Shown piece by piece: positions 1 to 64,000 of a stretch of 64,000 bases of DNA. Source of the DNA: Octopus vulgaris (Eukaryota); contig OX597819.1 in the NCBI GenBank assembly GCA_951406725.2, positions 55,180,001 to 55,244,000 of the forward strand, in the 5' to 3' direction. The translations under genes were made by a program, and so were the position numbers. Position 1 is the first letter of the stretch. Every line of letters begins with the position of its first letter. The notes under the pieces are model-generated. The model did no database searches. It was given only the letters and a program-made list of their open reading frames with translations, and was not told the DNA's origin.

Positions 1-6
1 ATACAT

Positions 7-41
<35 letters not shown>

Positions 42-54
42 TACATGCATACAT

Positions 55-89
<35 letters not shown>

Positions 90-112
90 TACACACACTC
101 ATATATATTAAA

Positions 113-270
113 GGCACAGGCGTGGCTATGTGGTAAGAAGCTTGTTGCTCAGTCACATGGTCCCGAGTTCAGTCCCACTGAGTGGCACCTTGGGCAAGTG
201 TCTTCTACTATAGCCTCGGGCCGACCAAAGCCTTGTGAGTGAATTTGGTAGACTGAAACTGAAAGCTCGT

Positions 271-271
<1 letters not shown>
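113..271 (+). mobile_element. tRNA-derived CORE-like SINE (family A), 5' part
   Basis: A/B-box-like head (tggctatgtgg; gagttcagtccc) and CORE-like ggcaccttgggcaagtgtcttc, running into (TG)n. The same sequence recurs many times in the window. Confidence 0.85.
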
Positions 272-346
<75 letters not shown>

Positions 347-2084
347 TGTGTGTGAATTTTTTATTCGTTTCAACCATGTCGCTGCGGTCATGCTGGAGCA
401 CCACTGTGTCTTTTTTTTTTTACCATTTCCATAGCTTTCTTATTTGTGTGATTTGTTCAGGGAGGTGAGATTTCATATCGGCACACCTGCATGTGCTCTT
501 ACCCTGGTTGTTGACTCATTTGCAGTATGAGGGCGTTTGACCCTGTTGCCCTCATTAATACTTCATGCTGGGACGTTGGTTCGTCAGGTATCGTGGATGG
601 GAGAATCCCCAATTACTTTTTTGAAGACATCCGCAATCTGTAGTCTTCTTAATGCTTTGAGCAGTGCATTGAATGGCTGTCTATAGGCCTTTCAACCTTC
701 AACTTTTGAAATACCTGGTCATACTGCAGACGGAATGGACGGTACCTTCGGTACAACGCAACTGGCATTTGTATAACACTTGATACCGAAATTTGGATCT
801 TTTCACTTTGACCGGCAGATTTAAAAAATCATTTTTTTGTAACTAAACACTTTTAAACTTCGTATACTGGTAGAATGTGTCACATGAAACATCTTTTTCT
901 CTTGGCGTTCTTGAGAAAATTCTGTAGTTTGTGAGCTATTTGTTGTTAAATTTCTTGTATTTCGGCAATTTCAACCAATCAATGACGTCTATTGAGGTGA
1001 CCAAACTAAGAAAGGGATGGACTCATCCAGGCCTATAACACGCCGTGCCACTGCGGTATCTCTACGATTCTGAGGGCCCAAGGTAGGAAAAATTTACAAG
1101 GAAAGTTTTGTTGTTTAGTCCTCAATTATGATTATTGTTCTGTAGCTTTTATTGAGCAAACCCATGATTAAAAGCGACCCAGGTGTGACCATTCCGAGTT
1201 TTTGTTTAGTCCCAATCTGTCATAATTGAGAAGGCCAGTCACCCAAAGTATTCCAGCTGTAACAATCCAGTCGTTTCTTTTTTTCGGCATCTTTCGTATT
1301 TCTCAGCATCTTCCGTTTTTTCAAGACGATTGGGTATGATTTCGGGGAAACTTGACTACTATTTCTAGTATGTCGACCAACCAGCTGAAGACTCCATCGT
1401 TGGCTTAACAAAGAGAGTTTAGTTTAATAAGTAAGAGCACGAACAAGCCGTGAATTGGTGGACATGAAATACTTAATCCGTAAAAGCAGTCATGGCAACA
1501 GTGAATTTAATCCATGGATAAAATGTGACTTTGTTTAGCTTTCTGCCAACAACACACGGTGAAAACACGTACAGACTTGTTGTCAAGAGGTTTACTTCGC
1601 AGCTATGTGGTTCAGAGTTCAATTCTGCAGCACGGTATATTAGGCAAATATAATCTGATGTAGACACCGAATTGACCAATATGTTGCGAGTGGAACTAAG
1701 TATTCGAAACCTTTCCATCTCCATATATAATACATACATATACATATACATATATACATATATATATACACACACACACATTCACACACACATACAACAC
1801 ATGCACACAACACACACACACACACGCACTCACACACATACAGATATATACACACAATCACATATACACATCTATATATACATATATACATACATATATA
1901 TGTGTATATGTATATATATAGGCATATATAAATAATATAAATATATATATATACATACATATATATATACATACATGCATATATACATATATACGTACAT
2001 GCATATGTACATACAAACATGCACACATACATACATACATACGTACATACATACATACATACATGCATACATACATACATACAT

Positions 2085-2174
<90 letters not shown>

Positions 2175-2529
2175 CAGTGAAAGACATCTTTTGTTAATAG
2201 GTTTACTTATCGATTTTTAGTATTAACGTATGGAGACTTGTGGATTACCATGGCGATTTTGCGAATGAAACTTGCCAAAATTTAAATATTATTATTGATT
2301 CTTTTGTTTTCTAGTGTACTGTCTACTGCGGGTTTTCAATTATATTGTTATCTGCAAATCGTTGTGTTTCTTAATTATGTGAAGAGCCAGATATCGCTTT
2401 TCAACTTTAAACAAAAATAAGAACAAAAACAAAATGGCTGCTTTATGACATTTATTTATGTCATAATAGCTTTTCCTCTTAGGTAATCCCGAAATCTCTG
2501 TCCCTCGATTCAGATATCGGTAATACACA

Positions 2530-2568
<39 letters not shown>

Positions 2569-2590
2569 CCACACACACACACACGCACAA

Positions 2591-2628
<38 letters not shown>

Positions 2629-2968
2629 ACGCACGTACATACGCTTAAGCGCGCACTTGCGCGCACACGTCGTACAAACATGTTCAACTCTTCCTTTCTC
2701 TCCCCGTGTACCCTGTCTGTGTGTGTGTATGTCTGTATATATATGCTTATATATATAACTTACACACACACACACACACACACACACAACGCACTCACTC
2801 TCACACACACGTATATTATTATTTAAAGCAGTTTGATTCGGTTCTTTGCGACTCAAAGTTTTGTCGGCTTCCTATGATATATATATATATACACACACAT
2901 ATATATACATACACAAACACACACACACATATATATAATATATTATATATGTATATATATGCACGTAA

Positions 2969-3026
<58 letters not shown>

Positions 3027-3143
3027 ATATATGTATATATATATGTATACATATATATACATGTATATATATATGTGTGTGTGTGTAAGTATATATGTAT
3101 GTATATATATGTATACATATATATATACATGTATGTATGCATG

Positions 3144-3174
<31 letters not shown>

Positions 3175-3349
3175 ACATACATATACATAAATGTTTTTTG
3201 TGTAAAGCTCTATGTAAAAATAAATTAGCATTAAACTTTAGGATTACTCAAAACTTTACAACATGCACATGTATATTACATGCTTGCACGCACACGCGCA
3301 CATACACACATACACAACACATACATACATAGAGACACACTTACACACA

Positions 3350-3399
<50 letters not shown>

Positions 3400-3744
3400 A
3401 TATATATATATATATATATATACATACATACATATTCGGAATATATTTTTAAAAGTCTGGCGAAAATGTTAACGAAGAATATCGTGTTTTCACTGTTGTT
3501 GATATAACGGCGGACAGAGCACGTCTCCCTGTCGGGACGTGTATTCAGCTAATACCAGAACAATATAAATAAAAACACAACACAAAAATGTCTCTGATAT
3601 AAACAAAATGAAGTTTTAATCTGCAGAAACACAAACAAAATAATCAGTATAATTAGAAACATTACCGAAAGTAAACAATGAACAAACTGTTCAGCCAAAA
3701 CCTGACAGTCTCTTCACGTTTCGCAACTAACGAAATTGTTGGCT

Positions 3745-4292
<548 letters not shown>

Positions 4293-5207
4293 TATGTTGG
4301 TTAATCATCCAATCTATTTATTTTGTAACGCAAATTTCGTTTCTCAATGTAGCTTGCTGAGACTCTCATTGAGAAAACACACTGGAAACGTCCTTCGTAG
4401 TGTTCTTTTACAATCTAACACGAGGCCTAAGGTTTTATGACACCTATTGTGTGCTTCCCGAGGACAGTTGTGATGTAAGCGAACAGAAATAGCTGGAATA
4501 AGAAAACGAAACTAGGCTGCACTGACAGCTTAACTTTTCTAGCGTATCGTACCTTGTATAACAGTTTTTTTTCATCACTCAATCATGAGTGTGCTGAAGG
4601 CTACGAAGTTTGCTTTCCAAATAAGTGATCCTGTGGCGCAAAGGAAATTGAAACTCTAGCCGTGAGACAAAACTCTCAGTTTTAAGTTTTAATAAAAACA
4701 ATATGAATTAAACGGTTGTCTCTCATTCGTCCGATATGAACCAATACTCATGTATACATACATGTATGCTTACATACATACACACATACATACATTCATA
4801 AGATAAAACTTGGAAAACGATGGGTGGCGTTCGATCATATAATAATATAAATAATATATAAACATATGCATATATACATACATATATGTACATACCTACA
4901 TATATATGTATATATATACATGCATATATGGGTACAAGGACATAAAAAAACTTTGAACTCAATGGGAAACGAAAACAAAAACAAAATCATAGAAAACGAA
5001 CTTTTTTTCAAACAACGAAAAAAACAAAGTACAAGACATACAACAAAAGGAATATTCCCCTTCTTCAGTTGTCCATGTTTCATCTACTCTGCGACATACA
5101 TACAGACATACATACATACATACATACATACATACATACATACATACATACATACATACATACATACATACATACATACCATATGTACATAGCCATATAT
5201 ACGAAGA

Positions 5208-5361
5208 TAGGCGTAGCTGTGCGGTAAGAAGCTTGCTTCCCAACCACATGATTCGCGGTTCAGTCCCACTGAGTGGCACCTTGGGCAAGAGTTTTCTTCT
5301 ATAGCCTCGGGCCGACCAAAGCCTTGTGAGTGGATTCAGTAGATGGAAACTGAAAGAAGCC

Positions 5362-5395
<34 letters not shown>

Positions 5396-5637
5396 TATGT
5401 GTGTGTGTGTGTCTCTCTCTCTCTCTCTCTATGTTTGATCCCCACCATTGCTTGACAACCGATGTTGTTGTGTTTACGTCCCCGTAACTTAGCGGTTCAG
5501 CATAAGAGACCAGTAAAGTACTAGGCTTACAAAGAATAAGTCCTGAGGTAGATTAGTTCGACTAAAACCCCTTAGGGTGGTGCTCCAGCTCGGCCGCAGT
5601 CAAATACCTGAAACAAGTAAAAGAAAAGAATAAGAGA
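5208..5637 (+). mobile_element. Family A SINE, near full length, with internal microsatellite
   Basis: Head, CORE-like segment, internal (TA)n/(TG)n/(CT)n, and tail ending tgaaacaagtaaaaga. Confidence 0.85.
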
Positions 5638-5665
5638 ATATATATACACATATATATGCATGTGC

Positions 5666-5715
<50 letters not shown>

Positions 5716-6689
5716 GACTAGGCTGCAAAACTGCGAATGAAAAATGGGTTTATGGAAGCAGGGGATTGAGGTCAGGAGCAAAGGAGAAAAAACCCAGCAA
5801 GAGGTTGTGCGAGTAATGTGTAAGGTGAACGATGGGGGGGAGGAAGTAAAAAAAGTGATGACGTAACGGTAGAAGGGGGAGGATGTAATTAGTTAGAGAC
5901 CAGTTGGAATGGGAATGAGATTGTGAGGGCCAAGTCGAGTGAGATGGGAGATATATCAAGAATGCAGAACGAATTGAAGAGATAAACGAAAAGGCACATG
6001 CACGCAATAACAGCGGCAATGATTTAACAGCAGCATATGATTTAATGGAAACTTGACTACTATTTCTAGCAAATCAAGCGGGCTTTCATTGTTGGCTCAC
6101 TTTGGTGACGGGTGTTGGCGGAAGCTGTTGTTTGAACCTCATATATTTCAAATGTTTATCTACGTCATCTGTCTCTGTGTGAGACATCCGCCATTGTAAC
6201 AGAAGTGTGCTTTAGCTGATCCAAACAATTATCATTTTGAACCGTTCAGAAACATTTTTCCCTCCCTGTCTGCTAATTTATCTGCATGCGTTGACACCAT
6301 GTGCATTCCATCATTCTTTCTATGCTCACTTTATGATAAAGAAATCTAAAATAACGATAGCTAGCATATATTTATTCTTAATACGTTCGAAGGTGAATGT
6401 GTTAATCGCTGTTGGATATCGTCACAGAACAGTAGCAGCTTCTTCTTAACGATGAATGTGTGTTCATAACACACTGGATTCATTAGCGCAGCGCAAGGGA
6501 CTGTGGGACATCTGGTGTCTCGACTTCCTTATGTCTCGTCAGCTAGAGGCACACCGAAAAGTTGCTAGTCGTCAAATTCGTCTTCATTATAGGAACAAAT
6601 ATCGCTAATATTTATGCTGCTGATGTTGTTTAGCGCCACATCAGCCCTGACGCATGATTAAAACGTTCAAACCGCATCCATCTTGTTTA

Positions 6690-8100
6690 TAATAATAATA
6701 ATAATTAATTCTTTTTATTGGCCACAAGGGCTGACACATGATTAGTAAACATAAAGGGACAAAACAGGACGAAAGGTTACAAAGGGTTTTGTCCGTTTTT
6801 GAAAAAAATCCGAGTAAAAACTGTTTAACAACGAAAGATTATAACAATGAAAAAAACTCCCAATAGGGGGAGGCGCTTCGAAAGGTTCCTAGTGGAAAAA
6901 ACCCCATAAAAGCCAACGGGAGCCTGGTTAAAAGTGGGTAGAGAGCCTCTTTCTCCTTTTATAAAACCTTTTTCAATCACAGGCGAAACCTGAGAATTGG
7001 TCCATTTATACTGGACATTCTCGCACAATTCACCCACCTTTCAGAAAACTTGCTATCGGACAGCACTCTCCTCTCTAACCTCATCTTCCTTTTCAAGTGA
7101 AACTTGAAAAAGTTGATGAGGCCTTGACCAAAGAGGAAAGTGTCTGACTTTAGCCCTTTTAAACAGGTCCACCATACAATCTCTTTCGCCACAGCCACTA
7201 GGCACAGGAAAACGGCCTCGCCCTCCTTATTAAAGGAGGTCGGCGGGGCAATCTTCACTATGGATTCGGCTGATAGCCGGATCCGTCCTATACGCGACAG
7301 TAGCTGTTCGACATAAACCCATAGTTCAGCAATACTCGAGCACTGGACGAGTGCGTGCAGAACGGTTTCGTCGTCCTGGCAACACTTCGGGCATGCCCGG
7401 CTGACGGCACTTCCGTGCCGGTAGAGTTTATCCCGAACAGGCAGAGCCCCTCGGTAGTACTGCCAGGCGAGCGACCTCTGGAAATTATCCATTGGCCCCG
7501 GCCCGAAAGTCCTCCCGAACAGACCGCTCAGTTCGTTATCGTCAACGCCTAGAGTTTCCCCGAGAACGTCGTCGCATTTTTCCTCCACTAACCCTCAATA
7601 GAACGCTAGAGTGGAACTAAAACCGATCGCATTGCCCGCCTGGCGGAGGGCGGAGAGAGCTTGACGGCACTCGACGTGCCAAGCGCCCTTTCTCGGTCTA
7701 CGTTTGATCCAGGTCTGCAGCTCTGTCAAAGAGACGAGCTGCGGAAAGTCGCTTCTGACAAAAGACGACCACACCTGATCACCGTCTAGGAAACGCTTGA
7801 GATGTCGCAGCCTGAGCGCATGTCTGCGCATCAGTAACCACGGCATGCCAAGGCCTCCGTTCAGCGATCGTTGACAGCAGATGGATCGCCTGACCAGTGG
7901 CACCTGACTCTTCCACAAAAAGTCGAAGAGCAGGCGTAACAGCTTGGCCAACCAGCGGTTAAGACAAGGGACGACGGTCAAGCGGTAATAGATGACGGAT
8001 GCGATGTATGCATTCGCCACCTCCGCTCGACCTTTCAGGGACAGCTTCCTCTTGGCCCATTTCTGGGTGAGACGTGCCACCCTGCTCGTCACTTCTTCCC
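6690..8100 (-). mobile_element. 5'-truncated Tx1/L1-clade LINE (RT C-terminus, Cys/His knuckle, 3' UTR)
   Basis: KWAKRKLSLKGRAEVANAYIASVIYY...FDFLWK...GGLGMP followed by CPKC...ETVLHALVQC. One in-frame stop at about 7595. AATAAA and a (TTA)n tail; flanked by (TAA)n tracts. Confidence 0.88.
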
Positions 8101-8150
<50 letters not shown>

Positions 8151-8160
8151 GTAATATTAA

Positions 8161-8201
<41 letters not shown>

Positions 8202-8202
8202 C

Positions 8203-8649
<447 letters not shown>

Positions 8650-8654
8650 TAATA

Positions 8655-8713
<59 letters not shown>

Positions 8714-9092
8714 AAATGCCCTAATGCAGTACCAGGCAGTGGCTTTCGTCGCTTCTGATCGTAACTGATTGGAAGTGTTATCATGTACATTGTTTTGTCA
8801 TAAGACCAACAAGGTCGTATTGTTGTTTTTTTTTAAATTTATTTTTGTTCTTTATTGTATCAAAAGAAACCTAACTTTGAATTACTTTTTACAGATCACT
8901 GTTTACGTACTGTTTTCTAAACATGAGAAAAATAAGTTGGGGTGCAAATTTTGATTTTTCATCCCTCAAAAACCTGTAGAAGGTACGCTTGCACTTGCTA
9001 CAATTTCTGCATCCCTTGTTCCTGGACCCATGCATACATCAGCAACAGAGTACGGACTAGTGGGTGGTAAGAAGTCGATTCTAATATATGAA

Positions 9093-9466
9093 GGCGGCGA
9101 GCTGGCAGAAACGTTAGCACGCCGGGCGAAATGCTTAACAGTATTTCGTCTGCCGTTACATTCTGAGTTCAAATTCCGCCGAGGTCGACTTTGCCTTTCA
9201 TCCTTTCGGGGTCGATTAATCGACTTAATCCGTTTTCTGTCCTTGTTTGTCCTCTCTATGTGTAGCCCCTTGTGGGCAATAAAGAAATAGAAATAGGTAT
9301 TTCGTCTGTCTTTACGTTCTGAGTTCAAATTCCGCCGAGGTCGACTTTGCCTTTCATCCTTTCGGGGGCCGATAAATTAAGTACCAGTTGCGTACTGGGG
9401 TCGATCTAAGCGACTGGCCTCCTTCCAAAAAATTTCAGACCTTGTGCCTAGAGCTGAAAAGAATAT
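9093..9466 (+). mobile_element. Two tandem copies of tRNA-derived Nin/Deu-domain-like SINE (family B) with different tails
   Basis: Head ggcggcgagctggcagaa...gagttcaaattcc, then gtcgactttgcctttcatcctttcgggg...gataaattaagtaccag, resembling the Nin/Deu domain. Many more copies lie at 21.9-45.4 kb. Confidence 0.75.
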
Positions 9467-11382
9467 TCTAATATTTGCTTTCTCGGCTTCAAAAGGAGAA
9501 GGATGTTGTTAACCCTATGTCAACGTTTTTTTATCAGGCAACTAGGTTGCACTGCCGGTAATCATCTCGGCCGAGACCAATAATTAGCGCACGACAACGG
9601 TTCGGCGTATATTTACGTCAACCGCTTTAAAGCATATACCTCTTATTTATGTAAACTGTCATCACTGCAAGGACTATAAATTCAACGAAACTGGCGACTG
9701 TAAATTTGTGAAGGACCAGAAGAATTTGCTGAACGTGTACAAATTTGATAGGAAGTCTTAGTGAAATTGGTGGTGTAACCACCAAAACTGTTTCTATACT
9801 GTTATGGTAATGAAGTCTGGAACTGAGTTGGAAATATTTACATGAAAAGTCTAACAAACCTATCAGATTCCTTGAAATTTGCAGTGGCCTCTATTATCGA
9901 TTCCGTGAGTGATAGAGGATATTTATATCAACTGATACACAAACAGATGCAAAACCGCAACAGGTAGGGCTGTGCGTATTATTTTTGTCATCTGATTCAA
10001 AGCGAGTACACAGCGCACGTGAATTGATGTCAGCCGATGTTATGGGGTTAATGGAGTATTATAGTCAAACTTGATATATCTTAATAATGCTTCTTATACT
10101 AGGCATTAGTTTCTTGGCAGCTTTTAATGTACAATCCGTAATCTCAGATAAGACGTTTAAAGAGCATTATCACAAAGTGAAAAGAATCAACCTACACAAA
10201 GATGGTAGACGAAAACGAGGCCTTCATTTCCTTTTAAATAACGAAGAGCATGTTAAAGGATTTATTTACTTTATTTATTCCGGCAATCGTTGGCTTGATT
10301 CTGTTTTCAGTAGCAGCTGTTTTGCTTATTGAGCTGGTGGCCTTGAAAAAGGCACCAGCAACAGTCATTCTATTTTATATCATGCACGCACATATAAAGA
10401 GTGAGTGAAAGAGATTGTAAAAAAAAAAATACTTGGCAATCATATTGAACATATTTCTTTTGTGCAGAGTGATTAGCAGAGAGCTCAATAAAAGTAAAAG
10501 CGACTACAGCAAAGAGAAACATAGAAATGAGATTAAGTTATACGTATATGTTTGTTGTGTGTGCGTGCTAAAATAAATACATACATCTTTTCTGTCTACC
10601 TATCTCCCTCTCGTTCTTCTTCCTTTCTGTTTTTCTCTCCCACCCTTTCCCTCTTCTTCTCCTCCTCTTCACCATTGCCTCTCCATCTTTCTCTCTCACT
10701 CTTCCTCTTTGACTCTCTTGTTGCTCACATGTGACCAACGGTCATTCTCTTTTTCTTCGACTTCCTTCCTAAAGACAAGACGTGCTTTTATCTGTCTCTT
10801 CTCAAAGCTCGTTTTTCCAAGCGTTCATCACTTCACATCGTCTTGACTTACCAGCCCTCACCGTTTGTTTTTACTGTTTTGTTCTCACGGTCCTGCTTTT
10901 GTTACCACTTTCATCCTCCGCAAAAGATCCCAAATTTTATTTAATTTGCTTTGCGGGAAGGACTGTTTTAACGAAATCGCGTTTTGTCCATACCTTCGGA
11001 ACGCGGAGTAGATAAAACATGGGACAACTGATGAAGGGAATGTTCTTTATATTGCATGTCTCGTTTCTCTGGTTGTTTGTTTTTTCGTTGTTCGAAAAAA
11101 GATCGTTTTCTGTTTTTGTCTTTTATATTCTCGTTTCTCATTCTGTCCATGTTTTATTATGTCCTGTACCCATTCATGCATGTATATATACATATATATG
11201 TAGGTATGTACATATATGTATGTATACATGCATATATTTATATATTATTTATATCATATATATAAATATATTTACCAGGTGGTGCTATTAAGTTAGACTG
11301 GCTGAAACCTATCGAAGTTATCTATCTATCTATATATATATACACATAAAAATATATTCACATGTATGTATATATACATACA

Positions 11383-11448
<66 letters not shown>

Positions 11449-11533
11449 TCAAGATTATATACCGGAGTAAGCACATAAATGTGAAACAAGGTGGAAAAAA
11501 GAGTACTCAAATACCAGAGGGTAGAGTAATATG

Positions 11534-11652
11534 CTTTATTAAAAGCAGCAGAAATATCACAAAAACTGTTACTCAGAGTTTCACGTCCGATGAACGGGAA
11601 CGTAAAACACTGAGTAACAATTTTTGTGATATTTCTGCTGCTTTTGATAAAG
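11534..11652. repeat. Long inverted repeat (53-bp arms, 13-nt loop), probably an inverted Penelope-type terminal repeat
   Basis: Arms 11534-11586 and 11600-11652 match at 49 of 53 positions by manual comparison. Confidence 0.85.
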
Positions 11653-12861
11653 TGTATATATATATAATCTTACAAACATGACAAATTCAAGTATTTCGAT
11701 TAAAAAAAAGTGACGAATAACCTTAATCAATTTTCGAGTCTGATTGGGTTTTCAGCAGAGGTGTCTACGTCCCTTGACCAGTACCAGAGAAATAAGCAGC
11801 CGGTCTGTTTGTATACATAACAAATTTGGTAGCTTCTGAAACTGGATCTACTGGTTTACATACAAAAAGTATTTAACGCTCACCTAATATATATAGAATA
11901 TTCCTAAAAAGAAAGTAAAAAAAACTCACACGATCCAGATGCCTTCCTGAATTGAAAAAATATTTCGTTGCTGCCCTCAAGGTAGAAAATGCATTTTGAC
12001 AACGTGTTCGCTCCTTATTTTAATTTTTTTCGGACTAGAGAACGGAAAACATTTACTCTCGCACATATGTACATACATAGACATCCGTACATATGTGGTA
12101 TGTGTGTGTGTGTGTGTGTGTAGAGTCGATTTTCTTCGTTATCTTTATTAACCTTCAATTAAATTCCAAACTGACGCATGAGCATCTATAAATCATTCAA
12201 TTATCCCAGCTGTAGATTTGATGCCGTTTTGTGATTAATAGATTGACAGAAACTTTTTATTTTAATTCCTGATGAGTATCTGATAAGAAACAAGAAGAGG
12301 AAACTTCATAAAACAACTAACCTAATATGTTCATACATTGATAACGTGTAGGTTGGAGTTATTTAAGATGTTTGTGAAGTATATATCTAAGAAAATATTC
12401 TTTTTATTAATGCTATTCTTTTGTTTTCAACTGAAATGTGTTTATATTTTAAGCTCCGTTGTTGTGTTTGTGTTAAGTTGAAGTTTTAAATTTGCTGTTC
12501 CAATATTTTTCGTGGCAGTTTGCCGGAGGTTATTCATTAATATTTTCCACTTTAATTTATTTTCGTTTGGGTCCTAGGCAAGAACATAAGGACAAAGTAA
12601 ACAATGAACGCAGAAGCTTGGGTTCTCTATTATAATTACATCTTAATTGAAATCATCAAAAGTAATTATTAAAGGCAATATAGAATTTCTTGTTTACCAG
12701 CATTTAAATAGTAAACGGGGTCAGAAGGAAATAGTGCGATTTGATTCGTAAGGAATAAAGAATATAATACAGAACAAAGACATCTCGAGTTCAATATCTC
12801 ACCTTGACAAGAACAAGGGCAGCAGCAGTGTCTGTCACCTGTTGCTTTTTCTTTCTCTCTC

Positions 12862-13240
12862 TTTTTACTCTTTTTACTTGTTTCAGTCATTTGACTGCGG
12901 CCATACTGGAGCACCGCCTGTTTAGTCGAGCAAATCGACCCAAGGACTTATTCTTTGTAAGCCTAGTACTTATTCTATCGGTCTCTTTTGCCGAACCGCT
13001 AAGTTACAGGGACGTAAACACACCGCCATCGGTTGTCAAGCGATGTTGGAAAGACAAACACAGACATACAAACATATACACACATACATATACATATATG
13101 TATATATACGACGGGCTTCTTTCAGTTTCCGTCTACCAAATCCACTCACCGAGGCTATAGTAGAAGACACTTGCCCAAGGTGCCACGCAGTGGGACTGAA
13201 GCCGGAACCATGTGGTTGGTAAGCAAGCTACTTACCACTT
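12862..13240 (-). mobile_element. Family A SINE
   Basis: Reverse complement of the same head, CORE-like segment and tail. Confidence 0.85.
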
Positions 13241-13413
13241 CTTGTGTTACTTTTTTCGTGAAATAATTAATATCATCGACTTATCATAATAAATAAGTGG
13301 TTCCTTGTACTATAATTTTGCTGTATTTTATTTCATCATATTTTGGTAAGAGGAAGGCGGTGCTGAAAACCCTTTACAGGTCCTCTAAGACTGACTGGTA
13401 AGTAGAACGGGAG

Positions 13414-13461
13414 ACCAGCCCAATGCATACGGTATATATATACCGTTTGCATTGGGCTGGT
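13414..13461. repeat. 48-bp near-perfect palindrome
   Basis: accagcccaatgcatacggtatat|atataccgtttgcattgggctggt; 23 of 24 positions pair. Confidence 0.9.
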
Positions 13462-13469
13462 GACAGTCG

Positions 13470-13656
13470 CCATAATAGATCGTTAGCCACTACACACATT
13501 TTTTTCTCTCCTTGTTTTTTCTGATTCCTTTTCTGTAGAAGAGTGTAGGCTCGAAATGTAAAAGACTTTTTCTATTCTTGAGCGTTTATACTAATACATC
13601 TGTTTGTTTTGTACACCACCTGTCTTCGTCTTTTGTTTTTTTTTGTAAACTCTCCC

Positions 13657-13660
<4 letters not shown>
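13470..13660 (+). mobile_element. Dispersed repeat with variant hammerhead-like motif (second copy about 49560-49750)
   Basis: The two copies align. Both contain CTGTRGAA-GAGY-RTAG-GCTC-RAAAT-GTW-AAAGA. Confidence 0.6.
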
Positions 13661-13692
<32 letters not shown>

Positions 13693-13713
13693 TGTATGTA
13701 TGTATGCACGTAC

Positions 13714-13756
<43 letters not shown>

Positions 13757-13872
13757 ACACACACGTACACACACACATACACACATACACACACACCAAA
13801 CACAAGCACACACCCAAATACAGACCCAAACACGCACGCACACACAAGCACGCACCCAAACACACAAACACG

Positions 13873-13927
<55 letters not shown>

Positions 13928-14161
13928 CAAAGTCATTATCAACATTTTTCCTTGTATATGTTTAATGAACATGTATTCTACTTAAAAGTATTGAGCAATA
14001 ACAGTTCAGTTTAATGTTAAATTGTGTTGTTTATATAAATTTGACATAAAAAATAGCATTAATGCATTATACATATGTACATATGTGTGTATTTGTGTGT
14101 GTGTGTATACATATACATACATATAATGATAGATAGACAGACAGACAGACAATCAGATACC

Positions 14162-14223
<62 letters not shown>

Positions 14224-14465
14224 CTCTTTTATTTGTTTCAGTCATTTGACTGTGGCCATGCTGGAGCACTGCCTTTAGTCGAGCAAATCGACCCCAGGAC
14301 TTATTCTTTGTAAGCCAAGTACTTATTCTATCGGTCTCTTTTGCCGAAATGCTAAGTTACGGGGACGTAAACACACCACCATCGGTTGTCAAGTGATGTT
14401 CGAGGGACAAACACAGACACACAAACATATACATACACGTACATGTATCTATTATATAAAATCCG

Positions 14466-14540
<75 letters not shown>

Positions 14541-15150
14541 TGAGTGTGTGTGTGTGCGTGTGTGTGTGTGTGTGTGTATGTGTGTGTGTGTGTGTGTGTG
14601 TTCTAGGATCCCGGGCACCCTCCATCCGATTGCGCTCAAATTTGATATGTAGATACCGACGGTATAAGGGCCTCTATAAGTCTTGAAAAAATTACAAAAA
14701 TCGATTGTGTTCTCTTATCATTACTGGTACTTTAAACTCTTCGGTTGCATATTGATGTGAATAAAATCGTTTTTCTTGGAAATAGAAAAAAGTCTATCTT
14801 TATTTCTTCTTTTGCTAGTGTCTCAAATTTAAGTTAAATCAGAGTTTCTCAAAGGGGAGGCCTATGGGACGGTCGGACAAGTTGTTTTCAGAAAATTTGG
14901 TTTAAATGTTTGACGACTCAGCACCGTCCATTGGACGGGAGGCGTTTTGCTTGTGTGTGTGTATATATATATATATACATATATACGACAGGATTCTTTC
15001 AGTTTCCGTTTATCAAATCCACTCACAAGGTTTTGGTCGGCAATAGGCTATAGTAGAAGACAATTGCCCAAGATGCCACGCAGTGGGACTGAACCCGGAA
15101 CCATGTGGTTGGTAAGCAAGCTACTTACCACACAGCCACTCCTACGTCTA
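14224..15150 (-). mobile_element. Family A SINE split by an insertion in its internal microsatellite
   Basis: 3' half at about 14224-14440 and 5' half at about 14980-15150, separated by (TG)n and a Helitron-like segment. Confidence 0.75.
14600..14953 (+). mobile_element. Non-autonomous Helitron-like element, 3' end
   Basis: Subterminal hairpin ccgtcc-att-ggacgg, then about 11 nt, then CTTG|T. A homologous copy lies on the minus strand at about 61190-61372. Confidence 0.6.
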
Positions 15151-15321
15151 TAGATAGATGATATATAATATGATATACTGTATGATTACCTTACGAGATT
15201 AAGACCATTTACACTAGGGAGCACTAATACATTTATATGAAGAATATGTGTAATTTATATGTGTGCATGTATATGTATATGTATGTACACACACGTACAC
15301 ACACACACATACACATACATG

Positions 15322-15506
15322 CATGCATACATACATACATACATACATACATACATACATGCATACATACATACATACATACATACATACATACATACAT
15401 ACATACATACATACATACATACATACATACATACATACATACATACATACATACATACATACATACATACATACATACATACATACATACATACATACAT
15501 ACATAC
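15322..15506. repeat. (TACA)n microsatellite
   Basis: Seen directly. Confidence 0.95.
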
Positions 15507-15799
15507 AATTAAATCTCGTTTTATAAATGACTTCCAGGCAAGAATAATTAATGTGAATTAGAGTATACCAAATAATCATCTGCTAAATGTATTTCTAGAA
15601 CTTCAGAACCGCATCGCGATGTGTGGATGTAATGATGATGGAAGCGTTGAAAGCTAACAACCTCAGAAAATATATGTGTTTTTGAGAAGCGCTTCTATTA
15701 ATTCCTTGCACAAATTAAAGAATTTGTCATCATTTTGTATTATATGCAAATATATGCGCGCGTGCGCGTATGAGTACAAGTTAAAAATAAACAAACATG

Positions 15800-16013
15800 C
15801 GCCCTTTTTTAAAGCCTGGCCTGGCTCATGGCTCCGGTTTCCCGGTTTCTATGACGTATGTGTTCCCCAGCTGGACGGGACGCCAGTCTATCGCAGCGTT
15901 GCTCATTTTTGCCAGCTGATTGGACTGGACCAACGTCGCCTGGTCCAGGAATGGAAACCACAATCTTACGATCATGATACTGACACCCTAACCACTAAGC
16001 CACGCGCCTCCAC
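15800..16013 (-). mobile_element. tRNA-derived SINE (family C)
   Basis: Head ggaggcgcgtggcttagtggttagg. Related heads at about 19400-19750(-), 22090-22260(+), 32222-32520(+), 46590-46897(-), 56773-57000(+) and 62895-63123(-). Confidence 0.7.
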
Positions 16014-16221
16014 TGAGTACAACTTAACGTTAATGTATTGTCAAAAAGCGGTAATAGTACTATAGTGTTCGCCTTGAGAGATCTTCTCATATGGATTATG
16101 GTGCTACGTGAGAGGATCTCTTGAGGGGAATACCGCTGGAATACGGTTCTCTAACAATACATCCTAATTGAGAAGTATATAAAGATTGCCATTCGGTATT
16201 GATACTGCTTCTGTCACTAAT

Positions 16222-16273
<52 letters not shown>

Positions 16274-16649
16274 CGCGTGTGACTGAGTTTGTGCGTGTGA
16301 GTGTATATGCATGTATGTAGAGACATCTTATATACACGTGTATGCATGTATATATATATATGTATGGTTAGATGAATAGATGGCGTAATTCTACAGTTGT
16401 TCCATCGACATTTCACCAGAATGTTATTGCTGCAATATTTTTATATAATATTGCAGAAATAATCTGGTAAAATTCCGATGAAACAATTGTAGAATTATGC
16501 AATAAGATGAATTGCGATCAATTCTCCTTGATATTATTCATAGAAACTATACGAATTCGGGATGATAGAGTCATCTGGCAAAATGAAATGGCTCTTAAGA
16601 AGTTCTAATTGTTACCTGAGTTCACCTGATGAAAAACGGATTTTCATGC

Positions 16650-16724
<75 letters not shown>

Positions 16725-16919
16725 CGTGTGTATGCGGGACCAGTAAAGCGATCCATTTCTATACTAGATCTCGAAAGTTTGTATTAATATTTATTTTACT
16801 AATAATGTTTGTTATTTCTGTTGCAAAATCTTTATATATAAAAGTCAAGTTGTGTGTCTGTCTCCTACGATTTAGATTCCTAACTACTCCCACATTTTGC
16901 GGTGCAGTGTAACCAAAAG

Positions 16920-17197
16920 CGGGTATCTTATAGTCGTGATTCATATCGAGCCCTTCTGGGTATTAGCGCGCGTCTACGATTTAAAAAAAAAATTACCATC
17001 ATTTTTTTCCCATTTTTAATGCATGTTTTGCTATTATATAAGGGAAGTAACTCTCTAAAAATGTATTATTAAATCTCAGAACGTAAAAAGCTACAGTGGT
17101 TAGCCATATTGAGATGGCTATTATACTTTACATCTCTAAAAATGCTTATATAGTTATTTCCTTTACAAACCCGAGCAACGCCGGGCGATACTGCTTG
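16920..17197 (+). mobile_element. Helitron-like element, 3' end
   Basis: cccgagcaacgccggg hairpin followed by cgatactg and CTTG|T, the typical Helitron 3' terminus. Confidence 0.6.
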
Positions 17198-18072
17198 TTA
17201 TATATACAGCTGTAGCTAAATTTAACATTATTTCTATTACAAGAAGAAAATTATATTTATGATTCTCTTTAAAAAAACTGTTTATCTAATAAGAGAAATA
17301 TTTAGCAATATATGTACTTACGTTGAGACTGAATGGAACATTAAACCAAATGACTACGTTTTCTATTTTTATATGCCTGAGAATTAGTATTATTGATATA
17401 ATTTTTTTTACTGCTAAACTCTCGATTCTTTTTAACGCTTCCTTTTTAAAGGGAAAAATCTATCGGCCGAACTACTGACTGACCATTTACTAACATTTTT
17501 CACTAAATTATAAATTACAGTAGGTGGATGATTTTGGCTGTGTATGTATATTGCAACTTTTCATTCAGTTAACAGGAATAAAAAATTCATATTTTTATCA
17601 TTTATCCATCAAGAAGACAAACGAACGAGTAAATGATAGCTTTAGACAATAACATCAAAAAGTTATATATATCGTTCTTATTTTTATTCAATAGTTTTTT
17701 ACATTTAACTCGAGTTGCTGCCTTTATTCATTTATCACATCGATCGGGCTGACGAGGGATGTGAGTCGGTAGAACGTAAAAATCTAGTCGACTATTAGTT
17801 CTACATTCATATGAAGCTCCAGCTATAAACATAGACTCACATATAAATGTATACGCACACACACGGATACACATAGACACACGCACACACACACACACAC
17901 ACATATACATTATATGGGATCTTCTTGTGCAGATGCCCGATTATTTTAACCCACCACTTACAATATCAACACACCAGCTGGCAGGAGAGAATGTAAAAGC
18001 CTTCTTGTGCATTCAACTAACGAACGTACGACTGTGCGCGCGTGATTGTGTGTGCGTGTGTGTGTGTGTGTT

Positions 18073-18114
<42 letters not shown>

Positions 18115-18751
18115 GGTATGTAGAAAAATACAACATGGACAAGAACGTATAACTCTTAGAAGACGACACAATAAACACGGACAGGACATTCGAAACCCTC
18201 AGTCTTCAGTCAAGAACCGGATCATCGTAGTAATTTCGGCTGATTAATCTTGAGATTACTAGATCACGGCCAGCCCTCCAAGAAAAACCAAGCAACGAGC
18301 ATTAGAAAAACTAAGCTGGAAGCGTAGATTTCCTGGAAGAAGGATCGAATGCATACGAACACCAGGACAGCAAAAGGGACAGATATATATATATATATAC
18401 ATGTACACACACACACACCAAATGGGGAAACTAGGTTACTAGGTTATGTTGATAACACCGGGACGACCTCTCAGGTGGCAGGGGGAAGGGTTAAGCGGCT
18501 GTAGAAAAATATTAACAATGTTTGATGCAAATACTGATAAACGACGGTAATTGTGCTACATTCGATGGTAGGCGATGGTGAATCATATTAACTTAATGGT
18601 TGTCGTTGTCAAACGGTATGTGGTTCGATTCCCGCAAGCGATTTTGACCTCTCTTTTTTCTATCCTATGTTATACTCATGAATCTATCTAGAGCTTAATC
18701 ACATAAGTTATATTACACACACACACACATACATATGCATATGCATGTATA

Positions 18752-18959
18752 CTCTCTCTTTTCTCTTTTACTTGTTTCAGTCATTTGACTGCGGCCATGC
18801 TGGAGCACCGCCTTTTTTTTTAATCGAGCAACTCGACCCCGGGACTTATTCTTTGTAAGCCCAGTACTTATTCTATCGGTCTCTTTTGCCGAACCGCTAA
18901 GTGACGGGGACATAAACACACCAGCATCGGTTGTCAAGCAATGCTAGGGGGACAAACAT

Positions 18960-19010
<51 letters not shown>

Positions 19011-19170
19011 CATACGACGGGCTTCTTTCAGTTTCCGTCTACCAAATCCACTCACAAGGCTTTGGTCGGCCCAAGGCTATAGTAGAAGACACTTGTCCAA
19101 GGTGCCACGCAGTGGGACTGAACCCGGAACTATGTGGTTGGTAAACAAGCTACTTACCACACAGCCACTC
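18752..19170 (-). mobile_element. Family A SINE, near full length
   Basis: Complete head, core and tail with most CpGs intact. Confidence 0.85.
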
Positions 19171-19788
19171 ATATATATTTTACATGAAGTTAAATATATG
19201 TGACCAATAGTTTCCCATCCATAAGGCGCTCAGCTTTATAGACTTGTAAGATTCCAATGGTCGCGGGCATATAACCTCTCTCCAAACTAGAGGTAGAAAA
19301 CCGTTACGGTCAGTTAATTTGTAAACAAAAGAATGTTGTACATAAAGTATGCTCTTTTTCGGTTATTTGGTCCATTGACTACACACACACATACACACAC
19401 ACACAAAGGGTGAAGATCCCCACCTTCGGTCATGAATGACCATGGGATTGCCCTTAGAAAGTTCCCTTCCAACGCACAAGTCCGCGCAAGACAGTTTATG
19501 GAAGACCAGCAGTTGCCCATGCAGGCCAGCCTCCTTTCTCCATGCCAACGATATTATTCAAGGGAAACGCAAAGGCCGATGCAGCTTGGCACCAGTGACG
19601 TCGTAACTCATTTCTACAGATGAGTGAACTGGAGCAACGTGAAATAAAGTGTCTTGCTCAAGAACACAACACACATCTTGATCCGGGAATCGAACTCACT
19701 ACCTCATGATTATGAGCCCGACGCGCTAACCACTGAGCCAGGCGCCTTCACTAATTCACACACACACGCACACACACGTCCGCACACT

Positions 19789-21005
19789 TGATAGAAGTAA
19801 ATAGACACCCCATAAAACATCGTTTTATGCTTATTTTAACTTGAAATGGTTAATATTTTTCATTAATTGACATATTTTTGTTTCAGGTTCTATATGCGAC
19901 TGTTTAATCATTCCACATTCAAAACTGTCCGAATTTCAAAGAGGTCATATTGTGAATCAGTCTGAAGGTGGACCTAGTCAGAGTAAAATTGCAGAAAACC
20001 TTGGGATCCCACTGCCTGCAGTTAATAGAGTGATTGTGCAATTCCCCAGGGAGGGCAAGGAGTCGACATTACTTCGCCCAGGTCAACCAGGGCCCTGTGA
20101 CAGGATCCTTTGCTTTGTTAAGAGAAGTGTGGAGGATAATCCTCGTTGCAAGGCCTCTGACATAGCAGAACAAATTGATGTCAATCCCAGAATGGTTGTC
20201 AGGTATCTCCATAGACTTGGCTACCATGGCAGGGCGGCAAGAAGGAAGCCACTTTTTTAACCAGCCAATATCAAGTGGAGAAAAGTTTGGGCCAGTGAGA
20301 TGGTGAAGAGGCCATTAGCAATTTGGGACACTGTCATATTCTCTGATGAGTCCAGATTTGCTGCATTTCCTGACAGTGGTCGAATGTGGGTCTGGAGACT
20401 CTTTGATCAGGAATTTGACGGGAAAAGATTGCAGTCAACAATGAAACACAGCGGCTATTCTGTGATTGTCTTGGGAGCAATGGTCAATCAGAGCTGGTGG
20501 AGTGTGAGGGAAACATAAACTCAGATAAATATGTGTCCGTATTGCAGAAATGACTCCTTCCAATCTTCTTCAGTGGTGAGATGATTAAAGAAGATTCTTT
20601 ATTTATAGAAGATGGGGCTCCTTGTCACACAGCTAAAAAGACCCAAAATTGGTTGGAAGAGAATGGCATTAAATAGCTTCCATGGCCAAGCCAGTCACCA
20701 CATATGAACCCTATTGAATACCTTTGAGTCATAATGAACAGAACACTTCAAAAAAAGAACAACAATGCATACTCAAAGCCAGATCTTTTGAGACTATTGC
20801 ATGAAACTTGGCAAGAAATTCCTCAAGAGAATATTCATCGTCTGGCCAGAAGCATGCCTAATAGGATCCTTGCACTGAAAAATGTAAAGGGCATGTCTAC
20901 TAAATATTAGATATTCACATTATATAATTTATAAATAATTTGACTGTATAATTTCAGATTTAAATTAATTTTAACAAGTATAAGTGTGTCTATTTACTTC
21001 TGTCA
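19789..21005 (+). mobile_element. Defective Tc1-family (DD34E) DNA transposon with terminal inverted repeats
   Basis: TIR cores tgatagaagtaaatagacac (19789-19808) and gtgtctatttacttctgtca (20986-21005). Broken transposase with HTH region, ARRKP, VIFSDES and EDGAPCHT...WPSQSPHMNPIE (34 residues between D and E); stops and frameshifts; ends STKY* at 20910. Confidence 0.92.
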
Positions 21006-21161
21006 TGCCTGTGTGTATGTGTGTGTGTGTGTGTATATATACATACATATATATATACATACATATATATATATATATTATCATATACATATATACACAC
21101 ACACACACATATATAAGAACACAGGTGGGGTTTAAAATTTACTACATCTGTTTCCTATGCA

Positions 21162-21212
<51 letters not shown>

Positions 21213-21397
21213 GCAGTATACTACCAATGAATAATAACACATAATGGTTGTTTTACCTAACTCAATGCTATGGTACCCAGCCAGCCCTGGCATCCTACTT
21301 AGCGATATCCTTAGATTCTAATGAATCTTGCGACTAATCTATCTATTTATCTATCTGTGTTTGTGTGTGTGTGTATATATAGAGAGAGAAAGAAAAA

Positions 21398-21428
<31 letters not shown>

Positions 21429-21836
21429 GAGGGGAGACAGATAGACAGACGGATGGACTGACGGGCAGTCAGAGAGCAGCATATTGTATGTGTGGAGGGA
21501 GAGAGAATTATTTGAAATATTCATAATTTCTTGAGAATTACAGTTGAACATTTTTAAATAGAATGTACGCATACATATAAATGATTGGCTTAAAACAAAT
21601 TAACTTATTACTTCATCATGATATGACATCCAAGATAAGATGGAGATACTGAAGCAGATAAAGATTTTAACTCAGTTCTTCTTTATTGTTGACACCTGTT
21701 AGCAATACTTTTCAACCGTGTTTATTTTTATTATGTACTTGGAAGTTAGCCAAAATCATCTTCACAACATTTTCAAGGTTTTTCATATTATTTTGTTGTT
21801 GTTATCATCATCATCATCATCATCTTTATTATTATG

Positions 21837-21889
<53 letters not shown>

Positions 21890-22734
21890 GTGGGCGGTGG
21901 AATTGGCAAAATTGTCAGAGCATTAGAGAAAATGCTTTTGATATTTGTTCTGGTTTTGCACCCTCTGAGTTCCAATTCTGCCGAGGTCGACTTTGCTTTT
22001 CATCCTTTTGGAGTCAATAAAATAAGTACCAGTTGAGCACCGCAGTCGACAGTATGAACTTACTTCCACATCCAAATTCCAGGCCTTGTGCATGGCTTAG
22101 TGGTTAGAGTGTTGCACTTGTGATATAGCGATCGTGATTTCAATTCCTAGACTGGGTAATGCATTGTATTCTTGAGCAAAAATTCTTTATTTCACATTGC
22201 TCTTCGATCACTTCGGTACACTGTACACCTGTTCAGACAATATCAATATGATTGATGGAGTGAGCTAAAGTGTGGCATGAACATTTGATCACTATAAATA
22301 AATCATTTGTGCAAGTTGTTCAGCAACACAATAAGCTGAATGCTTATATGTCGTCTTCAATGGGAAAGTTCATTATTATTATCATTATTATTTGACAGAA
22401 ACATTAGCACACCATCTTAAAGGTTTGAGTTCAAATACCACAAAGGGCGACTTTGCTTTTATCTTTTCGATAAAATAAGTACCGGTTGAATACTAGGGTT
22501 GATATAATCAACTCATCCCCTCCTCCAAAATTACTGGCCTTGTGGCAAAATTCGAATCTCTAAAACCACATGGCAAAAGACTAATGATGTTGGCAGTGGT
22601 TTGGCAGAATTCTTTTAGTGTCAGATAAAATGTTTTTGATATTTGTTTTTTTTTTACATCCCAAGTTCAAATACCACTGAAGTCAACATTACCTTTTGTC
22701 CCTTTGGAGGTCGATAAAATAAAGTACTCATTAA

Positions 22735-23089
22735 CAGTAGCAGACTGGGTCTAAAAATATTGATTGCCAGGGGACTAAGGGGGCCCACTCGCAACTACAA
22801 GGGGGCCCACCTGCAGCTACGGGGGGGGGGGTCACCTGCAACTACAAGGGGGCCCACCTGCAACTACAATGCTATCATTTAATTTTTTTTTTTTAAGTAT
22901 TCTTTTCAACTATCTACAAACACAGCCAGGCTGAAATAATTAATGCACTCTTCCAGGAATGAATAAAAAATTCTCAAACTTGAGTGGATGGGTCCCTTAG
23001 ATACTAACATGGGCCCCATATATGGATTCAAATGGCAGAGGGGCCCACTTGCCATTGGGAGAGCTGGTAACCTGGCCAGTCTGCTACTG
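22735..23089. mobile_element. hAT-type MITE inserted in a family B SINE
   Basis: 14-bp TIRs cagtagcagactgg/ccagtctgctactg; degenerate 8-bp TSD ctcattaa/cttatcaa; internal tandem repeats of aagggggcccacctgcaactac. Confidence 0.75.
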
Positions 23090-23217
23090 CTTATCAAATA
23101 CTAGAATCAATTCAACTAACAAAACCATTTCTCTCAAAATTGTTGGCTTCATGCTTCAATCTGAAATAACTATTTAAGTGTAGTGATTCAACAGAATCAT
23201 TACAGTATCGCAATATA

Positions 23218-23429
23218 CAGGGTGACCCAAAAGTAGGTTTACAGTTATCATGTAGGCACTTTAAATTTCTTGTAAAACATTTTATTACATTTAAATTTCT
23301 ATCTTACAATTAACTAAATTAGCATAGAATAATGGTTTCATATTTTTTTATAATCAAGATTTAAATTGATAATATATGAATATGAAAGAGATAGTTGAAT
23401 AACTGTAAACCTGCTTTTGGGCCACCCTG
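23218..23429. mobile_element. Tc1/mariner-type MITE
   Basis: TIRs of about 30 bp (cagggtgacccaaaagtaggtttacagtta / taactgtaaacctgcttttgggccaccctg) with TA on both sides. Confidence 0.85.
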
Positions 23430-24709
23430 TATGGCTTGTGATATTTTTTCCAGCTTATTATGTTCTAAGTCCAAATCCTGCCAAGACCAACTTCATCTTT
23501 TATTCCCCAATTTTACTAAGTACAGAGTTGATTTAATTGGAAATTTCTGGTCTTGTACCTAAATTAGAAATAATTGTTTTAATTATAATTATTCATTTGC
23601 AAAGTCACTTCTTTCTTCAGTTTGTCTTTTTGACAACACAGTTTTTTTCTTTTTAATCTGAACTCGGAACCTTGAGCTTGGGAAACAAACTGCATATCAC
23701 ACAGCCATACTTGCACCTAAATTAATATAAAAATAAAAACCCAGATCATTACAAGCATTCCTGTCTTTGCTGCTAGTTATATAATCAAACTATTTAAAGG
23801 TTTATTGTTTAAAATAATGTGTTTTAAAATAATTAATCTTGTCAAACCTGCTAATTTCTTGAGAAATTTTATTTTGTCATTAGAAATGACAAAAGTACTA
23901 TTCTTCATGTGTGATTCAACTAATTTTAGTTTGTAGTATTCAATAGGGTTCATATAAAACCAGTGAATGGTTGTGGTGGTGGTGGTGGTGGTGGTGGTGA
24001 ACATGATGAGAAAAAAAGAATGATGAGGATAATGATGATGATGATGATGATGATGATAATGATGATTATGATAATGATGATGATAATGTTGATGATGGTG
24101 GTGGTGGTGGTTTTGGTGGTGGTGATAGTGATTGTGTTGGTGATGATAACAGTAGTGGTGGTGGTAGTGGTGTTGTTGTTGGTGGTGCTGGTAGCTGTGG
24201 GGATGATGAAGGAGAGTAAAGAAATGATTACCATGATGATGGTAATAAAGGATGGTAGTGATAATGGTGAGAAGGAAGAGGCAGAGGTATTCTTTATTTG
24301 ACAGCCTTCAAAAAAAAGAAAAGGTGTGTGGTAGGGATTACCGAAAGTGGGTATCAGATATTAAACTCCTGATATGGAATTTACACTGAAACAAACAACG
24401 AACAAAGCCTAACAATGTGAATTACTTGGCTGCAATAAAAGAAACACAACAAATAGCTGAGTACGTGAGACTTTGCTAGTCATGGTGGGGAATTGAGTGA
24501 GGTAATTCCTTTGTTTAAGTACTACAACAGGTAGTCTAATATTGTTCCATGTGTCATAATAGTCACTCCCCACTTAGAACTGCATTTGTTCTGGTTAAGT
24601 TCATTTATAATACAAGTAAAGTTAAAAAGCATTCTTGTAACAAAACCAAATCAAAGTTGCCAATCTTTATTCATGACCACCTCATTAAGGTGACTGTTAC
24701 ATGTCATCG

Positions 24710-24782
<73 letters not shown>

Positions 24783-24809
24783 TATCCTCATCATCATTAC
24801 CATCACAAT

Positions 24810-25410
24810 AATTATTTCTACTCTAAGCACAAGGCCGTGAAAATTTTTGGGGAAGTGAGGCTATTCAATTATATCAACCCCAGTTCATAACTGGTACTTA
24901 TTTCATTGACCCCCTCCCCCACCAAAAAAAAGATGAAAGACAAAGTCAACCTTGGAGGAATTTGAACTCAGAATGTAGCGGCAGACAAAATGCCGCTAAG
25001 CATTTCACCTGGTGTGCTGATGATTCTGCCAACTTTCCTGATAATAATGGTTCCAAATTTTGGCACAAAGCAAGCAAGTTCAGGGAAGGGATAAGGGGAA
25101 TACATCAACCCCAGTGGTTAACTAGTATTTATTTTATTGACCTTGAAAGAATGAATGGCAAAGTAGACCCTGGCAGAATTTGAACTCAGAACATAAGGAT
25201 GGACGAAATGCTGCTAAGCATTTTGTTTGGTGTGCTAACGATTTTACTAGTTGATTACCTGATGTTCTCAACTGGTGCTAATTTATTGACCTCAGAAGGA
25301 TGAAATGTAAGGTTGACCGTGGCAAAATATGAACTCAGAACATAAAGAGCTGGAAGAAATGCTGTGAAACATTTTGTCTGATGTAGTAATGACTCTGCTA
25401 GCTTGCAATA
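24810..25410 (-). mobile_element. Cluster of three degraded family B SINEs in tandem
   Basis: Repeated aaagtcaacct...gaatttgaactcagaa...ctaagcatttt blocks separated by short spacers. Confidence 0.7.
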
Positions 25411-25919
25411 ATAATAACAATAATAATAATAATAATAATAACACTATGTACAAAGCCAAATATATGGCACCCCAGGCATAACACCAACATGAACTTCCAA
25501 CTTGTCTCTTGAGGTCTCTGGGTGAGACTTGGAGTCAATTTGTACAGATGTAAAGCAAAAGTCAAACATTAAATAATAATAATAATAATCATCTTTGTTG
25601 TTTAACATCCACTTTCCATGCTGGCATAGGTTGGACAGTTTGACTGAGGGCTGGTGGTAACCCAGAAGGCTGCACCAGACACCAAATAATAATAATAAAC
25701 TTTTCTATTATAGGCACAAGGCCTCAAGTTTTGGGGGAGGGGACTAGTCGATTACATTGTAGGCAGTTACCTCAAATCTGCATGCACAAAGAACAAAAGT
25801 AAATGCCACAGGCATACAAAAGTAAATGCAACAGAGTGTGTGTGTGTAGTGTGGATATATTAGTATAATTATTAGGGAAGATTAATTCCGAGTCCACAGG
25901 AATGAGATATTCACATTAA

Positions 25920-26443
25920 AGGTGTACTAGCAGGGTGCAAAGAGCACCATATAAGCATGATCATTGACAGAGCAGCTAACCGGCCTCCATGCCAGTGGAA
26001 CTTAAAGGGCACCATTCGAACATGATTGTTACCAGCGTCGCCTTACTGGCACTTGTGCCCGTGCTAGTAAGGTGCCAAGAGCACCATCCAAGCGTGATCG
26101 TTGCCAGAGCAGCCAACTGGCTTCCGTGCCAGTGGCACGTAAAAGGGCACCATTTGAGCGTGATCGTTACCAAAGTCACTTTACTGGCACCTGTGCTGGT
26201 AGCATGTGTAAAAGGATTTGAGCGAGGTCATTGCCAGTACCGCCTGACTGGCCCCCGCACCGGTGGAACATAAAAGGCACCCACTACACTCTCGGAGTGG
26301 TTGGCGTTAGGAAGGGCATCCAGCTGTAGAAACTCTGCCAAATCAAGATTGGAGCCTGGTGCAGCCATCTGGTTCGCCAGCCCTCAGTCAAAATCATTCA
26401 ACCCATGCTAGCATGGAAAGTGGACGTTAAACGATGATGATGA
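25920..26443 (+). mobile_element. RTE-LINE 3' UTR-derived repeat ending in (GAT)n
   Basis: Same sequence as the 3' UTR following the RTE ORF at 36790-37615. Further copies at about 27150-27505, 30740-31060, 31850-32075(-), 50730-50925 and 51755-51960(-). Confidence 0.75.
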
Positions 26444-26639
26444 TATAAAAGTAGTTTTAGAGACAGAACCACCCTCAACTCAATCAACATCGAAAGATAC
26501 TATGTCCGACTGAGCCATCAAATATTAAATATGATACTTACTATATCTATTCAGAATCCCATACTTTCCATTTTAGTGTAGTGTGGATATATATACAAAT
26601 GTCTGAGTGGTTTTTTTTCTCTTGTTTTGTTTTTGTAAC

Positions 26640-28150
26640 AAGAATGTTCAATTTGAAAACACATGAGTGTTTCCATAACAGTTAACGTGAGGCAAAAAGT
26701 CTTATAAAAATTACTTTTGATTGTCTTTTTGGTCAATGTACCAACCTGTCTGAATGTGTTGAGGTTAGTGTGGAGTGTCTTTGTAATTTATTTGTTTTGT
26801 TGGATGTCGGTGCTTGTTGTGGTGGTGGCCATGAAAATGCCTGTGGAAAGATAGGTATGTCCGTTTTGGTGAATGCTTTTTTAATTCTGTCGACAGAGAC
26901 AGTTATATATTTTCTGTTCATGTCCACAATAAACAATTTCTCTGTGCCCTTAAGTACACAGCAAGGACCAAAATAAGGTGACATCAATGGACCCTTAATG
27001 GAATTGTTCTGAATAAACACATGTGTTCATGTGGATGTGTCAGAAGGAACCACAGAAGGTACAGACTGTTGTCTAGGCAACATTGGAGGTAGGTCCACAA
27101 AGAAGGATCTAAGATGAGTGATATATCAAGTTAGGTTGGCATTCTGTACATCAACAGTGCCAGAGTAGCTGACTGGCTTCCATGCCAGTGGCATGTAAAA
27201 ATGCCGGTGGTACGTGAAAAAACATTCGAGTGAGTGCTGCTGGACTGGCTCCTGTGCAGGTGGCATGTAAAAAACGCCATCTGATCATGACCATTGCCAG
27301 TACCACCTGACTGGCCCTTGTGACGGTGGCACGTAAAAGTACTCACTACACTCTTGGAGTGGTTGGCATTAGGAAGGGCATCAAGCTGTAGAAACTCAGC
27401 CAGATCAGACTGGAGCCTGGTGTCACCATCTGGTTCACCAGTCCTCAGTCAAATCGTCCAACCCATGCTAGCATGGAAAGCAGACATTAAACGATGAATG
27501 ATGAATGGGTGCTAACATTTGGCCAGGTAATGCCAAAGTGGTGCCATGCAAAAGTTCGGCAGAAGAGTATCCCAAATCTGCCTTGATGGCTGAACGGTAG
27601 TCCAGTAGAACAACGGGAAGGAATTCCAACCAACTGTGGGGTTCAGGAACAGCACAAATTGCGGCTTTTAGCTGCCTATGAAAATGTTCTACTATTCTGT
27701 TCACAATGGGGTGGTAGCTTGTGGTGTAAATATGCTGTATTCCGCATAATTGTGACAGTTCATGGAATAGGCTAGCTTCAAACTGGCAACTGTGATCAGT
27801 CATGATCCTGGAGAGTAATTCCAAAATGAGAGCTCCAACCTGAAATGAGTACTCCCTACAATGACTGCAGAAATTCCGCTAGAAGAATGGCTTCAGGCCA
27901 TCTGGAGAATCTGTCAATGCAGGTCAGGATATACATGAACCCGCGACTGATAGGCCATGGACCAACATGGACCAAAATAATGAAAATCCTCCAATATCTT
28001 ACTCTCAATTTGTCACTCCATAGGGTATTATTCTGGTGGATTTTTGGTATTGCTCACTTACCACATCCAATTTTGGGTGCAGATTTTCTTCACCATTATT
28101 CACTCCTGGTGGATGTCAGGGGACGTCGACTTTTGGATAGAACAACTTTG
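26640..28150 (-). mobile_element. Degraded Ty3/Gypsy LTR-retrotransposon remnant (integrase, GPY/F region, inverted protease piece)
   Basis: Minus strand: HVGPWPISRGFMYILTCIDRFSRWPEA, TDHSCQFEASLF...TTSYHP...VEHFHRQLK and PYFGP...VSVDRIK. Plus strand: ILGADFL protease motif. Interrupted by an RTE-tail insertion. Confidence 0.85.
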
Positions 28151-28813
28151 CGTCCACTGTTCATTAGTTCTGACTTTGAGTCTTGCAGGGGTGGGGGGCC
28201 AGGTAGACAGTTACCTCCCTTGAAACCAGTTGTCTCATCCATTGTCCACTGGATGGCGCACGTTGTGGTGTTGCATTGTGGTAGAATTAAATCTATAGCT
28301 TTTGGATGGAGCAACCAGTGATTAGACGCATTTTCTTCCTGCTGCAATTCCAAGTAATGTAATGGTCAAACATAATCACCTCTTATTATATGAATACAAA
28401 TGCACAGAAATTGCTTTTAACTCTCTCAATACAAATACTGTTATTTTCGTGCAATGTAAAGATTAAAACGAGTTACAGCCATATTTGGAAATTCTTATCA
28501 TCTCTTTATTCTTGTATTTGGAGAATGTCTACCTTCTACATTTCAGCTTTGTTTGTTAGGAACAAAAATTCCTAAAACATCGTCCCCAGAATTTCACTGA
28601 TACTTAATTTATCAACCCCAAAAGGATGACGGGCAAAGTCAACCTCAGCGGAATTTGAACTCAGAATGTAGTGATGGGTGAAATACCACTAAGCATTTTG
28701 TCCAGCGTGTTAACAACTCTGCTAGCTCACAGCCTTTACTTATAATAATGATACTAAAAATGATGATGATGATGATGATGATGATGATGGTGATGGGATG
28801 GTGATGGTGATGG

Positions 28814-28846
<33 letters not shown>

Positions 28847-29343
28847 AACGTCCGTTGGACGGTTTTTACTGAGGGCTGGCAACCAGATGGCTGCACCAGG
28901 CTCCAGTCTTGAATAATCCTTTCTACTAAAGGCAGAAGGCCTGAAATTTTGGGAGAGGGGACAGTGTTTCACTGGTACTTAATTTATCAATCCTGAAAGG
29001 ACGAAAAACAAAGTCAACCTAGGTGGAATTTGAACTCAGAACATAGTGATGGGCAAGATACTGCTAAGCATTTCCTCCAACGTGCTAACGATTATGTTAG
29101 CTTGCCACCTTAATAATAGCAATAATAATAACAATAATAATCCTTTCTATTAAAGGCACAAGGCCTTAAATTTTGGGGGAGGAGACTAGGTGATTACATC
29201 GACCCCAGTGAGTCACCGGTACTTGATTTATTGATCCTGAAAGGATGAAAGGCAAAGTCAAATTTGAACTCAGAATGTAGAGACAGATGAAATACCACTA
29301 AGTATTTTTCCCAGCATGCTAATGATTCTGCCAGCTCACTGCC

Positions 29344-29374
<31 letters not shown>

Positions 29375-29379
29375 TAATT

Positions 29380-29806
29380 AAGGCCAACAGACCAGATATA
29401 GTTGTCAGAAACCATGAAGAAAAAAAATGCTTTCTAATTGATGTATCAGTACCGGCAGATGACAACGTGTCTCTAAAAGAAATGGAGAAACTCTCAAAAT
29501 ACAAAGACCTGGAAATAGAGGTAACTAGAATGTGGAATCTGAAAACAGAAACAATTCCTATCATAGTAGGTGCATTAGGCATGATAAAAAAATATTCAGA
29601 CAAATACATAACAAAAACACCAGGACTTACAAACACATATAACATACAGAAAATTGCACTACTAGGCACTGCACACATCCTACGCAGAACACTTTCCATA
29701 CAATAACCATCAGAGCATCACAACAAATCACAGCACATACCCAAGGCACACAGAGCTGCGCTCGGTAGTGAAGTGAAAGCACGCTATACAAATAAAAATA
29801 AAACTA

Positions 29807-29849
<43 letters not shown>

Positions 29850-29850
29850 G
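29380..29850 (+). mobile_element. 5'-truncated R4/Dong-type LINE (restriction-like endonuclease domain and 3' UTR)
   Basis: ANRPDIVV...FLIDVSVPAD...EKLSKYKDL...IPIIVGALG...IQKIALLGTAHILRR (PD..D REL motif) in an open frame; embedded in (TAA)n. Confidence 0.88.
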
Positions 29851-30479
29851 TAATATAACTGTTCCTCTAAACATGCATGAACAAACACTGCAGGACACAT
29901 ATATATATTATTTTAATTAAGAATTCTGAACAATTACTTCATTATTTTAAACGAGCTATTATTACAAAAAGGTTTGAACAGAAAATTTAATAATTCAAGA
30001 TGACATAATTTAATTAAAACTTCTAATTAAAATCCTTTTCTAAAATACCCCAACAGATTACAAATTATTCAAAAGTATTTCAGTCAACTGAACAATGAAT
30101 ATACTGTCAAGTTTAAAACAGAAAAAAAAAAAACAGAAAAAAGAAGACATTACAATTTGGTTACAGAATGAAACATGTGGTTATGGTGTAAAAATGGTAA
30201 TGATATATTTCAATGGTGTTACCATTTTTATCAGAACAATGAAAGTATCCACCAGCAAAAAGTAAATAAATAATATTAGAAACATGGCTAACCCTTTATG
30301 GAAACTTTTATTCTTTATTCTTTGGCTTATTTTTGTTTATTTATATTGTTGATATTAAGTTACATTCGTTTCAAATCACACCCCATCTGTTATTTATTTA
30401 TTTATATAGTTGAGGAAAAAGCTCTTGGTGAGTTAGTGTGTGTCTTTATATATATTATTCTGAAACAAAAATGTTGTGG

Positions 30480-30703
30480 ACAGAAAAAACATGAATTCTG
30501 TAGACAAAGTCAGAACAGTGCTGAAGAAGTATTTTTCATCATGGACAAGTGCATTTTGGATAAGGGGCCTTGTAAGTCTACCAGATAGATGGAAGAACAT
30601 TGTAGAAAATGAAGGAGAGTATATTTTAGATTAAAAAAGAACTTTATCTCAATTCTTAATAATAAAAGAAGTATAAAAACTGCATTATTTATGGAATGAC
30701 TCA

Positions 30704-30710
<7 letters not shown>
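30480..30710 (+). mobile_element. Mariner transposase C-terminal remnant
   Basis: Translates in part as FWIRGLVSLPDRWKNIVENEGEYILD*, typical of a mariner C-terminus. Confidence 0.65.
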
Positions 30711-30742
<32 letters not shown>

Positions 30743-31058
30743 CATGATCTTTGAATGTTGGGTCTCGTGGAGCCTATGACAAGTGACCAAGACCTTGGTG
30801 ATATGCTGTGCTTGAGAAGATGCATCAAGCTAAGTGAAACCATTGCCAGTGTCATGTGCATGGCACGCATGCTGGTGGCACATAAAAAGGACCCATTACA
30901 CACTTGGAATGGTTGGCATTCGGAAGGGCATCCAGCCATAGAAACTGTGCCAAATCAAATTGGAACCTGGTGCAACTCTCCAGCTTATCAGTTCCAGTCA
31001 AACTCTCTAACCCATGCCAGCATGGAAAACAGACGTTAAATGATGATGCTGTTGATGA

Positions 31059-31109
<51 letters not shown>

Positions 31110-31799
31110 CACACATGCACCACACACACACATATATATATAGTGGAAAGCCAAAGGCTTTGACTTTTTCCATCCAAAGTGTTATGAAACCAATATTTAC
31201 ATGCTGTTATTTATAGCTTTGTCTACTTTGCATACCACCATCAAAAGCAATTTATATATATATGTAAATGTATATATTATTTTAGTCATCTGATGACTAA
31301 AACAAGTAACAGATGACTTAATGACTTTAACAATACCGGGGACCCCACCTTCAAGGGTTTTTCCATTACTTGTATCAACTTCTGCTCCCCATATACATTT
31401 CATTCAAAGTTGCCTATTTCATATATAAGGGTCACTTTGACACACCAGTATACACAACTGGACTATCTGCTCATTGAATGAGCATTAAGTGGCTGAGTAT
31501 CCCACAGATATAATATACTCTTAATATGATCATCAGGCAGAGGATTGTAGCAATCCTGGAGTGCAACAAGGTTGAATATTTGAATTATGAGTACAATATC
31601 ACCAATGAACTTCCATAGTTTTGGTCTTCTTGATTTTCTAATTTCACTTCAAGGCTTCGCTGGAGCCACATGGAGCTTAGGTGTTTCGCTCATATACACA
31701 CACATTGCCGTGGTTGCAGTCAAGGACACTTGTATAAGATGCTATGCTGTAAAATTGATCCTGGAATCTCACGATATCAAATTATGTATGTATGTATGA

Positions 31800-31832
<33 letters not shown>

Positions 31833-33987
31833 TTTTGTGAGTGTGTATGTCATCATCATCATCATCATCGTTTAACGTCCGCTTTCCATACTAGCATGGG
31901 TTGGACGATTTGACTGAGGACTGGCGAACCAGATGGCTGCACCAGGCTTGAATCTGATCTGGTGGAGTTTCTACAGCTGGATGCCCTTCCTAATGCCAGC
32001 CACTCCGAGAGTGTAGTGGGTGCTTTTACGTGCCACTGGCATGAGGGTCAGTCAGGCGGTACTAGCAACTACAACTGAATGGAAATAACTATATGCATAA
32101 GTATATAATCCATCATATGGTCCAGTCCTTGTTGTGATGTGATGGCTTCTGTGCCTGTGAGACCATGAGAGGTAGACCATCACTGATCATTAAAAATATT
32201 GTGCACTCAGATAAATTTAGTGGAGGCACATGGCCTAGTGGTTAGAGCAGCGGGCTCGCGGTCAAGGGATTGTGGGTTCAAATCTTAGACAGGGCAATGT
32301 GTGTGTTTATGAGCGAAACACCTAAGCTCCACATGGCTCCGGCAGAAGGTAATGGCAAACTTCTGCTGACTCTTTTGCCACAACTTTCTCTCACTCTTTC
32401 CTCCTGCATCTTGCAGCTTACCTGCGATGGACCGGTGTGCCATCCAGGTGGGGAACCTATATGCCAAGGAAACCGGGAAACCGGCCCTTATGAGCCAGGC
32501 ATGGCTCAAGACAGAACAAATAGATAAATTTATACATTCTGCAAGAGAAATTTCAGAGCATACTGGATGACCACTACTGTTAAAACATGTCTCTAGGAGA
32601 AGGTCATTCAGATACCAATAACATATCTATAATTGAATGAAAATAATCATATGCATACATATATAATCCACCATATGGTCCAGTCCTTGAGGTGTGATGG
32701 CTTCTCGTACCCCAGTGACCATGAGACTTTTGCTTGTAAGTCAGTAGAGCACAAATTCTTGGTAGGGCTTCCCATGCTGGACAGCTCAAAGGCCAGACTA
32801 ATACAACCCCCACCTTCCCAGATATAAAAATGGGTTTGCATAGTGTTAACTTACCAAGAAAAAATGTCATGTAACAGAAGCATCAATGATAATTCAGAAC
32901 CAACCAGACCTGGTAGAGGAAGGCTTTCCTTTAGGAGGAAGACAGCCCAGGGTTAAGTACAATGGAGAAAAGTCAATAGTCTATGTTCTGGGAAGAACTA
33001 AGTGCTTAAATAAGTAAGAATGCATGTATAATGAACCGACTAAGTTGTAATCAGCTTAAAATACACAGAATAGAGTTCAGATGGCCTAAGAAAACAACTA
33101 ACAAATAATGACCTCAAATATTGTATGCAAAAGAAAAATAAATCCCAGTCTTTCTAGTCTAAGAATATTATAACCATTATAATATTAATTATAGTAATGG
33201 CATGAATAAACATATCCACCCATTTACACACAAATACAAACACATCCAGACTCATATATCCATTACAACCAACCCACAGCTAATCAATATAAGACTGAAC
33301 AAACTTTTTTTCATATGTTATTTTTATGTAATGCCCTGTAAAGAAAATTAGGGTATTCAGTACAGATTTTTAGTTTAGTCTACAAAGATCTATGTGAATA
33401 CAAAGCTAATAATAATTAGCCTATAGGTGCAAGGCCTGAAGTTTACATTGACCGCAGAGCTCGACTGGTACTTCTTTCGTCGACCACAAAAGAATGGCAA
33501 AGTTGCCCTCAGCAGTATTTGAACTCAGGACAAAATGAACTGGAAGAAATACTGCTAAGCATGTTATTCAATGAGTTGGTTGCCTTAATAATATTTCTTT
33601 CTTTATTGCCCACAGGGGACAAACAAGGACAGACAAAGGGATTAAGTTTATTACATTGATCCCAGTGTGTAACTGGTACTTAATTGACCCTGAAAGGATA
33701 AAAGACAATGTTGACCTCAGCAGAATTTGAACTCAGAACGTAACGGCAGACGAAATACCACTAGGCGTTTCACCCGGTGTGCTAATGATTCTGCCAGTTC
33801 ACTGCCCTATTGCCTTAATGATATTGATGATGATAATCTTTATCTTATTGCCACTGGGGCAATATATACTGTAACTTGTAGCCCCAGGAGGACACCTCCT
33901 CCAGCTGGTTATTGACACACTATCTTAGCTCTGGGTCAATACCAAGAAACTTGAGTGGAATTTTCAGGACATTTATAAAGAAAAGTT

Positions 33988-34037
33988 AGTGTTACAACTG
34001 TTTCTGGGATATTAAGGATATCCCTTCATCAGAGACG
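33988..34037 (-). ncRNA. Minimal type I hammerhead ribozyme motif (A1)
   Basis: gtct-CTGATGA-a-GGGATAT ccttaATATCCC-a-GAAAC-agtt-GTA-acac. Intact core and 7-bp stem II; stem I has one mismatch. Confidence 0.7.
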
Positions 34038-34292
34038 ATGTAAGATGGCTAAATTGAGCTGAAATATTAGAATTCACAGCCTTGGCTTTGTTGTCTCATT
34101 TTATTTAACACATACCTACTCATACAACACCCATATTAGACTCTTCATTCGTATCATTATCGAACTGAGAGTTTAACTACAGCCCTTCCATAGCACTTGC
34201 ATAGTGTTACCTGCCACCTTGGGTCTTCTGGATACCAATACTCCTCATATATATTATTTACATTATTTACATTTGACGGATATTTGTCCTCA

Positions 34293-34335
34293 TCAACGTT
34301 TCGGCTGATATACCCTCCAGCCTTCATCAGGTGTC
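34293..34335 (-). ncRNA. Minimal hammerhead motif (B1); 3' strand of stem I deleted
   Basis: gacac-CTGATGA-a-GGCTG gagggtatat CAGCC-GAAAC-GTT. Confidence 0.65.
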
Positions 34336-34454
34336 TTGGGGAAATTTCGAACCTGAGTTCTGGGATATTAGGGATATCCCTTCATCAGAGACAATGTGAG
34401 ATGGTTAAATAGAGGGAAATATTAGAGTTCACAGTCTTGGCTTTGTTGTCTCTA

Positions 34455-34745
34455 TATGGTGTAGTGGTTAAGACCATGGGCTACTAACCCCAAGATTCCA
34501 AGTTCGATTCCAGGCTGTGACCCGAATAATAATAATAATAATGACAACAACAACAACATCATTGAAAAATACCTTAGGAATGAGAACTCAAGTTCAAAAT
34601 TTCCCCAAGACACCTGATGAAGGCTGGAGAGGATATCAGCTGAAATGGTGTGTTAACAACAAACAAGATGAGGACAAATATCTGTCAAATGTAAATAATG
34701 TATATAATTCCTCAACCCTTAAATATAGAACTGTAATAAATAAAT
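34455..34745 (+). mobile_element. tRNA-headed SINE-like element carrying a decayed hammerhead motif (B2, 34609-34654)
   Basis: A box tggtgtagtgg, anticodon-like arm ggg-ctactaa-ccc, B box gttcgattcc, (AAT)n linker, then gacac-CTGATGA-aggctg...cagct-GAAAT-ggt-gtgtt. Confidence 0.7.
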
Positions 34746-35329
34746 ATATATATATATGTGTGCCTCCTAGTCTTGACATCAGGAGGTAGTTGTAAATGAA
34801 CATCACCTTAATACAAGTGGTGTTGTTCATCTCCAGTCTTTCATGGAAATATGCTTGAGCATGGGGAGAAAAAAAAATAACCTTGCTTGAAAACAGATAT
34901 GGGTTAGTAGCAAGGAAGGGAATCAAGTCATAGAAAATTTGCCCCAGTGAAAATCTGGCAGGCCCTTGTGAGCATAGAAAACTAGATGTTAAAATTATGA
35001 TGGTGGTGGTGGTGGTGGTGATGCTGCTGCTGATGATAATAATCCATTACCAATAAATCTGATAGATTCTATATTACTCTGTGACCATGTTGAAACACTA
35101 CCTACAAGGAATTTAGTCGATCACATCAGTCTCAACTAAAGGTGTATCACATTCTATTGATGACCCCCTCTCACCTGCTAAAATACTCTTTGAAGCGATT
35201 TGTTTTCGCAGATTCAAACTAACTTTAACTTTTTCATAATCATGCTTCTAAACAAAAGAGGTTTGCCAATTAATTTTCAAATTAGCCAAAAATCTGGAGG
35301 AATAAGAATAACTTTTAATTTATTTTCTT

Positions 35330-35690
35330 TTATTCTTTTACTTGTTTCAGCCATTAGACTGTGGCCATGCTGGGGCACCAAAAAGTTAGCTGAATGAATT
35401 GACCCCAGTATTTATTGTATTGGATTCCTTTGCTGAACTGCTAAGTCATGGGGACATAGACTCACCAACACCAGCTGTCAAACAGTGGTGAGAGACAAAC
35501 ACAGAGAGACACAAACACATACATATATGATGGGCTTCTTTCAGTTTCTATCTACCAAGTCCACTCACAAGGGTTTGGTGAGCCCAAGGCTATAGTAGAA
35601 GACACTTGCCCAAGGTGCCACACAGCAGGACTGAACCTGGAACCACGTGGTTGGGAAACAAATTTGTTACCACACAGCCACTCCAGCACT
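35330..35690 (-). mobile_element. Family A SINE (CpG-decayed)
   Basis: Aligns to the other family A copies. Confidence 0.8.
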
Positions 35691-36789
35691 TATTTCTTCA
35701 TGTATTAATCCTTTTGTTACCCTATTGCTGTTGAAATACAATGCTTTCGTTTTAATTAAGTGTGAAAGTAATGAAGAATTTAGTAAAATAACTTTGGCAT
35801 TACTAAGCTGGAGTTTGAAACATAAGTTAATTCGGAAGTTTGATGGAAAGTTTTAATTCAGATCGCTGTTAAATAGAAAGTATCATAGAACTAGGAACAG
35901 TCTGAGATGGATTAATATCAAAAAGGTATGTCTGGCATTTGGAACACAACATCAATAAAGATTCTATCGTGGTGGAAGATTTATTTATCAATATATTATG
36001 CTATCATTCTTTTAATTAGATTTCAGTTGAAATTTTAATTTAGATATAGAAAAAACATTTTTTTTTTTTGATGTGGGTAATTCGAGGCAGTTCATAAGAC
36101 ATCAGAGATAGTCTTAGATAGTATGGTATCAGAAGAGTTAAGAACCTTCTGATATAATTAGCTTTCTATTTATGATTTTCTTGCAGAAGCTAAAGATCTC
36201 AAATTTACTATGGAATTAGGATAGGAAGTTGTGCCAAGCCTTCTTTAAAAGCATTCATCATGACATAGCTGAAGTTAAATAATTACAACCTGGAATCAAA
36301 ATCAGGTTGCTGACTTGTTTTGAGGATAACATACTTCCTTACACATGTTGTTAATAGTTTAAAAGGAAGACTTTTTTTTCAAAAAAATGCAGTTCTTTTT
36401 CAAGATGTTTAATGCTTTTGATACCAAACCTCCTGAATCCATCCCTGGTTCCATGATACAAACTTCCTGGTTTAAAGAGATCTAAATTAAAAGCCTTCCA
36501 TTAAAATTTCATGTTAATTAATGTCCCAAACAGCGGTTTCATAATAACAAAGTAATTTTACTAAATTTTTTGTTATTTTCAAAATTAAGTGAAACAAAAC
36601 ATATTCAACAAAAATATGGCAAGAGAGTGAGTCCAAAAATATCCTGATGCAAAACCCAACAAATAGCTATTTTTATGATGGCCTTTGTATATAATGAGTG
36701 AATATGCAATGAAGGAGACTATGTCAAAGAAGCATAGAATAGATAAGAACTAGATTAGTGCTCAAACTAACTCAAGTTCTTAAAATCCA

Positions 36790-37615
36790 GCATGGTTAGC
36801 ATGATCTGCTGGATGTGTAATGTCAGTGTGCGCACACAACAGACTGTAAGGACCCCGAGGGAAATGTTAGACATAAGAAGCATTGGATGTGGCATGCAAG
36901 AGAGACGTTTGCATTGGTATGGTCATGTACTGCAGATGGACGAGGAGAGCTGTGTGAAGAAGTGCCACTCTCAAACAGTGGAAGGAGTCCAGAGTAGAGG
37001 GAGACCCAGGAAGACATGGGAGGAAGTGGTGAAGCATGACCTTTGAATGTTGGGCCTCACAGAGGCAATGATAAAAGACTGAGACCTCTGGAGGTATGCT
37101 GTGACTGAGAAGACCCTGCAAATAAAGTAAGTCCACAGCTGTAACCTACTTCAGCCTCACATAACCGGCCCACTCAAAAGTATCTTGGATTGTAGGGAGA
37201 CATGCTTTGCTTGAAGAGACCTATTGAGTCAAGTACATCAACATCAGCAATATCAAAATCAAATCAAATGGAAATTGTAGTTGTGAGCCCTGTGCTGGTA
37301 GCATGTAAAAAGCACCATCCAAACATGGCCGATGCCAGTGCCGCTTTGACTGGCTTCTGTACCAGTGGGACATAAAAAGCACCATCCAATCATTGTCAAT
37401 TCCAGCTCCTCTGGCCCCTGTGCCAGTGGCACGTAAAAAGCACCCACTACACACTCGGAGTGGTTAGCGTTAGGAAGGGCATCCATCTGTACAAACACTG
37501 CCAGATCAGTTAGGAAGGGCATCCAGCTGTAGAAACACTGCCAGACCCCAATCGAACAATCCAAACCATGCCAACATGGAAAACGGACGTTAAATGATGA
37601 TGATGATGATGATGT
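36790..37615 (+). mobile_element. 5'-truncated RTE-clade LINE with 3' UTR and (GAT)n tail
   Basis: MICWMCNVS...MQERRLHWYGHVLQMDE...VEGVQSRGRPRKTWEEVVKHDL is a typical RTE C-terminus. Confidence 0.88.
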
Positions 37616-37764
37616 TATCATGAGAGTAGACGTCCAATGGAGCCAGAGTTGGCTATAAGCATTGCACAGGTTGAGCTGATGAAAATAAGACAAAAGATGG
37701 AAAGCAGTTGTTTATGGTATTAGAACATTTACAAATAAGTTACACAAATATAAATATATGATAT

Positions 37765-37934
37765 AGGTGCAGGAGTGGCTGTGTGGTAAGTAGCTTGCTT
37801 ACCAACCACATGGTTCTGGGTTCAGTCCCACTGCAGGGCACCTTGAGCAAGTGTCTTCTACTATAGCCCCAAGCCAACTGAAACCTTGTGAGTGGATTTG
37901 GTAGACGGAAACTAAAAGAAGCCTGTCGTATATA

Positions 37935-37999
<65 letters not shown>

Positions 38000-38200
38000 T
38001 TGTGTGTCTGTGTTTGTCCCCTCACCATTGCTTGACAACCAATGTTGGTGTATTTATGTCCCTGTAACTTAGCAGTTTGGCAAAAGAGACCGATAGAATA
38101 AATACTCGGCTTACAAAAAGTAAGTCCTATGGTCAATTTGTTTGACTAAAGGCACTGCTCCAGCATAGCCACAGTGAAATGACTGAAACAAATAAAAGAA
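37765..38200 (+). mobile_element. Family A SINE, full length
   Basis: Head ggtgcaggagtggctgtgtgg through tail tgaaacaaataaaaga, with internal (TG)n. Confidence 0.85.
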
Positions 38201-38779
38201 TAATCTTTCAAAATAAATATATGGCTGTTACAAAAGTGAATATATAATTGAGAAGAAAGAAGGTAATCAATGTTAGTACTTTACAGCTGCTTCAGGAATG
38301 TGGTGACAAACTGATGTAATGATGTGCATTTTAAGTACATAAAGATGCATTGAAAGATATCAAAAAAATAAAAATTGGTATTAACATCTAAATATGATAT
38401 ATAAGTCAATTCAAACTATAATTGTAGCATCTCTGGAACCTCTTCTTCAGAGAGAAGATAATTAATGAATATATTAACTAAAAGGAAAAAAACCAAGAAG
38501 AAGCTACAAAAACTCATCCCATAAAAGAGATGTTGATACATTTTCTGTATCAACAGACGCATGAGCTTGTGCTAGCATTTAATAAAACTAGTCTGTTAGC
38601 AAATTCTAGGGTCCTGTCATAAAAGGAAATAATTAAATAACATTGTTTTAAAAGGAGCCTATATTGCTGATGTGTTCTATAGGAAGTCCAAAGAACCTGA
38701 ATCACATTTCATAAATATAAAGAAATTAAATAATTTCAAGATGAACTTTTGAAATGTATTTTTTTTTTACATATTGAGA

Positions 38780-39700
38780 CTGGAGGAAGGGGCAGCTCCA
38801 TGACTTTTGCAGGCTCTCTGATTCCAGTGAACTTGATGCTGTTAATGTTCTATTAAAATGGTTGGAGGTCAGTACCTTCAGGAAGACATAAGCAGGGAGA
38901 AGGTTCCTGAGGGTCAATATTCTGAGGAGAAGGGACAAGGCATAGAAGGTTAATGCAGATCAAGGAAGGAGTGGGCGAGGTTGTGTTGATGTAGTGATGG
39001 TAATGAAAGGTAGAAAGATAAATAGGACGAGGATACCTGAGGAATAGAAGTATTAGATCGCCCAACTCTGAAGAACAGAGGAAATTGTAGCAACAATAGA
39101 AAAGGCAGGGAGAAGAGACTGTACACTTGGAGGTCAGAGGCTGGGGCATGTCTGTTAGTGATTGAATGTCAATCAGTCAAGTGGTCCTTCTCTGGATATA
39201 GTCCAAGAAGTCTGTGTGAGGCACAGTACTCTACTGTAGGGTTCATTAGAGTCTTGTAAGATTGTCAGCAGCTGTTGGGGACTGAAATATTTTCTAGTTC
39301 TAAAAAGAAGAACCAGCTTTTGGAATGAAGTCCAAGCTATGCTAAGTTTGGCAAAAGAGACCGATAGAATAAATACTCGGCTTACAAAGAATAAGTCCTG
39401 TGGTTGATTTGTTTGACTAAAGGCAGTGCTCCAGCATAGCCACAGTGAAATGACTGAGACAAATAAAAGAATAATCTTTCAAAATAAATATATGGCTGTT
39501 ACAAAAGTGAATATATAATTGAGAAGAAAGAAGGTAATCAATGTTAGTACTTTACAGCTGTTTCAGGAATGTGGTGACAAACTGATGTAATAATGTGCAT
39601 TTTAAGTACATAAAGATGCATCGAAAGATGTGCTTTTACCAGGCAGGAGAGATCTTTAGAGATTGTGAGGTCTAACATTTGAAGTGACTGTGAGGGTCCA
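38780..39700 (-). mobile_element. Degraded CR1/Jockey-group LINE RT C-terminus, interrupted by a local duplicate
   Basis: Fragments SLQMLDLTISKDLS, QKLVLLFRTRKYFSPQQLLT, LLDYIQRR and QPL...LFY...CSSEL. Confidence 0.65.
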
Positions 39701-40049
39701 ACAACTAAACTTGGCACTCTGTCAACAATAAGCGTTCCAGTTGATCCAATCAATGGAACAGCCTGCTCATGAAATTAACATGCAACTGGCTGAGTACTCC
39801 ACAGACATATATATACCCTTAACAAAGATCTTCTGCAGCACTAACAAATGTACTTTAGTAGATATTCTCATAATAATAATAATAAAAACTCAATGGAAAC
39901 GTTGAAATGAAGCAAAAAAAAAACAAAAGCATTTTTGGTTTTAACAACTTTTTTATTTTTATTTAAAAAAATTATTGTCAGTGGAAACACAACTGTTAAA
40001 AATATAAAACAGATAATGAAAACCAGAAATTATGTGTACCTATCTGAAA

Positions 40050-40123
<74 letters not shown>

Positions 40124-40684
40124 CTTTTCTACTTCCAGCACTTTACATTCTGAGTTCCATCTTTTCAGGGTCAGTAAAATAAAGCACTAGTCAAATATTG
40201 GAATTGACAGTATCAATTACTCACCCACCACCTTCATCATTGCTGGCTCTTTACCTAAGCTAGAAACAGTGGTGGCAGTAGTAGTAGTAGTAGTAGTAGA
40301 AGTAGTGTAATTTATTAACTATTTCATTTCCAAGTTTAAATGAATTTCTTAAAATGAGTCAATACATGATTTTATGATTCTAATATTATATATATATATA
40401 TATACATATAATTTGCAGAAATATATGTATATATTTTCAACTATAAAGATAGCTTACAAAAAAAAATAAAATAAGGATTACATTTTCAGAAGGTTTCATT
40501 ATATCAATTTCATCCCTATTGCTATCTAAAATTCACTTCTTTGCAAATACACCAAACATACAGCAAAAAGCCATAAATCATTTAGTGTAGAGCAGTCACA
40601 GAAAGAAACCAGTATCTACGAAGTAAAAAGTGTAACTTGTTTCATATATCATGCCATGGGTAGCAGATAATTATGCTAAGCACA

Positions 40685-40690
40685 TTTATT
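40685..40690 (-). promoter_or_regulatory. Candidate COX11 polyadenylation signal (AATAAA)
   Basis: First AATAAA on the minus strand, about 110 nt after the stop codon. AT-rich context, so use is unproven. Confidence 0.4.
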
Positions 40691-40798
40691 TCTCATATAC
40701 TGTAATATAAACCATAATCAAAACAACATCGTAAATAACATAAGTACAGTTGGCAGAAACTCACTGCCAAAGGTGGTATGCATAATGGAAGTGTACTT

Positions 40799-40945
40799 TT
40801 AACTGGTGATATAGTTAGGCATCGGTAGCTTAAGTCCGTCTTTCGCTTCAAAAAATGTGTAAGACAGTGTTATTGTGTCAACGTTTTCCAGTTTAGGGTC
40901 CTCCACAAAATCTGGATCAATGTAGAAAAATACTGGCATATCTAC
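40799..40945 (-). CDS. COX11: Terminal coding exon of cytochrome c oxidase assembly protein COX11 (copper chaperone)
   Basis: Encodes VDMPVFFYIDPDFVEDPKLENVDTITLSYTFFEAKDGLKLPMPNYITS*, matching the conserved COX11/CtaG C-terminus. It is preceded by a pyrimidine-rich phase-0 acceptor (gtttctgttgtcgttgcAG|GTAGATATG) and is 147 nt long (48 codons plus stop). Confidence 0.96.
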   Translation of the reverse strand, partial: VDMPVFFYIDPDFVEDPKLENVDTITLSYTFFEAKDGLKLPMPNYITS

Positions 40946-41586
40946 CTGCAACGACAACAGAAACACAACAACATTAACATTAGAAACCATTAATATTTAT
41001 GTATTACATAAATATATACATTTACATACATGTACAGGCATATGTACACAAAATCCATCCATCCATCATCATTTTAATGTCCAATTCTCCATGCTTGTAC
41101 GCGTTAAATCGAATTGGTTGAAGTGGATTTTCTATGGTTGAATGCTCTTCCTGTTGCCAACCCTCATTTGTTTTCAAGCAAAGTAATATTCCTCCATGGC
41201 TTGACATGTTTTACATGGATGATTGAAAATAAAAATGAAAATGAAAAATGCTTGTTTTACATTGTTGCGATGAAAAGGCAATGGGGTGCCCACACATATG
41301 CATACACATATATTACACAGAGACAACAGGCATCTTTCAGTTTGTGGCAATCAAATTCACTGACATGGTCAGCATGGGGATATTGTAGAAGATACTTGCC
41401 TAAGGTCCAGCACAATGGGACTAAAACCAGAGCCAAATGGATGCAAAACAAGTTTCTTAATTGCACATCCATATGTTTGTGTATGTATATATATATATAT
41501 ATATACACATATATACATACATATACATACACAAACACACATATATATATGTGTGTGTGTGTGTGTGTATATATATTCATATATGT

Positions 41587-41625
<39 letters not shown>

Positions 41626-41641
41626 CACATATATGCATAAG

Positions 41642-41672
<31 letters not shown>

Positions 41673-41706
41673 ACATATATATACACACACACACATATAT
41701 ACACGT

Positions 41707-41742
<36 letters not shown>

Positions 41743-42237
41743 GCAATATTAATAACATAGAAACTAAACAATAAGGAAGTGAACCAAATGATGAATACAA
41801 GGCTTTTTACATCACAGTTTTTTTGTTATTTTTTTACCTGAGACATGTGACTCACTGCCATTACAGCCGTTAGTTAATTTAGAACTGGATGTTCTTTGTT
41901 CTGAGGCTGATACAGCTTGTAGGTACAGGTACAGCTGGGTGGTTAAGAAGTTTATTTTCCAACCACATGGTTTCTGGTTCAGTCCATAGTGTGGTACACT
42001 AGGCAAATATCTTTTACTATAGCTTCGGGATGGATGAAACCCTGTAGGAGGATTTGGTAAATGGAAACTAAAAGAAGCTCATCATCATCATCATCATCAT
42101 CATCATTTAGTGATTGTTTTCCATTCTGGCATGGGTTGGACAGTTCGACTGGAGTAGACCAGCCAGAGAGCTGCACCAGGCTCCAATTGTCTGTTTTGTC
42201 ATAGTTTCTGTCTGGACATCCTTCCTATATTGTATAA

Positions 42238-42273
<36 letters not shown>

Positions 42274-43869
42274 ATGTGTTTTTGTACCTCGTTACCTTGA
42301 CATCATGTGACAGTTGTAAATGTTATCTCTGTCATACAAGCAATATTTATTCATCACCAATACCTCTGCAAGAATCTATCCAGCCATCAAGGAAACTACT
42401 TTGCTTGGAAACAGGAGGTGAGGGTTGGTGACAGGAAGGGCATCCAGCTATAGAAAATTTGACTTGATATGGTCTGTCTGACCCAGGTAAACAGGGAAAA
42501 GTGGATGTTAAATTGACGCTTGAGATTATGTAATGAACAAATACAATACACAACATTTTTCAAACCCCAAATCCCCAAATCAATCAATCAAAATAGAAAA
42601 AACAATTAGTGAATTACACTGAAAATTAATCAGCTAATTTTTAATATCATTTTCTTTGAATATCAGGAAAATTGCTAAAAATATCTTTTGGCAAATTACA
42701 GAATATTATTGCTGTATAATTGCTTAGATAGAATATTAGGTATGTTGTTGAACAAGTTACAGGAGAAGAATAATAAATTGGTTGAAAAAGTGGTTTTAAC
42801 TTGTGTAACATACTATTCTGAAAGGTAGAACAGATAATATGACAGTCTTCATCTTTGAGGAAATGAAAGAAAAATAAAAGTTATAAAATGGCAACTGTCT
42901 AAGAAAGAGCATTGTTGAGAAAAACCCCCCACAATAAGCTGATGCTTCTAAACAAAAATAACATGTATTTGTTCTGCTCAATCTTGATATTGTGGTAAAA
43001 ATGTAAATGTAGTGAGCTAGTGATTGGTTCTTCTGTCGAAATTAATTCTATAACTACTGGCACTATTGTTCACAAAATGCGATATAAAATGCATAAATAA
43101 AAAAATGTGAAAATATTTAAAAGAACAAACTACTCTACTGCTTATGGTTAATGTTTTACCAGAAATATAGTTGCTAGCTATTTAACAATACATGAAAACT
43201 GTTATATTCATTTTGTATTCATTTCTTGAGGTGACAGAATTTTCATAGCACCTCCATGACTTGGCCATTTGCCCAATCCACTGCAAGTGTTCGAAAATCA
43301 GTTGCAGGCTTGTTTTTATAAACCTTATTATTCCACTTCCTTCCTTTCTTTCTTTCTTTCTTTCTTTATTTATTTTTTGCTGACCTTTCAAACATAAGGG
43401 TCTACAGTATACTTGCTTGACCTTTTGATCTGAGCCACTATTAGTCATTTTTAGGTTCATATATTGATAATTCCTCTATGTATATAAATATGTATGCAAA
43501 GGAATTGAACCTAAGAATGACTAATGGCAGCCCAGATCAAACAGTCCATAACATCTATTGGTGCCATGTCAAAGACACAAAAAAAGCAAGTAAAATACAC
43601 TCTTGAGACCAATAAAACCTCATCAGTATTTAATTTTCAAAAGTGTCAGGAGTATTGAATCAGTGACCAGGTTATACAAGTAAGACAAAAATTTTAACAT
43701 CTCAAAAAAAAAACAAAAAAAAAAACATAGAATCACTATAACATTATTTGTGAGTTCTTAAAAGGCTAAAATGGTTTTTCCATGATGTAATATATAATTA
43801 CTTCAAGTCCAACATGTAGTCTCTGATCAAAATAAATTGTTAGCTAGATTATAGAAATATTTCATATTA

Positions 43870-44085
43870 TTCTTTTCCACTCTAGGCACAAGGCCCGAAA
43901 TTTTTTGGGAGGGGGCCAGTCAATTAGATCAACACCAGTACACAACTGGTACTTAATTTATCAACCCCGAAAGATGAATGGCAAAGTTAACCTCGGTGGA
44001 ATTTGAACTCAGAACATAAAGACAGATGAAGTACCGCTAAGCATTTTGTCTGGCATGCTAATGTTTCTGCCAGCTCGCTGCCTTC
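43870..44085 (-). mobile_element. Family B SINE, full length
   Basis: Complete head, Nin-like core and tail ccttgtgcctagagtggaaaagaata. Confidence 0.8.
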
Positions 44086-44221
44086 TAATTTCATATTAAT
44101 GTATGTGTAATGAAGTAAATGATAATTAGAAACTATATGGATTATAATTATTATCATATTAGAAACTTATTAAAATTAAGGCTAAGCTTAATCCCTTCTG
44201 AAGGATATGGATCTGTTAGAT

Positions 44222-44465
44222 CAGTGGTTTTCAACCATTTTTTTAATTATCAATGGACCCTTTTTTATCTAAAGGCCCCTGATAAGTCATTTGGTGTTTA
44301 AAAAATCCTGTTATGTTTTTATAATTAAATATTGTTATGAATTGTATAAAAAAAGATTATTGAAATATTTTGAGTATTATAGGAGCATAACCAATTTGCT
44401 GCACATAAACAACAAAAACTTCTGTGGGCCCCAAGGGTTAAATGGACACTAGTGGAGAAGCACTG
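44222..44465. mobile_element. hAT (Charlie-like) MITE
   Basis: Ends cagtggttttcaacc / agtggagaagcactg; 8-bp TSD tgttagat/ggttagat. Confidence 0.75.
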
Positions 44466-47400
44466 GGTTAGATCCTGGATAATTTCTTGTTTATGTGATG
44501 TAAGGATGATTAGAGATAAATCACCCTTTCATAGGCGACTGAACTGTTATAGCAGGGATTGGTTGTTTTATGTAGAAGACACTGATCAAAAGAAAAAAAA
44601 AAACAAAAACAAAAGCATAATACTATTCCATTCTATTATAATACCATTTCTTGCAACACTTGAATCACTTCTACTGTTTGACCAAAATACCTGTTTGACC
44701 AATATACTTAGTTCTATCAAGAAATAAATATATCAGTCACAGACACAATGCTGCACTGGTGACAGGATATGAACTGGCCGCCGTCCTATCAATTTAGCCA
44801 CCACCTGCATCAGCTATCCGAGTTAAACAGTACACTAGAAAATCAATGGATTAACTATAATGCCAAATATTGGATTACTAACAGGATAAACAAGCACGCT
44901 GCACTGATTTGTCTAAATTGGCAAAGAAAATAAAAAACAAAAGACTCAAATGTGACCCACTTAAGCCTTTGTTTGGCACAAGGGTTTGGACCCCACTTTT
45001 TTTAGTGCAAGTCACAAGTTCATAAAAAGTTGTAAAAGTGCACCTGTACTGAGAAAAATAATGAATCTTTAATTTTAGAAATTAATAGGTATGTAATTTG
45101 TATTAAATTGCTATTCAGGGTTTTAAATTGGGATTTTCACCTAGACATTTAGAGACTTCATCAGTAGTTGATTTAAAATTTGAATTTGGATAAAATTTTG
45201 CCTGTGAGTGAGGGGTTTTCCCCACCTTTAGTATAGCATATGTACTAATCAAATAACTATTTCAAATTTTGCCACCAGGCCAGCAATTTTAGTGAGAGAG
45301 GGTTAGTTGATTACATCAACTCCCAGCATTTGAGTGCTACTTTATTTTATTGACCCCATAAGGATGAAAGACATACATATATATATATATATGTATGAAT
45401 GTGTGTGCATATGTTTGTCTCCCCAACACCGCTTGACGGCCGATGCTGGTGTGTTTACGTCCCTGTAACTTAGTGGTTTGGCAAATGAGACCAATAGAAT
45501 AAGTACTAGGCTTACAAAGAATAAGTCCTGGGGTCGATTTGCTCGACTAAAGGTGGTGCTCCAGCATGGCCACAGTCAAATGACTGAAACAAGTAAAAGA
45601 GTAAAAGAGTAAAGAGAGTATATATAGACATACACACACACCTTTCATCATCATCATCATTTAACGTTCATTTACATATATATCCTCGTTTTTTTTAATT
45701 TATTATTTCATCTTCGTCATCATCATTTAATGTTCATTTATATATATATACGTATCTATATATGGATGGGAAAAATGTCTAATGTAATTTTCAGTATCCA
45801 AGTTGTCACAAATGTTGCAAAGCTTTCATTTCAGCATTTCCTACTTTTAGCTTCAAGAATTTCACTCACTGCGATGTTTAGATTTTGAAGATGGAATTAG
45901 AACCTATTTGCATGCGTGGGAGAATTGACATTATATGACCCACCCCTAAAAAGGAAATGTTGTTCAAGTCTTGCAAACATCATCATCATCATCGCTATCA
46001 TCTCCATCATTATCATCATCGTCACCATTTTTGTCAGCATTAGCATCATCAGCATTGACAACACCAATAAAGATGTCTCAAAGTTTATTCTTCATATCTC
46101 GTCAGATGGGTTTTGCTCAATTACATACAACTGTATGACGCCAACCTATTCCAAATCAGATCAACTCTCTATAAAGCTGTAACTCCAAAACACGTGATTT
46201 TTTTGCCAGCCTTTCAGCTGTGTAACTATAAAATACAGGACATTTTACAAATGTTTATCCCTGACTAAGGTCAATATTGATACAAGAAAGCCACCTAATA
46301 AAGGTCAATAATAATACACGCAAAACTACCTACCCAATAAGGAGAAATAAAACATTCCAAACAAAGAATAAAGAACAATACCAAAGAAGGAAAAAGATTT
46401 GCTGAATATCTACAATGAGTCATAAAGAGTAAAAAAAAATCATACTGAGTGCCTTATTTGACTTTTTGTTCTGCCTCAAAATAGTTGCAGCATTTTCTAA
46501 ATTGCAAAAGTTCATAAAACTTAACCCTTTTGTTACCAATCCATCTGAGACTATTTCTGACTCTATGATGAAAAAAAAAATAAATAAATGTTGCCCTTTT
46601 CAAGCCTAGCCAGGCTCATGGGCCCAGTTTCCCGGTTTCTGTGGCATATGTATTCCCCCCCACCCAGCTCGATGGGACACCAGTCCATCGCAGTGTTACT
46701 CAAGAAACAGGAAGAGAGAGTGAGAGAAAGTTGTGGCAAAACAGTACAACAGAGGTCGCCACCACCTACTAACAGAGCCTCATGGAGCTTTTAGGTGTTT
46801 TCGCTCAATAAACACACACAATGCCTGGTCTGGGAATCGAAACTGCAATCCTCCGACCATGAGTCCGCTGTACTAACCACTGGGCCATTGCGCCTCCACT
46901 GACTCTATGATACAAGAAAATTATTGTTTCAAATTATTCATATTTAACCCTTTCTAATTACTAATTCACTTGAGACCACCCTTGGTTCTTTGACAAAAAC
47001 TTCCTGTTTTAAAAATTATCTAAATTATATTTTTCCATTAAAATTTTATGTTAATTTATATTTCACACATTGTCTTAATAATGACAAAATTAGCTAAGTT
47101 TGTCAAAGTCCTTCTTTCTGGTCTGTCTTGGGCAACAAAATAACTTTGACGAATCTAGCTAATAGATTAATTGATAGATTAATCAAACAAATGATGAGAT
47201 AATTGGCTAATTAACAAAATTATTTAACTAAATCATTCAATATTTTAAAAATCAGTTGAAATAAAGGTAGTGTATAGCAACAAAAATATGAAAACAACAG
47301 GGGTAAATTAAAATCTTCCACCAGTTTTGACTAAGGACTGTTTACATTATGTTCCTGATGTCAACTTTATAACAGAAAAAGAATGATTGTTTAACTAAAT

Positions 47401-47481
47401 AGTCCAAAATTCTTGATTATTTTCAAAATTAATTGAAGTACAAAGGTAGCATTCATTAGGAATATTGTCATGAGAGGGTTA

Positions 47482-47868
47482 CTCTCTTTTTTACTTGTTT
47501 CAGTCATTTGACTGTGGCCATGCTGGAGCACCACCCAGAACTTATTCTTTGTAAGCCTAGTACTTGTTCTATCAGTTTCTTTTGCCAAACCGCTAAGTTA
47601 TGGGGACGCAAACACACCACCATCAGTTGTCAAGCGATGTTGGGGGGACAAACACAGACACACAAACATATACAAACACATACATATATATATGCATACA
47701 TACGACGGGCTTCTTTCAGTTTCCGTCTACCAAATCCACTCACAAGGTTTTGGTCAGCCCGAGGCTATAGTAGAAGACACTCGCCCAAGGTGCCACACAG
47801 TGGGAATGAACCTAGAACCATGTGGTTGGTAAGCAAGCTACTTACCATACAGCCACTCCTGCGCCTAC
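47482..47868 (-). mobile_element. Family A SINE
   Basis: Aligns to the family. Other copies at about 53651-54110(+), 54722-54997(-), 55630-55907(-), 59900-60310(-), 61620-62020(-), 62210-62515(+) and 63715-64000(-). Confidence 0.85.
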
Positions 47869-48031
47869 AGTTAATGGCTAGTTTGTTTATAGGAGAGAAA
47901 GTATGAGAGGGAGAAACCTCCACTAGAATAGAACGTGATCTACCTAGGTATAGCTTTGCTTGCTATGCATGTTAAGAAAGCTATTACTGATGTCAAGGGT
48001 AACTAGAGACAAAAACCACACAGACCTTCTA

Positions 48032-48064
<33 letters not shown>

Positions 48065-48469
48065 CACACACAAGCAAGCACAAAGAAAATGAACTGAAAT
48101 GCAAATAGAGAAGACCACTCAATGAAATCCAAACATAAGAGAGAACAACTGAGGAGCATGGGACAATAAAAACCTTACAGATTTGTATTATTGAACTGAA
48201 ACAAAAGAGAGGAAACACCATTTTAAGGAAAAGGGGGTGTCTGCTGAGTCACGGGGTCAGGAGAGAGAGAACAGCACAAAGCACGCTTTGTTAGAGGAAC
48301 AACAACCTGTTATATTGACTATTTCATGAGAGGATGATTCAATTCATGCAGTTTTATTGTTTTCATTTTGTCATTGTACCCTGTGGAAACACACACACAC
48401 ACATGAAGATCAAGGGAGCATAAAACTAGAGTCATGGGATAAATTTAATTTTTAAATGAACTCTACATA

Positions 48470-49552
48470 TACAGGTTGTGGTGAACATATTGTTGCCTAT
48501 ATTACGCAAAAATGAAAATAACACTGACATCTCATTTTAACAGATATATTTACCAAAATTGCATGAAAATATCCTGAAATACTAAAGGGTAGATTTATTC
48601 AATAAAATCACCAGTGGCTTCGATTACAGCCTCCAGACGACTTCAGAATCTCCTGCAACTCTTCTGGGTGGTCTCCTTGTTTAAGTTAGTGAATGCTGCC
48701 ATAATCCTTGCCTTCAGTTCATCTTTGGTGTTACAAGGAATTCTGTTGGTCTCTTGCTCAACTGTATCTATCTATCTATCCGCTCAGTCGAAGTCGACTC
48801 TCGGTTACTCGTTGGACCAGTGTCCTCCAGTTAGTTCTATCCTGGGCCGCTTCTTTCAGATTGGTTATGTCCATTCCGGTATCACTCTTGATGTTGTCAA
48901 GCCAGCGGGTTCTTGGTCGGCCTCTTCCTCTCTTGCCACTGACCATTCCGAGCATGTACTTCACACATAATAACCAAGGGGGTTGTAGTCTGGGGAATTA
49001 GGTGGCCAGATGTTAGGGGAGATGTGGTCACAGAAATTGTCTGACAGCCATGGCTGGGTTCTCCTGCTTGTGTGGCATGGTGCAGGGTCCTGTTGCTACA
49101 CATAGGATCTTCCAGCAGCCACCCTCATGACCCAAGGTAGCCCTACCTCCTTCAGGCACTTGATGCAGGCCTCTGTGTTCAGTCTGAAACCGTGTGAGAA
49201 GATGAATGGAGGCATAATGTCACCATCACTAGTGATCACTCCAACACCATGATGTTGACTGGATGTTTGACTGTTATCACTCTCAGCACATGTTTTGGGG
49301 ACACGGCAAGCCAATGGTTATTTTGTGTGTTCACCATCTGTTTGTATTGGAGCATCCAGCATGAATGCCAAGCAGTACAACATATCATTTCCAAATTTCT
49401 GGTAGAGTGAATTAAATCATGGTGCTGTTTTTCTCACAGATGGTGCCAAACTGACCCTACTATACTGTGTAGTCGACAAAATCAAAAACAAGCAATGTGC
49501 ATGCATGAAATTAAAAATATAAAATGGTGACAATTTATCCATTGCATCCTAT
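48470..49552 (-). mobile_element. Defective maT-type (DD37D) Tc1/mariner transposon
   Basis: GVITSDGDIMPPFIF...QQDPAPCHTS...WPPNSPDYNPL(G). The third catalytic position follows 37 residues and is mutated to GGT. Degenerate TIR-like ends at about 48470 and 49550. Confidence 0.8.
48765..48964 (-). mobile_element. RTE (BovB-like) 3' fragment nested in the maT element
   Basis: MLGMVSGKRGRGRPRTRWLDNIK...AAQDRTNWRTLVQRVTESRLRLSG* followed by a (GATA)n tail. Confidence 0.85.
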
Positions 49553-49748
49553 ATATGTAGCCATGATAGATCGCTAGCCACTACACATTCTTCATTTTCT
49601 CTCCTTGTTTCTTTCTGTGTTCCTTTCTGTGGAAGAGCATAGGCTCAAAATGTTAAAGACTTTTTCACTTCCCAAGCGTTATACTAATACATATGTTTGT
49701 TGTCTACACCACCTGTCTTCGTATTTTGCATTTTTTTGTGAATTCTCG

Positions 49749-49795
<47 letters not shown>

Positions 49796-50930
49796 GAGTT
49801 AATAAAATAACATATATCAGAAAGGAGCACACTCTAAAAGGTAGAGCAGTAATTATTACAATAAAATTTTATGTAGAGTTACCCAAGTTATTTACAAAGC
49901 CAAAGCTTTAAAAATATCTACGTTGTGTGTGTGTGTGTATATATATTTTATTGATAGAAGATACAGAGTAACTCAAGGGCTAACACTTTCATACATAGGC
50001 AAAATTCTCTGCTCTAGACTCACTCTGTTACTTCTTTCTGCCAATTAACACTATGTATGCGTGTATTTATATACACAAACACATGTTCATATACAAGCAC
50101 ACATACTTACAAACACCACAGATGTTTGTTTTTTGTTTTTTTTATATTTTTTAGTCTACACCAGTTTATATTCTTCCCTATTTTTATAATCTTCGCAATC
50201 TTTAATATATTCATAGAAATACATCAATATTTGTCTGTAAGTTGGTTTGTTTATGTAATTACAAGTATTGACCGTTAAATTTTATCCTCGTATCATTAGA
50301 CTGCTGTATTCTTTCTATATATTCTTCAATATATAGATTCCAAAATATATTGTCTGCTAGCATATTTTTTTCATTCTTGCATGACCATAGTAAGCATCAG
50401 AGTGTTTAGTTATGATAAAGGAATAATCTTGTTATGTAGTCCTGATATATTGTTATGTAGTCCTGGGAGAGACATTAAAACTGCAACCAGTAATGAGGTT
50501 CCAATTTGAAAATTCAGGAATTTTAGGGAACCTGAAGTATTATTTTAGATACCATTATCCTCAGGTACATCTGGACTGAGTTGACATTACCTTTTAAGGT
50601 TCCTAGTATTGAGGCTTAAGGCATACAAGACTCAGAGATAGGCTTGCCTCTAGACATGTGTCACACATTTATGTGGTGGACATGGCATGATACCATGTGA
50701 ATTGGTCCCCTGCCCAAGGGCTAAATAATCAATGTGCTGGTGGCATGTAAAAAGCACCCATTACACTCTTGGAGTGGTTAGCATTAGGAAGGTCATCCAG
50801 CCATAGAAACCATGCCAAATCAGATTGGAACATGTTGCAGCTCTCCAGCTTATCAGTTTCAGCCAAACCGTCTAACCCATGCCAGCATGGAAAACAGACG
50901 CTAAATGATGACGATGATGATGATATATAC

Positions 50931-50961
<31 letters not shown>

Positions 50962-51752
50962 CATATATATAAATATATATATATATATATATCATCATCA
51001 TCATCATCATTTAACATCCACCTTCCATGCTGGTGTAGGTGGGAATATATATATAAATATATAACTTATATATTACACACAGACACATAGAATACACAAT
51101 CACTCATGCATATACATATACAAATGAGAGGTAAACGTATTTGAGACATACAATATAATTTACTGAATTATTCAAAGGTAACCTAGTCTAATGTTTACCA
51201 GTCTTATTGCTGGTGTTCCACAAAATAACACTGAAAATCTTTAAATTACATCACATTAGACATACTAAATTACCCAAGGCTTCTTTTTACAGACTCCAAG
51301 ACATTATCAAAATGTCTGCTTAATCATTATAAACGTAGGTTTCTGGTTATAAGAAAGTTACAGATATCAAGAAACATCATTATGCTAGACTTAAAGCCTG
51401 GAATTTTAGATGTGTTTGGAAAACACTTAGTTCCACATGAGATATGCAGCTTCCATTCATGCTCTGATTAATTAAACATTTTAAATATGCCTTGTTTTCT
51501 TTTTAATGGAACTGTATGTAATTTCTAGAGGGCTCACAGAAAAGTTAATGTCAGTTTTGTTTCTTTGCGTTTTATATTTTTTGGTAAACATTTCTAGAAA
51601 ATGATTTTGAATAATCAATAGTACAAAAAAAAAAAGTAAATTTAATAATTTAAACCTACATTATTTGTAATTTAATATGTAAATATTTTTCTAAATTTTT
51701 AAAAACAAATCCCTCTTTTCTTCCTCCTCCTCCTCCCCCTCAGCATCATTGC

Positions 51753-51785
<33 letters not shown>

Positions 51786-52097
51786 TTAACATTCGTCTTC
51801 CATGCTGGTATGGATTGGGTAGTTTGACAGGAGCTGGCAAGCCAGAGGACTGCACCAAGCCTCACTGTCTGTTTTGGCATGGCTTTTACAGCTGGCTGCC
51901 CTTCCTAATGCCAACCACTTTACAGAGCAGATTGGGTGCTTTTTACATGGCACCAACACTGTCAAGATATTTTACTTCTCTGAAATATTATCCTACACAT
52001 GCAAACATTACAAAAAAACCAAAAGAAATTAAACTTCCAAATGAATGAATTCAAGAACAGTTAAGGGTATGCTAGATAGCTATGGAAGTAGACATCG

Positions 52098-52348
52098 CTA
52101 TGGGTGAGGGAATGCCAGTGGGTATGAATATGGCAAGGGATGGAAGTATGGCTGTGAGTGAGGGCAGGGCTGAGAGCAGACATGACTCTGGATGAGGATA
52201 TATCTATGAGTGCAGGCAAGGCTATAAGTGAGAACATGACTATGAGTGAAGGCAGGGCTGAGTGTATACATGACTATTGATGAAGGCATATTTATAAGTG
52301 CAAGCAAGGCTATAAGTGGGAACATGGCTGTTGGTATGGACATGAATC
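52098..52348 (+). repeat. Degenerate 18-bp minisatellite with an 88-bp higher-order duplication
   Basis: Units such as ggctataagtgagaacat, gactatgagtgaaggcag and ggctataagtgggaacat; two 88-bp copies from about 52152. Confidence 0.7.
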
Positions 52349-53810
52349 TAAGGTTTAAGAAATTCACTTTGCAACTCATCTTTTCAGAATCAATCCTGCT
52401 ACATAGAACCCTGGAAAATGTATTCTAACCTCATGGTCAACCAAAACGTTTTGAGTGAAATTTTAAGATGGAGATACTGTATGAAAGAGCAAAACACTTC
52501 TTGGGGGTAGACCCTAATCCATCATCTGAATCAACACCATCATCTGGTCCTAGGGGACCTTAAGTAGTTTCCACTATGTAGCAAGTATTTGAACCAAATA
52601 TTCACTCCACAAATCTGGAACCCTGAAAAAGGATCATATGTAATACTTTTCTCCTGAATAAACTAAAAAAATAAATAGGGATTGATTACCTTAGGATATA
52701 ATATAAAGATTTTATCTAATGATCTTGTGATGAATAAACCATTATCTAATCCTCTCAGGTACTGTACCTACATTGAAATTATTAGTAAGATTTCTGAGTT
52801 TGGATCTTCCTTCACTAATTCAGAATCCTAAAGTAATATTAACTGATCAAAATTCCCATTGTACACAGTAAACTGGGTAGGTTCAGTGTGACCTGCGTGA
52901 GGAATGCAAGGTGATTAATTACAACCCATCCACCTCCGTTGCCACCACCTCCACCACCATCATCCATTGACATTGTTGTTTGCACATAACTGCTTTCAAG
53001 ATACAAAAGAAAATGTCAGCAGTCTTCCGGAAACAACCAACGAAGGCGCTGGGGTGGTGATGAGGGGGGAGGGGTAGATAGGACTGTGTGTATCTACTGC
53101 ATGTAAAAAATAGTCCCGTGTCAACAGAGACCATTGTGTGTGTACTCAGACTGCATGTGATATTTATTCTAAAGGGAATCAAAGAGTCTGTGACGATCGC
53201 AAAATAAACAACGAAAATAGCCAACCAGGGAGGGAGCCTCTGCATGGTCAACCAGTTGGCGTGCTAGAAATAACAGCAAAAATCCCCCCCAAAATCACAC
53301 ACACTCACCCCTGATATCTTGAAATCGATAAAGGAGAACAACACACTGGATAATATAGCCCAGGGTACACAACACCTGTTTATTCTTTTACATGCTTTAC
53401 TCATAAAACTAATACAAGCAGAACACAAGTGACCATGTTGGATCAGCATGACTAATTCTTTTACTTGTTGGCCCTGCTGGAGCAATGCCTTGAAGTGAGA
53501 TCTCAACCATAGCTCTGAGGGACACTACAACAGCACTAAGAACCATGATAACAAACAAGAAAACTTAACATAGATTTAAATTTTGATATTTAGTATCATT
53601 ACAAGAATTAACTTTCAATAAGTTCTCTATTTGTTACTTTTTTTTTAATCAGGTGCAGGCATGGCTGTGTGATAAGAAACTTGCTTTCCCAACCACATAG
53701 TTCCGGGTTCAGTTCCACAGCGTGGCACCTTGGGCAGGTGTCTTCTATTATAGCTTCGGGCCAACCAAAGCCTTATGAGTGAATTTGGTAGATGGAAACT
53801 GAACGAAGCC

Positions 53811-53861
<51 letters not shown>

Positions 53862-56433
53862 TATGTGTGTGTATGTATACATGTATGTATGTATGTATTT
53901 GTGTGTCTGCGTTTGTTCCCGCTTTATCACTTGACAACAGATGTTGGTGTGTTTACATCGCTGTAACTTAGCAGTTTGGCAAAAGAGACTGATAGAATAA
54001 GTATTAGGTTTACAAAGAATAAGTCCTGGGGTCAATTAATTCGACTAAAGGCAGTGCTCCAGCATGGCCACAGTCAACATGACTGAAACAAGTAAAAGAG
54101 TAAAAGAATTAGATTAAATTTTTAATGAATTTAAAGCAAATAGAAATGTAAATTTGGTAATTTCTTTTTTCCATGGTTACTATTATGAAGAACTGATGTT
54201 TAAGCAAAAAAAAAAAAAGACTAACTCAAACTCTTAATCAATAACAGAGAAATGGTTTAAATTTGTTAGAAGACACAATTTAGAATCATTGATATTTGTG
54301 TACTTATATGTAAAAACAAATTTACAGTTTAGTGCATTGATTTAAACAAAAAGAAAAAGAAATGGAAGAAAGTAGAAGAAAATATTTTGGTAGGTACGAA
54401 TAAATTTATGTTCAGTAATTTTAGCACTTTTATTTTCCCACATCATTTGTTCATTAGTTTATGACATCTGTTTTTCTATGCCAGCATGGGTTAGGTGGGA
54501 ACTTATTTCAGACATTTCACACCTGGATGCTATTCCTGTTACCACTCCTCACTGGTTCTTCAAGAAAGGGAAATTTTTGTTTTATTTTTATTCTCCTGGG
54601 ACTTTGAAAATGCAGAAAGGTCAGTCATAATGTCGATAAGGAATGCAAACATCATATCATCATTTTGCTCAGATGGTAACATCTGAGCATGCACATACAT
54701 ACACACAATTTTTTTTTTTTTGGACTTGTTTCAGTCATTTGCCTGTGGCCATGCTGAAGCACCGCCTTTAGTTGAACAAATCGACCCTAGGACTTATTCT
54801 TTGCAAGCCTAGTACCTATTCTATCAGTCTCTTTTGTCAAACCACTAAGTTAAGGGGATGTAAACACACCAACGTCAGTTGTCAAGCTATGGTAGGGGGA
54901 CAAACACACACACATATATGACAGGCTTCTCTCAATTTCTGTCTACCAAATCCACTCACAAGGCTTTGGTCAGCTTGAGGCTATAGTAGAAGACAATTTC
55001 TATCAACCACTTCCTCTCACAAGACATTGATCAGTCTAGCGCTATGGGAGACAAGTAACCTGGAACCAAGAGGTTACAAAGCAAACTTCTTAACCACACA
55101 ACTTCCATCATTTTAACGTATACTTTTCAACACTTTCAAGGGTCAAATGAGATTTGTTGAGGCAGGCTTTCTCTGGCTAGATGCTTTTCCTGTCACCAAC
55201 CCTCATCTATTTCCAAGTACTGTAAATCCTCGAGTATAATCCGCATTCTTTTCCCCAAAATTTAAACGTCAAAATCCCTAGTGCATATTATATATGAGGT
55301 TAAAAACGAAAAATATTTTCTAAGCAATGCCTGAGTCTCTATTTGCTATCTGGCAATATTTATTCAGATGTATTTTGTGATGTTGGGTGCAAAAATACCT
55401 TAAGCTAAGCCTGAAAGCAATGAAGTCATAAAAGAATCATCTATAACTTGCAGTAAGCAACATTTATTGAAATAAAAATATTCAGAACACAGAATAACAT
55501 GTAACAACAACAATTTGCAAACATATTTACATTCCCATATAACAGTTAAGAACATCACCATTATTGTATTAGGCATGCAGAGAAGTGTTTGTTCGACTAG
55601 GTGCTGCTGGTTTAATTATGCACGACTCAAGTTTCTTTTGCCAAACCGCTAAATTACGGGGGATGGAAACACACCAGCATTGGCTGTCAAGTGATATTAG
55701 GGGGACAAACACAGACACACAAACATATACATACATATACATACGACAGGCTTCTTTCAATTTCCGTCAGCCAAATCCACTCACAAGGTTTTGGTTGGCC
55801 CAAGGCTATAGTAGAAGACACTTGCCCAAGGTGCTACACAATGGGACTGAACCCGGAACCATGTGGTTCATAAGCAAGTTACTTACCACACGGCCACTCC
55901 TACACCTATTTGATCAAATAACCCTTTGATAAAAAGCCTTTTAATTGTGACCATCCAATGTTGGAATTCTTCCTTTTTAAGACTGTAGGGTGAGGCTGAG
56001 GAAGATTTGGCTGTTCTATCTAGCATTTTTAACGCATGCAGAGAGTCTTTAATTTGTTAGGGTGTGATTGAGAAAGATTTTGCTACTCTAGCATTTCATC
56101 AGCCAAGTATATTTTTAACTTAAAATCAAAAGAGATGAAATTGAAACGCCAGTAGTCTATTGTTGATTCAGCCATTCCTTACTAGAGTGCAAGCTTATCA
56201 GTTGTGTGTATGTGAGGTGATGGCTATCATTATGACTGATAGCTGGCATCTGCTATTATATATATTGCAGATGTGTGCGTGTGTGTGAGAAAGAGATAGA
56301 GAAATAGAGACAGAAAGAGAGAGGAAAAGAGAGAGAGAGAGAGACAGAGTGTGTGTGTGTGTGTGTGTATACATGTGTGTGTAATATCAATTAATGAATG
56401 ACAAAAGAACAAGATTTATGCAGTCACCATCAT

Positions 56434-56516
56434 TAGCTTACGGCTGTTTCCGCTATAAGAAGCAGTGCACTCAGAGCTGAGTGCCTATGCAACACACAAT
56501 TCCTTCATCAGAGCCA
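56434..56516 (-). ncRNA. Type I hammerhead-like motif with enlarged stem II
   Basis: tggct-CTGATGA-[54 nt including hairpin gcactcag/ctgagtgc]-GAAAC-agcc-GTA-agcta. Stem I pairs over 5 bp including one G-U. Confidence 0.6.
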
Positions 56517-58371
56517 TTAAAAAGCATTAACTGATATTACACTCCAAACATGCCTAACACTTTAACTCTAAAGCATAAGTATACTGAGTTCTAACAACTG
56601 ATTATTAATATCACTCTATCTTACTGAAATACATATATATTATATATTTTAAACATATATATATAAAAGAACATTATTATTCATAGAAATAATAATGTTA
56701 GTGGCTGCAAGCATAAAGGCCATATAGGCAAAATTTATAAATATATATATATAGAGAGAGAGAGAGAATATGTTGAGGCGCAATGGCCCAGTGGTTAGGG
56801 CAGTGGACTCGCGGTCGTAGGATCGCGGTTTCGATTCCCAGACCGGGCATTGTGAGTGTTTATTGAGCGATAACACCTAAAAAGCTCCACGAGGCTCCGG
56901 CAGGGGGTGGTGATCCCTGCTGTACTCTTTCACCACACTTTGTGGCATTGTGACCAGCGATGTGTAACAACATCTGATGGTCTGGTCGGTCACATGATCA
57001 CGTGATGATATAGAATATAGAAATATATTTGTATATACTAGGGTACTAATAAGCACCTGCTTTGCTAAAGATAGCAGTCAAAACACTCCAAAGCCACAGA
57101 AGAATCACTAAATTAATACAGGCATGGTAGGAAAAAATTTAAGTGAATAAGAATTGTGCCCTACCGGGAGATAAGATGAGTGTCAACTTATTTAATGTAG
57201 TGAAGCAAGAAATTTTCATTTGCTAAAATAACATCCATGGAGAAGAGAAATATCACTATGTAACAAATTAAAATTTTTTTTTTTGCTTTTAATCAGTAAG
57301 TGCTATTTCCAATTTGCTTCTATCTAGAAATCAAAGGAAATTACTACTCCCTTTAGACTTGGCTTTTGTGACCTGGACATCAGTATTTTGAAACTTACCA
57401 ATTTTCCATTACATTTCAGACAGACTCAGTGCTGAGTTGCTGAAGCAGAAATATCATTATAGCAAATATTCTGCTCAATACCGCAGATTTGCTTGTCACT
57501 TGCTTGAGCATGTCCCTTAGTGGTTGACAATATCTGCAACGCTGATCATGAGCAGGAGTAGTTGAGAAGCACTACAGCCATATATTGGGAGGGAGCCTTT
57601 GGGGTTTAAATAAATATCGTAAAAGCAATTTTTGAAGAAAATATTAGCAATTTTTCATACTTTCTTGCGATAGGCAAATAGGAAATAACAGTTGCAACTC
57701 AAGAAGAAAAAATCATTTCACACAGTGTAATCATTTTGGGGAGACAATTATGGAATTGTCTATGATTCATCATGGAAGATATATACTGAATAGCAAAACA
57801 TAAGGAAAGAAAGTCAACACCAAAAATAGTGCAGCCTAGTATTAAAATAGCACCAGATGCCAAGGTTAAACTATTGCCTCATTGTTGAAAGAGATCTAAC
57901 ACCAAACAGACAGAATGTTTGAAGAATCTAGCGATAATCAATTTGAAACAGTCATAATAGTTTTCCCATGATGATCAACTGCAATACAAGAGCATCAAAA
58001 ACAACTGATGCTAAAATGATTTCATTTAGACTATATAAAACTGGGATGGTCTACAAACTTCAATAGATTTTTCCTTATATATTTACTGTTTCAAACAAAA
58101 TATAAAGGACCAATAACATACATGGAAATAGCAAAAAGAAAAAGAAAAAAAAAGTTTAATAATAAAAAGCTAAAACTGAGTCATATTATGAGTGGAATTT
58201 GGTAAAAAGACAGTGGATATGTAGCCTATAGTGTGTGTGTGTGTGTGTGTGCACATGCATGCATATATGTATATACATGTATGTGTGTGTGTGTGTGTGT
58301 GTCTCTCTCTCTCTATATATATATATATGTATGTGTGTGTATGTTCATACATATATGTATTACATTACATG

Positions 58372-58441
<70 letters not shown>

Positions 58442-59015
58442 TAGCTTTGTGGTTAAGTAATTTGCTTAAATATCTATGTGATTTCAGGTTTAATCTTACA
58501 ACATGGTACTTTGGTCCTTATACTATGTGAATGAAATTTGAAGGCCAGAAACTATAAAAAACTGTTTGTATGCATATACTTACATACATGCGCATGCATG
58601 TGTGTGTTTGTGTGTGTGCTTATGTGTGTTTGCTTACATAATGCAGGGTAGTCATGTATCTCTTCTATAAGAAAAGGCCTGTGCTTGTCCCTCTTTAGCA
58701 TCTCAAAACCTGGCAGAAAACCACATTGCCCTTACTACTCAATCAAGGGACCTTTTCGTTTGTTTGTTTGTTCATTTTTTTTTTCTGTCTTGCAAGTTAT
58801 TCAGAGGCCTCACTAGTGTCAGTGTCACAATAAAACCACTCAGTACACTGTAACATGATTAGTATTTGAAAGGGCATTCAACTATAGAAACCATACCAAA
58901 GCGAACACTGGAGCTCAATCCAGTTTTCTGGTCCACTGGATCTTGTCAAATTGTCCAAGCCATGCCAGCACAGAAGATGACCATTAAATGATGATGACGA
59001 TATGAATAAATGTCT

Positions 59016-59051
<36 letters not shown>

Positions 59052-59379
59052 ATCTAAAAGGAAATGTACAGGAAAAAGTTATTTTGCCATTTTGTGCTGA
59101 CTCATAAAATCGGAAATAAATATGTTTTTAAATGTTTTCTACCCAACTATTTAACTCTTTCATTAATCCAAGCTAAAACATAACATTATATTCTTGACAA
59201 ACTATTTTCTGAACCAGAATAAATATATAAATAAAATTAAAAAAATCTTCAATATGTTCTATCTATAAATAAATTACAACATTTAGAAGATATTAATCAC
59301 TCCGTTTCCTTTTCCTTGGTTACTATTTCATATATAATTCATATTCAAAACTACATGGACACTCTTAGCTGGATCAAAA

Positions 59380-60700
59380 GTGACTAAAGCATCTGACAAG
59401 TCTTATAAAGTGTTCTTATAAAATAAACTAATACAAATTGCAAATTGTACATCAAATTCTAGTTCCTATCCCCACCCAACTCTTTGATCTTTCTCTCTCT
59501 ACAGGGACCAGTCTCAAATTATGGAAGCACACATTAAAAAAAAAAACACACACACACACACACATTAAAGTATGTTCCATTTTCAAGAAGGGCAACTTTT
59601 TTGATTCTATTCTTTTGACATTTCCAAGGTTGTGAGAGACATATAAACAACAAACCTCTTTTACAGACTATTGAGGAGCTTTTGTGTACTCACTCACTTC
59701 ACCTGCTAGAAGTGGTATCTAAATTACACTCGTTTATCACTGTAAGTTTTTCTCCTTCAGTATAAAGCCATATCTGTCCAAAACTTGCTTTCCTGTGACA
59801 TATATGAACAATATCTTGCTCTTACAACATCAGCAAAGATAATGTTGGTGCCCTTGATATCAGCAAACACTGTAACTATACTTGATATTCTTTTGTTCTC
59901 TTCTTTTACTTGTTTCAGTCATTTGACTGATTTGACTGCAGCCATGCTGAAGCACCGCCTTTAGTTGAGCAAATTGACTCCAGGACTTATTCTTTGTAAG
60001 CCTAGTACTTATTCTGTCAATTTCTTTTGCCGAACGGCTAAGTTATGGAGATGCAAACACACCAGTTGTTAAGCAATGTTGGGGGAACAAACCCAGACAC
60101 ACAAATGCATACATACATACATATATTATATATACATATATATATATACAACGGGCTTTTTTCAGTTTCTGTCTACCAAATCCACTCATAAGGCTTTAGT
60201 CGGCCCGAGGCTATAGTAGGAAACACTAGCCCAAGGTGCCAAACAGTGGGACTAAACCCAGAATCATGTGGGTGGTAAGTAAGCTACTTACCTCATAGCC
60301 ACTCCTGCGTATGGAAACTTCTTGCATAAGTTTACTGACTTAGGAGTTCCATACATCTCTAATCTCTTGAACTTGATGAAGATTGGGACCGGAGACAAAA
60401 CAACACTGCTGTCAACTCTGCCATTGATGCTGCCATCACTCTCCATCACTACCATTTGGCTCACAATTAGACTGTTTCTTCTCTGCCCATGCTACAGTAG
60501 CCTCCGCTCCTATGAACTTACAAGTTATAATGCCATTTTCAACCAGGCCCATTCAATGTTCCATATTCTTCATCTCCTGCTATTCATATTGTATTATACC
60601 TCCCAGATCCTACATTAAACACTTTGCCCCAACAGTCCTACAAACAGTCTGAAATTTCGTCTCCCCAAATATTTTTCCAATAAATGTTGTCAGCCTTCAT
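59380..60700 (+). mobile_element. Highly degraded CR1/Jockey-group LINE remnant with an inserted SINE
   Basis: ILVPIPTQLFDLSLSTGT...LWKH...IFKKG resembles the region preceding the RT domain; the rest is heavily decayed. Confidence 0.45.
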
Positions 60701-61583
60701 AAGTTTAAACTTTTAAACAGAACAACAACTAAATCTATCAAGTTAGTCTTGAATATCCAACAAAAGCTTTGAGCCTTGCTCTCTCCTCTTCTAATTTATT
60801 AAAACAACAATAATAATTTAAAAAAACGTTCAAATTCTTAATTGTCTCTGCAAGAGAACAACCAATATTTATAGTAAATAAAAACTAAAGTTCAAAAGAC
60901 TACTAAAGATCAGAACTGGACTGAAACGAAAGCCTTTAATTTGCTGTATTTGATTAACCACTAATTAATGTATATAGAAACAGGTTACTGTATATCATTA
61001 AGCATTGAACAGCTTGTTAGTATTCCTAATTGTATGTAAACAACACTCAAATCTTTCACTAATTAGCCACAAGTATTTACCACACAACATAACAACAGCA
61101 ATGCATTCTAATTAATTTATTCTACGTCAGAACACACACACTCATGTGTGTTTGTGTGTATATATATATATATATGTACGTATGTATATATACGAACAAA
61201 ACGCCCCCCACCCCCGTCCAATGGACGGTGCTGAGTTGTCAAACATTTAAACCAAATTTTCTCAAAACAACTTGTCCAACCGTCCCATAGGCCTCCCCCT
61301 TGAGAAACACTGATTTAACCTAAATTTGAGACACCAGCAAAACAAGAAATAAACAGACTTTTTTTCTATTCCTATGACTGGAAGCCCCTCCTATCACTAG
61401 ATTTTACCTGCTTCCAAGTGAGGTAATATTTCTCCATGACCTGACCTGTTTTCATGGATGATTGGGAACAAAGGACACCAGTTGCATGGTGATGACATTC
61501 TTTTATAACCATCAAGCAATGTAAAAGCAAGGAAAGAGCAGTATGTGCGTGTGCACGTGCACACACACACATTTATGTGTGAA

Positions 61584-61614
<31 letters not shown>

Positions 61615-61844
61615 TCTTTTATTCTTTATTCTTTTACTTGTTTCAGTTATTTGACTGCAGCCATGCTGGAGCACCACCTCGAAGGGTTTTAGTCAAACAA
61701 ATCAATCCCAGGACATATTTTTTAAAGCCTAGTACTTATTCTATCAGTCTCTTTTGCTGAACTGGTAAGTTACAGGGATGTAAACACACCAACACCTATT
61801 GCCAAGCAGTGATGGGGGGACAGCAGACACAAAGACAGACACAG

Positions 61845-61877
<33 letters not shown>

Positions 61878-64000
61878 TGATGGACTTCTTTCAGTTTCTA
61901 CCAAATCCACTCACAAGGCTTTGCCTGGCTTGTAACTATAGTAAAAACATGCTTGCCCAAGATGCTAGAATCATATGGTTGATGGTTGAGAATTAGAATT
62001 CTTACCACACAGCCACATATCCTAGAAAGGGTGCCATATTTAATTAGCTTTAATTTTTTGTTTTTGGAAAATTCTATAATATTGGAGACATTGTAAATCA
62101 TCTCAAATAGATAAATAATTTTAGGAGCAATTTTTCAAGTTAGGTACATACTTTATATTTGTGAGTGTGTGTGTATATATAAATGGTATCTTACCATAGC
62201 CGCATATACTGTAGCTTCAGGCCGACCAAAGCCTTGTAAGTGGATTTGGTAGAGAGAAACTGAAAGATGCCCATTGTGTGTGTATATATATACATACATA
62301 TATATGTATTTACGTGTCTGTTTGTCCTTCCAGTGTTGCTTGACAACCGATGTTGGTGTGTGTCAACGTCCCTGTAACTTAGTGGTTTGGCAAAAAAGAG
62401 ACTGATAGAATAAGTACTAGGCTTACAAAGAATAAGTCCTGCGGTTGATTTGCTTGATTAAAAGTAGTGCTCCAGCATGGCTGCAGTCAAATGACTAAAA
62501 CAAGTAAAAGAATATAAAAACGGTAAGTAGCCTGTATTATTGTAAAACTTTAAAATGAACGCTAGAATATTTGCAGCCGGGTAACAAATTATAAAAGCTG
62601 AAAAAAAGTTCAAAGTCTTTCTTGTTTCTTTTTTGTTCTTGCACCAAAGTAATTACGGTGGGATGGGAGCAGTTATAACCCAAAGAGAGAATTTGTAGGC
62701 CTGACAAACAACAGATGGCAAATTTTACATACATACATATCACACAAGTGCAGTCAGAAGCATACAAGCCTTTTTGACAGATCATATTCTTTATGCAAAT
62801 GCATTTGTATGCATGTTGCTAAATTTACAATACTTGACAATAAATTCCTGACACCTATAAAGATAATGGTTAGCCCACATTACTCCATAAAGTGCATAGG
62901 GCCAGTTTCCTGGGTTTTTTTGGCATATATATTAGTCCCTGGACTGGATACCAGTCCATTGCAGATTTACTCATTTTTACCAGCTGGGTTGATTGGAGCA
63001 ACGTGAAATGAAGTATTCTACTCGAGAACATAACACATAGCCTGATCCAGGAATCAAAACTGCAATCTTATGATTATGAATCCAGCAGTCTAACCACTAA
63101 ACCATGCAGCCATGCACCTCCACTATAAAGATAGTAATACATACAATCTGATTATTTGTCTTTGTCCATCGGTGGATGATAAGGACCATGTAGCCAACCA
63201 TGATAAAGGGATGAAGAATGACTGATGAATTGCATGGTGACTTTCAATAAAGTGAAGAAAGTTACACATAGTCAGCCTCACTCTCTTGTGACCATCTTCA
63301 ATCCAATGGTAAGACCAAGTCAATACGCCTAGGGATGGAGAGAGATGCAGTAGATGACTAAGATGTCTTACTTGCTTCATCTTGCTCTCTGCACTTCACA
63401 ATGCATTGCTGCAACCACCCTTCCTTTCCACTGTATTGTGAAAGTTTCTTCCACAAAGCTCACCAGATCCAAACTAATCTGATTTGTATCTAGCCATAGA
63501 AACAAAGCCCAAAATGCTGAAAGTTATCCAGCCATAGAAACCAAGCCCAAAATGCAACTTGTGGGTAAGATGGGAGTCCCTAACTCATCTAGGAGAGCAG
63601 AAACAAAACCTGTCCAACCCATGCCAGAATAGAAAGTAGATATAGAATGGAAATGAGGACCTGATTTTAACTGCAGTGAAGTTGAATAAGACAAAATCTT
63701 GGTTATTTAGTTATTATCTTTTACTCGTTTCAGTTATTAGACAGGTCATGCTGGGGGCACTGCCTGGAAGAGTTCAGTGAAATGAATCAATCCCAGTACT
63801 TACTTTTAAGCCTGATACTTATTCTATCAGCCTCTTTCACTAAACAGCTAAGCTACAGGGACATAAAGAAACCAACACCTATTGTCAGGAAATGGCAAGG
63901 GATAAATACACACAGACACACACACACATGATAGGCTTCCTCACAACTTCTGTCCACTAAATTCACTCATAAGGCATTGGTCATTCACAGGCTGACCAAT

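What the first reader, a model, noticed from the sequence alone, without database searches (positions are those of the whole stretch)
33988..34654. Four hammerhead cores from two families within about 670 bp, in tandem and inverted arrangement
Seen: A1 (33988-34037, minus, complete core), B1 (34293-34335, minus), A2 (34357-34393, minus, truncated where B sequence begins) and B2 (34609-34654, plus). A1 and A2 sit in a direct repeat of roughly 90 bp; B1 and B2 are inverted. Inference: tandem and inverted terminal repeats are typical of Penelope-like integration, and the junction next to the A2 core may reflect template switching between ribozyme-bearing RNAs. A1 is the best candidate for residual activity.
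Basis: partly seen in the sequence, partly recalled or inferred. Interest (0 to 1): 0.75.

Follow-up and report, generated by a model that had tools for sequence, protein, structure and literature searches.

The report
Nested decayed Penelope ends, captured flank
The four hammerhead-like motifs are real, but they are worn ends of two ordinary Penelope-type jumping-gene insertions; the extra copy (A2) is a duplicate of neighbouring DNA that was likely copied in while the second element inserted, and none of the four is predicted to cut well.

Summary
The motifs and repeats are there, but they are not four independent ribozymes. B1 and B2 are most simply the two arms of one head-to-head insertion of a Penelope/Poseidon-type element, the family norm (39 of 57 loci). 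A1 is the inverted arm of a Hydra-type element whose direct tail lies at 34077-34252. A2 carries A1's inversion junction, found twice in the 2.8-Gb genome, both times here. It is therefore a local duplicate, sitting at the B1|B2 joint with 4-nt microhomology. A and B are not enriched next to each other (1 of 89 A loci, 0 of 59 B loci). Switching between two free family RNAs is not supported. A2, B1 and B2 lack required parts; A1 keeps the core but has a helix I mismatch. Side leads: family B's terminal repeat starts with a tRNA-Arg-like A/B-box head where short copies begin, and the element has no TTTT on its sense strand (possible Pol III promoter; this scan noted that on other DNA). B1's 17-nt deletion starts at the predicted cut. 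Ordinary finding; interest 0.25.

The parts
33952..34076 (-). A1: inverted, 5'-truncated terminal-repeat arm of a Hydra-type PLE insertion (family A)
   Evidence: 88% to the 3' end of an RT/GIY-YIG-coding copy (L095)
33989..34036 (-). A1 hammerhead motif: core complete, 7-bp helix II with an extra A on each side, helix III palindrome changed C>T, helix I 3 of 4 pairs; predicted cut 33993/33992
   Evidence: both changes are copy-specific, since family contigs and reads show the other letter at 33991 and 33997
34062..34089 (+). Inversion junction of the A insertion (2-nt CA microhomology), unique to this locus
   Evidence: 2 hits genome-wide, both in the window
34077..34252 (+). Direct arm of the A insertion: tail only, 91.5% to family majority, ending in a short TA run where B inserted
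34253..34361 (-). B1: inverted, tail-less arm of the B insertion; core at 34330-34295; 17-nt deletion starting at the predicted cut removes the helix I 3' strand
34358..34452 (-). A2: 95-nt direct duplicate of 34002-34097 filling the B1|B2 joint; TTCT microhomology to B1 at 34358-34361; core cut off at GAA
34454..34735 (+). B2: direct arm of the B insertion = 3' UTR/pseudo-LTR of a Penelope/Poseidon-type PLE, with tail
34454..34521 (+). tRNA-like head of B2 (A-box-like 34457-34467, B-box-like 34502-34510; box definitions recalled), followed by an (AAT)n tract to about 34559
   Evidence: (family head aligns best to a genomic tRNA-Arg(TCG), z=9, of 30 tRNAs tested), 67
34609..34654 (+). B2 minimal hammerhead motif: helices I and II pair, but helix III/U16.1 is mutated; predicted inactive
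   Evidence: family letters at 34646 and 34648
34703..34735 (+). PLE tail (start of the next unit), present on B2 and absent from B1

Best explanation
The region holds the worn ends of two Penelope-like insertions side by side, and A2 is a local duplicate of A1 DNA that was likely copied into the joint between the two arms of the B insertion while that insertion formed. Step 1 (shown): a Hydra-type element left an inverted arm (A1) plus a direct tail. Step 2 (inferred from family structure and PMC11167929): a Poseidon-type element cut the AT-rich end of that tail and primed cDNA from both ends of the break on its RNA, giving B1 (tail-less start) and B2 (tail start). Step 3 (inferred): B1's growing 3' end stopped at a spot where other inverted arms also end, annealed by TTCT to the local sequence about 250 nt upstream, copied 91 more bases and was joined to the B2 end. 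Step 4 (shown as sequence; inactivity inferred): all four motifs then decayed. The ribozymes are passengers of the terminal repeats; their closeness is a by-product.
For: The A junction occurs only in A1 and A2, exact or with up to 3 mismatches, and in none of 29 other A loci. A2 fills the B1|B2 gap exactly and matches the local flank (E 2e-26). Head-to-head B pairs occur in 39 of 57 independent loci, usually with gaps of 13 nt or less. One other long filler (L006, 84 nt) is copied from the element's own ORF, so template jumps at this joint recur. RNA reads join the same two B points without A2 (34361>34454; 4, 6 and 23 reads in three runs, probably from other copies). B1 and B2 share one derived change and show the tail/no-tail asymmetry. 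28 of 30 endonuclease-selected loci run on into the B head and core; the majority element has a 799-codon open frame with RT and GIY-YIG. [quoted passage not shown] Literature: opposite-strand min-HHR pairs 100-700 bp apart and inactive monomers (PMC4209133); inverted 5' copy plus tail (PMC8557442); both strands cut and extended, HHR dispensable in vitro (PMC11167929); host DNA captured beside or between pLTRs (PMC3846280).
Against: The B1+A2 block is much less diverged than its partners: B1 0 against B2 8 private substitutions, A2 2 against A1 7, together 2 against 15 (P=0.002, post hoc). B1/B2 is the most lopsided of 28 arm pairs. One event predicts equal ages. No empty-site allele was seen among the joints shown (513 joints not shown), so the order of events is inferred. 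A 4-nt microhomology is weak. A local-flank filler was seen in only this 1 of about 40 pairs. DNA and read-through RNA templates cannot be told apart.
Confidence: 0.72

Rival explanations
1. Two separate B events: B2 inserted first, and B1 plus the A2 filler were added later at the same AT-rich spot (or A2 was patched in by break repair such as polymerase theta end joining). A2 is still a local duplicate.
For: B1+A2 differ from family majority at only 3 of about 200 positions, against 7-9% for A1, the A tail and B2.
Against: A late copy of A1 should carry some of A1's 7 private changes, and it carries none. B1/B2 have the standard orientation, tail asymmetry and joint position of one insertion. 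B1 and B2 share a derived change, though other copies have it too.
Confidence: 0.17
2. One reading: the reverse transcriptase switched from a B RNA to a ribozyme-bearing or ribozyme-cut A RNA, so A and B cores are joined near the core as a rule.
For: The joint falls inside A's GAAA, 9-13 nt from the predicted cut. B1's own 17-nt deletion starts at the B cut (offset 0 to +1), and 9 of 49 deletion types in 143 B arms start within -4..+2 of the cut (3.4 expected, P=0.006). This hints that cut RNAs are sometimes copied.
Against: A2 contains the locus-specific junction, which a free family-A RNA would not have. The copied piece neither starts nor ends at the cut. There is no A-B enrichment: 1 of 89 A loci has a B core within 1.5 kb, against 0.8-1.6 expected (computed for 86 loci), and 0 of 59 B loci have A. 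The deletion excess drops to P=0.24 in the 46 arms not selected on the core and is absent in A (4 of 69 types, 3.9 expected). No B 5' end of 143 and only 3 of 29 A 5' ends lie at the cut. A softened form, with a read-through RNA of this very locus as template, cannot be excluded.
Confidence: 0.07
3. The cluster is a functional multi-ribozyme unit (a retrozyme or a dimeric A1/A2 ribozyme) kept by selection.
For: A1 and A2 are in tandem on one strand, minimal hammerheads are proposed to work as dimers (PMC4209133), and the B1+A2 block is unusually little diverged.
Against: A2 lacks helix III, the cut site and helix I, so it cannot be a dimer partner. B1 and B2 face away from each other and each lacks a required part. 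There is no tandem unit. The A1 hammerhead fold costs -1.0 kcal/mol against -7.4 for the family majority.
Confidence: 0.04

Closest known systems
Minimal type I hammerheads in pLTRs of metazoan Penelope-like elements (Cervera & De la Pena 2014, PMC4209133; parts 1-2 of 4 read)
   Same: Family B majority: core, bulged base before helix II, G10.1-C11.1, palindromic ACGU helix III, 5-bp helix I. Opposite-strand pairs a few hundred bp apart and many solo truncated copies are described there.
   Different: The family A majority has a longer palindromic helix III (ACAGCUGU) and an extra A between helix II and GAAA, also seen in an unrelated genomic motif (L146). The window's copies are damaged. No cleavage was tested.
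Penelope/Poseidon-clade PLEs, e.g. Poseidon_Ac (Frangieh et al. 2024, PMC11167929; parts 1-2 of 4 read) and Adineta Pen2a (PMC3846280; passages)
   Same: Family B: one ORF of about 800 codons with RT and C-terminal GIY-YIG, HHR in the pLTR, two 3' end positions giving an optional tail, inverted 5' arm, AT-rich targets.
   Different: Family B's pLTR begins with a tRNA-like A/B-box head and an (AAT)n tract, and short copies begin there. I saw no such head in the parts read, and searches returned no paper describing it.
Hydra-clade PLEs (Craig et al. 2021, PMC8557442; passages, section 11 and supplement file 1 searches)
   Same: Family A: Hydra-like RT, C-terminal GIY-YIG with CxxC and a CxH-like end, TA-repeat targets, HHR in the 3' repeat. 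Intact genomic relatives have RWK, DKT and CxCX5C.
   Different: It is not Hydra-1_Obim: the listed HHR differs and two A motifs are absent from the supplement. A has a long 3' UTR with low-complexity sequence, and all A copies seen are broken.
Schistosoma Sm-alpha SINE-like hammerhead repeats (seen only through review passages in PMC6765202) and animal non-LTR retrozymes (PMC7229834 passages; 10.64898/2026.07.22.740005 part 1 of 5)
   Same: A Pol III-type promoter next to a hammerhead (Sm-alpha); short HHR-bearing repeats tied to PLEs (retrozymes).
   Different: Here the tRNA-like head is part of a protein-coding PLE's own terminal repeat. There is no tandem array of units with intact ribozymes.

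Membership tests
Minimal type I hammerhead (PLE type) | Core CUGANGA ... GAAA ... NUH with helices I-III, in the family majority sequences | tested here: met
   A helices 4/7 bp with palindromic helix III and GUA triplet; B 5/5 bp with ACGU and GUU triplet
Minimal type I hammerhead (PLE type) | The same features intact in the four window copies | tested here: not met
   A2 truncated, B1 without helix I 3' strand, B2 without U16.1, A1 with a helix I mismatch next to the cut
Minimal type I hammerhead (PLE type) | G10.1-C11.1 directly before GAAA, one bulge after A9 | tested here: inconclusive
   Met in B. A has an extra A before GAAA, conserved in 43 copies and present in another family; its effect on catalysis is unknown
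Minimal type I hammerhead (PLE type) | Self-cleavage (dimeric or protein-assisted) | not testable with these tools
   Needs a bench assay; RNA-seq of a related organism showed no pile-up of ends, which is uninformative
Penelope/Poseidon PLE (family B) | Single ORF with RT, DKG motif and C-terminal GIY-YIG with CCHH-type residues | tested here: met
   (799-codon open frame in the majority of 39 segments; motifs read by eye; the 5' 600 nt rest on 2-5 copies)
Penelope/Poseidon PLE (family B) | pLTR with HHR, optional tail, inverted 5'-truncated arm | tested here: met
Penelope/Poseidon PLE (family B) | RT phylogeny within the clade | not tested
Hydra-clade PLE (family A) | C-terminal GIY-YIG without CCHH, with CxxC/CxH, and (TA)n targets | tested here: met
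Hydra-clade PLE (family A) | RWK, DKT and CxCX5C motifs | tested here: inconclusive
   Present in intact relatives about 50% identical over the RT. A copies are 5'-truncated and their linker is degraded
Hydra-clade PLE (family A) | RT/EN phylogeny within the clade | not tested
   No tree was built
Non-LTR retrozyme | Non-coding tandem units, each with a complete type I HHR | tested here: not met
   Both motifs belong to ORF-bearing elements; no tandem unit here
tRNA-derived SINE (family B short copies) | tRNA-like 5' head with A and B boxes at which copies begin | tested here: met
   15 of 28 core-selected insertions reach their 5'-most point within -10..+15 of the tRNA-like +1, and 1 of 28 goes more than 40 nt upstream
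tRNA-derived SINE (family B short copies) | A separate non-autonomous family, distinct from its partner | tested here: not met
   The head is part of the coding element itself in 28 of 30 endonuclease-selected loci
tRNA-derived SINE (family B short copies) | Transcription by RNA polymerase III | not testable with these tools
   Indirect only: no TTTT on the sense strand

The most novel reading that the evidence does not exclude
Family B is a protein-coding Penelope-like retrotransposon driven by a captured tRNA-Arg-type Pol III promoter in its terminal repeat. Its 2.7-kb sense strand avoids the TTTT terminator, and the same promoter yields SINE-like short copies by the ten thousand. Its insertions record template jumps at the head-to-head joint (here onto flanking DNA), and possibly scars of ribozyme cutting at the GUU site.
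Probability: 0.3. Interest if true: 0.7.

Novelty: new member of a known kind. Interest (0 to 1): 0.25.

Why it matters
The cluster itself matters little: it is the expected debris of two abundant Penelope-like families. Its one useful lesson is mechanistic. The steps after priming in PLE insertion are unresolved (PMC11167929 calls them unvalidated), and a filler copied from the flank into the head-to-head joint fits priming from both ends of a break followed by microhomology joining. If fillers like this prove common, they would test that model against fold-back self-priming. The family-level lead, a coding retroelement read from a tRNA-type promoter, would matter more, but it does not depend on this locus and the scan has noted it before.

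Tried and rejected
Rfam: no hit at gathering score in the window, no hammerhead at E<=10, no tRNA hit on a B copy. ARAGORN finds no tRNA in the window and calls the B majority head only at a much lowered threshold, so the head is tRNA-derived at best, not a tRNA gene.

B as a stand-alone SINE was my first reading; rejected. A as a Naiad was rejected because the endonuclease is C-terminal. None of 20 Hydra-type loci carried a B-like end. A master A subfamily carrying the junction was rejected. Pfam did not recognise the PLE proteins (best RVT_1 E=0.02).

No RNA holder of the stretch is on record. RNA-seq of a related organism shows family reads on both strands, no end pile-ups and no reads on 34973-35300; the organism may differ, so this is no evidence on expression. 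DNA contigs of four runs showed no empty site among the joints listed.

5' ends at the cut: 0 of 143 B arms and 3 of 29 A copies (its A starts are rough where gaps stopped the walk). A host gene was not identified from ORFs of 120 aa or more (not scanned against families). PMC5785218 (small PLE hammerhead variants, dimers) is not held; it may describe the extra-A variant. Supplements of the bioRxiv retrozyme preprint were not seen. A sequence look-up of earlier findings returned nothing.

Full report
1. Observation. 34002-34097 and 34358-34452 are a direct repeat (90.6%, 96 nt); 34253-34361 and 34583-34708 are an inverted repeat with a 17-nt gap. Rfam sees no hammerhead. The window lies on contig 6 of a 2.8-Gb animal genome; the repeats look like octopus repeats to me, which is recalled and not from a call. 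Exact core patterns occur 6018 (B) and 281 (A) times with empty controls, so both are repeat families and true copy numbers are higher.

2. Family B. Thirty best matches show a unit of about 285 nt: tRNA-like head, (AAT)n, hammerhead motif, tail. In 39 of 57 independent loci (19 of 29 chosen by similarity, 20 of 28 chosen by the core pattern alone) a copy is joined head-to-head to an inverted partial copy, typically one arm with and one without the tail. That is the structure drawn for PLEs in PMC8557442, and PMC4209133 already reports opposite-strand pairs 100-700 bp apart. Some copies continue upstream into GIY-YIG coding sequence. Of 30 loci chosen on that coding part, 28 run on into the B head and core. 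A full-length copy has the ORF starting right behind the tail, and the majority of 39 segments gives a 799-codon open frame with RT, DKG and C-terminal GIY-YIG. B is therefore the 3' UTR/pseudo-LTR of a Penelope/Poseidon-type element, and B1+B2 have the layout of one ordinary insertion.

3. Family A. In other copies the hammerhead part is followed in the same sense by the sequence that lies at 34077-34252 on the plus strand. The A insertion here is thus a plus-strand tail preceded by an inverted arm, A1. [quoted passage not shown] Intact relatives in the genome carry RWK, DKT and CxCX5C, the marks given for the Hydra clade. A is not Hydra-1_Obim. No tree was built for either family.

4. A2. 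The repeat A1/A2 spans the inversion junction of the A insertion. That junction is in none of 29 other A loci and occurs twice in the genome, exact or with up to three mismatches, both times in this window. A2 is therefore a copy of this locus. It fills the gap between B1 and B2. It joins B1 through TTCT, which is the reverse of the AGAA in A's core, so the core looks cut off. TTCT occurs twice in the 350 nt upstream. Other inverted B arms end at about the same point, and reads from a related organism join 34361 to 34454 without A2 (probably other copies). Among the other pairs, gaps are mostly 13 nt or less; the longer ones are simple repeats, short B-derived pieces and one 84-nt piece of the element's own ORF.

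5. Mechanism. Shown: the parts, their orientation, the uniqueness of the junction and the microhomology. Inferred: B's endonuclease cut the TA-rich end of the A tail; both ends primed cDNA on B RNA (the anole protein cuts and extends both strands and starts at two sites that define the tail, PMC11167929); the left cDNA jumped to the flank and copied 91 nt; the arms were joined. DNA and read-through RNA templates cannot be separated. Against this reading, B1+A2 is much closer to the family majority than its partners (2 against 15 private substitutions, P=0.002 post hoc; B1/B2 is the most uneven of 28 arm pairs, P=0.008 uncorrected). A later addition of B1+A2 would explain that, but not why A2 shares none of A1's 7 changes. 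No empty site was seen.

6. Adjacency: 1 of 89 A loci (a few are the same place fetched twice) has a B core within 1.5 kb, against 0.8-1.6 expected (computed for 86 loci and an assumed detection rate), and 0 of 59 B loci contain A. Activity: both family majorities fit the minimal hammerhead. 10 of 43 A copies and 11 of 81 B copies keep all criteria, and none of the four window copies does. A1 keeps the core but has a mismatch in its 4-bp helix I and a changed helix III palindrome; its hammerhead fold scores -1.0 against -7.4 kcal/mol. Published minimal monomers did not cleave (PMC4209133), and the anole motif needed protein (PMC11167929). Joints near the core: the B1|A2 joint is 9-13 nt from the A cut, and copies rarely begin at the cut. 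However, B1's deletion starts at offset 0 to +1 of the B cut, a 3-nt deletion removing the GUU triplet recurs in 12 of 143 arms without clear subfamily marks, and 9 of 49 deletion types start there (P=0.006). The excess is not significant in the 46 arms not selected on the core (4 of 35, P=0.24) and is absent in A. Slippage in the GT-rich site is a sufficient alternative. This is a lead, not a result.

7. Side lead. The B head aligns best to a genomic tRNA-Arg(TCG) among 30 tRNAs (z=9; not all isotypes were in the set) and starts 30 nt after the ORF stop. 15 of 28 core-selected insertions reach their 5'-most point within -10..+15 of its +1, 4 at -11..-40, 1 further upstream and 8 downstream. 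The 2,700-nt majority has no TTTT on the sense strand (2.8-4.0 expected in the 2,349 nt tested, P about 0.02), while six Hydra-type ORFs have 9-16; but GGGG is also absent, and a hairpin at the head could stop RT instead. Searches found no paper describing a tRNA-headed coding PLE; Repbase and subscription journals were not searchable. I reached this, which showed that the scan had noted the same on other DNA.

8. Verdict. A real feature and an ordinary one: new members of known PLE kinds in a nested, decayed arrangement, with one informative filler. Interest 0.25. Papers seen: PMC4209133 (parts 1-2 of 4), PMC11167929 (parts 1-2 of 4), PMC8557442 (passages, section 11, supplement file 1 searches), PMC3846280, PMC6765202 and PMC7229834 (passages), PMC10886601 (one reference line), 10.64898/2026.07.22.740005 (part 1 of 5); PMC5785218 nothing.

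Noticed in passing
window 34454-34521; L209-L238, L242: Family B's pseudo-LTR begins with a tRNA-Arg-like A/B-box head 30 nt after the ORF stop; short copies start there and the sense strand lacks TTTT (possible Pol III-driven PLE).
   Followed up: partly
window 34295/34294 and 143 B arms: B1's 17-nt deletion starts at the predicted cut, and a 3-nt deletion of the GUU triplet recurs in 12 of 143 arms; the enrichment is not significant in the unselected subset.
   Followed up: partly
window 34253-34452: The B1+A2 block is unusually close to family majority (3 substitutions in about 200 nt) next to neighbours 7-9% diverged; unexplained.
   Followed up: partly
family A motif; L146:6050-6129 (-): An extra A between helix II and GAAA is conserved in family A and recurs in an unrelated hammerhead-like motif; effect on cleavage unknown.
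   Followed up: partly
L129-L148: Several Hydra-type PLE families have intact 700-1090-codon ORFs with long asparagine-rich linkers, many near-identical copies and so probably recent activity; Pfam does not recognise the three tested.
   Followed up: no
L006:1411-1494: An 84-nt filler at a B head-to-head joint is copied from positions 209-288 of the element's own ORF.
   Followed up: yes
L017, L024, L025, L028, L150: Near-perfect head-to-head palindromes of B centred on a small hairpin just before the tRNA-like head, which suggests fold-back joining in those copies.
   Followed up: no
window 33440-33540, 33610-33800, 33860-33950, 32069-32705: Other high-copy repeats flank the cluster (very deep in DNA contigs for the first three), and a 68-nt direct repeat 558 nt apart lies at 32069/32627.
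   Followed up: no
window 32220-32496, 46593-46902, 56771-56941, 15800-15905: Four copies of a repeat that also sits inside the long A copy L095 (4771-5075), with a tRNA-like start; probably a common SINE inserted in that copy.
   Followed up: no
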